Positions 1 through 64,000 of a DNA stretch of 64,000 nucleotides are shown in pieces (the first letter of the stretch is position 1; each line of letters begins with the position of its first letter). The position numbers were made by a program, and so were the translations under genes. Below the pieces are notes generated by a model. It saw nothing but the letters and a program-made list of their open reading frames with translations. It made no database searches and was not told the DNA's origin. Source of the DNA: Myxococcota bacterium (lineage in GTDB: Bacteria; Myxococcota_A; UBA796; CAJQPC01); NCBI GenBank assembly GCA_036012755.1, contig DASCPX010000047.1, positions 70,560 to 134,559 on the forward strand. The letters run 5' to 3'.

Positions 1-83
1 TTTTGACCGAGCCAGCTCCCGCCGACCCTGGAGCTCACGCCCGTGATGCGAGCGATGCGCGACAGTCGTCCCTTCTTGGCCAT
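1..83 (-). CDS. 5' end of a gene running off the window, possibly an AarF/ABC1/UbiB-family kinase
   Basis: ATG at 83-81 just downstream of the previous gene's stop (92); reads MAKKGRLSRIARITGVSSRVGGSWLGQ, resembling ABC1-kinase N-termini; only 27 codons visible. Confidence 0.4.
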   Translation of the reverse strand, partial: MAKKGRLSRIARITGVSSRVGGSWLGQ

Positions 84-91
84 GGCAGACC

Positions 92-1159
92 CTATCCGCC
101 GACGGCCTGTTGGTGGCGCTCGATGCATGCGGCGAGGGCATCGTCCGAGAAGCCCTCCTCCTTCCAGACCCGCTCCACGACGAGCTCTCCCGCGTCGATC
201 CGGCCCTTCAGCCTGCCGACGAGCCGACCGTCGAACAACAGCGGGCAGACGTACCAGCCGAAGCGGCGCTTCTCTGGCTTCGTGTAGACCTCCCAGCGGT
301 AGGAGAAGTCCCAGAGGTGCTCGACCAGCTTGCGATCCCAGATCAGCGGATCGAGCGGCCCCAGGATGCGCATCCGCCCGTCGTCCTCTGGGAATCGGCG
401 ATCCAGGAAGCCGCGAGGAGCCAGGTATTTCCTGCGTGATCCCTCGATCGTGACGAGGTCGACCTCCGGTGAGGCCTCCTTGCGTAGCGCCGACCAGAGC
501 TGGGGGTGGCCCCAGGCCATCAGGCCCGCGGCTTCAGCGCGCTCGCGGATCGACCAGCGCTGGAAGTCGCCACCCGCCGGGAGCACGCCGAGGGATCGCT
601 CGGGGAGGTCGTAGAGCTTCTGTCTCCCGCGACGACCGGCCACGACGACCCGGCAGCGCGTCCAGAGGACCTCCAGCGCCATCGTGCCCGCCTTGGCCGT
701 TCCCTTCCAGCCACTCCAGTCCATGGGCTTCACGCGTCCGTAGTCCGGCAGGTCCTTCGCGCCGATGGGGCCCCGATCGCGGACCTCGCCGAAGACCGCC
801 TCGACCACACCAGCGGGCAGCTTGCGATGCCGCTCCCGCAGCCTCCACCACGGCGTCTCCACCGAGCGTCCGGAGTAGTAGGGGAAGGCCGAGGCCGGCA
901 GCAGGCAGCGCTCCTTGAAGAAGTGCTCGAAGGCATGGCTGGGCATCAAGGCCTCGTAGACCTCGCCGAGGCGAAGGCCGTCCACCCGGGCCAGAGCCAC
1001 CAGGTCCGCGTTCGTTCCGATCGCCGAGAGCGGGTCCAGCTGGATGCAGCGCAGATCGCGCAGGACATGCCGCACGGCCTCGGCCCCGGAGCCCGAGACC
1101 TGCCTCAGCCCGAGCTGCCCGAGGAGGAAGCGTCGGGCGATCTCCTGGGTGATCTCCAT
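92..1159 (-). CDS. YcaQ/AlkZ-like winged-helix (HTH_42) DNA crosslink-repair glycosylase family protein
   Basis: Motifs CIQLDP, ILGPLDPLIWDR, FSYRWEVY..EKRRFGWYVCPLL..GRLVGR; start taken at MEITQE (1159), ORF extends to 1195. Confidence 0.85.
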   Translation of the reverse strand: MEITQEIARRFLLGQLGLRQVSGSGAEAVRHVLRDLRCIQLDPLSAIGTNADLVALARVDGLRLGEVYEALMPSHAFEHFFKERCLLPASAFPYYSGRSVETPWWRLRERHRKLPAGVVEAVFGEVRDRGPIGAKDLPDYGRVKPMDWSGWKGTAKAGTMALEVLWTRCRVVVAGRRGRQKLYDLPERSLGVLPAGGDFQRWSIRERAEAAGLMAWGHPQLWSALRKEASPEVDLVTIEGSRRKYLAPRGFLDRRFPEDDGRMRILGPLDPLIWDRKLVEHLWDFSYRWEVYTKPEKRRFGWYVCPLLFDGRLVGRLKGRIDAGELVVERVWKEEGFSDDALAACIERHQQAVGG

Positions 1160-1171
1160 GACGACGGATTC

Positions 1172-1275
1172 TGTCACGCCGGTGGTCGATGTCACGGTCT
1201 GACCCCCTGCAGGGCTTTGGAATCACAGGATAAACTTTGTCACGCAGATCCCAGGTGTCGGGGTCTGACCCCGAC
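1172..1275. repeat. Imperfect 35-bp direct repeat containing a GGGGTCTGACCCC-type palindrome
   Basis: tgtcacg-N11-tgtcacggtctgacccc (1172-1206) and tgtcacg-N11-tgtcggggtctgacccc (1238-1272); perfect palindrome gtcggggtc-t-gaccccgac at 1257-1275. Confidence 0.6.
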
Positions 1276-1316
1276 GGTGGGGGTTTTGGTCAAGGCCACA
1301 CGTCCTGAACCGATTC

Positions 1317-4300
1317 GTGGGCATGATCTGGATCTCTCTGTCCTTGGCGCGCGCCGGAACCATCGAGGTCCCAGGGGACTACGGAACGCTGTCGGCGGCC
1401 ATCGCCGCGGCCAGCGACGGGGACACCATCGAGGTCGACACCGACCTCACCGAGACAGTCGATCTGCAAGGAAAGAGCTTGACGATCGTCGGCAACGGCC
1501 ATGAGATTGCGCCGAGTAGCGGCTCCTATGTCGTGCGCTGGGACGACGGCGAAGAGGGGAGCCTCGAGGACTTCGAGATCACGCCGCCCAGCGGCGCGCG
1601 CGCCTTCGTCCTCGAGAACGCCAGCGTCTCCATCTCTGAAGTCACGATCAACGCCAGCGGCAAGGACACCCTCGACGGCGGCGCCATCAACATCGACGGC
1701 GGGAGCCCGAGCTTCGAGGACCTCACCATCACAGACGCTGTCGGTCGCAAGGGCGGCGCGATCTACATCGACGGCAGCGCCACCGTGACGCTCACCGATG
1801 TCGACATCGAGGACGCAGAGGCCACCTGGGGTGCCGGTCTGGCGATCACCGACAGCGCGGCCGTCACCGCCACGAGGGTCACGATCTCCGACCCCGAAGC
1901 CAGCCGGCAGGGGGTCGGCGTCTTCCTCGACGGCGCCACGCTGACGGGAACCACCCTGAAGATCACGGATCCCTCCGGCGAAGACACCTTCGGCGCCGGG
2001 CTCTACCTGCAGGACCACGCGGTCCTCGACCTCACCGGTGGCAGCATCACCGGCTGCTCGGTCAGCACGACTGGCTACTCCGGCGGCGGTGTCTACGCCG
2101 AGAACGGCTCGGCGATGACGCTCACGAGCCTGAGTATCGACAGCTGCGAGGCCAGCTACGGCGGCGCCATCGCGCTCGATGCATCAAGCGCCGAGCTGTC
2201 CAACGTCAGCTTCACGGGCAACCTCGCCGAAGAGCGCGGCGGGGCCATCTACCTCGAGTCTGCGGCAGAGCTCTCCTGCGACGGCTGCAGCTTCGACGCC
2301 AACGAAGCGGACCTCGGCGGCGCGGTCGCCGTCGACGAGTCCTCCACCTTCGTCGATGACGAGGGCAGCTACGAGAACAACGTCGCCGCCAACGAGGGAG
2401 GCGCCGTCTGGCTGCGCTCGGCTGCGACCTTCGAGCTCTCCGAGTTCAGCAGCAACAGCGCCAGCGATGGCGGGGCCATCTACGCCTACGACATCGGCGA
2501 CGTGCTCGAGATCATCGACGGGACCTTCACGACCAACGACGCCACCGGTGAAGGGGGAGCGATCTTCGTCGAGGACGACGGGGAGCTCGACGTCGACGGC
2601 AGCACCTTCGACGAGAACATCGCCGACAGCGGCGGCGCCATCGCCTTCTCACCTGGCGACAACAGCTGGGATCTCACGGTCACCGACAGCACCTTCGAGT
2701 CCAACGAGGCCACGGACGACGGCGGGGCCATCCACGTCTCCAAGGGCGAGCTCATCGCGCTCCGCGGGGTCGACTTCCTCCGCGGCAGCGCGGGCGAGGA
2801 CGGCGGCGCTCTCTACGTCTACGCCTCGGACGAACTCACCGTCACGCGCTGCCTCTTCTTCGACAACGAAGCCACCGAGTATGGCGGCGCGGCGGTCGAG
2901 AGCGCGACGGTGGAAGCCAGCACCTGGACGAACAACCTCGTCGTCGAGAACGACGCGGACAACGCGGCGGGCATCCTCTTCGACGACTGCGAGGACACCT
3001 CCTACGTCGCCAACAACGACTTCCTGGCCAACGACATCGGCTCCGCAGGCGCCGGGGTGATCTGGATCGAGGACGGCGGCGTCGAGTTCCTCAACAACAT
3101 CGTCGCCGACAACAACGGCGGCTACGCGATCTACTGCGCGGACACCGACGTCGACGGGCTCTCCGACTTCTTCCACAACGACTTCTCGGACAACGACGGC
3201 GGCGGCAGCGACTTCGACGGCTGCACCGACCCGGGGACCGACGACGGCAACCTCGAGGACGACCCGGACTGGCGCTCGGCGCCGAGCTGGGATGGGGACG
3301 AGTCCGACGACGACTACCACCTCGATCCCGGCAGCACACTGGTCGACGCGGGCCAGACGGACATCTACGACCCGGACGGCTCGGTCAGCGACATCGGCGC
3401 CTTCGGCGGTCCTGACGCAGAGGTCAACGACGCCGACGGCGACGGCTACTACGACACGACCGACTGCGACGACGGCGACGCCACCATCCACCCCGACGCC
3501 ACCGAGACCCCCTACGACGGCATCGACCAGGACTGCGACGGCGGCGATCTCGTCGACGTGGACGGCGACGGCTACGACGGCGACGTGGACGACTGCGACG
3601 ACGACAACGCCGTGATCAACCCCGGCGCCGAGGAGACCTGGTACGACGGCATCGACGCCGACTGCGACGGGCTCTCCGACTACGACGCCGACCTCGATCT
3701 CTACGACGACCAGCGCTACGGCGGCCTCGACTGCGACGACGAGGACGCGGCCGTGAACCCCTCTGGGACAGAGGTCTGGTACGACGGCGTCGACCAGGAC
3801 TGCGACGGGTGGTCCGACTACGACGCCGACATGGACGGCTTCGACTCCGCCAGCTACGGCGGCGACGACTGCGACGACACCCGCCCCTTCGTCAACCCTG
3901 GCGCCCGCGAGATCCCCTACGACGGCGTGGACGAGGACTGCGACGGCGAGGAGATCTGGGACGTGGACGGCGACGGCTGGGAGGGCACCCCCGGTGCCGG
4001 CGCGGACTGCAACGACAACGACCCCGCCATCCACCCGGGCGCCGAGGAGATCCCCTACAACAGCTTCGACGAGAACTGCGACGGCCACGTCTCCTACGAC
4101 AACGACGACGACGGCTTCGACCGCGATCCTCCCGGCAGCGACTGCGACGACGACGACGCGAGCGTCTTCCCGGGGGCTGTCGAGGCCTGGTACGACGGCA
4201 TCGACCAGGACTGCCTCGGCGACGACGACTACGACGCCGACGGCGACGGTCAGCAGCCAGAGGCCTACGGAGGCTTGGACTGCGACGACCTCGACTCCCT

Positions 4301-6401
4301 CGTCTATGTCGGCGCCTCGGAGAACTACTACGACGGCATCGATCAGAACTGCGACGGCGCCGATGACTACGACCGGGATCGAGACGGCCACCGGGCCGAG
4401 GACTGGGGCGAAGACTGCGACGACCGCCGTGACGACGCCTACCCCGGAGCAGAGGAGCTCTTCAACGGCCTCGACGACGACTGCGACGGCTACCCAGAGG
4501 ACGCCGACCGCGACGGTGACGGCGCCATCGACTGGGTCGAGTGGGCCATCGGCAGCGATCCGGAGGACCCGGACACGGACGATGACGGCGACGAGGACGG
4601 CAAGGAGCTCTACGAGGCCACAGAGGGCGTCGACAGCGATCTGGACGGCGTGCTCGACGTCTTCGACGACGACGACGACGGCGACGGCATCCCCTCGCTC
4701 ACGGAGAACACCGCCGATCCGGATCGGGACGGCGTGGTGGACGCGGACGTCGACGGTGACGGGATCCGCAACTCCCGCGACAGGGACAGCGACGGCGACG
4801 GCTACCTCGACGAGGACGAGGGCGCAGAGGACAAGGACTTCGACGGCGTGCCCGAGTACATCGACTACAACGGCGACTACGCTGGCGGCGGCTGCGCGGG
4901 CTTCGGGATCACCTGGCTCTCCGTCCTGGCCTTCCCGGTCTTGCTGTCGCGGCGTCGGCGGCACTTCGCGACGCTGCTGGGGCTCATCGGAATCAGCGGC
5001 CTGTTCGCGATGACCAGCACCGCCGAGGCGGCCGATTCCCACGGCTACCAGCTCCTCGGCACCACCGGCGATGTCTACGGCTACGCGCGCATCGCCTATC
5101 CAGACGGCGGGCAGCGCGGCGACTGGGACGTCTCCGTCGTCGGCGACCACGCCTGGCGGCCCCTGGTCGAGGTCCTCCCAGAGGGCAGGACTCCGTTGAT
5201 CTCGAACCTCTCGACCGCCAACATCGCCATGTCCGGCTCCCTCGGTGCTCGCACCCGCCTCGAGGCGGTCGTGCCAGTCCACGCCTACGGCGTCGGTCCC
5301 ACGGGCAGCTTCGCCGCGATGGGTGATGCGCGGCTCGGCGCGGTCGTGCCCGCCTGGTCCCCCGCCGGCATCCGCCCGGGGCTCGCCATCGCTCCCAGCG
5401 TGTGGATCCCCACAGGCAGCGAGGACCGCATGGTCGGAAACCCGGGCATCTCCGCTGGTGGTGTCGTGACCGTCGCCCAGGAGCTCGGCCGCCTCGGCTG
5501 GGTCGCCAACGTCGGCGCGCGCGCTGGCCGCTTCGAGCCCGAGCGCAACCTGCGGGCCGGCGCTGGACCGCTGGTCGGAGTCGGGGCCCACTACGCGGTC
5601 ACGGACGCGCTCACGGTCGCAACAGAGGCCACCGTGCAGGGGTCGACGGGGTTCTCGAGCTGGCCGGTCGAGCTGATGGCCTCTGGTCGCATCCGCCTCA
5701 GAGGAGGGAGCTGGGCGACCGTCGGTGTCGGCGCCGGCCTGAACGATGCGGTGGGCGCCAGCACCGCCCGCGTCGTCATCGGCGGAGGCTTCAACAAGCG
5801 CAACGAGCCGCCGCCAGAGGTGATGCTGCAGTACGTCGAGACCATCGTGGAGATCGAGGTCGAGCCAGAGTTCGACCCTCTCGGCGACGACGACGGCGAC
5901 GGCGTGCTCAACGGCGACGACCGCTGCCCGGACGTGCCGATCTACGAGGCCCAGGACCCCCGCTTCAGCGACGGCTGCCCGAAGCTGGCCGAGCTCTCCG
6001 GGGACCGCATCATCATCACCCAGAGCATCTTCTTCCGAGAGGCCAGCGCCACGATCCAGCGCAAGTCCTTCGACGTGCTGGACGAGGTCGCCCGCATCCT
6101 GATCGAGCACCCCGAGATCGACGCCCTGCTCATCGAGGGCCACACCAACGACAACGGCGGCCCCGAGTACAACTACCGGCTCTCAGAGGACCGCGCGGTC
6201 AGCGTCATGCGCCACCTCATCGACGAGGGTGTCGATCGCAACCGCCTGGTCGCCCAGGGCTACGGCTATGACGTCCCCCTTGTCGAGCACGATCACGCCG
6301 ACGCGAAGCAGGTCAACCGCCGGGTCGAGTTCACGGTCGTGAAGCGCAGCGAGGAGCCCGGCGACGCCCGGATCCCGGACGAGGGCGAGCTGGCGGACTA
6401 G
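1317..6401 (+). CDS. Large surface protein: beta-helix (GGAI repeats), 8 MopE-related Cys/Asp repeats, TSP3-like repeats, internal MYXO-CTERM-like segment, second signal peptide, beta-barrel and OmpA C-terminal domain
   Basis: GGAI/FxxNxA repeats; DCDDxxxxxxPGAxExxxDGxDxDCDG repeats; DxDGDG repeats; GGGC-hydrophobic-RRRR; OmpA motifs IEGHT, LSEDRA, GYG, NRRVEF. Confidence 0.85.
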   Translation: MGMIWISLSLARAGTIEVPGDYGTLSAAIAAASDGDTIEVDTDLTETVDLQGKSLTIVGNGHEIAPSSGSYVVRWDDGEEGSLEDFEITPPSGARAFVLENASVSISEVTINASGKDTLDGGAINIDGGSPSFEDLTITDAVGRKGGAIYIDGSATVTLTDVDIEDAEATWGAGLAITDSAAVTATRVTISDPEASRQGVGVFLDGATLTGTTLKITDPSGEDTFGAGLYLQDHAVLDLTGGSITGCSVSTTGYSGGGVYAENGSAMTLTSLSIDSCEASYGGAIALDASSAELSNVSFTGNLAEERGGAIYLESAAELSCDGCSFDANEADLGGAVAVDESSTFVDDEGSYENNVAANEGGAVWLRSAATFELSEFSSNSASDGGAIYAYDIGDVLEIIDGTFTTNDATGEGGAIFVEDDGELDVDGSTFDENIADSGGAIAFSPGDNSWDLTVTDSTFESNEATDDGGAIHVSKGELIALRGVDFLRGSAGEDGGALYVYASDELTVTRCLFFDNEATEYGGAAVESATVEASTWTNNLVVENDADNAAGILFDDCEDTSYVANNDFLANDIGSAGAGVIWIEDGGVEFLNNIVADNNGGYAIYCADTDVDGLSDFFHNDFSDNDGGGSDFDGCTDPGTDDGNLEDDPDWRSAPSWDGDESDDDYHLDPGSTLVDAGQTDIYDPDGSVSDIGAFGGPDAEVNDADGDGYYDTTDCDDGDATIHPDATETPYDGIDQDCDGGDLVDVDGDGYDGDVDDCDDDNAVINPGAEETWYDGIDADCDGLSDYDADLDLYDDQRYGGLDCDDEDAAVNPSGTEVWYDGVDQDCDGWSDYDADMDGFDSASYGGDDCDDTRPFVNPGAREIPYDGVDEDCDGEEIWDVDGDGWEGTPGAGADCNDNDPAIHPGAEEIPYNSFDENCDGHVSYDNDDDGFDRDPPGSDCDDDDASVFPGAVEAWYDGIDQDCLGDDDYDADGDGQQPEAYGGLDCDDLDSLVYVGASENYYDGIDQNCDGADDYDRDRDGHRAEDWGEDCDDRRDDAYPGAEELFNGLDDDCDGYPEDADRDGDGAIDWVEWAIGSDPEDPDTDDDGDEDGKELYEATEGVDSDLDGVLDVFDDDDDGDGIPSLTENTADPDRDGVVDADVDGDGIRNSRDRDSDGDGYLDEDEGAEDKDFDGVPEYIDYNGDYAGGGCAGFGITWLSVLAFPVLLSRRRRHFATLLGLIGISGLFAMTSTAEAADSHGYQLLGTTGDVYGYARIAYPDGGQRGDWDVSVVGDHAWRPLVEVLPEGRTPLISNLSTANIAMSGSLGARTRLEAVVPVHAYGVGPTGSFAAMGDARLGAVVPAWSPAGIRPGLAIAPSVWIPTGSEDRMVGNPGISAGGVVTVAQELGRLGWVANVGARAGRFEPERNLRAGAGPLVGVGAHYAVTDALTVATEATVQGSTGFSSWPVELMASGRIRLRGGSWATVGVGAGLNDAVGASTARVVIGGGFNKRNEPPPEVMLQYVETIVEIEVEPEFDPLGDDDGDGVLNGDDRCPDVPIYEAQDPRFSDGCPKLAELSGDRIIITQSIFFREASATIQRKSFDVLDEVARILIEHPEIDALLIEGHTNDNGGPEYNYRLSEDRAVSVMRHLIDEGVDRNRLVAQGYGYDVPLVEHDHADAKQVNRRVEFTVVKRSEEPGDARIPDEGELAD
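3460..4492 (+). repeat. Eight tandem putative metal-binding (MopE-related) repeats inside the CDS
   Basis: Counted 8 copies of DC(D/N)D-x6-(P/V)-x3-E-x2,3-(D/N)-x2-D-x-(D/N)-C in the translation. Confidence 0.8.
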
Positions 6402-6413
6402 CCGAGACGCTTC

Positions 6414-7916
<1,503 letters not shown>

Positions 7917-7930
7917 GCCCTGGTCTTATC

Positions 7931-9388
7931 TCAAGCTGCCCACGACGCCCGGTTGCAGCCCCTGTTGCGCTCCAGGTGCGCCTCGATGCGCGCGTGGAAC
8001 TGCTCGGCGTCGATGTGGTGGTCCGGATCGAGGGTGAGCCCGATGACCGTGCTCGAGAGCAGGATGCGCTGGCCTCCGAGGTCCAGCTTCATCATCTCGA
8101 TCGCCGCCCGGATGCGCTCGGCAAGGACTCGCCCGCCGGCAGTGTCGGTGCGGGGCAGGATGATGCCGAAGCAGTCCCCCGCAGTGCGCGCGACGAAGTC
8201 CGTCTCCCGGACCATGCGCTGCAGCGTCGCCGCGACGCGACGGAGGATCTCGTCTCCAGCGGCCTGCCCGTAGCGCTGGTTGTGCTCGTCCTGGCGGTCG
8301 ATGTCCACCAGCACGCAGGACAGCGCGTCGTGGGTCGAGTGGGCCGTCTCGATCTCGTTCCGCAGCGTCATGAAGTAGCGCTGGCGGGTCGGGAGCCCCG
8401 TCAGCATGTCCTGCTGCGTCAGCGCCTGGATCCTGAGCTTCAGCTCCTCGATGTGGCGGGTCAGGGTGCGCTTCTCTGCGCGCATCTCTTCGATCTTGTG
8501 GACGAGGTCGTCCCGATCGAGGCCGTCGAGGCCGTCGTCCGAGTGCTTCAGCATCTGCGTGAGATCCGGCTGACGGCGGAGAGACACGCCGAAGATGTCC
8601 GCGATCTCGTCGACTGTGACGCCGACCGAGGAGACCATCGTCTCGGCCTCCTTCGGGGACACTCCCAGGGACTCCGCGAGGATCGTCGAGGCATCCAGCA
8701 TCGCCTGCTGCGGGTCCGCCGCGGTCCAGACCTCGGCGATGACGTCGGACAGGGCCGCGAGCTGTCGGAGTCGGTCGGAGCGCTCGTCGGGCTCTCCGGG
8801 CTCGTGGTGGAGCATGACCGGCCGCGTGATGTCCCGGGGCAGGTGCCAGGCTGCGGAGATGGCGGCGAAGTCCTCGACGTGGGTGTACTTGAGGAACTCC
8901 CGCTCCTTGGCCACCCGCGCTTTTCCGTGGAGGCCGCGCACCGTGTCGAACCAGATCGACAGCGAGGGGTCCCTGAGGATCGTCGCGAGCTTGCCGAGCT
9001 CGACGCAGAAGCCGATCGCCACGGCGATGTCAGGTGTCACCTGTGGGAACTTCGTGGCGATCGCGACGGCTGCGCAGGCCCGCCTCAGGCAGTCTTCGTT
9101 CAGCTTGTGCTTGAGATCCTGGTCGATGTCCGCCCGCTCGACCGCCTCGGCCGCGGCGTAGCAGACAGCGAGGCTGCCGAGGGCCTTGGCCCCCAACAGC
9201 AGCGCCGCGCGCTGGGCGTTGTCGACCCGCGACTGGATGCCGAAGGTGCTGGAGTTGACGTAGCGCAGCACGCACTTGGAGAAGACCGGATCCTGGGCGG
9301 CGAGGGCGCCGAGCCGCTGCACGCTCGCGTCAGGGCTCCACGCGAGGCGGATGATGTCGAGGAGCTGCGAGGTGGGCGCGGGAACCAT
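7931..9388 (-). CDS. HDOD domain, coiled coil and degenerate GGDEF domain
   Basis: HDOD: QDPVFSKCVLRYVNS, WHLP..I..HHEP; GGDEF fold: DMLTGL, DID, YGQAAGD, RETD, but signature reads AGDCF; start 9388 (ATG) or 9400 (TTG). Confidence 0.85.
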   Translation of the reverse strand: MVPAPTSQLLDIIRLAWSPDASVQRLGALAAQDPVFSKCVLRYVNSSTFGIQSRVDNAQRAALLLGAKALGSLAVCYAAAEAVERADIDQDLKHKLNEDCLRRACAAVAIATKFPQVTPDIAVAIGFCVELGKLATILRDPSLSIWFDTVRGLHGKARVAKEREFLKYTHVEDFAAISAAWHLPRDITRPVMLHHEPGEPDERSDRLRQLAALSDVIAEVWTAADPQQAMLDASTILAESLGVSPKEAETMVSSVGVTVDEIADIFGVSLRRQPDLTQMLKHSDDGLDGLDRDDLVHKIEEMRAEKRTLTRHIEELKLRIQALTQQDMLTGLPTRQRYFMTLRNEIETAHSTHDALSCVLVDIDRQDEHNQRYGQAAGDEILRRVAATLQRMVRETDFVARTAGDCFGIILPRTDTAGGRVLAERIRAAIEMMKLDLGGQRILLSSTVIGLTLDPDHHIDAEQFHARIEAHLERNRGCNRASWAA

Positions 9389-9422
9389 TCCGGTCTCCAA
9401 GGTCTCTCGACTCTTCGGATCC

Positions 9423-9449
9423 TGATCGGAGGGTATTGAGCAAACCTCA
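9423..9449 (-). promoter_or_regulatory. sigma28-like promoter for the HDOD-GGDEF gene
   Basis: Minus strand TGAG-N15-TCCGATCA. Confidence 0.5.
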
Positions 9450-9473
9450 AGAGCTTGTTGCGCCGACCGATGT
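9447..9473 (+). promoter_or_regulatory. sigma28-like promoter upstream of flhA
   Basis: TCAA-N15-ACCGATGT versus consensus TAAA-N15-GCCGATAA. Confidence 0.55.
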
Positions 9474-9481
9474 GGGCTTCG

Positions 9482-11557
9482 ATGGACCTCTTCGATCGCA
9501 TACGCAAGGACAGTGACGTCCTGCTCGCCGTCGGCGGCTTCTGCCTGCTCGCGATCATGGTGGTCCCCATCCCGCCGTTCGCGCTCGATCTGCTCATCGC
9601 CGTGAGCTTCAGCATCGCGATGCTGGTGCTGTTGACCGTGCTCTACGTGAAGCGTCCGCTGGACTTCTCGGTCTTCCCGACGCTGCTGTTGATCACGACG
9701 GTCTTCCGGCTCTCCCTGAACGTCGCCTCTACCCGCTTGATCCTCCTGGGTGGATCCGACGGAGGTGCTGGCGCGGCCGGACGCATCATCGAGGCCATGG
9801 GCCAGTTCGTCGTCGGCGGCAACTACGCCGTGGGGCTGGTCGTGTTCGTGATCCTGGTGGTCATCAACTTCGTCGTGGTGACCAAGGGCGCCGGTCGCGT
9901 CGCCGAGGTCAGCGCGCGCTTCACCCTGGACGCCATGCCCGGCAAGCAGATGGCGATCGACGCCGAGCTCAACGCCGGCATGATCGACGAGAAGGAGGCG
10001 CGGACCCGCCGGGACGACATCTCGCGCGAGGCCGACTTCTACGGCTCGATGGACGGCGCGAGCAAGTTCATCAAGGGTGACGCCATCGCCGGCATCGTCA
10101 TCACGATCGTCAACGTCGTCGGGGGGATCTTCATCGGCGTCATCCAGGGGGGCATGCCCCTGACCGAGGCGCTCGAGACCTACACGATCCTCACCATCGG
10201 CGACGGCCTGGTGGGCCAGATGCCGGCGCTCGTGATCTCCGCTGCGGCCGGAATGCTCGTGACGCGGGTCCCGGACGACAAGGACGAGAGCCTCGATGAG
10301 CAACTCGGTGGGCAGCTCCTCGGGTCGCCTCGCGTGCTCGCTGTCCTCGCCGTCTCCCTGGGTGGCTTCGCCCTGGTGCCGGGGCTGCGCATCCCCTTCG
10401 CGCTGGTCGCCCTGGCCGTCGGCGCGATGGCCTGGCAGCTCCGCAAGCGCTCCGGGGACAAGGGTGATGCCGACGCCGAAGCCGCTGCCGTCGAGCGCAG
10501 GCCGCTTGGGCCAGAGGACCTCCTCCCCATCGAGCCCCTCGCCATCGAGGTCGGGGTCGACCTGCTGTACCTGGTCGACGACACCCGAGGAGGGGACCTG
10601 GTCGAGCGCATCCAGCGCATCCGGAACCAGTTCGCCCAGGACCTCGGCGTCGTGCTGCCCCCGGTGAACCTGCGCGACGACATGCGGCTCGGCGGCACCG
10701 AGTACGTGATCCTCATCCGCGGCGAGGAGATCGGGCGAGGTGTGGTCCAGCCCCGCCAGCACCTCGCGATCGATCCTGGCGATGCCCAGCCCGGCATCCG
10801 CGGGGTCGAGGCCCAGGACCCGGTCTTCGGCTTGCCCGCCCTCTGGATTCCAGACAGCCAGGTCCTCAAGGCCCAGGCCCGCGGCTACACCGTCGTGGAC
10901 GTGCCGACGGTGCTCACGACGCATCTCACCGAGCTCATGCACCTCCACGCCCACGAGCTCTACGACATGCCCCAGCTGTGCAAGACCCTGGACCGGATCG
11001 CGGAGAAGTCTCCACAGCTGGTCGAGGACCTGGTCCCCGACCCCCTGGGGCGGCAGGCTGTCCTGCGTGTCTTCCGCAATCTCCTGCGCGAGGGCATCAG
11101 CGTGCGCGACGTCCACACGGTGCTCGAGGCGCTCGGCGACTACGCGCTGAAGACCAAGGCGCCGGACGTGCTCACCGAGTTCGTCCGCCAGCGCATGGCC
11201 CGACACATCACCAGGCGCTTCGCCGACGAGGATGGCGTCGTCCACTACCTCGCGCTGGCCTCTGACGCCGAGGACGCCATCTCCCGCGGCTTGCAGGGAG
11301 CAGACGGCGGCGCGATGAGCCTGGTCCTCGACCCCGCCCACGTCCGTCTGCTCCTCGGGGCGATCCGTGAGCACACAGAGGGCTGGTCCGGAGCCGGTCA
11401 CGTCGTGGTGCTCTGCCCGCCGCTGGCGCGTGGACCCTTCCGCCGGCTCGTGGAGAAGGTCGTCCCGCGGGTGGTCGTGCTGAGCCCAGCCGAGCTCGCC
11501 CCCGGCGTGAAGCTCGAGCGCGTCGCCGTCCTGTCGCTCGGGCGCGCAGCGAGCTGA
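9482..11557 (+). CDS. flhA: Flagellar export gate protein FlhA
   Basis: FSVFPTLLL, RLSLNVASTRLIL, RVAEVSARFTLDAMPGKQMAIDAELNAG, EADFYGSMDGASKFIKGDAIAG; flagellar context. Confidence 0.97.
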   Translation: MDLFDRIRKDSDVLLAVGGFCLLAIMVVPIPPFALDLLIAVSFSIAMLVLLTVLYVKRPLDFSVFPTLLLITTVFRLSLNVASTRLILLGGSDGGAGAAGRIIEAMGQFVVGGNYAVGLVVFVILVVINFVVVTKGAGRVAEVSARFTLDAMPGKQMAIDAELNAGMIDEKEARTRRDDISREADFYGSMDGASKFIKGDAIAGIVITIVNVVGGIFIGVIQGGMPLTEALETYTILTIGDGLVGQMPALVISAAAGMLVTRVPDDKDESLDEQLGGQLLGSPRVLAVLAVSLGGFALVPGLRIPFALVALAVGAMAWQLRKRSGDKGDADAEAAAVERRPLGPEDLLPIEPLAIEVGVDLLYLVDDTRGGDLVERIQRIRNQFAQDLGVVLPPVNLRDDMRLGGTEYVILIRGEEIGRGVVQPRQHLAIDPGDAQPGIRGVEAQDPVFGLPALWIPDSQVLKAQARGYTVVDVPTVLTTHLTELMHLHAHELYDMPQLCKTLDRIAEKSPQLVEDLVPDPLGRQAVLRVFRNLLREGISVRDVHTVLEALGDYALKTKAPDVLTEFVRQRMARHITRRFADEDGVVHYLALASDAEDAISRGLQGADGGAMSLVLDPAHVRLLLGAIREHTEGWSGAGHVVVLCPPLARGPFRRLVEKVVPRVVVLSPAELAPGVKLERVAVLSLGRAAS

Positions 11558-11593
11558 TCCGGCCCCCTGGCCTGGTTTGATTCGCTGATTGGC

Positions 11594-11620
11594 TCAAGTT
11601 GCTGTCATAGCAGCCGATCC
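11594..11620 (+). promoter_or_regulatory. sigma28-like promoter upstream of fliA
   Basis: TCAA-N15-GCCGATCC. Confidence 0.6.
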
Positions 11621-11653
11621 GGGAGCACCACCCCCCTCTCGCATGGAGGAAGC

Positions 11654-12451
11654 GTGCTCCGCACCGCGACCGCGTATCAGCGCCAGGCAGACCAGGACGT
11701 CCGCCGGATCGACGGGTTGAACCGGCAGGAGACCTGCCTTCGCTACCAGGGCAAGGTCCTGCTGCTGGCTCGTCGTCTGTCCGAGCGGCTGCCGCCCGGA
11801 TCGGAGGTTGGCCTGCAGGATCTCGTCAGCTACGGAGCGATCGGCCTGCTGGAGGCCTTCGACCGCTACGACGGTGGCCGGAACATCCAGTTCTCGACCT
11901 ACGCCGAGTACCGGATCCGCGGCGCCATGCTCGACGCACTGCGCAGCAACGACACCTTCTCCCGGCGTCGCCGGCAGCTCGCTCGTCGCATCGAGCGGGT
12001 CACCGACGAGGTCCGCCGTGTCCAGGGCCGTGAGCCGGAACCTCGCGAGATCGCACACGCCCTGGAGATCACGCTCGATGAATACTGGGGTGCCGTGGAC
12101 CGCGTGTCCCCGATCTCCCTGCTGTCGATCGACGGAGCCGCGACCGACGCCGACGAGGAGAACCGCACGCTGCTGGAGCAGATCGAGAATCCCGGGAGCC
12201 CGCTCCCCGACAGGGATCTGGACGTCGCGGACCTCCGCCGTCAGCTCAAGGACGCGGTCCGGGCCCTCCCCGAGCGGGAGCGCCACTGCGTGCTGATGTA
12301 CTACGGCAAGGAGCTGAGCCTCGCTGAGATCGGCCAGGTCTACGACGTGACGCCGAGCCGCATCTCCCAGATCCTCACGGCGGCCAGGGGGCGGCTCAAG
12401 AGGAAGCTCCTCGGCAAGATCAACACGAACGATCTCGAGCTGTTGCGATGA
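11654..12451 (+). CDS. fliA: RNA polymerase sigma factor, FliA/WhiG (sigma28) family
   Basis: DLVSYGAIGLLEAFDRYD, FSTYAEYRIRGAMLDALR, ELSLAEIG..SRISQI; GGAGGA RBS before GTG. Confidence 0.95.
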   Translation: MLRTATAYQRQADQDVRRIDGLNRQETCLRYQGKVLLLARRLSERLPPGSEVGLQDLVSYGAIGLLEAFDRYDGGRNIQFSTYAEYRIRGAMLDALRSNDTFSRRRRQLARRIERVTDEVRRVQGREPEPREIAHALEITLDEYWGAVDRVSPISLLSIDGAATDADEENRTLLEQIENPGSPLPDRDLDVADLRRQLKDAVRALPERERHCVLMYYGKELSLAEIGQVYDVTPSRISQILTAARGRLKRKLLGKINTNDLELLR

Positions 12452-13146
12452 GCAGGGATGTCTACACCGCGATGTCGGGGGCCCAGGCGACCTGGAAGGA
12501 GCTGGAGATCCTCGCCAACAACGTCGCGAACGTGAACACGACGGGCTACCGAGCCGGTCGCGTCGCCTTCTCGGTCACCGGTGAGGGGGAGGGTCCCCTC
12601 GGCCAGACGACCACGACGCTCGACGGTGTGGCGCTCTCCAGGAGCCAGGGCTCGCTGAAGGCATCGAACGATCCCAGCCACATGGCGATAAACGGCGAGG
12701 GCTTCTTCACGGTCGCCGCCGGCGACGAGACGCTTCTGACTCGCGACGGCCGCTTCGCCGTCGACAACAGCGGACGCCTCGTCGACCAGAGCGGAAACGC
12801 CGTCCTGGGCGAGGGCGGCCCCATCCAGCTGGAGGTCGGCGAGAGCTTCGCCGTCAGCAAGGACGGGGTCATCGTCGGCAGCACCTCCGGAGAGGTCGGG
12901 CGACTCCGCGTCGCGCTCGCAGACGAGGTCACGCCGGCTGGTGGAAACCACTACCGGGCCATCGGGGAGCTCCGGAACGCCGTCGACTACGGCGTCGTCC
13001 AGGGCCAGCTCGAAGGCTCCAACACAGACCCCATGCGCAGCATGGTCGAGCTGGTAGAGGCCTCTCGCTACTTCGAGGCCTGCCAGAAGGCCATCCAGGC
13101 CTCCGATGAGCTCGACCAACGCGCCAACCGAAGCGGAGGCCGCTGA
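12448..13146 (+). CDS. flgF: Flagellar basal-body rod protein FlgF
   Basis: ANNVANVNTTGYR, AINGEGFF, TRDGRF, LEGSN; directly before flgG. Confidence 0.9.
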   Translation: MSRDVYTAMSGAQATWKELEILANNVANVNTTGYRAGRVAFSVTGEGEGPLGQTTTTLDGVALSRSQGSLKASNDPSHMAINGEGFFTVAAGDETLLTRDGRFAVDNSGRLVDQSGNAVLGEGGPIQLEVGESFAVSKDGVIVGSTSGEVGRLRVALADEVTPAGGNHYRAIGELRNAVDYGVVQGQLEGSNTDPMRSMVELVEASRYFEACQKAIQASDELDQRANRSGGR

Positions 13147-13907
13147 TGAAAGCGCTCTACACGGCCGCGACGGGCATGAACGCCCAGCAGACGCGGCTCG
13201 ACAACATCGCCAACAACCTCGCGAACGTGAACACGACCGCCTACAAGAAGCAGTCGGCTGCCTTCGAGGACCTCTTCTACGAGGAGGTCGAGGCCACCGG
13301 CGGCGACGAGTCGCAGATGGTCCAGGTCGGTGGCGGTGTCAAGCTCGCCAGCACCAACCGGGACTTCACAGGCGGAGCCCTCGTCAAGACCTCCAGCTCG
13401 CTGGACTTCGCGATCGAGGGAGAGGGCTTCTTCGTCCTCGAGACCGTGGAGGGTGAGCCCCGCTACACCCGCGACGGGAGCTTCCGCACCGACAGTGACG
13501 GGCTCCTCGTCAACAGCGCTGGCCTTCGACTCTCCGGCGACATCAGCCTCCCGGACGAGCACAACGGCATCGTCCTGTTGGAGGACGGGACGCTCACGGC
13601 CCTGTCGATCGACGGCTCGGGCGAGGAGATCCTCGGCCAGTTGGAGCTCGCACGCTTCACGAACCCCGGGGGCCTCGACGCCCTCGGCGGCAACCTCTAC
13701 ATGCAGTCGGCGGCATCCGGCGAGCCCTTGTCGCTCGAGCTCGGATCCACCACGACTGTCCGTCAGTACTACCTCGAGGGCTCGAACGTGGACATCGCGT
13801 CCGAGCTCATCGGGATGATCGAGGCGCAGCGCGCCTACGAACTCACCTCCAAGGTCGTGCAAGCGGCCGACGAGAACCTCCAGACCGCCGTCAACCTGAA
13901 GCGCTGA
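13146..13907 (+). CDS. flgG: Flagellar distal rod protein FlgG
   Basis: MKALYTAATGMNAQQ, IANNLANVNT, FEDLFY, YTRDGSF, LEGSNV, AQRAYE..SKVVQAADE. Confidence 0.95.
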   Translation: MKALYTAATGMNAQQTRLDNIANNLANVNTTAYKKQSAAFEDLFYEEVEATGGDESQMVQVGGGVKLASTNRDFTGGALVKTSSSLDFAIEGEGFFVLETVEGEPRYTRDGSFRTDSDGLLVNSAGLRLSGDISLPDEHNGIVLLEDGTLTALSIDGSGEEILGQLELARFTNPGGLDALGGNLYMQSAASGEPLSLELGSTTTVRQYYLEGSNVDIASELIGMIEAQRAYELTSKVVQAADENLQTAVNLKR

Positions 13908-13911
13908 ACTC

Positions 13912-14529
13912 GTGCTGTTCGCCCTCGCCAACGTCGCCCTCGCCAACCAGTCCCAGGTCGAAGAAGCCCTGGCTCGCTGGGCCGCAGAGGAGTGCGACGC
14001 GGTGCAGGTCGAAGTGCATTGGCTCGGGCTGTCAGACCCGGTGGAGCTGGATCCCGAGGCACGGTTCGTCTTCGAAGGCGAACCCTGTCGCAGGAGCCCG
14101 GCGGTGAAGCTCCGCGTCGCGGAGCCCGGCAAGGAGCCCTGGTCCGTCACCATGCGTCCACAGCTGGAGCTGTGGGTTGAAGCGCCGGTGGCCACGGAGA
14201 CCGCTTCTGCTGGTGATATCGTTCGGACTCGAAGCGGGATCGTGGAGCTCATGGAGGTTCGGGGCGACCCCCTCGAAGGGGAGCTCCTGGCTCGCACCCG
14301 CATCGAAGCGGGGGAGCCCGTCACGACCTACACGGCCCGCGCGCTCCCCGACGCCCGTCGCGGAGCAGAGGTCACGGTCGTGGCACAGCGAGGTTCCCTG
14401 CGCGTGAGCGCTCCCGGGCGCCTCTCAGAGGACGGCGTGGTTGGCGCGCAGGTCCGCGTGGTCAACCAGGTCACGGCGGCGACCCTCGAAGGGATCCTCG
14501 TCGATGCGGAGACTGTCGAGATCAACTGA
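13912..14529 (+). CDS. flgA: P-ring assembly chaperone FlgA
   Basis: Lies between flgG and flgH; SAF-like region and C-terminal RGAEVTV..GRLSEDG..GAQVRVVN. Confidence 0.8.
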   Translation: MLFALANVALANQSQVEEALARWAAEECDAVQVEVHWLGLSDPVELDPEARFVFEGEPCRRSPAVKLRVAEPGKEPWSVTMRPQLELWVEAPVATETASAGDIVRTRSGIVELMEVRGDPLEGELLARTRIEAGEPVTTYTARALPDARRGAEVTVVAQRGSLRVSAPGRLSEDGVVGAQVRVVNQVTAATLEGILVDAETVEIN

Positions 14530-14553
14530 ACGATAATCGGTATATGGAGTGAT

Positions 14554-15198
14554 GTGATGCTTCTCTTGATGCTCGGAGCGGCCCTCGCGGGGCCGCCGGA
14601 GCCGCCTGCGCCTTCTGGCGTGGCCTATGTCGAGCCGACCGAGCTCACGGCGGATCAGATCCGCCGGAACCTCGGCGTCGACTACGGCACGCGAGAGCTG
14701 GGAAGCCTCGTCGTGGTCACGATCGACGAGGCCACGTCGGCCTCTCTCGGCGCTACGACCAACACCTCTCGGGCGAGCACGGCGGACGCCAGGATCACCG
14801 GCTTCTTCGGGCTCGTCACCCAGGCGATCTCGGCCAACCCGTCGATGAACTTCGAGGACAGCATCGGGCTCGGCGGGTCCAGTGACGCGGACTTCGCCGG
14901 GGCCGGAGACACAGCCCGTTCCTCGGCGATCGTCGCGGTGGTGAGCTGCGAAGTCATCGAGATCGCAGAGAACGGGAACCTCCATGTCTGGGGCTACAAG
15001 ATGATCACAGCCAACAACGAGACGGAGTACCTGACCGTCGACGGCTGGGTCCGCCCGCGTGACATCAGCATCGAGAACGCCGTCGCGTCCCAGCGCCTGG
15101 CCCGCGCGAGCATCGAGCTCAAGGGTGACGGCGTTCTGGACGACAAGCAGAGTCCGGGGCTCGGTACGCGCCTCATGGACCACGCCTGGCCCTTCTAG
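14554..15198 (+). CDS. flgH: Flagellar L-ring protein FlgH
   Basis: GSLVVVTIDE, NGNLHVWG, GWVRPRDISIENAVASQRLARASI, PGLG..WPF; no lipobox Cys visible. Confidence 0.9.
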   Translation: MMLLLMLGAALAGPPEPPAPSGVAYVEPTELTADQIRRNLGVDYGTRELGSLVVVTIDEATSASLGATTNTSRASTADARITGFFGLVTQAISANPSMNFEDSIGLGGSSDADFAGAGDTARSSAIVAVVSCEVIEIAENGNLHVWGYKMITANNETEYLTVDGWVRPRDISIENAVASQRLARASIELKGDGVLDDKQSPGLGTRLMDHAWPF

Positions 15199-15207
15199 GA
15201 GAGAGAC

Positions 15208-16278
15208 GTGTTGCTCGCCCTGCTCATTGCCTCCACCGACGCCCAGGCAGAGGTCCGCGCAAAGGACGTCGGCCACTTCGCCCACATGGAGGAGCGGGTG
15301 GTCCGCGGCTACGGCGTCGTGACCGGGCTCGCCCGCACCGGCGACTCCACCAAGAACGTCGCGGCGAGCCAGATCCTCGTCCAGCAAGCCAACGTGCAGG
15401 GCTACAATACCGACGGGCTGACCTCGAGGAACATCGCCCTGGTCGAGGTCCAGGCCATCGTCCCCTCGGATGCCCGCAAGGGGGCCAAGGTCGACATCAC
15501 CGTGTCCTCGCTGGGGGACGCCACCTCGCTGATGGGCGGCCAGCTCGGCGTGACGATGCTCAACGACCTCGCCGGGAACCTGATGGCGACCGCGCAGGGC
15601 GCGCTGACCGTCGGGGGCTACTCCTCCAGCGGGGGCGGGGACTCCAGCACCAAGAACCACACGACCGTGGCCTACGTCGCCGACGGCGGCATGCTGGTCG
15701 CCGACGCCGTGAGCTCCAATCTCACCGACAGGACCCTCGTCGAGTACGTGCTCTCCGAGCCCGACTGGACGACCGTGGCGAACCTGGCCGACAGCATCAA
15801 CGAGAGCTTCGGCGAAGAGGTCGCGATCCCGGTGTCGTCCTCGACGGTCGAGATCCTCATCCCAGAGGACTACAGCGGGCGCTTCCCATGGTTCGCCGCG
15901 AAGGTAGAGGCTGTGATGCTCGAGGTCGACCACCCCGCGGTCGTGATCGTCAACGAGCGGACCGGCACTGTCGTCATGGGGGCCGGGGTCCGCATCGACG
16001 ACGTCGCCATCGCCCACGGCGGACTCACGATCGAGGTCGACAACAGGGTGGAGGTCGTCCAGCCCGAGCTCCTGAGCTTCGGCACGACGGCGGTCGTCGC
16101 GAACGGAGCGATCGAGGTCCGAGAGGCCGACGGCGAGCTCAACGTCGTCGGCGGCACGACCATCGGCGACCTCGTCGGTGCGCTCAACGCCATGGGCGTC
16201 AAGCCCCGCGATCTCATCGTCATCCTGCAGATGATCGAGGCCTCGGGCTCGCTGCACGCCGAGCTGCAGGTCAAGTGA
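15208..16278 (+). CDS. flgI: Flagellar P-ring protein FlgI
   Basis: GYGVVTGLARTGD, NIALV, VSSLGDATSLMGG, NERTGTVV, ALNAMGVKPRDLI.ILQ..GSLHAEL. Confidence 0.96.
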   Translation: MLLALLIASTDAQAEVRAKDVGHFAHMEERVVRGYGVVTGLARTGDSTKNVAASQILVQQANVQGYNTDGLTSRNIALVEVQAIVPSDARKGAKVDITVSSLGDATSLMGGQLGVTMLNDLAGNLMATAQGALTVGGYSSSGGGDSSTKNHTTVAYVADGGMLVADAVSSNLTDRTLVEYVLSEPDWTTVANLADSINESFGEEVAIPVSSSTVEILIPEDYSGRFPWFAAKVEAVMLEVDHPAVVIVNERTGTVVMGAGVRIDDVAIAHGGLTIEVDNRVEVVQPELLSFGTTAVVANGAIEVREADGELNVVGGTTIGDLVGALNAMGVKPRDLIVILQMIEASGSLHAELQVK

Positions 16279-16886
16279 GCGACGTCGGCGCCGGCGCCCA
16301 GCTGGAGGCACAGTTCGTCCAGCTGGTGATGAAGGAGTTCCGCAAGGCCCTCCCGAAGGAGCTCGCCGGCGGAAAGGCGGGGGAGATGTTCTCCGAGCTC
16401 TTCGACCAGGAGATCGCCAAGCGGCTGGTCGAGGGCGGCCAGCTCGGCATCGCCGAGGTCATCGACGCCCAGCTCGCTCGTGACGGCGAGGTCCAGAGCC
16501 CCATCGAGGGCGGCCTCCGCGCCACGAGCCAGTACGGCTGGCGGCGCCACCCGGTCCTCGGCGAGATGGTCCACCACGATGGCCTCGACCTGCACGCCGA
16601 GCGCGGTACGCCGATCCGGCCGGTGCGTCCGGGGACAGTCGTCTTCGCGGGAGCAGAGGGCGGCTACGGCAACCTCGTGGTCGTGGAGCACGAAGACGGA
16701 AGCACGTCGCGCTACGCTCACTGCGAGGCCCTGTTGGTCTCCGAGGGGCAAGACGTCCGCTTCGGTGACACCCTCGCCACGGTCGGCCAGACGGGCACGG
16801 CCACCGGCCCGCACCTCCACCTCGAGCTGCGCGGCGCCGACGGGCGCTCGATCGACCCGGGTCCGGTCCTCGGCCTCGAACAATAG
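16275..16886 (+). CDS. flgJ: FlgJ-like rod-binding domain fused to an M23 peptidase
   Basis: LEAQFVQLVMKEFRK..MFSELFDQEIA..GQLGIAE followed by HDGLDL, GYGN, RYAH, TGPHLHLE; GTG overlaps flgI stop. Confidence 0.8.
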   Translation: MSDVGAGAQLEAQFVQLVMKEFRKALPKELAGGKAGEMFSELFDQEIAKRLVEGGQLGIAEVIDAQLARDGEVQSPIEGGLRATSQYGWRRHPVLGEMVHHDGLDLHAERGTPIRPVRPGTVVFAGAEGGYGNLVVVEHEDGSTSRYAHCEALLVSEGQDVRFGDTLATVGQTGTATGPHLHLELRGADGRSIDPGPVLGLEQ

Positions 16887-16889
16887 GGC

Positions 16890-16916
16890 TAAAGCCCCGG
16901 ATCGCCGGTCCGATGA
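16890..16916 (+). promoter_or_regulatory. sigma28 promoter of the flgM-flgN-flgK unit
   Basis: TAAA-N15-TCCGATGA. Confidence 0.75.
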
Positions 16917-16954
16917 GGGGGCACTGCTCTCTGCGCAGTCTCTCAGAGGACACC

Positions 16955-17236
16955 ATGAAGATCACCGGCAACACCCCGATCAACGCCGTCCACGGCCCCC
17001 AGGGAGCCGCCCGGGCCCGCGGGACGACCCGCGCCGAGGGCTCCGGCCCTGCCGCGCAGGTCCAGCTGTCTGCGGACGCCTCCTGGATCTCTGCCTTGCG
17101 TGACGAGGTTGGGGCCGCGGAGACCGGCATCAGGACAGACGTGGTCGAGGAGACCAGGAACCAGCTGCGGGCGGGCACGCTCGACGCCGACGTCGACCTC
17201 GGGGCCGTGATCGACAGCCTGTTGGCCGAGCTGTGA
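16955..17236 (+). CDS. flgM: Anti-sigma28 factor FlgM
   Basis: MKI start, QVQLS, IRTDVVEETRNQLRAGT; position before flgN/flgK. Confidence 0.8.
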   Translation: MKITGNTPINAVHGPQGAARARGTTRAEGSGPAAQVQLSADASWISALRDEVGAAETGIRTDVVEETRNQLRAGTLDADVDLGAVIDSLLAEL

Positions 17237-17553
17237 CGGACGAACGCCTCCGGTTGCTGCGCGAGCTGCTGGCCCTGACCCGGGAGCAGGTCGAGGCGGC
17301 GCGCCAGCTGGACGGTGCTCACCTGGCGGAGCTGAACACCTTGCGGGCCGATCGCAGCTTCGAGCTCCAGGTCGCGCTGCAGGAGGGCGTGCCAGAGGAG
17401 CTCCGCGCCGAGATCGCTGCGGACGCAGCCACCCTGCGCATGCTGGAGATCCGGCTCGAACGCATCGCTGGCTCCGTCGTGAACATCCTCGACGCGGCGC
17501 GTCCGGCTCCGCGGACCCGCACATACGGGCGTCGTGGTCGGATGGCGGGCTGA
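17233..17553 (+). CDS. FlgN-like export chaperone
   Basis: Helical 106-aa protein between flgM and flgK ending TYGRRG, like FlgN C-termini. Confidence 0.6.
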   Translation: MTDERLRLLRELLALTREQVEAARQLDGAHLAELNTLRADRSFELQVALQEGVPEELRAEIAADAATLRMLEIRLERIAGSVVNILDAARPAPRTRTYGRRGRMAG

Positions 17554-17556
17554 CCC

Positions 17557-18933
17557 ATGGGTGTCAGCTCTGCCCTGGACTCTGCGCGAAGCGGCCTGTC
17601 AGCGGCCAGCCTGGCGATCGAGACGACCTCCAACAACGTCGCGAACGCCGCGACCGAGGGCTACTCCCGCCAGTCGGTCGACCTGGCGAACAACGACCCG
17701 GTCCGCATCAGCGGCGTGCAGCTCGGCACGGGGGTGGTGGCCGAGAGCATCGATCGCGCCTCGGATCGGTTCCTCACCAGCCAGATCGTGGAGGAGGCCG
17801 GGAGCGCCTCGTCAGCGGAGACCCTCCGGGACGTGCTGGTCCTGGCGGAGTCATGGCTCGCCGACTCCGAGGTCGAGGGGCTGACCTCTCGCCTCCAGGG
17901 GGTCTTCGACTCGATGCAGGCGGCCACGGCCGATCCGGGGGACGCGACCTACCGGAGCTCTGTCGCCAACGCGGCGGACAGCTTCGCGACCAGCTTCCAG
18001 CGGACCGCGACGGCGCTGAGCGACTTGATCAAGGACGTCGAGGACAAGCTCGACACCATGGTGGAGGGCACGAACTCCCTGCTGGAACAGGTGGCGGGGC
18101 TGAACCAACGCATCGTCGCCTCAGACGGAGCGGCGGATCTCCTGGACCAGCGGGATCGCCTGCTGGCCGAGATCGCCGAGGTGATCGGCACCACCGCGAG
18201 GATCAACACGGACGGCTCGGCCACCGTGATGCTGGGCGGGCACGCCCTCGTCAGCGGGGTGGAGAGTCGGAGCCTGGAGGTCGGCGAGGACGACGACGGC
18301 GACCTGGTGGTGACGATGACGGCAGGAAACGCCGGCATCAACGTCGGCGACGAGCTCGGCGGCAGCGTCGGCGGAAACGTCCGGGGTGTCGAGGACATAG
18401 AGGACTACCTGGAGCGGCTCGACGATCTCGCCGAGGAGCTCGCGGACGCCTTCAACGATGTCCACGCCGCGGGCTACGACCGGGACGGGAACGCCGGCGC
18501 GGACTTCTTCGAGGTCACCGCCAGCGACGGTCACAGCGCAATGGGGTTCACCTTCAACGCCTCGCTGCTCGACGACCCGACGCTGCTGGCCTTCGCCGCG
18601 GACTCCAGCGCGAACATCGGGGACGGCGGCAACCTCGAGGATCTGCTGGCCATCGAGACCTCGGACGTCTTCGTCGACGACTCGACGACCGCTGAGAAGG
18701 CGCTGTTGTCGCTGCTGTCGGATGTCGGAGCGGACGTGGTCGCCGCGACCACTGACGCGGACCACGCCTCGGCGATCCTCGCTGACCTGCAGGGTCTGCG
18801 GGACGCCATCGCCGGGGTCGACCTCGACGAAGAGGCAATCAACCTGATCAAGTTCCAGGCCGCCTACCAGGCCGCCGCCAAGGTCATCCGCGCGACGGAC
18901 ACGATGCTCCAGAACCTGATGGACATCGTCTGA
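17557..18933 (+). CDS. flgK: Hook-associated protein FlgK
   Basis: SNNVANAATEGYSRQ, GTGV, LLDQRD, GVDLDEEAINLIKFQAAYQAAAKVI. Confidence 0.95.
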   Translation: MGVSSALDSARSGLSAASLAIETTSNNVANAATEGYSRQSVDLANNDPVRISGVQLGTGVVAESIDRASDRFLTSQIVEEAGSASSAETLRDVLVLAESWLADSEVEGLTSRLQGVFDSMQAATADPGDATYRSSVANAADSFATSFQRTATALSDLIKDVEDKLDTMVEGTNSLLEQVAGLNQRIVASDGAADLLDQRDRLLAEIAEVIGTTARINTDGSATVMLGGHALVSGVESRSLEVGEDDDGDLVVTMTAGNAGINVGDELGGSVGGNVRGVEDIEDYLERLDDLAEELADAFNDVHAAGYDRDGNAGADFFEVTASDGHSAMGFTFNASLLDDPTLLAFAADSSANIGDGGNLEDLLAIETSDVFVDDSTTAEKALLSLLSDVGADVVAATTDADHASAILADLQGLRDAIAGVDLDEEAINLIKFQAAYQAAAKVIRATDTMLQNLMDIV

Positions 18934-18971
18934 GACTGGATTGAGGCGGATCCCGTCGTTAGAACCGGCGG

Positions 18972-19327
18972 ATGAAAGAACAGAAAGTCCGGATCCTGAT
19001 CCTCGATGACGAGGATCTCTCCGTCGGAGCCTCGGTCGCCTGCTTCGAAGGCAAGACGCCGTCGAGGTCGCCAGCGGCGAGGAGGTCCTGGACCTGCTGG
19101 CGGGGAGCTACTTCGACGGGATCCTCTGCGACCTGTTGATGCCGGCGATGGACGGGCTCGAGTTCTACGAGGCGCTCCGGCTGCGCGACCCCACCCAGGC
19201 CGCCCGGGTGGTCTTCTTGACGGGGAGCTCCGGACGGCCGGTCTCCGCGCTCCAGGGTGTTCGCGTGATCGACAAGCCGCCCGATCCTGAGACCCTGTAC
19301 GAGCTGGTCGGGGACTGGAAGGGCTGA
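18972..19327 (+). pseudogene. Single-domain response regulator with an apparent one-base deletion near 19015-19021
   Basis: MKEQKVRILILDDEDL in one frame continues as RRSLGRLL..FDGILCDLLMPAMDGLE..VVFLTG..IDKP in another; adding one C (gat ctc ctc cgt) restores a full receiver domain. Confidence 0.75.
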
Positions 19328-19344
19328 ACTCGGGCAGGATCTTG

Positions 19345-19371
19345 TGAAGTTGTGCTGATCGCGTCCGATGA
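19345..19371 (+). promoter_or_regulatory. sigma28-like promoter upstream of flgL
   Basis: TGAA-N15-TCCGATGA. Confidence 0.6.
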
Positions 19372-19379
19372 GGGACGTG

Positions 19380-20261
19380 ATGCAGATCCTCCGCTCTTCG
19401 ACCCATGGCATGGCCCGCCTGCTGCAGCGCAACGCGTCACAGCTCACAGGACAGATCCGCCAGGCTGAGAGCGAGATCATCACGGGCATGTCCGTTCAGC
19501 GTCCGTCGGACGATCCCACCGCGGCGGCCCAGGCCCTGCGCCTCCAGGGCCTGATCAACGACCAGTCTGTCTACGAACGGAACTCCGTGGCGGCCCAGAG
19601 CCTCCTGGGGCAGGCCGAGACCGCGATGGCTGACGCCGGCGATCTGCTGAAGAGGGCGAAGGAGCTCGCGATCGCAGGCGCCAGCGAGAGCTGGAGCAGC
19701 GCAGACCGCCAGGTGATGGCGACAGAGGTCGAGATGCTGCGGAGCCAGCTCCTGGATCTCGCGAACACGCGCGTGGGGACCCGGTACATCTTCTCCGGCG
19801 ATGCCTACGACACAGAGGCCTTCGACGAGAGCGCTACCTACACCGGAGGCTCCGAGGAGCCAGTGATCCAGGTGAGCGCCAACCAGACCGAGAGCGTCGG
19901 CTTCGACGGCTCAGAGGTCTTCCAGGGCGACGTCGACCTGTTCGCGGTGCTCGAGGACCTGCAGACCGCGCTCGAAGACAACGACGCCGACGGCGTCAGC
20001 GCTGTCATCGACGATCTCACGGACGGCCACGAACAGATCGTCGAGTGGCGCGCGGTGGTCGGCCACAGCTACGCGGTGACAGAGGACGCCATCGACACGG
20101 CGGGGAACGTCGAGGCGATGCTCCAGACCGAGCTCGATGGGCTCGTCGGCATCGACGAGACGGAGGTGTACCTGCGCCTGGCCGAGCTGCGCACCGCCTA
20201 CGAAGCGGCGATGCGCGTGGGCGGAACCTCCGTGTCCGGGACCCTGTTCTCCTATCTGTAA
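19380..20261 (+). CDS. flgL: Hook-associated protein FlgL
   Basis: TGMSVQRPSDDP, KRAKELAI.GAS, LANTRVG.RYIFSG, C-terminal TLFSYL. Confidence 0.92.
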   Translation: MQILRSSTHGMARLLQRNASQLTGQIRQAESEIITGMSVQRPSDDPTAAAQALRLQGLINDQSVYERNSVAAQSLLGQAETAMADAGDLLKRAKELAIAGASESWSSADRQVMATEVEMLRSQLLDLANTRVGTRYIFSGDAYDTEAFDESATYTGGSEEPVIQVSANQTESVGFDGSEVFQGDVDLFAVLEDLQTALEDNDADGVSAVIDDLTDGHEQIVEWRAVVGHSYAVTEDAIDTAGNVEAMLQTELDGLVGIDETEVYLRLAELRTAYEAAMRVGGTSVSGTLFSYL

Positions 20262-20292
20262 GGGTTTCGACATCCGCTCGACGATCGGGGGC

Positions 20293-20319
20293 TAATGGCC
20301 CCCTCTTTAGATCCGAGAG
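20293..20319 (+). promoter_or_regulatory. sigma28-like promoter of flagellin 1
   Basis: TAAT-N15-TCCGAGAG. Confidence 0.6.
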
Positions 20320-20388
20320 GTCTTGTGAGGACAGACGCAAATCGTCCTCCAGAGACGACGACGAAAGACAAAACGCCAGGAGGAACCT

Positions 20389-21222
20389 GTGGCCATTGTC
20401 GTGAACACCAACACTGCGTCTTCCAACGCAATCAACCAACTCAACAAGAACAACCGCAACTTGATGGACAGCTTCCGTCGCATCAGCTCCGGTCTTCGCA
20501 TCACGAAGGCCGCGGATGACGCAGCGGGGATGGGAGTCGCCGAGAACCTCGACGCCTCTGTCCGCAGCCTCCGCCAGGCCGCGCGCAACACCAACGACGG
20601 GATCTCCGTGATCTCGACCGCGGAAGGCGCGACCTCAGAGGTCGTGAACATCATCAAGCGCATGCGTGAGCTCGCGGTCCAGAGTGCTTCGGACACCTTG
20701 GACGACAACGAGCGCGCCTACATCCAGGAGGAGTACACCGAGCTCGCCGCCGAGGTCGATCGGATCGCCCAGGTGACGAACTTCAACGGTGTGGCGCTCT
20801 CGGAAGGCACCAACACCACGATCGATGTGCAGGTTGGCATCAACAACACCGCCAACGACCGCATCACGATCACGCTCGGCGACCTCCGCAGCACGGTGCT
20901 CGGTATCGACACCGCGTCGCTGAGTCTCTCCTCGAGCGCCGGTGCGCAGTCTGCGCTGGACACCCTCGACACCGCCCTGGACACCGTCAGCGGCTACCGC
21001 TCGGACCTCGGTGCGGTCGAGAACCGCCTGGACTCCGCCCTCGACAACCTGGAGGTCTACACTGAGAACCTCGAGGCCGCCGAGAGCCGGATCCGTGACG
21101 CTGACTTCGCGTACGAGACCGCTGAGATGAGCAAGAACCAGATCATGCAGCAGGCCGGCGTGTCCGTCCTGGCGCAGGCCAAGTCCCTGACCGCGGGCGC
21201 ACTCACCTTGCTCCAGAGCTAG
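20389..21222 (+). CDS. fliC: Flagellin 1 (277 aa)
   Basis: RISSGLRITKAADDAAG, RNTNDGIS, RMRELAVQSAS, AAESRIRDADFA, QAGVSVLAQA; AGGAGG RBS. Confidence 0.97.
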   Translation: MAIVVNTNTASSNAINQLNKNNRNLMDSFRRISSGLRITKAADDAAGMGVAENLDASVRSLRQAARNTNDGISVISTAEGATSEVVNIIKRMRELAVQSASDTLDDNERAYIQEEYTELAAEVDRIAQVTNFNGVALSEGTNTTIDVQVGINNTANDRITITLGDLRSTVLGIDTASLSLSSSAGAQSALDTLDTALDTVSGYRSDLGAVENRLDSALDNLEVYTENLEAAESRIRDADFAYETAEMSKNQIMQQAGVSVLAQAKSLTAGALTLLQS

Positions 21223-21246
21223 GCGAAAGCGAATACCGACCCCGCT

Positions 21247-21274
21247 GAGGGGGCCCACCCGGGCCCCCTCTTTT
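21247..21274 (+). terminator. Rho-independent terminator after flagellin 1
   Basis: gagggggccc-accc-gggccccctc followed by tttt. Confidence 0.85.
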
Positions 21275-21332
21275 GCGTCCTTGCCCGTGATTGCGGGCAT
21301 TACGCGTTTCTTACTGTTCGGCAAGACAGGGG

Positions 21333-21360
21333 TAATCGAGATGGACGAGCCTTCCGATCA
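21333..21360 (+). promoter_or_regulatory. sigma28-like promoter of flagellin 2
   Basis: TAAT-N16-TCCGATCA. Confidence 0.5.
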
Positions 21361-21417
21361 ACTGGCTGGAACGCCTGGACAAGAAGTTCTGGTGCCCACT
21401 CCAAGGAGGAGAACCAA

Positions 21418-22248
21418 ATGGCTCTTACTGTCAACACGAACGTGAGCGCGATCCGCGCCACGACTCAGCTTGGCGCCACGACCCGGAAGCTGTCCGACAG
21501 CTTCGCGCGTCTCTCGAGCGGACTTCGTATCACGAAGGCAGCCGATGACGCAGCGGGAATGGGCGTCGCCGACAACCTCGACTCCGTCAGTCGGTCCGCT
21601 CGCGTCGCGATGCGGAACGCCAACGACGGGATCTCCGTCATCTCGACCGCGGAAGGATCCACGGCCGAGGTCACCAACATCCTGAAGCGCATGCGCGAGC
21701 TCGCTGTCCAGTCCTCGTCCGAGACGCTGGACGACGATGAGCGCGCCTACATCCAGGAGGAGTACCAGGAGCTCGCGTCCGAGGTCGATCGCATCGCGAA
21801 CACGACCGAGTTCAACGGCGTCGCGCTCGCGGAGGGCACGAACACTACCCTGGACATCCAGGTGGGTGTGAACGGCACCGCCAACGATCGCATCACCATC
21901 ACCCTCGGCGACCTGCGCGGCACGGTCCTCGGAGTCGACACTGCCAGCCTCGATCTCTCTACGAGCTCGGGTGCCCAGTCCGCCATCTCCGGCATCGACA
22001 CCGCGATCGACACCGTCAACGGCTACCGCAGTGACTACGGTGCGGTCGAGAACCGGGTCGACAGCGCGCTGAACAACCTGGAGACCTATGCCTCGAACCT
22101 GGAGGCGGCCGAGTCGCGTATTCGCGACCTGGACTTCGCCAGTGAGACCGCCGAGCTCGCCAAGCTGCAGATCATGCAGTCGGCTGGTGTGAGCGTCCTC
22201 GCCCAGGCCAAGAACATGACCGCCAGCGCCGCTTCCCTCCTCGGGTAG
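21418..22248 (+). CDS. fliC: Flagellin 2 (276 aa)
   Basis: RLSSGLRITKAADDAAG, RMRELAVQSSS, AAESRIRDLDFA; close paralog of flagellin 1. Confidence 0.97.
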   Translation: MALTVNTNVSAIRATTQLGATTRKLSDSFARLSSGLRITKAADDAAGMGVADNLDSVSRSARVAMRNANDGISVISTAEGSTAEVTNILKRMRELAVQSSSETLDDDERAYIQEEYQELASEVDRIANTTEFNGVALAEGTNTTLDIQVGVNGTANDRITITLGDLRGTVLGVDTASLDLSTSSGAQSAISGIDTAIDTVNGYRSDYGAVENRVDSALNNLETYASNLEAAESRIRDLDFASETAELAKLQIMQSAGVSVLAQAKNMTASAASLLG

Positions 22249-22272
22249 CAGCGACGCCAGCTGACGCTGGCC

Positions 22273-22300
22273 TAAAGTCGGGGTCCTCTCGGTCCGATCG
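22273..22300 (+). promoter_or_regulatory. sigma28-like promoter upstream of fliD
   Basis: TAAA-N16-TCCGATCG. Confidence 0.6.
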
Positions 22301-22345
22301 GAAGATCAGGTCGGGATGGACCCCGGCACTGCTTTTGGGATCTGA

Positions 22346-23689
22346 ATGCCATCCGTCGATGGAATCGCCTCCGGGCTCGACACCACCTCCCTCATCGAGG
22401 CGATCGTGTCGGTCGCGGCGGTCCCGAAGGCCACGCTCGAGAGTGAGAAGAGCGAGGTCGAGGATCAGATCGACAAGGTCGCGGACTTCAAGACCCTCCT
22501 CACGGCGGTCCAGACCGCCCTCGAGGACATCGACACCGCCGCGGAGTTCGGAAAGAGCACGGTCTCGCTCTCAGAGGAGGGATGGGTCGAGGTCGAGGTG
22601 GAGGCGGAGACCCCGCCCGGAAGCTACGAGATCGAGGTCTCCGCGCTGGCCCGCTCCGAGATGGAGGTCAGCCAGGGCTTCAGCGACGACGAGACCGCGG
22701 GCCTGGTGGCGGTCGGGGACCTCGTCGTGACCTACGCAGGCGACGCCAGCACGATCACGATCGACTCGTCGATGACGCTGCGGGACATCGCCGACGAGCT
22801 CCAGGCCATCGACGGGCTCACGTCCTACGTGATGTACGACGGCTCCAGCACCGACCCGTATCGGCTGGTCATCTTCGGCGCGGACACGGGGGTCGACAAC
22901 ACCCTCGAGTGGGACACGAGCGGGCTCAGCGCTGGGATCATGCCGACCTTCACGGAGCAGGTCTCGGCCCAGGACGCCGAGCTGACGGTGAACGGGGTCA
23001 CGATCTACTCAGAGGGCAACGTCATCGATGGCGCCATCCCCGGGATGGAGCTGACGCTGAACTCCGTGACGACCGACACGATCACGGCGACCGTCTCCTC
23101 GGACACGGACTCGATCGTGGCGGGGGTGGAGGCCTTCGTCGATGCCTACAACAGCCTCGCGAGCTTCTACTCGCTGAACACGGACTTCGACGCGGACGAG
23201 GGCATTCGCGGCGCGCTCTTCGGGGACAGCACCATCCGCGGCATCATGGACGGTCTGAGCAACAAGATCTCGGATAACTGGAGTGACGACGACTACTACG
23301 GCCTCGGCAACATCGGGATCAACACGAAGCAGACAGGCAAGCTCGAGTTCGACTCGGATCTCTTCGAAGAGCAGCTGCTCGCCAACGGAGAGGAGGTCCT
23401 GGATCTGTTCACCGGGGACACCAGCTTTGGACTGACCACGATCGAGCTCATCGACGAGACCTACCTCAGCGACGATGGGTTCATCGAGACGCGCACCGAG
23501 ACGCTCGAAGAGACCGTCGAGGACCTCGAGGACTCGATCGAGACGATCGAGGATCGGCTCGAGTCCATGGAGGCCAGGCTGAGGAAGCAGTTCACGTACA
23601 TGGAGACCGTGTTGGGGCAGCTCCAGACGACGCAGGGCTTCCTGTCGGCGCTGTTGAGCAGCAGCACCAGCAGCTCCAGCAGCAGCTAA
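22346..23689 (+). CDS. fliD: Filament cap protein FliD
   Basis: GIASGLDT..LI, GSYEIEVSALA, AQDA.LTVNG, FVDAYN, GALFGDS, RLRKQFTYME. Confidence 0.95.
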   Translation: MPSVDGIASGLDTTSLIEAIVSVAAVPKATLESEKSEVEDQIDKVADFKTLLTAVQTALEDIDTAAEFGKSTVSLSEEGWVEVEVEAETPPGSYEIEVSALARSEMEVSQGFSDDETAGLVAVGDLVVTYAGDASTITIDSSMTLRDIADELQAIDGLTSYVMYDGSSTDPYRLVIFGADTGVDNTLEWDTSGLSAGIMPTFTEQVSAQDAELTVNGVTIYSEGNVIDGAIPGMELTLNSVTTDTITATVSSDTDSIVAGVEAFVDAYNSLASFYSLNTDFDADEGIRGALFGDSTIRGIMDGLSNKISDNWSDDDYYGLGNIGINTKQTGKLEFDSDLFEEQLLANGEEVLDLFTGDTSFGLTTIELIDETYLSDDGFIETRTETLEETVEDLEDSIETIEDRLESMEARLRKQFTYMETVLGQLQTTQGFLSALLSSSTSSSSSS

Positions 23690-23705
23690 TAGGTAGGAGG
23701 GCCCC

Positions 23706-24071
23706 GTGAAGGGAATCGCCAGGTACAAGAAGGTGGGTGTCCAGTCCGCGTCGAACGGACAGGTGCTGGTCATGCTCATGCGGGGCGCCATGCTGAAGCT
23801 GGACGAGGCCGCAGACAGCGTCGAGGTGGACCCGAAGTCCGCTGTCGAGAGGCTCCGCACGGTGCGCAAGATCTACGGCGAGTTGCTCGCCGCCCTCGAT
23901 GACAGCCACGCCCCAGAGGTCTGCGGCAACCTGCGCCGCCTCTACACCTGGTGCATCCGAGAGCTCGCTCACGCCGAAAGAGACCTGGATCGCTCGAAGA
24001 TCCTGGGGGTCGGGCAGGTCACCGAGACCCTCCTGGAGGCTTGGACGGGCGCGATCGCCGAGGCCCGTTGA
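23706..24071 (+). CDS. fliS: Flagellin chaperone FliS
   Basis: YKKVGVQSAS..LVMLMRGA, ELLAALD, NLRRLY, LLEAW. Confidence 0.9.
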   Translation: MKGIARYKKVGVQSASNGQVLVMLMRGAMLKLDEAADSVEVDPKSAVERLRTVRKIYGELLAALDDSHAPEVCGNLRRLYTWCIRELAHAERDLDRSKILGVGQVTETLLEAWTGAIAEAR

Positions 24072-24072
24072 G

Positions 24073-24369
24073 GTGTCTCTCCCCGGCCAGATCCGGGAGC
24101 TGACGGAGCGGGTCCGGGACGGTCGCGAGGTCGATCCGCTCGAGACGGCGGAGCTGTTCGCGAGGATCCAGGCCGCGGGCTCGTCGCTGGGCCCAGCCGA
24201 CGTCAAGGAGATCGAGGAGCTGCTCGGAGATCTCGAGGTGGCCATCTACGAAGGCCAGGCCAAGGTGCAGGAGCGTCTCCAGCACAGCGGTCGCGGCCGT
24301 CGGGCGCTGAAGGGCTACGGCTACGTACGCAGCCACAAGCGCGGCCAGAGGATGCGCAAAAAGGCTTGA
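24073..24369 (+). CDS. Small helical hypothetical protein at the usual FliT position
   Basis: GTG 2 nt after fliS stop; ends RRALKGYG..RKKA. Confidence 0.55.
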   Translation: MSLPGQIRELTERVRDGREVDPLETAELFARIQAAGSSLGPADVKEIEELLGDLEVAIYEGQAKVQERLQHSGRGRRALKGYGYVRSHKRGQRMRKKA

Positions 24370-24400
24370 TGCACCGCGCTGTCGTCCGATGGAGCGAGGG

Positions 24401-24925
24401 ATGACTCAGCGCTGGTTTCGAGTGGAGACGACCGTGGAGGTCGGATTCGAGGCGCCCCTTGCCGGGGGTGGCATGCTGCGTCCAGTCCAGGCGCGCCGGT
24501 TGGCAGTTGAAGCTCGCGAGCACCTCGACCGGCTCAGCAACCGCCGTGACCTGGAGGTCAAGGAGGCCCTCGGGCTCGTGCTCGACGCGGTCGCCGCCAT
24601 GGAGCGGGAGCTCGAGGAGATGCAGCGACGACTGCTGCTCGGCCAGCGTGGGGTCACTCTCCGCGAGCAGCCGGTCCGCATCGGCGGAGACGGCTTGTGG
24701 GTTGGCGAGAAGGTCGAGGGCGCCGTCCTCGTCCACCTCGGCCTGCGAGTCGCGGGCGCTCATCACCTTGTCTGCGCGCACGCAGTGGGCCGCACCGCAC
24801 CAGGCGGCAGCGAGCTCGCGTTCACCGATCCGGACCCCAGCGTCCGGGACCTGGTCGTGGCCTTCGTCTTCGACCAGCAGCGAAAGGAGAGACGCCGTGA
24901 GCTTGACGCTTCTGCTCGGACTTAG
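24401..24925 (+). CDS. PilZ-like domain protein with a coiled coil
   Basis: RWFRV, RIGGDGL and C-terminal AFTD..RDLVVAFVFDQQRKERR resemble flagellum-associated PilZ proteins; start 24389 or 24401. Confidence 0.55.
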   Translation: MTQRWFRVETTVEVGFEAPLAGGGMLRPVQARRLAVEAREHLDRLSNRRDLEVKEALGLVLDAVAAMERELEEMQRRLLLGQRGVTLREQPVRIGGDGLWVGEKVEGAVLVHLGLRVAGAHHLVCAHAVGRTAPGGSELAFTDPDPSVRDLVVAFVFDQQRKERRRELDASART

Positions 24926-25586
24926 TCTCGCCTCGCCGCCCCGCCCGGTCCCTCCGACCGAGGCAGCACCAGAGGCCGAGGGCGCCGTGTCGTTCACCGG
25001 TGTGGGGCTGTATTTCCGGGGTGTCGGCGAGGCCTGGGACGAGCCGGAGCTCGGCCGGGTCTACCGCCCGAACGCCTTGATGGGGGGAGTCGGCCTCGTC
25101 GTGCCCTTCCACCGCTACGCTCAGATCGACCTCGAGGTCGCCTACGAGCGCATGTCGGGTCAGCACATCGATCGGGACACGCTCGAGCCCCTCGACAAGA
25201 CAGCCACCATCGAGCTGGCGCCGATCTCCCTCCTGGTCGAGGGGCGGATGCCCTTTGGAGCCGGTTCCCATGTCTACGTGGGAGTCGGGCCGACCGCGAC
25301 GCTGTTCAAGGAGGAGCACGAGCCCTTCACCAGCTCCGAGGAGGACACGCTGGCCTCCGGGATCACCAGTGGCACCAAGATCGGCGGCGAGGCTCGTGTC
25401 GGAGTCCGGCTGATGACCGGGCTGGTCAGTCCTTCCTACAGCGCCGTGCCGGAGTCGGGGCGGAGTCTCCAGGGGGTCTCTGTCGAGCTCGGCTTCGGGC
25501 GCCGCTTCCAGAAGGAGCCCGACGTCGACGGCGGCTTCGACCTGGCGGCGTGGCGCGCGACCGTCGGGCTGGGGCTGAACTTCTGA
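24897..25586 (+). CDS. Putative small outer-membrane beta-barrel protein
   Basis: Short hydrophobic N-terminus, alternating strands (QIDLEVAY, HVYVGVGP, VSVELGFG), C-terminal ATVGLGLNF. Confidence 0.65.
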   Translation: MSLTLLLGLSLASPPRPVPPTEAAPEAEGAVSFTGVGLYFRGVGEAWDEPELGRVYRPNALMGGVGLVVPFHRYAQIDLEVAYERMSGQHIDRDTLEPLDKTATIELAPISLLVEGRMPFGAGSHVYVGVGPTATLFKEEHEPFTSSEEDTLASGITSGTKIGGEARVGVRLMTGLVSPSYSAVPESGRSLQGVSVELGFGRRFQKEPDVDGGFDLAAWRATVGLGLNF

Positions 25587-27784
25587 TGTTCCTCGCGCTG
25601 CTCGCGACGGTCACGGCTGAGCCTCGCCACGTCGAGCTCGACGGGGGCGCCGAGTGCCGCGTGCGGCAGCTGCCGAGGACCGACGCGGGCCGCGTCCAGT
25701 GGACCTTCAGGAACGTGGACACACCGCTGCTGGCCCAGCTCGAGGGGATCTACACGGATGGAGTCAAGAACTGGGACGCCGTCGGGATCGGCGGGGGGAC
25801 ATGGATCGTCACCGCCTACCTCGATCCCGAGCGGGAGCTGACCGCGACCTGGCGCTGGACGCCCGAGGGGCCCGCGCTCCTGATCATCGATGATGGCGCT
25901 CCGGAGCTGGTCCTGGTGCAGGAGGCCCCGACGCTGGAGGCGCTGGTCGCCGGCGAGGTCCCCCGCCAGGCGGATCCGGTCGCCTCGACTCCGCTGTCCC
26001 CCCTCCGCGGAGATGCGCTCAGCCTCCGCCTGGATGTCGCCACCTTCCCGGCGGCCTTCCCGAGCTGGGAGCCGAACGTCGCGGCGGGACAGCGGGCCAT
26101 GCTCCAGCCGGGCGACGATCTGCTCGCCGTCGATCGCTACCGCCACGTCCTCACGGAGAGCGAGGACGACTACGTGCGCGCCGCCGCGAACTTCCGGCTG
26201 GCAGAGGCCCACCGGGACCTCGGAATGGCCAGGGAGGCCGCCCACTACTTCGAGCGGGTCAGCGAGCTCGACGCGGCCTGGCCGGAGGCCTCGGTGCACC
26301 TCCACCGCGCCCAGGCGGCGCTCGCGGTCGGCCGGGCGGACCAAGCCCGTGCCCTGTGCTCGGAGGTGGCGACCGTCCGGTACAGGGAGGCGCAGGTGCT
26401 CGAGTGCCTGGGCCTGGTCGCCTTGGAGACCGGCGACCCTGCCCCGGCGCCGACGGGCCGAGCGCTGGCTAGGGCGTCAGCGAGGCCGGAGAGCCTCGTG
26501 CTGGCAGCCCAGCTCCTCCAGCTCGACGGGCGGCACCTCGAAGCGGAGCCTCTGCTCGTGGAGGCGCTCTCGGATCTCGATGACCCGCGGCTCGCCGCCG
26601 TCGCCTGGGCCTCGCTCGGGGACGCCCGCTTCCACATCGGGGACAATGAGGGCGCCAGGCGGGCCTGGGCAGAGGTGGTCAGTGACCCGCAACTAGGCGA
26701 CATCGTACGAGTCAGGAAGACCATGCTCGTGATGGTGGAGGAGGGTGCCCGCAGCTGGCCGAGCAACATCCCGAACCTCTACACCCTCGCGGAGTTGCCC
26801 GGACTCGCCGGGGCGGAGGCCCAGTGGCTGCTCGCCCAGGTCGCGCTCGAGCTCGGCGACTTCGAGGGAGCCGCAGGCCACCTGGCCGCCATCCTCGATC
26901 GTCCGGACGTCGATCTGTCCGACTCCGACCTCCCAGCGGTCTTGTGGGATGTCATCGAGACCCGCCTCGGTGAGCTGGAGCGCGCTGGCCGCCAGCTCGA
27001 CCAGCTGGCCTTCTTCCGTGACTCGTGGCGCTCCGAGCTGGAGCCCGAAGTGACTGATGTCGCACGACTCCTCTCGGTCGCCTCTGCCTACGAGGACCTC
27101 GAGCTCCACGACGACGCGCTGTCGGTCCATCGAATCGTCTTCAGCATTCGCAGCCGGCTCGGAGAGTCTTCTCCGGATGACCTGTTCACGCTCGCCCGGC
27201 TCTACTTCGAGGTCGGGCGCCCCGACGAGGCCCTGGAGACCCTGGAGTTCCTGCGCCGCGGAGCCGTCCCCGCGGATCTCACAGGCGCCACCTGGCTGCT
27301 CGAGGGTGACGTGCTGTTGTCCCTCGGGGAGGAGGACGAGGCGATGCAGGCATGGCGCAAGGCAGCTCTGCAGCGGGACACCAAGGTCGAGGCCACCACG
27401 CGCATGGCCCTGCTCGACGCCCGAGAGGGCCGCTGTGCTCGGGCCCGTCCGGCTCTAGAGGATCTCGTCCGCCAGAAGGAAGAGAGCCTGGAGGTCCGTG
27501 AAGGTCACGTCCACCTCACGCTCGCCCGGTGCTACCTCGAGGAGGGGCGCAACGAGGAGGCCGCTGCCGCTGCCCGTGAGGCCGCTGGTCGCAGCGAGGA
27601 CGAGCTGACCCGCCGCTATGCGACCTGGCTGGCCTCCGAGGCGGACCGGGGAGACGACGAACTGCTCGCCCGTGCGCTCGCCAGCGATGACGACCTCTGG
27701 GCCGCGCTGGGGCGCGAGAGGAGCGCAGACTCGGCCTTCGACGCTGAGATCCGCTCCGAGCGTGGGAAAGAGACAAATCCCTAA
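25586..27784 (+). CDS. Exported tetratricopeptide-repeat protein
   Basis: Signal-like MFLALLA, beta-rich N-terminal region, many TPR-like units (LGDARFHIGD..A..AW; LARLYFEVGRPDEA); ATG overlaps upstream TGA. Confidence 0.8.
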   Translation: MFLALLATVTAEPRHVELDGGAECRVRQLPRTDAGRVQWTFRNVDTPLLAQLEGIYTDGVKNWDAVGIGGGTWIVTAYLDPERELTATWRWTPEGPALLIIDDGAPELVLVQEAPTLEALVAGEVPRQADPVASTPLSPLRGDALSLRLDVATFPAAFPSWEPNVAAGQRAMLQPGDDLLAVDRYRHVLTESEDDYVRAAANFRLAEAHRDLGMAREAAHYFERVSELDAAWPEASVHLHRAQAALAVGRADQARALCSEVATVRYREAQVLECLGLVALETGDPAPAPTGRALARASARPESLVLAAQLLQLDGRHLEAEPLLVEALSDLDDPRLAAVAWASLGDARFHIGDNEGARRAWAEVVSDPQLGDIVRVRKTMLVMVEEGARSWPSNIPNLYTLAELPGLAGAEAQWLLAQVALELGDFEGAAGHLAAILDRPDVDLSDSDLPAVLWDVIETRLGELERAGRQLDQLAFFRDSWRSELEPEVTDVARLLSVASAYEDLELHDDALSVHRIVFSIRSRLGESSPDDLFTLARLYFEVGRPDEALETLEFLRRGAVPADLTGATWLLEGDVLLSLGEEDEAMQAWRKAALQRDTKVEATTRMALLDAREGRCARARPALEDLVRQKEESLEVREGHVHLTLARCYLEEGRNEEAAAAAREAAGRSEDELTRRYATWLASEADRGDDELLARALASDDDLWAALGRERSADSAFDAEIRSERGKETNP

Positions 27785-27808
27785 AAGATCTGGTGATGCG
27801 TCCGATTG
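27782..27808 (+). promoter_or_regulatory. sigma28-like promoter upstream of flgB
   Basis: TAAA-N15-TCCGATTG. Confidence 0.7.
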
Positions 27809-27835
27809 GGGATCGAACTCCTTGGAGATCGTTCC

Positions 27836-28213
27836 ATGTCCGACCTGCTCTTCGACGGCCTGCATCGCGGCCTGGGAACAGCCCTGGACCTGCGGGATGT
27901 CCAGCATCGGCTGACCGTCTCCAACATCGCCAACGCCGACACTCCCGGCTACCGCGCCCGGGTCATGGACTTCGAAAAGGCCATCGGCGCGGCGCTCGAC
28001 GACATCTCGCGAGGGGAGGAGCTGAAGCTAGACCCGGATGCCCTGCCCATCGAGGAGATGGAGCCAGAGCCCTGGGTGCTCGACGGGAACTCCGTCGTCG
28101 CCGAAAAAGAGATGGAGCGCCTGATCGCGAACTCCATCGAGTACAACGCCATCGCTGGCGGGCTGTCCCGCCGCTTGGCTCTCCTCCGCTTCGCGGCCAA
28201 CGACGGTCGCTGA
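27836..28213 (+). CDS. flgB: Basal-body rod protein FlgB
   Basis: SNIANADTPGYRA..DFE, DGNSV..EKEM. Confidence 0.95.
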   Translation: MSDLLFDGLHRGLGTALDLRDVQHRLTVSNIANADTPGYRARVMDFEKAIGAALDDISRGEELKLDPDALPIEEMEPEPWVLDGNSVVAEKEMERLIANSIEYNAIAGGLSRRLALLRFAANDGR

Positions 28214-28227
28214 CCGGGAGGTCAACC

Positions 28228-28650
28228 ATGTCCGATCTCACCGACGCCCTCTCGATCGCCGCCAGCGGCATGCGCGCCCAGCGCGTGCGCCTGCAAGCGA
28301 CCTCGAGCAACATCGCCAACGCGCGCACCACCAAGACCGAAGAGGGTGGTCCCTACAAGCGGCGTGTCACGGTCTTCGAGGCCCAGGCCATCGATCCCTT
28401 CGGGGACGAACTGGACCGCCAGCTCGCCGGCGTCAAGGTCGACGAGATCGAGCTCAGTGATGCAACCGAGCGCATCTTCGACCCCTCTCATCCCCACGCG
28501 GACGAGGACGGCTACGTCGAGATGCCGAAGATCGACCTGATGGCCGAGATGGTCGACCTCATGAACGTCTCTCGGACCTACGAGGCCAACGCCAACGCCA
28601 TCGACGTGACCAAGGACCTGGCCCAGCGGGCCATCGACATCGGGAAGTAG
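28228..28650 (+). CDS. flgC: Basal-body rod protein FlgC
   Basis: IAASGMRAQR, SNIANA, GPYKRR, DPSHPHADEDGYV, EMVDLM..SRTYEAN. Confidence 0.96.
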   Translation: MSDLTDALSIAASGMRAQRVRLQATSSNIANARTTKTEEGGPYKRRVTVFEAQAIDPFGDELDRQLAGVKVDEIELSDATERIFDPSHPHADEDGYVEMPKIDLMAEMVDLMNVSRTYEANANAIDVTKDLAQRAIDIGK

Positions 28651-28653
28651 GCC

Positions 28654-28980
28654 ATGAAGACCGACGCCATCCAGAGCGCCATGCAGGCCATGGACGCAGT
28701 GCAGGCCCAGCTTGACGGCCAGAAGGCCGTGGGCGGGTCAGTGGTCGGGGGCGAAGGCCTCGGCGACAGCTTCGCCGACGGACTCGCCGACGCGATCGAG
28801 TCGGTGGACGCCCACCAGCACAAGGCCGACGCCAGCCTCGAGCTGCTCATGCGCGGAGAGGGCAACGCGGCCCAGACGATGGTCGCGCTCTCCGAAGCCG
28901 ACATCACGCTGCGCACGATGAGCTCTGTGCGCGACAAGGTGGTCGCGGCGTATGAGCAGATCATGAACATGGCGATCTGA
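28654..28980 (+). CDS. fliE: Hook-basal body protein FliE
   Basis: VRDKVVAAYEQIMNMAI. Confidence 0.93.
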   Translation: MKTDAIQSAMQAMDAVQAQLDGQKAVGGSVVGGEGLGDSFADGLADAIESVDAHQHKADASLELLMRGEGNAAQTMVALSEADITLRTMSSVRDKVVAAYEQIMNMAI

Positions 28981-29098
28981 TCCGGTAGCCTTGGCGCTCC
29001 GCGCGAGGGTGCGATGCGTCGACTGGGTTTGCTGCTGATCGGGGTGGGGCCCCGCTCCCCGAGGGTGTGACCCGGGAACATGCCCAGGCCGCTGGCGC

Positions 29099-29929
29099 TT
29101 GAGCGCTCTCTCCGCTCACCTCGAGCGCGTCCGCGACTGCCTGTCCGCGCGGTCCGTGCGCCTGGGCGGCCGCATCCAGAGCCTCTGGCGCGGCTACGGC
29201 GAGGTGCGCCGGGTGCATGTCGAGGGCGGCCCCGCTCCGACCGTCGTCGTCAAGCACGTCCGGCCGCCACCCGATGCCCACCCCCGCAAGCTGCGCTCGT
29301 ACCAGGTCGAGGCGGCCTTCTACGCCGGCGCCGCCCAGCGCTGTGGGCCTGCCTGCCGCGTCGCGCGATGCCACGGCCACTGGTCCGATGGGGTCGAGCG
29401 CGTCTTCGTGCTCGAGGACCTCGGCCGCTCAGGCGGCGCCAGCGTGAAGGAGCGGCTGCGCTGGCTCGCGGCCTTCCACGCCACCTTCCTGGGCCAGGCC
29501 CCCGAGGGGCTCTGGGAGATCGGCACCTACTGGCACCTCGAGACCCGCCCCGAGGAGCTCGCCCGCATGCGCGACGCCGCGTTGAGGGCCGAGGCCCCCG
29601 CGCTGGATCGGCAGCTCCGCGAGGCACGTTGGCAGACCCTGGTCCACGGCGACGCCAAGGACGCGAACTTCTGCGCTTCGGGCCGCGGCGTCGCGGCCGT
29701 CGACTTCCAATACGTCGGCCCTGGCCCCGGGATCCGGGACGTGGCCTACGTGATCGACGGCTTCGGCTGGCCCACCCTGAGGAAGGAGTCGTACAAGGAC
29801 CTCTACTTCGAGGCCCTGCGGCAGCACCTGCCCCCATCCGCGGCCGACGCGGTCTCCGAGGAGTGGCGGACGCTCTACCCGGTCGCCGTGCGCGACTTCG
29901 AGCGCTTCCTCGACGGGTGGGGCTGCTGA
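29099..29929 (+). CDS. APH/choline-kinase-like phosphotransferase
   Basis: QSLWRGYG, SYQVEAAFY, LEDL, GTYWHL.TRP.EL, HGDAK.ANF, AVDFQY. Confidence 0.85.
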   Translation: MSALSAHLERVRDCLSARSVRLGGRIQSLWRGYGEVRRVHVEGGPAPTVVVKHVRPPPDAHPRKLRSYQVEAAFYAGAAQRCGPACRVARCHGHWSDGVERVFVLEDLGRSGGASVKERLRWLAAFHATFLGQAPEGLWEIGTYWHLETRPEELARMRDAALRAEAPALDRQLREARWQTLVHGDAKDANFCASGRGVAAVDFQYVGPGPGIRDVAYVIDGFGWPTLRKESYKDLYFEALRQHLPPSAADAVSEEWRTLYPVAVRDFERFLDGWGC

Positions 29930-30014
29930 CTTTGGACACCTGGCGCCGGATTGCAGGCGAGCAGGTCAGCGCGGGCCTCTTTTGACCCCTCTGCCGTCTT
30001 ACGCCGATCGGGAC

Positions 30015-30041
30015 TCAAGCGGAGCACGATCCGTCCGATTG
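30015..30041 (+). promoter_or_regulatory. sigma28-like promoter upstream of fliF
   Basis: TCAA-N15-TCCGATTG. Confidence 0.65.
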
Positions 30042-30048
30042 TCGGCAG

Positions 30049-31641
30049 GTGGAGAAGCTCTTTCAGCAGGTTCGCGAGTTCTACGAGAGCCTCGAGCCCC
30101 GGCGTCAGAAGATGCTCATGGGATCGGTCGCTGCCTCCGTCCTGTTGGTCGTCGTGGTCGGCATCTGGGCCAACGGTGAGACCTGGCGGCCAGTGGTCCA
30201 CGGCAGCGTGGACGAGGTCAGCCGTGGCGCCGCCGCGCTGGCGTCCTCTGGCATCGGCTACCGCATCGACGACAACGGTACGGTCCTCGAGGTGCCCGAG
30301 CAGCAGCTCGGACTCGCCAAGCTCTCCGTCGCCGCATCCGACGTCGTGCCCAACTACGAGCAGCCCGTCGACGTCCCGGCGCACCTCACCCCCCGCCAGC
30401 AGCAGTACTTCCTGCAGCGGATGGAGGAGACCACCCTCGCCCACATGATCTACCAGCTGGATCCTGTCGAGGTCGCTTGGGTCAACCTCAACGAGGGCAG
30501 CGAGCTCAGCTACATCGGGCGCGACAAGGAGGCCTCGGCCTCCGTGATGCTGCGGGTCCGGGACGGAAGCCGCCTGACCGACCGGCAGGTCCGCTCCATC
30601 GTGAACCTCGTCGCGATGGCGGTCGACGAGCTGGACCCGGGTCGGGTGTCGGTCAGTGACCAGCAAGGCAACCTCCTCCACACCCCGGACACCGATGGGG
30701 TCGCCGGTGGCGGCGAGGCCCTCCAGCAGCTGCAGATCCAGCAGCAGATGAACATCGTGACCAACGTCACCGAGGCGCTGAGGCCGCTCCTGGGTGGACG
30801 GAACGCGGTCACCGTCCAGGCCTTCGTCAGCCTCGACCACCGCGAAGAGCAGCGCATGGACGAGTCGATCAACCTCGACCAGGCCTACGCATCCACGGAG
30901 CAGATCCGGGACCGCCTCTCCACAGACGGTGACGCCCGCGGCGCGGCCGGGACGGCCTCCAACGGCGCTGACAGCATGGTCGGTTCCGGCGAGCAGAGCG
31001 TCACCGAGGAGACCCAGTCGAGCATCGAGACGACGGCCCCCAGGTCCGTCGCCGTCGTCAAGGTCCGCCCAGGAGACATCGAGCGCATCTCGGTCTCCGT
31101 CCTGGTCGACGAGCGGATCGCCGACGAGATCGCCGCCGCCCGCGCCGGAGCGGAGGCGGACGAGGTCGCCTTGGCAGCGGCCCGCCTGCTCGTGGAGGAG
31201 CAGATCGCCACCGCCAGCGCCGCAGCCGCCGGCTTCGACGCCACCCGCGGCGACGTCGTCGACGTCGGCTTCCTGCCCTTCAAGGACCTGCCCGTCGTCG
31301 GCGAGGCGCCCCCCACCATCGGCACGGTCACGCTGCCCTGGCTCCCCTACGCCGTCGCCACCCTCGCGCTGGTGCTCACCTTCGCCTTCGTCCTGCGCCC
31401 GCTGGTCAAGGCCATCGTCAAGCCCCCCGAGCTGGCCCCCGGCACCGTCATCGGACCCAACGGTGAGGTGCTGACTGTCGACGACTCGGAGGAGGAGGAA
31501 GAGGACGACGACCTCGCCGCTCGCCTCCGGCTGCTCGTCGAGAACTACGAGTCGGTGGACGCCGCCGACCTCAACCGCCTGGTGGACAGCGAGTCGGAAG
31601 CTGCCGCACAGGTGCTCCGACAGTGGTCTGCAAAGGCCTGA
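30049..31641 (+). CDS. fliF: MS-ring protein FliF
   Basis: Two TM segments, ASASVML, QVRSIVNLVA.AV, VSDQQGNLL, GDIERISVSVLVD, GFDATRGD, AAQVLRQW. Confidence 0.92.
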   Translation: MEKLFQQVREFYESLEPRRQKMLMGSVAASVLLVVVVGIWANGETWRPVVHGSVDEVSRGAAALASSGIGYRIDDNGTVLEVPEQQLGLAKLSVAASDVVPNYEQPVDVPAHLTPRQQQYFLQRMEETTLAHMIYQLDPVEVAWVNLNEGSELSYIGRDKEASASVMLRVRDGSRLTDRQVRSIVNLVAMAVDELDPGRVSVSDQQGNLLHTPDTDGVAGGGEALQQLQIQQQMNIVTNVTEALRPLLGGRNAVTVQAFVSLDHREEQRMDESINLDQAYASTEQIRDRLSTDGDARGAAGTASNGADSMVGSGEQSVTEETQSSIETTAPRSVAVVKVRPGDIERISVSVLVDERIADEIAAARAGAEADEVALAAARLLVEEQIATASAAAAGFDATRGDVVDVGFLPFKDLPVVGEAPPTIGTVTLPWLPYAVATLALVLTFAFVLRPLVKAIVKPPELAPGTVIGPNGEVLTVDDSEEEEEDDDLAARLRLLVENYESVDAADLNRLVDSESEAAAQVLRQWSAKA

Positions 31642-31659
31642 GATCGCATAGGAAGAATC

Positions 31660-32679
31660 ATGACTGCAGTTGCCATGGAGACACCCGCCGAGCTCAAGGG
31701 CACCCAGCGCGCAGCGCTGTTGCTCATGTACCTCGAGCGCGACATCGCGCGGAACCTGCTCCAGCAGCTGAGCACCAACGAGGTCCGCCAGGTCGGACTC
31801 GCCATGGCAGATGTCGAGAACGTCACGCCGGAGACGATCGAGGCCATCGTCGCCGACTTCGTCAAGGACCTCTACCGCATCTCCATGCTGCCGAAGACGG
31901 GGCGCCAGTTCGCCCTGCGCGTGCTCCCCAGCCTGGTGGACGACAGCCGCCGCGAGCGGGTCGCCGGCGCTCTGCGGCGTCGGCTGTCCACCGAATTCGA
32001 GGAGTACATCCGCGCCAAGTCCCCCCGCGCGGTCGCCACGCTGCTGAGCGACGAGCACGCCCAGACCCGCGCCGTCGCCCTGCTCTTGATGGGGCCGACC
32101 AACGCCGCCAGGGTGATGGCCTTCCTCGACGAGGAGGAGCAGGCTGACTCGGCGCTGCGCATGGCCCGCATCAAGAGCGTGCCGGGCGAGCTCGCCGATG
32201 ACGTCGAGAACGCGCTGCGAGTGTCCCTCGAGGACGACGGGGCCGACCGGTGGAGCGTGCAGGGAGTCGACCGCGCGGCCCAGACTCTGGGCCGGATGGG
32301 CAAGAAGGCCAACGAGCCGCTGCTGGTCAAGCTCGCCACGGCGGACCGTGACCTCTCGGAGACGCTGAGACGGCGCATGGTGGTCTTCGCCGACCTCGCT
32401 GGCCTCGACCGTCGCGCGGTCCAGGCGATGCTCAAGGAGATCGACAAGCAGGACCTGCTCATGGCGCTCAAGGGCGCCGAGCTCGGCATGCAGGAGCTCT
32501 TCCTCCAGAACCTCAGCAGCCGCGCCGCCGCCGACATCCGCGAGGAGCTCGAGATCATGGGCCCCACGCCGAAGAGCGTCATCACGAAGGCCCAGGAGAA
32601 CGTGGTCGAGATCGCCCTGCGGCTCAACGAGGAAGGCCTCATCTACCTTCCCATGGGCGAAGACGACGGCGAGGAGTAG
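31660..32679 (+). CDS. fliG: Motor switch protein FliG
   Basis: GTQRAALLLM.L, EHAQT.A, MVVFADL, ALKGA, NLSSRAA..IREELE.MGP, AQENVV. Confidence 0.95.
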   Translation: MTAVAMETPAELKGTQRAALLLMYLERDIARNLLQQLSTNEVRQVGLAMADVENVTPETIEAIVADFVKDLYRISMLPKTGRQFALRVLPSLVDDSRRERVAGALRRRLSTEFEEYIRAKSPRAVATLLSDEHAQTRAVALLLMGPTNAARVMAFLDEEEQADSALRMARIKSVPGELADDVENALRVSLEDDGADRWSVQGVDRAAQTLGRMGKKANEPLLVKLATADRDLSETLRRRMVVFADLAGLDRRAVQAMLKEIDKQDLLMALKGAELGMQELFLQNLSSRAAADIREELEIMGPTPKSVITKAQENVVEIALRLNEEGLIYLPMGEDDGEE

Positions 32680-32682
32680 CGG

Positions 32683-33330
32683 GTGGCAGACTTCGTTTCT
32701 ATCTGGATGGAGGCGGCCCCGGAGCCTCCCTTCGAGCCCAGCCTCCGCCGTCCCCCCGCGCCTGAGGTCGCCGCGGAGCCGGACCTCGAGGCTGCCGAGG
32801 AGGCGGCTCCAGAGCTCGTCCCGGAGCCCGAGCCCGAGCCCGAGCCCGACCTCGACGCCCTCATCGCGCAGGCAGAGGCGCGCGCGCTGCTCGAAGCCCG
32901 CGCCGAGCTCGCCCCCGAGCGCGAGGCCCTGCGCGCCGAGCAAGCACGCGCCGCGGCCCTGGGGCACGAGGTGGCGGCGCTGCGGGGGCGCATCATGGAC
33001 GGCCTCTCGCAGGAGGTCGCCGCGATCGTGCTCGGCGTAGCCCGGCGGGTCGTCGGGGACGCGCTCGCCCTCCATCCCGATGCCCTCCAGCGGGTCGTCG
33101 AGGCCGCCGTCGGGCGCTTCCCCGACAGCGCCGGTCTGACGGTCCGGGTCGCTCCAGAGGACGTCGAGCGCGTCCGCGAGTGGCTCGGCGACGCTGAGAT
33201 CATCGGGGACCCGAGCGTCTCCGGCGGCTGCATCGTCGAGGGCGACGAGGGCTGCGTCAACGCTTCCCTCGAGGCGGTCTACGAGGGCCTGGACGCGGCG
33301 GTCGAGGCCTGGCGCCAGGAGCGGCAGTGA
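32683..33330 (+). CDS. fliH: Flagellar assembly protein FliH
   Basis: Between fliG and fliI; VRVAPED, DPSVSGGCIVE. Confidence 0.8.
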   Translation: MADFVSIWMEAAPEPPFEPSLRRPPAPEVAAEPDLEAAEEAAPELVPEPEPEPEPDLDALIAQAEARALLEARAELAPEREALRAEQARAAALGHEVAALRGRIMDGLSQEVAAIVLGVARRVVGDALALHPDALQRVVEAAVGRFPDSAGLTVRVAPEDVERVREWLGDAEIIGDPSVSGGCIVEGDEGCVNASLEAVYEGLDAAVEAWRQERQ

Positions 33331-34619
33331 ACCTCGCGCGGCTCGCCGCTTCGCTGGAGGCCGCGCCGCTGCAGCGCGTGCATGGCCGGGTGGTGCAGGT
33401 GGTCGGGAACCTCGTCGAGGCTCGGCTGCCTGGCATCGCGCTCGGAGCCCTGTGTCGAATCGACGAGCGTGTCACCGCGCAGGTCGTCGGTTTCCGCGAG
33501 GGGCGGGCGCTCTTGATGCCTCTCGAGTCGGTCAGGGGCATCGCCTACGGCGTGTCCGTCGAGTCCATGGACGGTGCGCTGAGCGTCGGCCTGGGTCCCG
33601 ACCTCGTCGGGCGGGTCCTGGACGCGATGGGGAGACCGATCGACCTCGGACCCCCGCTGCGGCCCGTGTGCCGGCGGCCGATCGACTCCGACCCGCCCGA
33701 CCCCCTCCAGCGCAGCGTCATCGCGCGCCCGCTGCAGACCGGGGTTCGGGTCGTCGACGCCTTCCTCACCGTGGGTCACGGGCAGCGCGTCGCCGTGATG
33801 GCCGGATCGGGGGTCGGCAAGTCCACCCTCATGGGCATGCTCGCGCGCAACACGCGCTCCCAGGTCAACGTCATCTGCCTCGTCGGCGAGCGCGGGAGAG
33901 AGGTCCGCGAGTTCATCGAGCGGGACCTGGGGCCAGAGGGGCTCGCCCGCTCGGTCGTCGTCTGCGTGACCAGCGACCGCTCCCCCGTGCTGCAGGTCAA
34001 GGGCGCCTTCACGGCCATGACGATCGCGGAGTACTTCCGCGACCAGGGGCAGGACGTGCTGCTGCTGATGGACTCGGTGACCCGCTTCGCGATGGCCCAG
34101 CGTCAGATCGGCTTGTCTGCAGGGGAGCCTCCGACGCGGGGAGGCTTCACACCCTCGGTCTTCGCGCTCCTTCCCCGCCTGCTCGAGCGGGCCGGTCCGG
34201 GCGCTGGCCGAGGCAGCATCACCGGGGTCTTCACGGTGCTGGTCGACGGCGACGACATCCACGATCCGATCGGCGACGCTGTCCGCGGCATCCTCGACGG
34301 ACACATCGTGCTCTCGCGGAAGCTGGCGTCCCACGGCCACTACCCGGCGGTAGACGTCCTCGCGTCCATCTCTCGGGTGATGCCGGGGGTGGTGGACGAG
34401 GAGCACATGGCGGTGGCTGGCAAGCTCCGCGCGCTCCTGGCGACCTGGAGCGAGAACGAGGAGCTGGTGCGCTTGGGGGCCTATCGAAAGGGGACCTCGC
34501 AGGAGGTCGACGAGGCCCTGATCAAGAAGCCCATCATCGACATCCTGACCCGGCAGGCGGTGGGGGAGGCCTCGCCCATGTCGGACACGATGACCGCCAT
34601 GAAGAGGATCGCGGGCTAG
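33327..34619 (+). CDS. fliI: Flagellar export ATPase FliI
   Basis: GQRVAVMAGSGVGKSTL, GERGREV, LLLMDSVTRFAMA, GEPP, LLERAG, ILDGHIVL. Confidence 0.96.
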   Translation: MNLARLAASLEAAPLQRVHGRVVQVVGNLVEARLPGIALGALCRIDERVTAQVVGFREGRALLMPLESVRGIAYGVSVESMDGALSVGLGPDLVGRVLDAMGRPIDLGPPLRPVCRRPIDSDPPDPLQRSVIARPLQTGVRVVDAFLTVGHGQRVAVMAGSGVGKSTLMGMLARNTRSQVNVICLVGERGREVREFIERDLGPEGLARSVVVCVTSDRSPVLQVKGAFTAMTIAEYFRDQGQDVLLLMDSVTRFAMAQRQIGLSAGEPPTRGGFTPSVFALLPRLLERAGPGAGRGSITGVFTVLVDGDDIHDPIGDAVRGILDGHIVLSRKLASHGHYPAVDVLASISRVMPGVVDEEHMAVAGKLRALLATWSENEELVRLGAYRKGTSQEVDEALIKKPIIDILTRQAVGEASPMSDTMTAMKRIAG

Positions 34620-34628
34620 AACAGGGGG

Positions 34629-35453
34629 GTGTTCCCCTTGCTCCTCGCATGTGCCGAGCCCTTCGACGTCCAGCGCGACGTACTGGGCCCCTTCCGCATC
34701 ACCGCCATCGGCGTCGAGGACGGCGTCGCCCGCGCCGCGATCTGGAGCGGCGAGGGCATGGTCCACGCCTCCAGCCCGCGCCTGGCCTGGACCCTGGACG
34801 GCGAGGAGCTCGGAGAGGGCTACGAGGTCGCCGTGGATGGGGGAGGGGAGCTCGGGCTCGTCGTCACCGCGGCGGATGGCAGCCTGCACCAGGCTCGGGT
34901 GACCGTCGCCGAGCCGCCGGGGACCCTCGACTTCTCACGCGAGGCGGTCACGATCATCGACGAGGACATCGACGCCAGGCGTGCCCTGCAAGGGACCCCC
35001 GTGGAGACCGCCGTGGGAGAGGGCGAGGCCATGCGCGTCGTGGTCGACGCGGCGTGGGGCTCGGCCCGGTGGATGAGCGACAGCGCACGGGTCCTGCCGC
35101 TGGAGGAGGGGGTCGCGGACGTGCTCTCCGAAGAAGCGCTCTCCCACGTGCTGGTGCTGGTGGTCGACGGCGAGGGCGGCAACCGCTGGGAGTGGATCGA
35201 CGCTGCCTACGGCGGCGGGCCCTGGATCCGTCACCGTGGCCGCCTGCTGCCGGGAGATCTCCCCGCAGGGCTCGTCGCCGCGACCATCGCTGGCGACGAC
35301 CTGGTCGAGCTCGAGGGCGTCTCGGACCTCGCCTCGCAGGATGACCTCGACTGCGCTCCCGATGGCCTGCCCTTCGAGCTGGCCTGGCTCACGGAGGGGC
35401 GCTGCGGCCTCGACGAGGTCGACGGCGCGCGCATCGTGCTGGAGACGTGGTGA
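34629..35453 (+). CDS. Putative lipoprotein, unknown function
   Basis: MFPLLLAC lipobox; overlaps the downstream receptor gene. Confidence 0.65.
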   Translation: MFPLLLACAEPFDVQRDVLGPFRITAIGVEDGVARAAIWSGEGMVHASSPRLAWTLDGEELGEGYEVAVDGGGELGLVVTAADGSLHQARVTVAEPPGTLDFSREAVTIIDEDIDARRALQGTPVETAVGEGEAMRVVVDAAWGSARWMSDSARVLPLEEGVADVLSEEALSHVLVLVVDGEGGNRWEWIDAAYGGGPWIRHRGRLLPGDLPAGLVAATIAGDDLVELEGVSDLASQDDLDCAPDGLPFELAWLTEGRCGLDEVDGARIVLETW

Positions 35454-37564
35454 TCCTGCTCGCCGAGGCGGCCCTGGCGGCCAGCCTGGAGGTCACGCTC
35501 CTGGAGCGCGGCACCGGTGATCCCGTCCAGGGCACCGTCGTCGTCGAGGATCTCAGCGTCGAGGCCGCCGCCGACGGTCGGGTCTCACTCGACCTCCCGG
35601 AGGGTGTGCACACTGTCCAGGCCTGGTCGGACGAGCACGATCTCCAGGTCCTGGAGGTCGAAGTCCCGAACGATCTTCGGATCTTCCTGGTCGAGTCCGA
35701 GGCCCCTCCCGTCATCGTCGTGGAGGCCAGGCGCGAGGTCCCCCATGTCACCGCCCAGGTCCTGGACCGCGAGCGCGTCGAGAAGGCCCCGGGCAACTTC
35801 GACGACCCCGTCCGCCTGCTCCAGGCCCTCCCTGGGGTGGCGACGACGCCGGAGTACTCGCCGACAGCGGGGGCTCTCGCGATCCGCGGCGCGTCTCCGC
35901 AGGAGAGCCGCTTCTACCTCGACGGCGTCGAGATCCCGTACCTCTACCACTTCCACCAGTACAGCTCGGTCTTCCACACCCGCCTGCTGGACGAGCTCGC
36001 GCTCTACCCTTCGACCTTCGGAGCGGGCTACGGGAACGCCATCGGCGGCGTGGTCGAGGCCACCAGTCGGCGGCCGGACACCGCGAAGCTCCACGGCGGC
36101 GTGGCCTGGAACCTGGTCATGGGCGGCGCCTGGGTGACCGCGCCGGTCGGTGAACGAGGCGGCTTCAGCGCCTCGGCCAGGCGCAGCTACCACGACGCCA
36201 AGGGCGGCAACGAGCAGTACACGGTGTGGCCGCGCTTCTTCGACTACCTCGCGCGGCACGACCAGGACTGGGGACAGAGCCACCACCTCACCGCCACGGC
36301 CTTCGGGGCAGGAGATCGCTACACCCGCTTCGTCGGTGACACGGCCGAGTTCGACCCCCTCGAGGCCGAGCAGGCCCAGGAGTTCTCCTACGACCGGTCC
36401 TTCCACGCGGTCTCCTTGCGCGAGGAGGACCAGCTCGGAGGCGCCGTGCTGCGCACCTCCGTCGCGCTGGTCCAGGACGACTGGGGAGGCGAGCTCGTCG
36501 ACGGCGCTCAGCAGCGCCGGCAGCGCTACGCCTGGCTGCGCCACGACAGCCTCGTCGAGGTCGGCCCCGTCCGGCTGGCGCTGGGTGGAGCGCTGAAGCC
36601 GGAGCAGGTGCTCCAGTCGAACACCCTGGAGCGAGCCGCAGAGGAGCTCGAGCACGAGGCCCCGCTGCTGGCGACAGGAGTGCTGCTGGGCGAGGAGCTC
36701 CGGCGCGTCCACGGCGGTGCGTACGCCGAGCTCCGCACCGATCTCGGTCGCTTGGCGCTACGGCCCGGGATCCGCCTCGAGGGGGACAGCTTGGCGGGGC
36801 TGGCTCTCGATCCCCGGGTGTCGATGCAGCTCGCCCTGACCGAGGACCTTCGGCTGCGCGTCGCCGCGGGCCGCTACAGCCAGGCCCCGGAGCTGTGGGA
36901 GATGGCCTCCACAGCGGGGAACCCTGGGCTCGGCTTCGCTCGCTCGGACCAGGTCGCCGCCGGCCTGGACTGGGCCCTCGCGGGTCGCCTGGAGATCGGC
37001 CTCGACGGCTACGCCCGGCGCTTCGAGGACGTCGTCGTGACGGACGCGGGCGAGCTCCCCGAGGCAGCCGACGGGCACGCCTGGGGAGCGGAGCTCACGA
37101 CGCGCTACCGGCTGCGCGAGCTCTTCTTCGCCTGGTCCTCTGTCTGCGTCGGGCGAGCTGTCCGCGACGACGCCCCCTTCGACTTCGACCAGCCTGTGAC
37201 CGTCAACCTCGTCGCGTCCTGGGACTTCCGCCCCATGTGGAACGTGGGCCTGCGCTATCGCTACGCCACGGGGCTCCCCTACACACCCGCCGTCGCCGGG
37301 CTCTACGACGGGGACAGCGACACCTACTCTCCGATCCCAGGCGAGCCCAACAGCATGCGGCTCCCCGACTACCAGAAGGTCGACCTCCACCTGGAGCGCC
37401 GCTTCGACTTGCGCCGGGCTCGGGTCAGCGCCTATGTCGAGGGCTGGTACGTGCCCGCAGCGAACAACGCGATGTACGTCGTCTACAGCTACGACTACAG
37501 CCAGTCGGCGCTGGTCAGCGGGCCCTCTTTCTTGCCCTTGTTCGGGCTGCGGGCCGAGCTCTAG
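35447..37564 (+). CDS. TonB-dependent receptor
   Basis: Plug DPVRLLQALPGV, IRG, YLDGVEIP.LYHF, YGNAIGGVV; barrel DPRVS, GRYSQAP, RLPDY..VDL. Confidence 0.9.
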   Translation: MVILLAEAALAASLEVTLLERGTGDPVQGTVVVEDLSVEAAADGRVSLDLPEGVHTVQAWSDEHDLQVLEVEVPNDLRIFLVESEAPPVIVVEARREVPHVTAQVLDRERVEKAPGNFDDPVRLLQALPGVATTPEYSPTAGALAIRGASPQESRFYLDGVEIPYLYHFHQYSSVFHTRLLDELALYPSTFGAGYGNAIGGVVEATSRRPDTAKLHGGVAWNLVMGGAWVTAPVGERGGFSASARRSYHDAKGGNEQYTVWPRFFDYLARHDQDWGQSHHLTATAFGAGDRYTRFVGDTAEFDPLEAEQAQEFSYDRSFHAVSLREEDQLGGAVLRTSVALVQDDWGGELVDGAQQRRQRYAWLRHDSLVEVGPVRLALGGALKPEQVLQSNTLERAAEELEHEAPLLATGVLLGEELRRVHGGAYAELRTDLGRLALRPGIRLEGDSLAGLALDPRVSMQLALTEDLRLRVAAGRYSQAPELWEMASTAGNPGLGFARSDQVAAGLDWALAGRLEIGLDGYARRFEDVVVTDAGELPEAADGHAWGAELTTRYRLRELFFAWSSVCVGRAVRDDAPFDFDQPVTVNLVASWDFRPMWNVGLRYRYATGLPYTPAVAGLYDGDSDTYSPIPGEPNSMRLPDYQKVDLHLERRFDLRRARVSAYVEGWYVPAANNAMYVVYSYDYSQSALVSGPSFLPLFGLRAEL

Positions 37565-38352
37565 GGGCCCAGGACGAAGGGGAAGACGCCCGCGTCCTCC
37601 AACTCCGGCGGCAGCTCCCAGTGCTCCGTCATCCCGGTGATGCACTCGCCGAGGGCCTCGTCTCCTGTCTCGTTGGACTGGATCGTCGCCTCCAGGACCC
37701 TGCCCTCTCCGGCGCGGATCGCCAGCTCGATGCGCCCTGCCGTCGCGGGCTCCTGGCGGAGCGCGGCCTCGTAGCAGGACTGGATGTCGGAGGCGCGCGC
37801 GGCCACCTCGGCGGCCAGGGTCGGGGCGACCGGCTCGCTTGCGAACTCGACCGTGTAGATACCGTCCGGGACCGGCCCGGAGAGCTCCACACCCAGGTCC
37901 TCCGAGCAGCCGTCGAGACCGGAGACGAGGCCGCGGATCTGGGCCACCGCGCCCTCCGCCACCGTCACGACCACGCCGCGGGTCTCGCAGGCGCTGGTCA
38001 CGCTGGCCCGCACCGGCATCGGGTTGCGCTCGGGGGTCACGAGGACGAAGGGCCAGGTCACCGAGCCCTCGATCCCCGCTGGCATCGCCCAGCCCTCGAC
38101 GGCCTCGACGAGACAGTCGGCCAGCGCGTCGTCGTCGGTCGTGTTCCTCTCGACCTTCACCCGGGTGGCGTGGCCCTCCCGCACGGTCCAGGACACCTCG
38201 ATCCGCCCGGTGACCCAGGGATCTCCTTGGAGCCGGGCTTCGTAGCAGCGCTGCACGTCGGACGCCTCCACCGCGTCGGTGACCGCGGCCAGCCCCTGCG
38301 CGTCCAGGGGCTCCACCCTCGGCCCGATTCCGAGGAGGAGCTCAAGTCCCAT
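37561..38352 (-). CDS. Protein with two AgmX/PglI-type (TonB_C-like) domains
   Basis: Two copies of (V/I)QxCYE..L..P...GRI..W/I..G......D..L..C......W..P.....(W/F)PFVL. Confidence 0.75.
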   Translation of the reverse strand: MGLELLLGIGPRVEPLDAQGLAAVTDAVEASDVQRCYEARLQGDPWVTGRIEVSWTVREGHATRVKVERNTTDDDALADCLVEAVEGWAMPAGIEGSVTWPFVLVTPERNPMPVRASVTSACETRGVVVTVAEGAVAQIRGLVSGLDGCSEDLGVELSGPVPDGIYTVEFASEPVAPTLAAEVAARASDIQSCYEAALRQEPATAGRIELAIRAGEGRVLEATIQSNETGDEALGECITGMTEHWELPPELEDAGVFPFVLGP

Positions 38353-38779
38353 GGCAGTGCTCCTGGACCTGCTGCAGCAAGCGACCGCAGGCCTGGTCGT
38401 CCGGCCTGCCGAGGTTCATGCAGGTCCCGACCGCCCAGGTCGCGGAGTCGATGATGTCGCTCTTCTCTGGAACGCCATCGCAGAAGCCCGGGGTCGGCGT
38501 GGCCGCGGAGAGGCAAGCCCGCAGCCAGATGCCGTTTTCGGCCTCGCACATCGGGTCGAAGGCTCCGCAGCCGTCCTGCTGGGACAGCCCGGCCCCCACG
38601 CAGCCGGCCTGGTCGCTGCCGATGCCGTACTCGATGCCCGCTGCGTCGGCCTCCTCGCCCATGTTCGCGAGCTCGTCCTTGTTGTCCTCGAACCACATCT
38701 TCAGGCCCAGGCAGGACAGGATCGACACCAGCAGCAGGGCGGCCAGGATGCCCAGGACGACCTTGGCTGACGTACTCAT
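38342..38779 (-). CDS. Cys-rich membrane-anchored hypothetical protein
   Basis: N-terminal TM helix, several Cys; overlaps next gene. Confidence 0.65.
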   Translation of the reverse strand: MSTSAKVVLGILAALLLVSILSCLGLKMWFEDNKDELANMGEEADAAGIEYGIGSDQAGCVGAGLSQQDGCGAFDPMCEAENGIWLRACLSAATPTPGFCDGVPEKSDIIDSATWAVGTCMNLGRPDDQACGRLLQQVQEHCHGT

Positions 38780-38827
38780 GGTCCCTCGATGTCTCGGGTC
38801 ATGCCGGTCATTCTGCCCGAGGGGGGG

Positions 38828-39622
38828 TCAGCTCGCCCGAACCCGGTCCACGCGCAGGCGGTCGAGCTCGTCGAAGACCGCGCGCACCGTGAGCAGCACC
38901 GCCACGACCGTGCCGATGCCGACCGCGCCGGCGATGAGGAACATGATGAGGATCTGGTAGCGAGCGGCCACCTCTGGGGGCGCGCCGCCGAGGATCTGGC
39001 CGGTCATCATGCCGGGGATCGTCACCAGGCCGACGACCGTCATCGTGTTGAGGATCGGGATCATCCCGGTCCTCACCGCGTCGGCGGCGACCTCTCGGGC
39101 TGCCTCCCAGCGCGAGGCTCCAAACGACAGGAGCAGCTCTACCTGGGACCGGCCGCGCACGAAGCCCTCCAGCGCCCGGTCGATGCCCAGGGAGACGCCG
39201 GTGAGCGCGTTGCCGAGCACCATCCCCAACAGGGGGATGAAGTAGCGCGGAGCCCAGAAGGGCTCGACGCCGATGAGCACCGCGGTCGCCAGGATCGTGG
39301 TGGGGATCGCGCCGACGGTCATGGCGACCAACCCGATGCCCCAGGCCCCCGAGTAGGTGCGGCTTGTGCGCTTGATCGCCGCCCGTCCAGCGAGGATGAC
39401 CATCAGCCCGCCGAGCCCCATGACCAGGGCAGGGTGGGCGATGTCGAAGACCGGCACGAGCACGTAGCCGAGGATCAAGAGCTGGACGACGGTGCGCACC
39501 GACGCGACGGCGAGCTTGCGGCCGAGGTCCAGCCGGAGCCAGAGGCTCAGGACCCCGTTGATCGCGATCAGCGAGGCAGCGCCTGCCAGATCGAGGAGTG
39601 AGAGCTCGATGGGACCGGTCAC
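38828..39622 (-). CDS. fetB: FetB/YbbM (UPF0014) ABC permease
   Basis: RTVVQLLILGYVL, YFIPLLGMVLGN, VGLVTIPGMMTGQILGG..P..A.RYQI.IMFLI; GTG start at 39622. Confidence 0.9.
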   Translation of the reverse strand: MTGPIELSLLDLAGAASLIAINGVLSLWLRLDLGRKLAVASVRTVVQLLILGYVLVPVFDIAHPALVMGLGGLMVILAGRAAIKRTSRTYSGAWGIGLVAMTVGAIPTTILATAVLIGVEPFWAPRYFIPLLGMVLGNALTGVSLGIDRALEGFVRGRSQVELLLSFGASRWEAAREVAADAVRTGMIPILNTMTVVGLVTIPGMMTGQILGGAPPEVAARYQILIMFLIAGAVGIGTVVAVLLTVRAVFDELDRLRVDRVRAS

Positions 39623-40197
39623 AGCTCCACCACCCGGGTCGCGACCCGCGCCAGCTGTGCCTTGGAGTGGGACACCCAGACGACGGTCCGTCCGCGGAGG
39701 GCCCTCTCGACCAGAGCCTCGTTGTCCTCGTCCAGCGCCGAGGTGGGCTCGTCCAAGAGCAGGACACGGGGCCTCGCGGCCAGCGCCATGGACAGCACGA
39801 CGCGCTGGCGCTCTCCCCCTGAGAGCTCGGCCATCGGTCGGGCCCACACACCCGTATCGAGGCCGAGCCCGGGACGATCCTCGACGCCCTCGCGCGCGCG
39901 AAGACAGCAGAGCCTCTGCCACAAGGTCTCGCCGCTGAGCTCGAAGGCGGGAGGATCCTGGGCGACGTAGAGGACCTGCGCGCGCCAGCGGGCTGGCCCG
40001 ACCCGAGCGAGACCCTGACCGTCGAGCTCGACGGTGCCCTCGTGGGGCTCGAGCCCAGCGAGGATGCGCAGGAGCATCGACTTGCCCTGGCCAGACGGCC
40101 CCGAGACCCCCACGACCTCTCCAGGTTCGACGGTGAGATCCGGCCAGGTGAGCCTGCGGTCGAGGTCCTTGGCGAGTCCGGCAGTTCGGAGGAGCAC
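39619..40197 (-). CDS. fetA: FetA/YbbL-like ABC ATP-binding protein
   Basis: GPSGQGKS, LSGGERQR, LLLDEPTSALD, WVSH; overlaps fetB start. Confidence 0.85.
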   Translation of the reverse strand: MLLRTAGLAKDLDRRLTWPDLTVEPGEVVGVSGPSGQGKSMLLRILAGLEPHEGTVELDGQGLARVGPARWRAQVLYVAQDPPAFELSGETLWQRLCCLRAREGVEDRPGLGLDTGVWARPMAELSGGERQRVVLSMALAARPRVLLLDEPTSALDEDNEALVERALRGRTVVWVSHSKAQLARVATRVVEL

Positions 40198-40356
40198 CCC
40201 GGGACCATAGCGGGGGCCACCCCTCAACCACCACGGATCGCGCCCCTTTCCAGAGTTGGCACGCAATATGCGCGCCGCCGGAATGGGTCCCGGAGGGCCC
40301 CCGGCGTAATTGGGGCCCGCCGACGGATGAACTTCCCGTCGAAAAGGAGATTCGAA

Positions 40357-42579
40357 ATGCTGCTGGTCAGCCTCTTTTCCCTCAGCTCCCTGGTCGGTTG
40401 CAATCGTGGCAACCCCGATGTCGTCAGCCTCGACTGGAACCAGGGCGAGACCTTCCACGTCGCCGCCAACTACAAGCAGGCGGCCCACATGACCGAAGAG
40501 CACGCCACCGCGCACCTCGACGGCGGCGAGCCCGACAAGTTCGACACCGAGTCCTGGAGCGAGGAGGTCACCTGGACCTACCAGGTCGTCGAGACCGGCT
40601 TGAAGCCGAACAAGAGCGACGAGCTCTACGACTTCAGCATCACCGCCACCGGTGACCAGGCCCGCATCAGCGTCGTCCGCGCCTACCTCGAGGAGAGCCT
40701 CAACGACGACCCCGCGATGCTGGAAGCCGACCCGGTCGTCTACCTCGTCTTCCTCGAGGACCGTGACCGCCTCGCCGGCATCGTGTCCTTCGTGAACGTC
40801 GCCGGTGTGCGCACCGAGAAGTCCTACAGCTCCAACGAGCTCGGCAAGAGCTGGAACGCCCTGTCGCAGTCCCAGCTCACCTACGCGCCGACCTACCTCG
40901 CGCCCTACTCGGCCACCTGGGAGTCCAGCACCAGCGTCCTCGAGAACGGCTCGCTCCTCGACACCGAAGAGGTCGAGCCCGGCGTGGTCGACACCTTCTT
41001 CGACGACGAGCTCGGCGGTGGCCTCGTGGCCGCTCGCTACGAGGACGGCCAGCCCTGGCCGACCTGGGTCGTCTCCGACAACATGGAGTCGGTCCTCCTC
41101 ACCGAGTCCGAGGTCGAGGCCAAGCGCGCCGAGCGCCCCTACCTCGCCCCAGAGGCCCCAGAGGACTTCGACTACCGAGCCGCCCTCGCGACGGCCATCG
41201 ACATCGACGCTGCCCTGACCCTCGACGAGGAGACCCTCGCCGGTGGCTGGGACGTGGCCGTCTACGAAGAGTTCACCCCCTGGGCCGGCTCCTGGTGGAA
41301 GCTCTCCGAGGGCGAGCTCGTCTTCGGCGACAGCGTCAACACCTACTCCCGCCGCATCAAGGACCAGGTCGACCCGATCAAGGAGGAGATGGACAACCTC
41401 TCCACCGAGATCCGTGAGATGGAAGACGGCGCCGACAAGGACGCCAAGCGCGTCGAGTACTCCACGAAGCAGAAGGAGCTCGTCACCATCCTGGTCGACT
41501 ACTACAACGACCTCCGCGCGGACCTCGACGGCGGCATCATCACCGTGGAAAACGGCAAGATGACCCACAGCGAGGACGGCTGGGAGTACGACCTCGAGGA
41601 CCTGTCCCCCATGGACAAGTTCGCCCTCAAGATGTACTTCGACAACTCGCTGCCGGGGAACAACCCCTTCTTCCTCTCGGCCTGGGAGATCCTGAACTCC
41701 TACAACCCGAGCGGTGGGAGCTGGTGGGGCCACTGCAACGGCTGGGCCGCTGCAGCCATCCTCACGAACGAGCCCCGTGAGTCCATCGACGTCCAGATCA
41801 ACAGCAACACCGTCCCCATGACGGTCGCCGACCAGAAGGGCCTGCTCACCGAGTCCCACTACAGCACCTACAGCCGCTTCTACGGCTCGCGGTACCGGGA
41901 CGAGGGCGACGACATCGCCGACCTCCACCCGAAGGCCTTCCACAACATCATCAACTTCTACATCCGCAGCCAGCGTGTCCCCCTGGTCTTCGACACGACC
42001 GCCGGTGACGCGGTGTGGAACTTCCCGGCCTACGCCACGGACCTGACCGTCACAGAGACCACCGACCCGACCGCGGCAGCCAAGGTCAACATCAACACCG
42101 CCTCCGTCGAGGAGCTCGACGCCCTGCCGGGCATCGGCCCCAGCAAGGGCTCCGCGGTGGTCGAGTACCGCGAGTTCAACGGTCCCTTCCAGACCATCGA
42201 AGAGATCATGAACGTGAGCGGCATCGCCGAGGCGACCTTCGCCGACCTCGAGCCGCACATCACGGTCAGCGCCTTCCAGCGCACCTTCGACGTCACGGCG
42301 GCCGTCGCCTTCGCGACCGATGGTGTCTCCGAGGGTCACGTGGACACGGTCGAGTACCAGCCCCAGGGCTTCACGAACACCTACGGCTACACCCTGACCA
42401 CGGACGCCGATGGCCTCGTGACCGGCCAGGGCACCTGGAACAACGAGAACCAGCACCCGGACTTCGCTTGGGTCCCCTACCACAACGCGGACTCCGAGAG
42501 CAGCAACAGCTCCGAGAACCCCTTCCTCCCCTATGCTACGCTGATCGACACCCTTGGCGAGGACGTTGAGCGCAAGTGA
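40357..42579 (+). CDS. Lipoprotein with a transglutaminase-elicitor-like domain and an inserted ComEA-type helix-hairpin-helix domain
   Basis: AGGAG RBS; LVGC lipobox; PWAGSWW, WWGHCNGWAAAAI, DLHPKAFH, VWNFP; KVNINTASVEELDALPGIGPSK..YREFNGPF..EEI.NVSGI. Confidence 0.8.
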   Translation: MLLVSLFSLSSLVGCNRGNPDVVSLDWNQGETFHVAANYKQAAHMTEEHATAHLDGGEPDKFDTESWSEEVTWTYQVVETGLKPNKSDELYDFSITATGDQARISVVRAYLEESLNDDPAMLEADPVVYLVFLEDRDRLAGIVSFVNVAGVRTEKSYSSNELGKSWNALSQSQLTYAPTYLAPYSATWESSTSVLENGSLLDTEEVEPGVVDTFFDDELGGGLVAARYEDGQPWPTWVVSDNMESVLLTESEVEAKRAERPYLAPEAPEDFDYRAALATAIDIDAALTLDEETLAGGWDVAVYEEFTPWAGSWWKLSEGELVFGDSVNTYSRRIKDQVDPIKEEMDNLSTEIREMEDGADKDAKRVEYSTKQKELVTILVDYYNDLRADLDGGIITVENGKMTHSEDGWEYDLEDLSPMDKFALKMYFDNSLPGNNPFFLSAWEILNSYNPSGGSWWGHCNGWAAAAILTNEPRESIDVQINSNTVPMTVADQKGLLTESHYSTYSRFYGSRYRDEGDDIADLHPKAFHNIINFYIRSQRVPLVFDTTAGDAVWNFPAYATDLTVTETTDPTAAAKVNINTASVEELDALPGIGPSKGSAVVEYREFNGPFQTIEEIMNVSGIAEATFADLEPHITVSAFQRTFDVTAAVAFATDGVSEGHVDTVEYQPQGFTNTYGYTLTTDADGLVTGQGTWNNENQHPDFAWVPYHNADSESSNSSENPFLPYATLIDTLGEDVERK

Positions 42580-43946
42580 ACGGAATCGCTGTGATATTTG
42601 AGACGGACTTCCCGTCGGGGATATTCCAGAACGGGAGGGTTGCTTCGGCAGCCCTCCTCTTCTTGATCCTGGCCATCTGCGGCTGCAATGGCCGCAACAG
42701 CGACGACTCCGGGCTGGACGAGGCTCCCATCGGCATCCTGCTCCAGCCCGAGCAGATCGTCGTCCCGGTCGGAACTGACGCGCAGCTGACGGCCATCGGT
42801 CTGTTCGAGGACCGCAGCTCCCTGGACATCACGCACCTCGTGAACTGGTCTTCGACCAACGAGGGTGTCGCGACCGCCAGCAACAGCCTCGACTCAGAGG
42901 GCGTCATCACGGGCGCCGCGGTGGGCGACGCCAAGGTCACGGCGAAGATCTCGGGTGTGGTCTCGAACGAGGTCACCGTCAGCGTGACCGACGCCCAGCT
43001 CGTCGGCTTGACGGTCGAGCCCCGCGAGGTGGACGTCGCCACCGGCGAGGTCGCCCAGCTCAAGGCCATCGCCGCGTACTCCGACGGCAACCGGGCCGAC
43101 TCCTCGAGCCAGGTGAGGTGGATCACCAGCGACGGAGGCGTCGCGACCGTGGACGCCGCTGGCCTGATCACGGGCGCTGGAGCTGGCACCGCGACGGTGC
43201 ACGCCGACTGGAACGGCACCCTGTCGGAGACCTGCGAGGTCCGCGTCATCGGGGGCGCCTCCTCGGACCTGAGCGTCTCCGGCGCCTCCGGAGAGACCGC
43301 GGGTGGCTACCTCACGCTCACCGTCGAGGTTGCAAACAGCGGCACATCCGGCGCCAGCAACTACTTCGTCGACGTGTTCATGGACCCCTCCGGCACGCCG
43401 AGCGTGGGCGACTTCGGCGACGACTACGACCTCGTCAGCTACACCGGAGCCAGCAGCACCAGCCAGCTGACCTTCACGATGGCCATCACCGACGGCTACC
43501 ACGAGATCTACATCCTCGCGGACAGCGAGGACACGGTCGATGAGTCCAACGAGTCCAACAACGGCTTCCTCGGCAGCATCACCGCCTCCAGCGGCGGCGG
43601 GGACTCGGGGCCGAACCTCGAGATCACCTACTTCGACTACAGCTCCACCGCGGGCACGCTCTACTACTTCGTCGACGTCACGAACACCGGCGGCGAAGAC
43701 GTCGGCCAGTTCTACGTGGACCTCTTCGTCGACAGCTCCTCCGAGCCCGTCCTGTACGACGACGGCGACGACTACACGACGGTGGACTCGCTCGCGGCGG
43801 GGGCGACGGTCTACGCCGACTTCACCTTCGAGAGCGAGGACTGCTACTACTGCGAGAGCTGGGTGATGATCGACGGCTACGACTACGTGGAGTAGACCGA
43901 CGAGACCGACAACGTCGACGGCCCGATCTACGTCTGGACCGAGTAG
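42576..43946 (+). CDS. Lipoprotein with two Big_2 Ig-like and two CARDB domains; in-frame TAG at 43893-43895 just before the natural end
   Basis: ICGC lipobox; WSSTNEGVATA and WITSDGGVATVD; DTVDESNESNN; second copy reads DYVE*TDETDNVDGP; start uncertain. Confidence 0.75.
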
Positions 43947-43950
43947 GGGC

Positions 43951-46155
43951 TCACTGCTCGTAGGCGCCGATGTCGCTGTAGGAGCCCGTCGGGCGAGCTG
44001 TCCCCGCGTAGTCGTCCGTGACGGCCGAGAGCGTCGTCCCGGCGTCGACGCAGGGGCTCGTGGACTGCAGCGACCAGTCCGACGAGGAGGTGTAGAGCGG
44101 GTCCTCCGAGATGTTCCCGTTGGTCCCGGTCTGGTCGTCGTAGCCCTGGTAGTCGTCGCTGCCGTTTCCGTAGACGTCGTTGTAGGCGAAGCTCTTGAAC
44201 GCGCCGTCGCTGAGGTCGACGCCGTACTCGTCGTTGTCGGTGACGATGTTGTTCACGAAGACCAGGGTCGGGGTGCTGCCGCTGGTCGTCGTGTAGACGT
44301 AGAGGCCGTACTGGTTGCCGTCGATGGTGTTGTGGTAGACGGTCGAGGTGTCGCCATCGAGGAAGGCGATGCCGTCGGAGTCGTTGTCCACGAAGAGGTT
44401 GTTGTAGACGGTGGCACCGGTCCCGTGCAGCAGCAGCCCGCCGCCGGAGAAGTTGGCGGTGTTGTCCTCGAAGAGGTTGTAGGCGATCTCCGGTGAGCCG
44501 CTGTAGACGTACACGGCCCCTCCGCCGCTGTTGGTCGCGGAGGCTTCGTTGCCGCTGATGGTGTTCGACAGGATCGAGCCGGCAGAGGACTCCAGGAAGA
44601 GGCCCGCCCCGACCCGGCCGCTCTTTTCCGAGCTGTTGCCCTCTACGGTGTTGCCCTCGAAGAGCCCGTCCCAGTCGTAGAAGTAGCCAGCGGCGCCGCG
44701 ACCGGTGACGGCGTTGTCCTCGATGACGCAGTCGGTGACCGTGACGTCCGAGCTGTAGACCCACAGGGCGCCCCCTTGGGAGGTCGAGGTCGAGCCTCCG
44801 GGCGAGGTCGCGAAGGTGCCTCCCCCATCGGTCAGCGTGACGCCGTCGAGGGTGGCGGCGGAGGTCTCGCCGCTGGAGACCGTGACGACGCTGCCGGAGC
44901 CCGAGCCGTCGATGACCGTGCTGGCCGCGCCGGCGTCAGAGGTGATGGAGAGATCGTCGCCGCCGAAGTCGAAGGTCTCGTAGTAGGTGCCCGACAGCAG
45001 TACGATCTCGTCGCAGTAGCCACCGCGGAGGCTGATCGCCTCGTTGATCCCGGCGTAGGGACTGGAGGCGGAGCCGTCGCCGCTGCTTGCGGTCGGGTCG
45101 GCATAGACCGGGCAGTCGTCCACGCAGTCCGCCGTGCCGTCGGAGTCAGTGTCGTCGAAGTCCTCGTCGACGTCCGAGTCGCAGTCGTCGTCCTCGCCGT
45201 TGCAGGACTCGGACTCCCCGGGGTTCACGTCCTCGTCGCTGTCGTCGCAGTCCCCGCCGTACTCGACGTAGTCCCCCGGGTTGTCACAGGCCGTGGTGCT
45301 CGTGCTGTCGTCGCCCCAGCCATCGGAGTCCGCGTCCGCATACCAGGTGACGGCGTCGATGGCGTCCTCGTCCTCGACTCCGTCGCAGTCGTTGTCGAGG
45401 TCGTCGCAGACCTCGTCCTCGCCTGGGTTGGCCGCGGGCTCGTTGTCGTCGCAGTCGTCCGGGTTGTCGACGTAGCCGCTGGGAGCCTCGCAGTCCTCTG
45501 CGGTCTGCGTGCTGTCCCCGTACTCGTCACCGTCCTTGTCGAGGTAGAAGGTCAGGGCGTCGATCGCGTCCTCGTCGATCTCGTCGTCGCAGTCCTGGTC
45601 GGCCTCGTCACAGACCTCTGGAGCGCCCGGGTAGATCCCGTCGTCGGAGTCGTCGCAGTCGGTGTGCTCGTCGACGAAGCCCGCCGGAGCCTCGCAGGCC
45701 TCTGCCGTGTTGTCGGGATCCCCGAAGCCGTCATGGTCCACATCGGCGTAGAAGACCTCCGGATCGACGGGATCCTCGTCGACTTCTCCGTCACAGTCGT
45801 CGTCGTAGGTGTTGCAGGTCTCGTCGGCCCCGGGGTAGGCCGCCGAGCGGGTGTCGTCGCACTCCTCGCAGCCGAGGAAGCCGTCGCCGTCGTTGTCCTG
45901 GTCGTCCGGGAGTCCGTCGCAGTTGCCGTCTCCGCCGGTGCAGTCCACCTCCGCTCCCGGGTAGACGCCGGCGTCGGAGTCGTCGCAGTCGGTCCGGTCC
46001 TCGACCCAGTCGGCGTACTGGGAGTCGCAGTCGTGCTCCTCGCTGACCCTGGGGTCCCCGAAGCCGTCGCCGTCGGTGTCGGCGTAGCGCGTGCAGAACT
46101 CCACCTCGGCGACGCCGAGCTGCGAGAGGCACCCGATGAGGCTCCAGATCGGCAT
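43951..46155 (-). CDS. Lipoprotein with MopE-related Cys/Asp repeats and a right-handed beta-helix domain
   Basis: LIGC lipobox; DCDD..PGA.E.C...DxDCD repeats; GG/N-rich beta-helix; SPCVDAG..DIGAYE. Confidence 0.85.
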   Translation of the reverse strand: MPIWSLIGCLSQLGVAEVEFCTRYADTDGDGFGDPRVSEEHDCDSQYADWVEDRTDCDDSDAGVYPGAEVDCTGGDGNCDGLPDDQDNDGDGFLGCEECDDTRSAAYPGADETCNTYDDDCDGEVDEDPVDPEVFYADVDHDGFGDPDNTAEACEAPAGFVDEHTDCDDSDDGIYPGAPEVCDEADQDCDDEIDEDAIDALTFYLDKDGDEYGDSTQTAEDCEAPSGYVDNPDDCDDNEPAANPGEDEVCDDLDNDCDGVEDEDAIDAVTWYADADSDGWGDDSTSTTACDNPGDYVEYGGDCDDSDEDVNPGESESCNGEDDDCDSDVDEDFDDTDSDGTADCVDDCPVYADPTASSGDGSASSPYAGINEAISLRGGYCDEIVLLSGTYYETFDFGGDDLSITSDAGAASTVIDGSGSGSVVTVSSGETSAATLDGVTLTDGGGTFATSPGGSTSTSQGGALWVYSSDVTVTDCVIEDNAVTGRGAAGYFYDWDGLFEGNTVEGNSSEKSGRVGAGLFLESSAGSILSNTISGNEASATNSGGGAVYVYSGSPEIAYNLFEDNTANFSGGGLLLHGTGATVYNNLFVDNDSDGIAFLDGDTSTVYHNTIDGNQYGLYVYTTTSGSTPTLVFVNNIVTDNDEYGVDLSDGAFKSFAYNDVYGNGSDDYQGYDDQTGTNGNISEDPLYTSSSDWSLQSTSPCVDAGTTLSAVTDDYAGTARPTGSYSDIGAYEQ

Positions 46156-46200
46156 GGCCGGTCAGTCTATCGCGCACATTGGCCCGCGGCCCCGAGCATC

Positions 46201-47844
46201 TCAGTCGCGCTCGTAGGCTCCCATCGAGTAGCTGCCGGATGTCCTGGTCTCTCCTTCGTAGTCGTCGTCTACGCCGTAGGAGTCGGTGTCGGTGCCCGAG
46301 TCCTTGATGGGAGAGTCCTTCTGCAGATCGTAGTCCCCCTTGCTCCGGTCCTCGTACTTCGGGTCCATCTCGACGTTGCCGGAGGACGACCAGTAGCTCT
46401 CGCAGTAGGAGCTCGACCAGTCCGAGTAGCCGCTGTCGTAGACGTCGTTGTAGGAGATTGAGCCCAGCGAGGTGCAGGGGTAGTAGCTGGCGTAGATCCC
46501 GTAATAGTCGCTGTTGGTGATGAGGTTGTCGACGACGTCACCGCCGGGGTAGCCGGTGGTGTTGTAGAGCACGAGCAGGCCGACCCCGTTTCCGTCGATC
46601 GTGTTGTTCACGATGTCGATGTCGCTGCCATCGGTGAGCCCGAGGGCGTAGTGGGCGTGGTCGATGACGACGTTGTTGGCGAAGAGCCCGTCGGCCTCGT
46701 AGAACCGCACGGCGTCGCTGTAGCGCACCATGGCGCCAGCGCCGTCCCCGCTGCTTCCGCTGGCCTCGTTGTCGGTGATCTCGTTGTCGGTGATGGTCGC
46801 GTCGGAGTCGTAGAGGAACAGCCCCGCGCCGGCGTAGTTGGCCGCCTGGGCTTCGTTGCCGTCGACGGTGTTGCCCTCGAAGGTGCCCTCGTAGGTGTAG
46901 GCCATCACGCCCCCACCGAAGCCGGAGACCGTGTTGTCCTCGATGATGCAGTCGGTGATGGTCGGATCGGCGTCGTAGATGTAGACGCCGCCGCCGTGCC
47001 GCTGGGAGGTGCCCAGGCTGTAGCTGTCGCCCAGGCTGCTGCCGTCGCCGGTCGTGCCGTTCCCGCCGGTGATGGTGACGCCCTCGAGGACAGCGCTCGC
47101 GCTCTCGCCGTCGGCGAAGGTCACGACCGAGCCGCTGGCGGAGCTGCCGTCGATGATGGTCTTGTCAGCCCTCTTCTCCGCCGAGATGTCCAGGTCCTCT
47201 CCGCCGTAGTCGACCTGCTCGGAGTAGGTGCCCTCCTTGAGCACGATCTGGTCGCAGTAGGTCCCACGCAGCGAGATGGCGTCGTTGATCGACATGTAGG
47301 GGTCCGACTCCGAGCCGTCGCCATTGCTGGTCTGGCTGGGATCCGCGTAGACGGGGCAGTCGTCGACGCAGTCCGCGGTGCCGTCGCTGTCGGTGTCGAC
47401 GAAGCTCTCGTCGATGCTGCCGTCGCAGTCGTCGTCCTCGCCGTTGCAGGACTCGCTCGCGCCCGGGTTGATGCTGGAGTCGTCGTCGTCGCAGTCGTCG
47501 TCGCTGGCGCTGTACCCGCTGGGCATGCTGCAGGCTTCGGTGGTGGTGTCAGACACGCCGTAGCCGTCGCCGTCGGTGTCGATGTACCAGGTCGAGACGT
47601 CCAGGGCGTCGTCCTCGTCGGTGTCGCCGTCGCAGTCGTTGTCGACGCCGTCGCAGGTCTCGGTGGCCTCCGGGTTGATGCTCGGATCGTCGTCGTCGCA
47701 CTCCTCGCAGCCGGCGTAGCCGTCGCCGTCGAGGTCGCTGTCGTCCGGGTTGCCGTCGCAGTCCGTCGTCTCGGGAGAGACGCTGAGTTCGGGGAGACAG
47801 GCGGTCAGGGCAAGGAGCACGAACGTCATGAAATGTCTCCGCAT
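46201..47844 (-). CDS. Paralogous lipoprotein with MopE-related repeats and a beta-helix domain
   Basis: LTAC lipobox; shares ESCNGEDDDCD..DTDSDGTADCVDDCPVYADP with neighbour; ends MGAYE; start 47844 or 47829. Confidence 0.85.
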   Translation of the reverse strand: MRRHFMTFVLLALTACLPELSVSPETTDCDGNPDDSDLDGDGYAGCEECDDDDPSINPEATETCDGVDNDCDGDTDEDDALDVSTWYIDTDGDGYGVSDTTTEACSMPSGYSASDDDCDDDDSSINPGASESCNGEDDDCDGSIDESFVDTDSDGTADCVDDCPVYADPSQTSNGDGSESDPYMSINDAISLRGTYCDQIVLKEGTYSEQVDYGGEDLDISAEKRADKTIIDGSSASGSVVTFADGESASAVLEGVTITGGNGTTGDGSSLGDSYSLGTSQRHGGGVYIYDADPTITDCIIEDNTVSGFGGGVMAYTYEGTFEGNTVDGNEAQAANYAGAGLFLYDSDATITDNEITDNEASGSSGDGAGAMVRYSDAVRFYEADGLFANNVVIDHAHYALGLTDGSDIDIVNNTIDGNGVGLLVLYNTTGYPGGDVVDNLITNSDYYGIYASYYPCTSLGSISYNDVYDSGYSDWSSSYCESYWSSSGNVEMDPKYEDRSKGDYDLQKDSPIKDSGTDTDSYGVDDDYEGETRTSGSYSMGAYERD

Positions 47845-47891
47845 GTCTCTCTTCGTCCATCACTGTGGTCCCGAGGCCCGCCCAGGTTGCT

Positions 47892-47934
47892 TTGTCGAGG
47901 CTTACGTCTCTTGCTATGCTGAACACATGTTCAG
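47892..47934 (+). promoter_or_regulatory. sigma70-type promoter and LexA-like box of imuA
   Basis: TTGTCG-N17-TATGCT with extended TG; near-palindrome CTGAAC-ACAT-GTTCAG (47919-47934) similar to the Myxococcus xanthus LexA box. Confidence 0.8.
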
Positions 47935-48556
47935 CTCGGCGAGCGACAAGCGCAAGACGCTCGAGGAGCTCCGAGCGCTGATCGCGCGTCACGAGCCCGC
48001 GGGTCGGGTCCTCGCAGGTGCACTCCCGACTGAGCTCGATGTGCTGGACGAGGCAATCGGCGGTTGGGCACGACCCGGGGTCAGCGAGCTCGTCGGGCGC
48101 CCCGGCAGCGGTCGCATCTCGCTGCTCGTCCCGGTCCTGCGCAAGCTGACGCGTGCAGAGCGCGCCGTGGCCCTCGTCGATCCCCTCGGAGTGCTGAACC
48201 CACCGGGTCTCTCGGGGGTCCGCCTCGACCGGCTCCTGGTCGTCCAGGCGGCCTGTGAGCGGGCGGGGTGGGCATCGGAGCAGCTGGCGGGCTCGGGCAG
48301 CTTCGAGCTCGTGGTCCACCTCTCGGCCTTGCGCCTGGGGCGCTCGGGCCCTCGCCTCGTCCGGGCTGCAGAGCGAGGCGGATGCTCGGTCATCGTCGTC
48401 TCCGACCGCTCCGAGCAGGGGCTCGCAGCAGCGCTCCGCCTGAAGATCCTAGGCCGCACTGACGACAAGGTCAGCCTGCGCCTCGGGCGCTGTAGAGGCG
48501 GACGTGTGGGCCAGGAGCTGAGCGTGCCCCTCGAGCCGGTTAGTCCGCCACGGTGA
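47927..48556 (+). CDS. imuA: ImuA-like (RecA/SulA-fold) mutasome protein
   Basis: LDEAIGGW, SELVGRPGSGRISL, VALVD, PPGL..V.LDRLLVV, WASEQ..SG; upstream of imuB-dnaE2. Confidence 0.85.
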   Translation: MFSSASDKRKTLEELRALIARHEPAGRVLAGALPTELDVLDEAIGGWARPGVSELVGRPGSGRISLLVPVLRKLTRAERAVALVDPLGVLNPPGLSGVRLDRLLVVQAACERAGWASEQLAGSGSFELVVHLSALRLGRSGPRLVRAAERGGCSVIVVSDRSEQGLAAALRLKILGRTDDKVSLRLGRCRGGRVGQELSVPLEPVSPPR

Positions 48557-48693
48557 AGCGGGACTACCTCACCCCCATCGTCGCCCTGCTGCTGCTGGCG
48601 GCGATGGTGACCTTCAGCGTGACGGGCGACCGCAATGACAAGGCCTGGGAGTTCGCGGTCACCCAGGTCAAGGGCTGGACCGGCAGCGACTAG
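48553..48693 (+). CDS. 46-aa small membrane protein (not in ORF track)
   Basis: GTGA overlap with imuA stop; MKRDYLTPIVALLLLAAMVTFSVTGDRNDKAWEFAVTQVKGWTGSD; high GC at third positions. Confidence 0.6.
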   Translation: MKRDYLTPIVALLLLAAMVTFSVTGDRNDKAWEFAVTQVKGWTGSD

Positions 48694-48894
48694 TACCCCC
48701 GATCGGAAGTCGCAACGCGACTCCCGATGGCGCTGGGCGCCCGCCGCTTCGCGGCGCTGGGGGCACTCGTTTTCTCCTCTGGGGGGCCCGCCCCCCGCGC
48801 CTTCGGCGCCCCCCCCCGGCGGCCCGCTTCGCGTGCCGTAGTTCCCGCAACGAGACGGTTGACGAGGTTCGGGACTTCGGATTGCGGGAACTAG
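48690..48894. mobile_element. MITE/REP-like element (~205 bp) with imperfect terminal inverted repeats and CTAG at both ends
   Basis: Left ctagtacccccgatcggaagtc versus right reverse complement ctagttcccgcaatccgaagtc (18/22 match); several internal hairpins; no transposase. Confidence 0.6.
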
Positions 48895-48912
48895 CAGAGG
48901 TCGTGCACGGTG

Positions 48913-48936
48913 CCGATTCACCGATTCACCGATTCA
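48913..48936 (+). repeat. Tandem repeat (ccgattca)x3
   Basis: Read directly from the sequence. Confidence 0.8.
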
Positions 48937-49302
48937 TGTCGGCGCTGAGTAGCCTGGGCAGCGAAGCCAGAGGTCGCGCTTGGAGAAGGGGCACTCGCCT
49001 CTGTGCGAGCTCTTGCAGCGATAGACCAGGGCAGCCTCTCGAATGCCTGGAACGGCCTTCTGCAAGCCGACGAAGAGCACCACGCAGCCGGTGACCGCGC
49101 CGTCGGCGCTCAGGATGCCCTGCTCGTTGAGACGAACCTCGTGAGCGCAGATGATGCGCGACTCGTTGGCCATGGCTCCTGCACGACTGTGCGAACTCGT
49201 CCTGAGCTCGAGTCGATCCTCGCAGACCTTGAGACGCTTGTCATCCACAGACACCTCTGATCTCCCGTCTGCAGGCGGTCACTTTCTGGCAGGACCCTCG
49301 AA

Positions 49303-49322
49303 TATACTGAACAGGCTTTCAG
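49303..49322 (+). promoter_or_regulatory. Second LexA-like box and -10 element upstream of imuB
   Basis: TATACT overlapping CTGAAC-AGGC-TTTCAG (49307-49322). Confidence 0.7.
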
Positions 49323-49334
49323 TCGCGAGGCACG

Positions 49335-50876
49335 ATGCGGCACAAGAAAACCCTGTCCCTCCCGGGCATCCCTCGGGACGAAGACACACCTGCGTCTTCA
49401 CCAGGTCCCAGGACGAAGAGGCGCTTCCTTGTCGCCCATCTCCCGTGCTTCCGCCTCGAGCGCTGTGGCTGGCGAGCGGATGAAGCCGTCGTGCTGCTGG
49501 CGGAGGAGAGGAGCGCTCTGCGCGTCCAGGCGATGACCGGCGAGGCCTCGAGGATGGGCATCCGGAAGGGCATGGCGATCGCAGAGGCCCGCGTGCTGAA
49601 CGACGACAGGGTGCTGGAGGTCGAGCTGGCCCCTGATCCAGAGGAGGAGGCTCGTGACCTCCAGGCCCTGTCCAGGCTTCTCGACCCCCTCTCTCCCGAG
49701 CACCGAGCCCTTGGTGAGGACGCGCTGTTCGTCGAGCTCAGCCGCTCCAGGCGGAGCGAGGGCGAGTGCCTGAGACGAGCCCGGGAGATCCTCGAGGAGG
49801 TAGGCCACAGCTGTCAGATCGTCATCGCGGACGAACCAGCGGGCGCCCTCGCGCTCGCGGCACACGGAGGAGGGCACCGCGTCGTCCCGCCGGGGCAGCT
49901 GCCCAGGGCCCTCTCGAAACTCCCGGTCGCTGCGCTCGAGCCGCTAGAGGACGTCCGAGAATCGCTGCAGTCCGTCGGAGTCCTGAAGCTGGGCCAGCTC
50001 GCCGCGCTCCCTGCCGCCTCGGTGGCTCGTCGCTTCGGGGCAGAGGGGCTTCGGCTCCATCGCATCGCGCGCGGAGAGGCACCGCTGTTGCCCACCGCCT
50101 CCTTGCCCTCCAGCGCGACCCTCGTCCTGAGGCGCCAGCTGCCAGAGCCCGTGATCCAGCTCGAGGCGGTCGTCTTCGTGCTCAACGACCTCGTCGCGCG
50201 CCTCCAGCAGGTGCTCTCCGCTGCCGAGCGGGCTGCCGTGAGGCTCCAGCTGAGGCTGGGTCTCGAGGACTCCCCGGACTTCCTCCTCCCGATCCGCCTG
50301 GGTCAACCTCGCCGGGGAGCGAGGGAGCTCATGGAGGTCCTGCGCAAGCGCCTGGAGGGGGTCAGGCTGCGCAGCACCGTCACGGACGTCGCCATAGAGG
50401 TCCTCGAGGACGTGGCCTTCCTCGGCCGCCAGCGGGGGCTGTTGGACCGTCGAGATGCCAGGGAATCCCTGGGAGATCTGCTCGGCCGACTCGCAGACAC
50501 GCTGGGAGAGCAGAGCCTGTTTTCGCCACAGCCCGTAGAGCGCCACCGACCGGAGTGCTCCTGGGCCGCCCGGGTCTTCAGGGAGCGCGCCCGGGAGCCC
50601 ATCCGGGCAGAGGGAGCACAGAGGCCCTGCGTCCTCCTCCGCGACCCGCTGCCGCTCCGTGTCGAGGGCGATCCGATCACTGCCGTCGAGATCGAGGGGC
50701 GCTGGTGTCGGGTCGATGACCTCGAGTCACGGCTGCCCGAGCGCCTCTGCGGCGAGTGGTGGGAGGACGACTACCTGCGTGACTACTACACAGCGACGCT
50801 CTGCGACGGGCGACGGGCGTGGTTCTTCCAGGACCACGAGACCGGCGAGTGGTGGCTCCACGGCTGGTGGGACTGA
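49335..50876 (+). CDS. imuB: ImuB, inactive Y-family polymerase
   Basis: GIRKGMAIAEAR, LGQLAALP.ASVARRFG, clamp-binding-like QRGLL, PERLCGEWW..RDYY, WWLHGWWD. Confidence 0.93.
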   Translation: MRHKKTLSLPGIPRDEDTPASSPGPRTKRRFLVAHLPCFRLERCGWRADEAVVLLAEERSALRVQAMTGEASRMGIRKGMAIAEARVLNDDRVLEVELAPDPEEEARDLQALSRLLDPLSPEHRALGEDALFVELSRSRRSEGECLRRAREILEEVGHSCQIVIADEPAGALALAAHGGGHRVVPPGQLPRALSKLPVAALEPLEDVRESLQSVGVLKLGQLAALPAASVARRFGAEGLRLHRIARGEAPLLPTASLPSSATLVLRRQLPEPVIQLEAVVFVLNDLVARLQQVLSAAERAAVRLQLRLGLEDSPDFLLPIRLGQPRRGARELMEVLRKRLEGVRLRSTVTDVAIEVLEDVAFLGRQRGLLDRRDARESLGDLLGRLADTLGEQSLFSPQPVERHRPECSWAARVFRERAREPIRAEGAQRPCVLLRDPLPLRVEGDPITAVEIEGRWCRVDDLESRLPERLCGEWWEDDYLRDYYTATLCDGRRAWFFQDHETGEWWLHGWWD

Positions 50877-53800
50877 TGTTCGTCGAGCTGTGTTGCCAGA
50901 CCGCCTTCTCCTTCCTGGAGGGCGCCTCGATGCCAGAGGAGCTCGTGCGAGAGGCCGCGGGGCTCGGCATGTCCTCTCTCGGCATCTGCGACCGGGATGG
51001 TGTCTACGGCATGGTGCGTGCCTGGAAGACGGGCCGCGAGGTCGGGGTAGACGTGCTCCACGGGGCTCTCCTCAGCCTGCGAGATCCCAGGGCCACGGTC
51101 GTCGGCAAGGGCAAGGGCCCGGACCGGACGGGCATCGTCGAGGTCATCATCTACGCAGAGGACGAGGAGGGCTGGGCGTCGCTGTGCGAGCTCCTGTCCC
51201 TGGGGCGAGCCGACCAGAAGAAGGGCAACTCGCTGCTCGATCTCGATCAGCTCCTGGACAACACGGATGGACTCCTGGCCCTCGTGGACGGGAGCTGGCC
51301 CGCCGAGCCGATCAGCGAGGCGATGCCTGTCTGGGTGACGGTCTCCCGCCTGCTGCGCGCGGACGACAGAGGGCGTGAGCAAGAGGCACGAGCCTTCGCT
51401 CGCAGGATCGGGCGTCCGCTGCTCGCGACGAATCGACCCCTGGCGCACACTCGAGGGCGGCAGAAGCTGCAGGACACGCTCACCTGCATCCGCAACCGCA
51501 GGACCATCGAGAAAGCCGGGCACCTGCTCCAGTCCAACGCGGAGCGCCACCTGAAGGCCGCGAGCATGCAGGCCCTCTTCCTCGACCAGCCGGACTGGCT
51601 GCGAAACACGCACGATGTCGCCGAGCGCTGCCGGTTCCGTCTCGACCAGCTCCACTACCAGTACCCGAGCGAGGTCGTTCCGCCCGGACACACGGCCATG
51701 AGCTGGCTGCGAGTGCTCGTGGCAGAGGGCAGCAGCTGGCGCTGGCCGGAGGGAGCACCCGAGTCCGTGCTGGCTCTGATCGAGCACGAGCTCCGGCTCA
51801 TCGAGGAGATGGACTTCCCCGCCTACTTCCTCACCGTCTACGACATCGTCCGCTTCGCCAGAGAGCGCCACATCCTCTGCCAGGGCCGGGGAAGCGCCGC
51901 GAACTCCGTCGTCTGCTTCGTCCTGGGCATCACCGCGGTCGATCCGAGCCGACAGAGGGTGCTCTTCGAGCGCTTCATGTCCAAGGAACGTGCAGAGCCC
52001 CCCGACATCGACGTGGACTTCGAGCACGAGCGAAGGGAAGAGGTCATCCAGTACGTCTACGACAAGTACGGGCGCCACCGCGCCGCGATGGTCAACGAGA
52101 TCATCAGCTACCGTCCTCGCTCGGCGATACGGGACGTGGGCAAGGCCATGGGGCTGTCCCTGGACCAGGTCGACCGGCTCGCGAAGAACATCGACTGGTG
52201 GGACAAGGGCGGTCCCTCACTGGAGCGGGTCTCGGAGGTCGGGCTCGATCCGGCGGACCCCCGGATCGAGCACGCCCTCGAGCTCGCCGTGGAGATCCAG
52301 GGCTTCCCTCGTCACCTCTCGATCCACGTGGGAGGCTTCGTCATCTCGGAGGAGCCCCTCCGCGCTCGCTGCCCGATCGAGCCCGCCGCGATGGCTGACC
52401 GCACCGTCATCCAGTGGGACAAGGACGACATCGACGCCGTCGACTTCGTGAAGGTCGATGTCCTTGCGCTCGGCATCCTCACCGCCATCCGCAAGTGCTT
52501 CGACCTCATCAGGGAGCACCACGGTCACGACCTCGACCTCGCCTCGACCCCTGCCGAGGACCCCCACGTCTACGACATGATCTGCCGGGCGGACACGATG
52601 GGGACCTTCCAGATCGAGTCCAGGGCTCAGATGTCCATGCTGCCGAGGCTCAAGCCACGCTGCTTCTACGACCTCGTGGTGGAGGTCAGCATCGTGCGCC
52701 CCGGCCCCATCCAGGGCGGCATGGTGCACCCCTACCTGGACAGGCGCACCGGCGTCGAGCCGGTCCGCTACGCCCACCCTGACCTCGAGCCCATCCTCGC
52801 GCGGACCCTCGGTGTGCCCATCTTCCAGGAGCAGGTCATGGAGATGGCGATGACGGTCGGCGGCTTCTCGGCTGGAGAAGCGGACGAGCTGCGACGGGCC
52901 ATGGGCGCGTGGAGGAAGCGCGGTGGCCTCGAGCCGCTCGTGAAGCGCCTGCGCCACAACATGGAGGAGCGCGGCCTCGATCCGAACTACGCGAGGCAGG
53001 TCGCCAAGCAGATCATCGGCTTCGGCGAGTACGGCTTCCCCGAATCCCACGCGGCCAGCTTCGCCCTCCTCGTCTACGTCAGCTGCTACCTGAAGCACTA
53101 CTTCCCTGCTGCCTTCTGCGCCTCGCTGCTCAACGCGCAGCCGATGGGCTTCTACGGCCCACGCAACCTCATCGACGGTGCTCGCCGCCACGGGGTCGAG
53201 GCCCGTGGGGTGCGCATCTCCATCTCGAGCTGGGACAACACCTTGGAGCCCGATGGACGCGCCGACCCGCTCGAGGGCGGAGAAGGCGGGGTCGTCGCGC
53301 AGGGCGTCGCGCTGAGGATGGGCCTTCGCCAGATCTCGGGGCTGGGAGAGGAGCACGGACGGCGCATCGAGGCGGCGCGCGAGGAGGCTCCCTTCCGAGA
53401 CGTGGCGGACCTGGCGAGGAGAGCACAGCTCGACCACAGAGCGCTCTTCACCCTCGCGAGGGCCGACGCCCTGTCCTGCTTCGGTCTCTCACGTCGGCAG
53501 GCGTGCTGGCAGGTCGAGGGCCTGTGGACCTCGACCACCCCCCTTTTCGCGGGTCTTCCGACCGGAGATGCCGAACAGACTCTACCGGTGGCCACCGCCT
53601 ACGAGGAGCTCCAGCAGGACTACCTGGCCACCGGGCTCTCCTTGGAGAAGCACCCGATCGGCCTGACCCGTGCCCTCCTGGATCGGGAAGGGGTGGTTCG
53701 GATCGAGGATCTCGCCGATCACGAGCCGGGAGATCGGATCTGCATCGCAGGGCTCGTCGTGAACCGGCAGCGTCCGGGTACGGCGAACGGTGTCGTGTTC

Positions 53801-54007
53801 ATGACTCTGGAAGACGAGACCGGCATGGCGAACTTGGTCGTCTGGCCCAAGCTCTATTCGCGACAAAGGCGCGTTGTACGCGCTGAACCGCTGATCAAGG
53901 TCTGGGGGGAACTCCAACGCGAACAAGACGCCTTCTCCGTCGTCGCCCACCGCTTCCAGGGCCTGCCCCAACAGCGGGTGGTCGCTCCGAGCAGGGACTT
54001 CCGCTGA
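50876..54007 (+). CDS. dnaE2: Error-prone DNA polymerase III alpha (ImuC)
   Basis: FSFLEGAS.PEEL, CQGRGSAANS, PPDIDVDFEH, PRHLSIHVGG, FQIESRAQM, YGFPESHA, C-terminal SRDFR. Confidence 0.97.
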   Translation: MFVELCCQTAFSFLEGASMPEELVREAAGLGMSSLGICDRDGVYGMVRAWKTGREVGVDVLHGALLSLRDPRATVVGKGKGPDRTGIVEVIIYAEDEEGWASLCELLSLGRADQKKGNSLLDLDQLLDNTDGLLALVDGSWPAEPISEAMPVWVTVSRLLRADDRGREQEARAFARRIGRPLLATNRPLAHTRGRQKLQDTLTCIRNRRTIEKAGHLLQSNAERHLKAASMQALFLDQPDWLRNTHDVAERCRFRLDQLHYQYPSEVVPPGHTAMSWLRVLVAEGSSWRWPEGAPESVLALIEHELRLIEEMDFPAYFLTVYDIVRFARERHILCQGRGSAANSVVCFVLGITAVDPSRQRVLFERFMSKERAEPPDIDVDFEHERREEVIQYVYDKYGRHRAAMVNEIISYRPRSAIRDVGKAMGLSLDQVDRLAKNIDWWDKGGPSLERVSEVGLDPADPRIEHALELAVEIQGFPRHLSIHVGGFVISEEPLRARCPIEPAAMADRTVIQWDKDDIDAVDFVKVDVLALGILTAIRKCFDLIREHHGHDLDLASTPAEDPHVYDMICRADTMGTFQIESRAQMSMLPRLKPRCFYDLVVEVSIVRPGPIQGGMVHPYLDRRTGVEPVRYAHPDLEPILARTLGVPIFQEQVMEMAMTVGGFSAGEADELRRAMGAWRKRGGLEPLVKRLRHNMEERGLDPNYARQVAKQIIGFGEYGFPESHAASFALLVYVSCYLKHYFPAAFCASLLNAQPMGFYGPRNLIDGARRHGVEARGVRISISSWDNTLEPDGRADPLEGGEGGVVAQGVALRMGLRQISGLGEEHGRRIEAAREEAPFRDVADLARRAQLDHRALFTLARADALSCFGLSRRQACWQVEGLWTSTTPLFAGLPTGDAEQTLPVATAYEELQQDYLATGLSLEKHPIGLTRALLDREGVVRIEDLADHEPGDRICIAGLVVNRQRPGTANGVVFMTLEDETGMANLVVWPKLYSRQRRVVRAEPLIKVWGELQREQDAFSVVAHRFQGLPQQRVVAPSRDFR

Positions 54008-54101
54008 AGGCAGCGTTTCGGGAGGCTTTCGCGACGATCGGATTGGCTTCTTTCCCGCAACGTCCACGCGTATCGTGGGCGAACTCCTACCCCCGAAGGC
54101 A

Positions 54102-55268
54102 ATGAAGGCGCTCGACTACAGCGACATCAGCCAGTTCCTTTCCTCGGTGGGCCGCGACTCCCTCTTCGACTACTACGGCGTCCGAGCCGATGCGCCCTCG
54201 CCGGTCATCGAGCAAGCCCTCGCCGAGCGCCGCCGGTGGGCCCAGGCGCAGCAGTCGAACCCCAAGTACCGCCGCGAGGCCGTGTGGCTCATCCGCCACA
54301 ACGCCCACCTCAAGCAGCTCCTTCTCCAGGAACGCGAGCGGTACATCGAGGAGATCGAGGGCGACAAGGAGCAGGCGAACCTCGAGTTCCTCTCCCTGTT
54401 CATCCGCGGCACGATGTTCAGCGGCACCTTCACCGACGAGGCCGAGGAGGCCATTCGCCGCCAGGCTGCGAGCCTCGCCATCACCGACGAGGTCCTCGAA
54501 GCGCGGATCGAGCAGCTGCTCGACGAAAACGACGCGATGCGCGTCGACAACGGCGTGCGGACACCACCGCCCAAGATCGTCATCCAGGCGCCCCCTCCCC
54601 GCCAACCCCCGGCGGGGCCCTCGAGCCCCGGCGCCGCCGCGATGCTCGCGAGCGTCATCCGCGACGCGCTGTCCAACGGCCACATCCCAAGCGAGGAGCT
54701 CAACCGCATCCTCGCTGACGGGCAGGCACGACAGCTCACCGAGGCGGACCTGTTGGCGCAGGTGCAGCGAGCCGTCGCCGAGTTCACGACCAGGGTCCTC
54801 GGACCGCCCCCCAAGCGCCCCGCACAGCGCCCGCAGCCGCCGGTCGGCGCCCGTACCGTCAGCGGCCAGCGGGCTCAGGCCCCGGTCCGGACCACCCCCG
54901 TCCGGGAGCGCTCCGACGCCATCCGCGATCTCGTCGATACCCTGCGCGGCGCCATGCTCCAGGGTGTGCTCGGGGAGCCCACGCTCCGTGCCATGCGGAG
55001 CCGTGGTCTCTCCCTCGGCCTCGAGGTCGACACGGTCCACGCGCTGCTCGACGAGGCCCGCCGCCGCCTGGGCGCCTACCGCGACGGCCGCGAGGACCCC
55101 TACCAGGCCCTGGGACTCGGCCCCCACCTCCCGATCCGGGAGCTACAGCGCGCCTACCGCGAGCTCCGCGACTGGGCCTGGTCCCACCCGGACCCGCAGC
55201 AGTGCGCCCAGACCTCGATCCGCCTCGACGCCGCCTGGTGCGTCATCCAGGAGCACTCGGAGGCCTAG
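54102..55268 (+). CDS. Hypothetical protein with J-domain-like modules and a Pro-rich linker
   Basis: C-terminal DPYQALGL..ELQRAYREL..HPD..RLDAAW; N-terminal FDYYGV module; start 54075 or 54102. Confidence 0.65.
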   Translation: MKALDYSDISQFLSSVGRDSLFDYYGVRADAPSPVIEQALAERRRWAQAQQSNPKYRREAVWLIRHNAHLKQLLLQERERYIEEIEGDKEQANLEFLSLFIRGTMFSGTFTDEAEEAIRRQAASLAITDEVLEARIEQLLDENDAMRVDNGVRTPPPKIVIQAPPPRQPPAGPSSPGAAAMLASVIRDALSNGHIPSEELNRILADGQARQLTEADLLAQVQRAVAEFTTRVLGPPPKRPAQRPQPPVGARTVSGQRAQAPVRTTPVRERSDAIRDLVDTLRGAMLQGVLGEPTLRAMRSRGLSLGLEVDTVHALLDEARRRLGAYRDGREDPYQALGLGPHLPIRELQRAYRELRDWAWSHPDPQQCAQTSIRLDAAWCVIQEHSEA

Positions 55269-56608
55269 GCCAGCGCAGCGCGAGCCGCGAACACCCCCGA
55301 GGCACCGCTGGAAGCGAGCCCCGGGTGACAGCCCTCCGAGCCCAGGTACAAGCCAGCGATCGCTGTCGCGTGGCGAGACAGGCCGGGGGTCGGCCGCAGG
55401 CTGTAGAGCTGGTCCAGCGCAAGCTCGCCGTGGAGCAGGTGGCCTCCCTCGAGGCCGTACTCGGACTCCAGATCCGCTGGCGTCAGGAGGCGGTGACCCT
55501 CGAGCTCCAGGCCAGAGACGGCCTCGTGCAAGGCCGCGAGCACCCGCTGTCGCAGGCCATCCCGAGCCCCGTCGCTCCAGCCGCCGTCGAGCTCGTAGGG
55601 AGCTCCGAACGCCAGGACCGACAGGCACCCGTCGACGACGCGGATGTCCAGGACGGGCTTGCGCGGCAGCCGGCGGTGCTTGACGTCGTCGAAGGCTCGC
55701 TCGATGTCGTCGAGACCGCTGGCGGTGCGGAGCCGCTTCCTGTCGCCGATGGAGCCGGGATCTGCCAGGTCGATATCCATCTTTGCGACGCAGCCGCGCA
55801 GCCGGACGCAGTCGACGTCGCGCTCGGTCAGCGGGGGTAGCCACATCGGGTCGACGAGGCCGAGGAGGGTTCGGCGGGGTCCGAGGGTGGAGATGACCGT
55901 CTCCGCTTCCAGGAGCTCCTCGCCCAGGCGCACTCCGTGACAGCCGGAGCCGTCGACCTCGAGGCCCGAGACGACGGTGTCGGTGCGGAAGGTCACTCCC
56001 ACACATGCCTTCTCCAGGGCCTCGACCAGGGCCCCGGAGCCCCCGGCGACCTCGTCCCCTCGAGCGCACTCGTGGATCAACAGCGGCGTGGTGCTGCTCG
56101 GGGAGCGCGGGCCCATCCAGGTGTGGAGCAGCGCAGGCAACGCCATGGAAGCAGCGAGCGCCGGGTCGCTGGTGTGCTCGGCGAGGAAGTCGGCTGCGCA
56201 GGTGGGGGCGACGCGCAACAGCTCCATCATCACGCTGGGACCGAGCATGCGGAAGCCCAGCGCCGGTTTCAACAGCGGCCAGAGCGCTGCATCGCTGGAG
56301 ACCAGGGGCGCGGGACCGTCGAGGAGCGACAGCACGAAGGGACGGATGGCGTCGATGATCTCGGCGAGCGCGACAGGAGCCTCGATCGGGCCACCGGGGC
56401 CGTGCACCGGAGGGGGAGGGACGAGCTGGACGTCCAGACCCAGCTCCTCTACGACCCAGGGTCTCAACAGCTCCGTGTCATGGAGGATCCGGGCGCTGCC
56501 GCCGAGCTCCCGGCGAGCCTCGACGAGCGTCACGGTCTCGCCGGCTCTCGCGAGGACCGCGGCCGCGGCGAGGCCCTCCACCCCGCCTCCCAGGACGATG
56601 GCGCTCAC
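55265..56608 (-). CDS. Phytoene dehydrogenase-like FAD oxidoreductase, divergent subunit
   Basis: IVLGGGVEGLAAA, LTPADLE..YGL.GGH..HGEL.LDQL, GLYLGS.GCHPG. Confidence 0.85.
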   Translation of the reverse strand: MSAIVLGGGVEGLAAAAVLARAGETVTLVEARRELGGSARILHDTELLRPWVVEELGLDVQLVPPPPVHGPGGPIEAPVALAEIIDAIRPFVLSLLDGPAPLVSSDAALWPLLKPALGFRMLGPSVMMELLRVAPTCAADFLAEHTSDPALAASMALPALLHTWMGPRSPSSTTPLLIHECARGDEVAGGSGALVEALEKACVGVTFRTDTVVSGLEVDGSGCHGVRLGEELLEAETVISTLGPRRTLLGLVDPMWLPPLTERDVDCVRLRGCVAKMDIDLADPGSIGDRKRLRTASGLDDIERAFDDVKHRRLPRKPVLDIRVVDGCLSVLAFGAPYELDGGWSDGARDGLRQRVLAALHEAVSGLELEGHRLLTPADLESEYGLEGGHLLHGELALDQLYSLRPTPGLSRHATAIAGLYLGSEGCHPGLASSGASGVFAARAALA

Positions 56609-58191
56609 ACGGCCCCCCGCTTCAGCATCTCCTTGGCAGCGAGGGCGCCCGGAGCGGCCATGACGCCGCCGCCGGGGTGGGCCCCGGAGCCACAGAGCCA
56701 GAGGTTCTTCACAGGGGTCGCGTAGCGCGCCCAGCCCGCTGTCGGTCGCTGGAACAGGAGCTGATCGAGAGAGAGCTCACCGTGGAAGATGTTGCCCTCC
56801 GTGAGTCCCCACTGTTGCTCCATGTCCCACGGCGTCAGCACCTGCCGATGCAGGATGCTCTCCTTCAGCCCCGGACAGTACTCGGCCAGCGTGTCCACGA
56901 CCGCGTCTCCGAAGGCCTCGCGGCGCTCCGGCCAGTGGGACGGCCCCTCCTTGATCTCGTAGGGGGCGTACTGCACGAAGCAGCTCATGACGTGCTTGCC
57001 CGGGGGCGCCATAGTGCGGTCCAGCAGGCTGGGGAAGACGACGTTGATGTAGGGGCGCTTGGAGAAGTCGCCGTACTTGGCGTCGTCGTAGGCCCGCTCG
57101 AGGTAGTCGGTGCTCGGCGCGATCGCGACGTCGCCGCGGACGTGCGGGCCGTCGCCGGGCCGGCAAGAGAAGTCCGGGAAGCGGTCCAGCGCCATGTTGA
57201 CCTTGCCGCTGCTGCCGCGCAGCTTGAAGCGCTTGATCCCAGCAGCGAAGTCGTCGTCGAGGTGCTGCTCTCCGACCAGGCCGAGGAAGGTCAGGCGTGG
57301 CTCGCAGCCGCTGACGACGCAGCCCGCGCGGAGCTCGTCCCCGGACCCTTCGAGCACCACTCCGGTGGCTTCTCCGCCCTCTATGAGGATGCGCTCGACG
57401 GGGCTCTCCAGCCGGATCTCGGCGCCGAAGTGCCGGGCGGATGCGGCGATGGCCTCGCTCACCGCTCCCGTCCCACCGACAGGGAAGCCCCAGGCACGCG
57501 ACGAACCGTCGATCTCGCCCATGTAGTGGTGGAGCAGGACATAGGCGGTCCCGGGCGACTTCACGCCCAGGAAGGTGCCGATGATGCCGCTGCAGGACAT
57601 CGGGGCGATGAGCTGGTCCGACTCGAACCACTCGCGCAGGAAGTCCACGCCGCTCATCGTCGTGAGCTTGAACTGCAGCGCGCCGAGGTCGTCGCCGAGC
57701 TCTCGAAAGCGCTTGCCGAGCCCGAGGAGCTGGAGCAGGTCCCCCGGCATCATCGACTCCGGATCCGGGGCGTTTTCGTCGATGACGGGCTTGGTGAAGC
57801 GCGCGAGCTGACCCATCGTCTTGCCGAAGTGCGGGTAGATCTCCGCGTCCTTTGCGCTGAAGCGGGCGATCTCCCGACGGGTCAGGTCGGGATCCGGCCA
57901 GCGGCACAGCCCGGGGCCCTCGAGGTGCGGCGTGAACGAGCACTCCAGCGGCACGATGCGCAGGCCGAAGCGGGCGAGCTCCAGATCCCTGATGATCGCC
58001 GGCCGCAGCAGGCTCACGACGTAGGAGCAGACCGTGTAGCGGAAGCCCGGGTGGATCTCCTCGGTGCAAGCGACGCCGCCGACGACGTGCCGCTTCTCGA
58101 CCACGAGGACCTTGCGCCCGGCCTTCGCCAGGTAGGCGGCGCAGGTCAGCCCGTTGTGGCCGCCGCCGACGATGATGGCGTCGTACTTCAT
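56605..58191 (-). CDS. Phytoene dehydrogenase-like FAD oxidoreductase
   Basis: IIVGGGHNGLTCAAYLA, SYVVSLL, PGTAYVLLHH, GLTEGNIFHGEL, LCGSGAHPGGGV. Confidence 0.92.
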   Translation of the reverse strand: MKYDAIIVGGGHNGLTCAAYLAKAGRKVLVVEKRHVVGGVACTEEIHPGFRYTVCSYVVSLLRPAIIRDLELARFGLRIVPLECSFTPHLEGPGLCRWPDPDLTRREIARFSAKDAEIYPHFGKTMGQLARFTKPVIDENAPDPESMMPGDLLQLLGLGKRFRELGDDLGALQFKLTTMSGVDFLREWFESDQLIAPMSCSGIIGTFLGVKSPGTAYVLLHHYMGEIDGSSRAWGFPVGGTGAVSEAIAASARHFGAEIRLESPVERILIEGGEATGVVLEGSGDELRAGCVVSGCEPRLTFLGLVGEQHLDDDFAAGIKRFKLRGSSGKVNMALDRFPDFSCRPGDGPHVRGDVAIAPSTDYLERAYDDAKYGDFSKRPYINVVFPSLLDRTMAPPGKHVMSCFVQYAPYEIKEGPSHWPERREAFGDAVVDTLAEYCPGLKESILHRQVLTPWDMEQQWGLTEGNIFHGELSLDQLLFQRPTAGWARYATPVKNLWLCGSGAHPGGGVMAAPGALAAKEMLKRGAV

Positions 58192-59408
58192 GCAGCACCC
58201 GCCTTGGCCTTCGCTGGCACGGAGCGCTTGCGCTCGGGGTCGAAGAAGGGCTTGTCGACGACCCTTGCCGTGACCTGCCGGCGCTCGAACTCCGGCGTGT
58301 GCTCGACGCGGAGCGGGGTGTCGGTGGCCCCCCACTCCCGGTGGACCTGCCCCAGCGCCAGGTATCGCTTGAGGACCGGAGACCAGACAGAGGAGGTCAC
58401 CTGGCCCACCTGTCGCCGGCCGGTGGGGTCGTAGAGCGGCACAGACGAGCGGCAGGCCGACGGCGCGAGGTGTGGCGGGAGCCCGTAGGCGTCGTAGAGC
58501 CTCTCGAGCTCGGGCCAGTCGAACTCCAGGCCGACCAGCTCCCACTTGGGACCGCGCTCCCGCTCGGACGACAGCGCCGCCTGGCCGACGAAGGGGTCCC
58601 GCTCGAGCTCGACCGTCCAGCCGAGGCCGGCATCCTCCGGCGTCGACAGCAGGCTCTTGGTGATGCAGGCTTTTGCGGTGACGTAGTCGACGCCCTGGAG
58701 GACGAAGCCCGCCTCGATGCGCGTGACGTCCATCGCGTCGAGGCCCGCTGGCTCGATGCCGAAGACCCGACCAGCCTGCAGCAGGCTGTCCCAGACGCCG
58801 AGAGCGTCCTCGTTGTCCATCCAGATCTCGTAGCCGAGGTCGCCCGTGTAGCCGGTGCGCGAGATCCAGACCGGGTGGCCGGCGAGGGTGGTCCGGCGGA
58901 CCCGGAAGAAGCGCATCCGGTTCATGTCGAACTCGACGATCGGCTCGAGGATCTTCCGCGCCATCGGCCCCTGCAGCGACAGCACGGCGATGCGCTGGCT
59001 CGTGTCCTCGATCTGCACGTCGAGGCCGCGGGACCACCGATGCAGCCAGCGGTACCAGGGCTCGGACGAGGACATCCGGTAGTGCTCGGGGCCGAGTCGA
59101 GCGATCGTCCCATCGTCCAGGCACCAGCCGTGCTCGTCACAGAGCGCGCTGTAGACCACGCGACCGACGCTGATCTTCGAGATGTCACGGGTCCACACCC
59201 GGGACAGGAGCTTGCCCGCGTCAGGGCCCTTCACGTCGAGCTTGTACAGCGGCGTGACGTCGATCAGCCCGGCCGTGTACCTGAAGGCTACGTACTCGCG
59301 CTCGGAGTGACGGTCGTAGTTACAGACGGCGGCGTACCCAGCCCACTCCTTCCATGCGAGGGAGTGGCACAGGGCCGCGGTGCGCGGGTGGAAGGGGGTG
59401 TGCCGCAC
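58188..59408 (-). CDS. Aminomethyltransferase (GcvT-like) family protein
   Basis: TPFHPR, DVTPLYK, GPDA, DDGT, LQGP, SRTGYTGDLGYEIW, RIEAG, PFFDP.RKR. Confidence 0.92.
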   Translation of the reverse strand: MRHTPFHPRTAALCHSLAWKEWAGYAAVCNYDRHSEREYVAFRYTAGLIDVTPLYKLDVKGPDAGKLLSRVWTRDISKISVGRVVYSALCDEHGWCLDDGTIARLGPEHYRMSSSEPWYRWLHRWSRGLDVQIEDTSQRIAVLSLQGPMARKILEPIVEFDMNRMRFFRVRRTTLAGHPVWISRTGYTGDLGYEIWMDNEDALGVWDSLLQAGRVFGIEPAGLDAMDVTRIEAGFVLQGVDYVTAKACITKSLLSTPEDAGLGWTVELERDPFVGQAALSSERERGPKWELVGLEFDWPELERLYDAYGLPPHLAPSACRSSVPLYDPTGRRQVGQVTSSVWSPVLKRYLALGQVHREWGATDTPLRVEHTPEFERRQVTARVVDKPFFDPERKRSVPAKAKAGAA

Positions 59409-59415
59409 CTCAGGG

Positions 59416-59757
59416 TCAGCCGCCCTTGCACTGGGCGTCGCCGGTGTCGTCGACGAGGCAGTTGAGAGTGGTGCCGCCTGTCAGGTTCATCCAGTCGGCG
59501 CCAGCGGGCAGGATCACCATCTTGCACTGGTCGCCGTCGACCAGGGTGAGCGTGCCCTGACCATCCACGAGATCCACGGTCTGGGTGGTGCCGGTGTCCT
59601 TGCAGATGCTCTGGATCTGCTCGGCTTCCGTGCCGACGCTCACGAAGACGCGGTGTGCGGGGTTGACGGGCGCCTCCTCGACGGCGGCCTCCGGGGCGGG
59701 TTCCGGGTCCTTCTTCTTGCAGGAAAAGAGGGGCAGAGCGAGCAGCAGGGCAGACAT
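59416..59757 (-). CDS. Small lipoprotein
   Basis: GGAGG RBS; MSALLLALPLFSC; four further Cys. Confidence 0.7.
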   Translation of the reverse strand: MSALLLALPLFSCKKKDPEPAPEAAVEEAPVNPAHRVFVSVGTEAEQIQSICKDTGTTQTVDLVDGQGTLTLVDGDQCKMVILPAGADWMNLTGGTTLNCLVDDTGDAQCKGG

Positions 59758-59914
59758 GATTTCCTCCGAAGACCAAGGGCTATCACCTGCCGGGCGAAGG
59801 CGCCTTCTCGCCAGGCCGCGCGCCCGGGACCTGCCTCCGCGGAGGGAGCCAGAAAGGTCGTCACACCAGCGCGGGGGCGGACGTGCCAGCGAGTCGACAC
59901 CTGCGAGGTTTTTC

Positions 59915-61491
59915 ATGTTGTTCTTGCTGCTTACAGCTGGTTGCGGGCCGGACTACAAGCTCAGCCCGGATCACGACGTTGACGACCTCGATCCTGGTGA
60001 CAGGGAGCCGGACATCTCGGTCGACCCCGAGCTGTGGGACTTCGGCTCACTCTCCGCAGGCGAGACCTCGACGGTCCCGATTCGAATCGTCAACGACGGC
60101 GACGCCGACCTGTTGATCACGGGAATCTCCGGCCCCGGCGCCCCCTACGATGTCGGAGTTGTGGACTCGGTCCTCGTCCCCCCCGGAGGTGCCACCACCT
60201 TCGACGTGAGCTTCTTCCCGGACACCGCCAAGCAGTACGACGCGGAGGTGTCATCGACAGCAATGACCCGGCCGAGCCCACGCTGGCTGTTCCTCTGTCG
60301 GGCCTGGGCATCGCCCCGCTGATCGAGCTCGCCCCGGAGGAGTACGACTTCGGGACGCTGTATGTCGGCTGTGAGGCGGAGCTGCCCCTGACGATCACGA
60401 ACATCGGAAACGCCACCCTGGTCGTCGACGACCTCGTCTACAGCACCGGCTCCACCGATCTTTCGCTCGAGGACACGGAGCCGGTGCCCTGGGAGCTCGA
60501 GCCCCTCGACGTGGTCGAGCTCTGGGTCGACTTCGCACCCCTCGACGAGTACCAGGACATCGCGTATTTGCAGGCATACAGCAACGACCCGGCGACGCCG
60601 ATCGCGCGGGCGACCCAGACAGGTGGTGGCAGCCTCGCGGGAGAGAACACCGACCTCTTCGAGCAGCCCATCAACGGCGCCACGGACATCCTCTTCGCCC
60701 TCGACTGGTCGGGCTCGATGAGCGACAACATCGGCAACGTCCAGTCGAACTTCGGCGTCTTCGTGACCACGCTGGCCTCGATGGACGCGGACTACCAGGT
60801 GGCGGTCGTGACCGACGACGACGGCTGCATCGAGTACCCGTCGGGCACCCAGCCCTGGATCGACAACACCCTGGCCCTGTCCGACCAGCAGGACATCTTC
60901 GACACGATGGTGAACGATGGCTCACCAGGCAGCAACACCGAGCGGGCCTTCATGCTGCTCGAGGCGGCGCTGAAGACCTCGAACATCTCGACCGGTGGCT
61001 GCAACGAGGGCTTCTACCGCGAGGACGCCACCCTGGCCCTCGTCGGTGTGTCCGACGAGCCGGAGCAGAGCACCAACCCCTACAGCTACTACATCTCGCT
61101 CTTCCAGGGCCTCAAGTCGTCCAGCGACGACGTGGTCATGCACGCGATCGGCGGGGACTACCCCGGAGGCTGCTCCGGGGCCGAGCCATACACGGGCTTC
61201 TACGAAGCGACGGTCGCCACGGGCGGGGTCTTCCTCAGCATCTGCGCCACCGACTTCGGCTCCCACCTGGAGACCCTCGCGGAGGGCAGCGTCTCCGATC
61301 TCAGCAGCTTCGAGCTCACCGCCTACCCGGTGGTCGGGACCATCGAGGTCACGGTCAACGGCATCCCCTCGACCATCGGCTGGAGCTACGCCGCGACGGA
61401 CAACAGCATCGTCTTCGATGATGACTACATCCCAGAGGGCGGCTCCACGGTCGAGGTCGCCTACGCGCTGCCCGGAGACTGTGGCGGCTGA
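59915..61491 (+). pseudogene. Lipoprotein with two Ig-like (choice-of-anchor D/ASH-like) domains and a vWA domain; apparent one-base deletion near 60247-60252
   Basis: TAGC lipobox; IVNDGDADL and ITNIGNATL; ...YDAEV continues as VIDSNDP in another frame; MIDAS-like DWSGSM, VSDEPEQS. Confidence 0.75.
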
Positions 61492-61500
61492 AGCTGGCGC

Positions 61501-62511
61501 TCAGGGGAGCGGGAGCCCCTCTCGCTCGCCGTCCATCAGGACCTCGTGCAACACGGCGTAGCTCTGCCACAGCCTGGTCGGGTCGACCTTGTCCGCCGAG
61601 TCGCGAGGGCCGTGGAGGTTGCCGGTGGGGATGCAGAAGCAGCCGCCGACGTAGTCCCACAGGTCGATGAGCTCGCAGGACGACATGAAGAGCACCTCGG
61701 TGGAGCTCCTCGAGGTGAAGTAGGAGCGCTGGGGCAGGAGCGCGCCGGGCATGTTGAACATCGCTGATCGGCCGATGTCGAGACCAGGCCCGTTCCGGGC
61801 GAATGGGGCGTGGTCGGAGGATGCGCCGGGCGGGATCGTGCCCTCCTCCAGGGGCACACCGAGCTCACGGGCGGCCTGGAGCGAGGCCCGCGTCATCTCC
61901 GCGTTCGAGACATCGGCCATCACGCAGTTGCCTGTCGTCCTCAGCCCCGTCGTGTCGATGTTCACCGCGAGCGCGATGCGGTCCTTGTCCTCGGCCGAGA
62001 GCCGCGCGAGGTGAGCGCGGGTACCCCGCAGGCCTGACTCCTCGCTCCCGGCGAGCAGGATCCGGTAGGTGTAGCGGCGCTCGGGCAGCTCGTTGAGGTC
62101 GGCCGCGAGCTGGAGCACGACGGCGACCCCCGTGGCGTTGTCCACTGCGCCGTCGCTCAGGAAACTCCAGCTCACCAGTGGGTGGAGCGCTCCGTTGAGC
62201 ATCGTCGAGACGACCGTCAACAGGTTGAGGTCGACCTTGTCGTAGTGGGCGACCAGGTAGACGACGTCGTCACCGCCCGGGAGCTCGATCACGACGTTCT
62301 TCTGGACCGAGAACCAGTCGATCCACTCCCGCTCGATGTCCTCGAGCCCGAGCTCCCGCGCTCGCTCCGCCGCGGCATGGCCTCGCTGGACGTTGAAGTT
62401 CGCGTCCACGACCGCCTGGGTCGAGGCGACGAGCTCGTGTGCCTCGTCGGGGGCGCCCGATGCCGCCGGAGGAACCTGGTGGGAGCATGCGAGAAGAAGG
62501 GCCACAGTCAT
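61501..62511 (-). CDS. M28-family peptidase, putative lipoprotein
   Basis: LLAC; AHYD, GAVDNATG, EESGLRG, NID, SDHAPF, HGPRD. Confidence 0.85.
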   Translation of the reverse strand: MTVALLLACSHQVPPAASGAPDEAHELVASTQAVVDANFNVQRGHAAAERARELGLEDIEREWIDWFSVQKNVVIELPGGDDVVYLVAHYDKVDLNLLTVVSTMLNGALHPLVSWSFLSDGAVDNATGVAVVLQLAADLNELPERRYTYRILLAGSEESGLRGTRAHLARLSAEDKDRIALAVNIDTTGLRTTGNCVMADVSNAEMTRASLQAARELGVPLEEGTIPPGASSDHAPFARNGPGLDIGRSAMFNMPGALLPQRSYFTSRSSTEVLFMSSCELIDLWDYVGGCFCIPTGNLHGPRDSADKVDPTRLWQSYAVLHEVLMDGEREGLPLP

Positions 62512-62532
62512 CCGCGTTGCGTACCATGGGGC

Positions 62533-62805
62533 ATGCCCAAGGTCGTACTGTCCGATGCCCTCGGCGCCCTGAAGGAAGCCCTCGGTGGCGCCGAGGAGCT
62601 CAGCACAGCGGACCGGCGGGCGCTCGTCGCCCTTCACGACGAGATCGAGCTGGTGCTGGAGCGCACAGAGGAGATCCAGGGGGAGGGGGGCCAGAAGGTC
62701 CAGGCCTCTGCCCTCGGCGTGGTGGGCCGACTGGAGAGCCGCCACCCCGTGCTGGCCGAGGCCCTTGGACGCGTCGCGGATACGCTCTCTTCCCTGGGCA
62801 TCTGA
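62533..62805 (+). CDS. DUF4404-like small protein
   Basis: C-terminal LESRHPVLA..L..VADTLSSLGI. Confidence 0.7.
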   Translation: MPKVVLSDALGALKEALGGAEELSTADRRALVALHDEIELVLERTEEIQGEGGQKVQASALGVVGRLESRHPVLAEALGRVADTLSSLGI

Positions 62806-62850
62806 GCCCGGGTTCCGCGCCGTCGCCCAGGCGGTGTCGATAGGACGAAC

Positions 62851-63342
62851 ATGCTGCTGATCCTCAGCGTCGCCGTCGCCGCCGATGTCTCGGTCTCCTA
62901 CTTCGGCGAGGCCGCCATCCACCCGGGGGTCAGCGCCGAGCTGACCACCGAGATCTGGTCCCGGACCAACACCCGCCGCGTGCCTGCCACGCGGAGCCTC
63001 GCGGTCGGCCCGCGCACCGCCTGGTCCTGGCATCCCGGCAGCCAGAACGTGATCCTCGTCGGCCCCGAGCTGCTCTACCAGAAACGCAGGCGCCTGCGCT
63101 GGGACGCGGTGCTCGGTCTCTCCGTCGCACGGTCGATGCCCATCGGCGCCAGCGTGAACGTCGACGGTAGCCGCAACCTGGTAGGCGGATCCTGGCACGC
63201 CTCGCCCTCGCTCGGCCTCGGCTTCGGCGGCGGCGAGGAGCTGCGGTGGCACGTCCGCCCGACGGTCTACGGGCTGTCCCACTGGAACGCCGTCTGGTCC
63301 CCCTGGGTCGCGTTGGAGACGGGGGTCACGTGGTCGCTCTGA
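62851..63342 (+). CDS. Exported hypothetical protein, possible small beta-barrel
   Basis: Hydrophobic N-terminus, amphipathic strands, overlaps next gene. Confidence 0.6.
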   Translation: MLLILSVAVAADVSVSYFGEAAIHPGVSAELTTEIWSRTNTRRVPATRSLAVGPRTAWSWHPGSQNVILVGPELLYQKRRRLRWDAVLGLSVARSMPIGASVNVDGSRNLVGGSWHASPSLGLGFGGGEELRWHVRPTVYGLSHWNAVWSPWVALETGVTWSL

Positions 63343-64000
63343 TCCTGCAGGCCTGCAGCGGTCCCCTCGACGAGCAGGTCTGGCTCTCGGTCGACGGCGC
63401 CGATCTCCGCCTGCGCATGCAAGGCGACACCTCGAGTGGGCTGTGGGTCGTGCTGCTGCACGGGGGTCCAGGCGGAAACGGCCACGAGTACGACCTCGGC
63501 CTCTGGAAGGACGAGCTCGAGACAGAGGGCGTGCTCGTGACCTGGGACCAGCGAGGGCAGGGCGCCAGCCGGGGCAGCTACGACCCCGAGACCATCACCC
63601 TTCAGCGCATGGCCGACGACACCGAAGCCGGCGTGTCCTACGTGCGCAGCCGGGCGGGGGCAGAAGCCGACATCGTCCTCATGGGCCACAGCTGGGGCGG
63701 CACCCTGGGCACCGCCGCCCTGTTGCGCACCGACGTGCAGGGCGAGCTCGCGGGCTGGGTCGAGTCCGACGGGGCCCACGACATCCCGCGGCTGAACCGC
63801 TACGCGATCCAGATGTTCAAGGACGTCGGCAAGCAGGAGATCGAGGCCGGGCGCAACGTGCGGACCTGGCGCGAGATCGTGGACTTCGCCCAAGGAGTCG
63901 ATCCGGACGACATCAGCCTCGACGAGGGCAGCGAGATCAACCGCTACGGCTTCACCGCCGAGGAGCTCCTGGTCGACGGCTGGGACCAGAGCGTCGGTGG
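63330..64000 (+). CDS. Alpha/beta hydrolase (proline iminopeptidase-like) lipoprotein, cut by window end
   Basis: GTG at 63330; MVALILQAC; LHGGPG, WDQRGQG, GHSWGG; no stop before the end. Confidence 0.85.
   Translation, partial: MVALILQACSGPLDEQVWLSVDGADLRLRMQGDTSSGLWVVLLHGGPGGNGHEYDLGLWKDELETEGVLVTWDQRGQGASRGSYDPETITLQRMADDTEAGVSYVRSRAGAEADIVLMGHSWGGTLGTAALLRTDVQGELAGWVESDGAHDIPRLNRYAIQMFKDVGKQEIEAGRNVRTWREIVDFAQGVDPDDISLDEGSEINRYGFTAEELLVDGWDQSVG

Follow-up and report, generated by a model that had tools for sequence, protein, structure and literature searches.

Does one long reading frame near the start of this DNA encode a single envelope protein, or a precursor of two that part company after export? 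In the window analysed here (the whole stretch of 64,000 nucleotides), positions 1317–6401 of the forward strand form a single open frame, with 1,694 codons counted from GTG 1317 in the list of open reading frames. A sequence-only reading had proposed that it joins a surface adhesin to an outer-membrane barrel through an internal sorting signal and a second signal peptide.

Reading frame and parts of the fused protein

ATG 1323 is a more likely start than GTG 1317, since a motif of promoter type reaches as far as 1314; it gives a fused gene at 1323–6401 with a 1,692-residue product (1,694 residues from the GTG). The junction between the two halves was bridged in all four marine DNA runs (two studies), each time by one contig without a gap and with no indel listed, as judged on assembled contigs rather than raw reads. 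The open fused frame is retained in 42 relatives from five families. Flanking it are an AlkZ-like glycosylase gene (92–1195) and an M20 peptidase gene (6414–7916), both on the reverse strand, which among 64 loci adjoin the fused gene elsewhere only in genome G002. An HDOD-GGDEF gene (7931–9439, reverse strand), present in 8 of 64 loci examined, lies here between the fused gene and flhA. The word GGTCTGACCCC occurs twice upstream of the fused gene, at about 1197–1207 and 1262–1272 of the window, and in 11 copies genome-wide; it was absent from the words common to the homologues.

The protein runs from a signal peptide through a β-helix, eight MopE repeats, a Cys–helix–RRRR segment and a second signal peptide to a 12-stranded barrel and an OmpA domain, all encoded on the forward strand. 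The first signal peptide (1323–1355, about 11 residues) was predicted by eye and matches the relatives' leaders, which are likewise short and hydrophobic with Ala at the end. Next comes a right-handed β-helix region with Chlamydia PMP-type repeats (1356–3431; PF13229, 98 bits; PF02415, 53 bits), a fold assigned from Pfam alone, with a mean column identity of 45% across 42 homologues. A profile search of this half against solved structures returned three weak matches (7w5z, and two alginate lyases over short stretches), which neither support nor rule out a possible enzyme role. The eight Asp/Cys-rich MopE-type repeats (3432–4502; PF11617 in eight stretches, 211 bits; eight DC[DN]D motifs) likely form a metal-binding stalk. 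They lead into Asp-rich TSP3-like repeats and a conserved segment ahead of the junction Cys (4503–4883), in whose last 76 residues 17 columns are invariant across 59 fused and split homologues; PF18884 weakly matched this region in two split homologues.

Beyond the junction lies an outer-membrane β-barrel of the FapF/COG4313 type with about 12 strands in the AlphaFold2 model (5031–5825; PF13557, MetA-pathway, a weak 23 bits), followed by an OmpA-type peptidoglycan-binding domain (6030–6320; PF00691, 58 bits). The model of barrel with junction, made from an alignment of 21 rows, had a mean pLDDT of 74.9; its junction residues 45–86 fell below 50 and are uninformative on membrane topology. Closest to the modelled barrel were the folds of FapF (5o67) and a COG4313 channel (4rl8), with E values of 3e-08 to 4e-07, and autotransporter barrels appeared at rank 32 or lower among the fold matches.

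The junction in fused and split homologues

At the junction the frame reads as the sequence-only reading had described: Gly-Gly-Gly-Cys (4884–4895, Cys codon 4893–4895), a hydrophobic helix (4902–4949), RRRR (4950–4961), a second hydrophobic stretch (4965–5012) and Ala-Glu-Ala (5022–5030). The part up to RRRR (4884–4961) has the tripartite layout of a MYXO-CTERM signal, and the part from RRRR onwards (4950–5030) that of a second signal peptide, with a basic region, a hydrophobic core and a predicted cut after 5030. Across the whole protein, the two hydrophobic stretches of the junction are the only places where a 19-residue window exceeds a mean hydropathy of 1.5. Because 479 residues follow the tag, it is not C-terminal in the fused protein; it is terminal in 26 split loci. 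Annotation pipelines that expect a C-terminal tag will miss such proteins.

The assignment to MYXO-CTERM held for the layout and not for the models. The window junction gave no match at E up to 1 to TIGR03901 (cut-off 20) or TIGR03382 (cut-off 15.85), its best model match was Synerg-CTERM at 17.4 bits, below the cut-off of 22.5, and a profile of the genome's own terminal tags (51 in all) did not list it at 9 bits or above. Of the 21 fused junctions tested, only 4 passed a MYXO-CTERM model, as did 2 of the 4 split ends and 8 of the 9 junctions from a second fused family (C61, below). The tag Cys is invariant in the 59 fused and split rows as cut, and the Gly-Gly-Gly-Cys end is conserved among fused and split copies alike.

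Every fused locus (43/43) carried Ala at position −1, together with a small residue at −3, no more than 14 residues from the mature start and with a hydrophobic stretch ahead, by a simple rule of our own rather than SignalP that counts the first helix in three single-helix copies. Ala-x-Ala by itself is frequent (41% of control windows), whereas the full rule with its hydrophobic core picked out 5.7% of 6,676 control windows from the same proteins. The site coincides with the N-terminal signal of the second gene in split homologues. Pairwise identity is 66% in the segment before the Cys, 35% in the helix, 24% in the second signal and 50% in the barrel (21 rows). Its length differs from copy to copy for the second signal, which, at 24% identity between conserved flanks, shows the pattern of a signal peptide. 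A separate second hydrophobic core was present in 39 of the 43 fused copies and weak in another; the remaining three, all of one genus (L157 in G050, L163 in G053 and L181 in G051), have a single helix between the Cys and the Ala-x-Ala site, and a consistent internal start codon was not found in them.

A profile of the junction and barrel (E up to 1e-40) detected 73 homologous loci, spread over 68 of the 154 genomes analysed from the order, and in a phylum sample of 251 genomes only five weak matches outside the order. Of these loci, 43 are fused (one, in G086, is truncated where its contig stops and was assigned by eye), 26 are split into two genes at this very junction (24, plus 2 with wider gaps) and 4 are unclassified. 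The check on homologues that the sequence-only reading had asked for found the same fusion, and relatives do not always have two genes. A core clade comprises 43 fused loci, 21 split loci and one cut locus, with 8 loci outside. In split loci, gene 1 ends in Cys, helix, Arg cluster and stop, and gene 2 opens with a short signal of its own followed by the same mature start; the two are coupled by overlapping stop and start codons, and their N-halves have the same MopE-rich make-up as those of fused copies. Two split loci, in G137 and G148, have no clear ATG for gene 2. One family has a run of three genes, in which an extra tagged gene overlaps the beginning of the adhesin gene (15 or 16 of the 41 starts examined; L038, L044, L152, L154, L167 and L170, among others).

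Fused and split copies were interleaved on the barrel tree, and the sister clade is split. Over its 67 rows the fused label needed six changes, five of them being forced by well-supported branches, and a single fused clade was rejected (p-AU 6e-05). Both trees built were quick trees of the barrel alone, and this one left out the outgroups, the second family, five distant, cut or unclassified rows, and G137, which was too short. Such repeated switching fits interchangeable one-gene and two-gene states, and it suggests that one gene or two would give the same products.

Proposed processing of the precursor

The genome encodes a protein with a myxosortase core (NF040914, 115 bits, cut-off 100), which scored below the cut-offs for MrtX, MrtC and MrtP, and the type II secretin GspD (TIGR02517, 518 bits, cut-off 351). 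TIGR03901 gave 33 matches above cut-off when 150 of the genome's 266 candidates were scored. Together with the ends and starts of the split genes, the myxosortase and the secretin support what had been proposed from the letters alone, a precursor of two units in which the Arg cluster serves both signals.

We consider it probable that the precursor forms a hairpin in the inner membrane, from which signal peptidase I would free the barrel–OmpA half and myxosortase with type II secretion would deliver the N-half to the surface. Its two products would match those encoded by separate genes in split relatives; we infer every processing step. The N-half would be exported by Sec through the first signal. 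The helix behind the Cys would then halt transfer with RRRR left on the cytoplasmic side; export would resume at the second hydrophobic stretch, giving the hairpin. Signal peptidase I, cutting after Ala-Glu-Ala, would release the barrel to the outer membrane, where the OmpA domain would grip peptidoglycan. Myxosortase would cut at the Cys, which is likely lipidated, and the type II system would place the N-half on the surface, by extension from work in M. xanthus. The two products would probably pair, as TraA does with TraB.

Several observations count against this model: the three single-helix fused copies, for which a simple hairpin does not account, and a fourth copy with a weak second core; the failure of the window junction against both MYXO-CTERM models; and the presence of ATG, GTG or TTG near the Arg cluster in 33 of 43 fused copies, including a TTG just ahead of RRRR here. 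The last of these suits a different reading, in which the fused frame works as a pair of overlapping genes, with translation of the barrel half beginning at an internal start. In the window this start would be the in-frame TTG at 4941–4943 (forward strand), three codons ahead of RRRR and common to G002, which would yield a good signal peptide, and split homologues already use overlapping stop–start coupling. However, the TTG is absent in G001 of the same genus, 10 of the 43 fused copies lack ATG, GTG and TTG within eight codons either side of the Arg cluster, the positions are not conserved, and the full-length chain would need processing anyway. We regard an internal start as quite unlikely.

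The poor model scores bear instead on how the N-half ends. Were signal peptidase the only enzyme to cut, the N-half would keep its helix and either remain anchored to the inner membrane on the periplasmic side or arrive at the surface uncut. A window tag that is short and below both MYXO-CTERM cut-offs would fit, as would some surface TraA found without myxosortase (Guo et al., PMC11980579, as described there). Yet the Gly-Gly-Gly-Cys end is kept in fused and split copies, some homologues do pass the MYXO-CTERM models and the genome has a myxosortase, so we hold this version to be unlikely. A β-helix with PMP repeats, moreover, suits a role at the surface, which also counts against an N-half held in the inner membrane. 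PMP-type repeats ahead of a 12-stranded C-terminal barrel could also recall an autotransporter, with the β-helix exported through its own barrel as a single uncleaved chain, and single-helix junctions do exist. Against this stand the two hydrophobic segments around RRRR, the 26 split homologues with a signal for each half and a barrel that folds closest to FapF/COG4313; we judge it very improbable. The existence of two-gene homologues might bring to mind stop-codon loss or an assembly artefact, devoid of function; this reading has next to no chance of being right, as it is ruled out by the conserved fusion (42 relatives, five families) and by the contigs that bridge the junction in all four runs.

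Two further families of this order are joined by a tag-plus-signal junction of the same type. Among the genome's 12 barrel matches, 2 sit in one frame with a tag (the gene studied here and the one on contig C61), and 5 more lie behind a gene that ends in a tag. The second fused gene (C61, 18572–21724, reverse strand; L190) encodes 1,050 residues with a tag at the TIGR03901 cut-off, a second signal, a barrel and an OmpA domain; its family was fused in nine further loci examined and forms a separate clade of its own. On contig C23 (11723–14065, reverse strand; L187), an MXAN_2561-like protein is fused to an MXAN_2562-like barrel through a one-helix junction with no Arg cluster. This fusion was matched in 92 of 101 genomes, both halves being under their model cut-offs, and by eye the junction had two helices in 27 of the 30 such loci shown. 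Two genes of the same genome, on C228 (1625–4108, forward strand) and C214 (reverse strand, running off the contig), carry an internal tag followed by a lipoprotein-type signal, with Cys after a hydrophobic stretch. Outside the order, the same junction to a barrel was seen in an MtsC-like protein and an Ig-repeat adhesin (L226 in G228; L225 in G289).

Flagellar linkage and known systems

Eight bases ahead of ATG 1323 lies a putative σ28-type promoter, T[CA]AAR-N15-CCGAT (1290–1314, forward strand). Its spacing equals that of the E. coli σ28 consensus, of the TAAAG-N15-CCGAT type (as given in PMC2859248), with the variant TCAAG ahead of the fused gene. The window holds six matches against 0.06 expected (100 shuffles), and they precede the fused gene, flhA, fliA, flgM, fliF and one unidentified ORF at 27782; a looser form also lies ahead of fliD, and the two flagellin genes in the window have no upstream match, strict or loose. 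Most of these genes belong to a flagellar cluster at 9447–31641 (flhA, fliA, flgM, flgK, flagellins, fliD and fliF) whose first gene is flhA (9455–11557, forward strand; PF00771), and here the motif is carried even by early genes such as flhA and fliF. Among 41 starts examined in homologues, it was found ahead of 17 of 24 without a tagged gene running into the start and 1 of 16 with such a gene, against a background of 1.0% of 12,300 random windows, the pattern having been derived from the same sequences in which it was then counted. The loose form occurs near the start of only 3 of 81 tagged ORFs in this genome.

The linkage extends to relatives. Of the 65 genomes carrying a core locus, 64 have flhA, versus 39 of the 89 others; kin among them are not independent. 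Where both lie on one contig (n = 25), the gene is upstream of flhA and on the same strand in every case, within 10 kb in 19, and the barrel match is within 760 bases in 6. In genomes without a core match, 19 of 20 stretches upstream of flhA lacked such a pair (four were about 5 kb or shorter) and one had a split pair, so flagella do not require it. The fused gene is likely transcribed together with the flagellar regulon, as far as motif and neighbourhood can tell; attachment of the swimming cell to surfaces or particles is our guess at its job, with about an even chance of being right. The putative promoter and the linkage together offer a first functional lead for TraA/TraB-like pairs beyond kin recognition. 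A broader picture combines several ideas, and as a whole we hold it doubtful: tag-plus-signal hairpins may form an order-wide polyprotein grammar, with at least three unrelated conserved families and lipoprotein-signal versions moving between one gene and two; in single-helix copies the myxosortase cut may itself expose the second protein's export signal; and the family here may be a σ28-controlled, wall-anchored adhesin that docks a swimming myxobacterium on surfaces or prey.

Among known proteins, the best structural matches of the barrel, FapF and COG4313 channels (5o67, 4rl8), share only about 14% identity with it and differ in that the barrel here continues into an OmpA domain. As to one chain giving two products, bunyavirus Gn/Gc (a subject of PMC5113920) and Bradyrhizobium FbcH are polyproteins with internal signal peptides, in which an anchor helix and a cytoplasmic loop are followed by a second signal that signal peptidase cuts. 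FbcH and Gn/Gc are unrelated to the proteins here and, unlike them, have neither a Cys sorting tag nor a sortase step.

TraA and TraB, to which the sequence-only reading had likened the two halves, resemble them in layout: a CTERM surface protein, then a signal peptide, barrel, TSP3-type repeats and OmpA domain, with the two proteins reported at 1:1 (as described in PMC3325183 and PMC12045341). They differ in being encoded by two overlapping genes, and TraA, by the same descriptions, combines a PA14 domain with Cys-rich TIGR04201 repeats, neither of which Pfam and NCBIfam searches found in the N-half. The C-half shares the signal peptide, outer-membrane barrel and OmpA domain of TraB and was rejected as TraB itself, scoring 133 bits against a cut-off of 700 (NF033763) over model positions 349–511 of 522 only. 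The N-half matched no TraA model. Neither identity with TraA/TraB nor the suggested role in membrane exchange was supported.

Closer in layout is MXAN_5598 of Myxococcus xanthus, which by its published description has a large adhesin region, an internal MYXO-CTERM, a barrel and OmpA in one open reading frame, and for which the authors propose a gene fusion and processing of the N-half (Guo, Haft and Wall 2025, PMC11980579). The passages of that paper that we drew on mention neither a second signal peptide nor a test for MXAN_5598, although its Table S1 may mark the former, and the text of the Haft preprint that we drew on does not mention an internal tag, fusion or polyprotein. A peptide from the N-half of MXAN_5598 (2,699 residues) is reported from three of three vesicle preparations in a vesicle proteome, a result that assigns the N-half to the outer membrane and is not informative on cleavage. 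MXAN_5598 adjoins ftsA/ftsZ, whereas the family here is about 1,600–1,900 residues long, has an N-half with a β-helix and MopE repeats, and has flhA as its neighbour. Hardly any tests have been made of bacterial envelope polyproteins that two housekeeping proteases cleave, the one printed case being a paragraph of discussion. The natural fused, split and single-helix versions make a ready series for asking if an internal tag is recognised by myxosortase and if the order of cuts matters. This analysis adds comparative evidence for a conserved second signal, a further two fused families in this genome, the series of fused, split and single-helix copies, and the flagellar link. The fused gene is real and conserved, its layout is already in print for MXAN_5598, and it is distinct from TraA/TraB.
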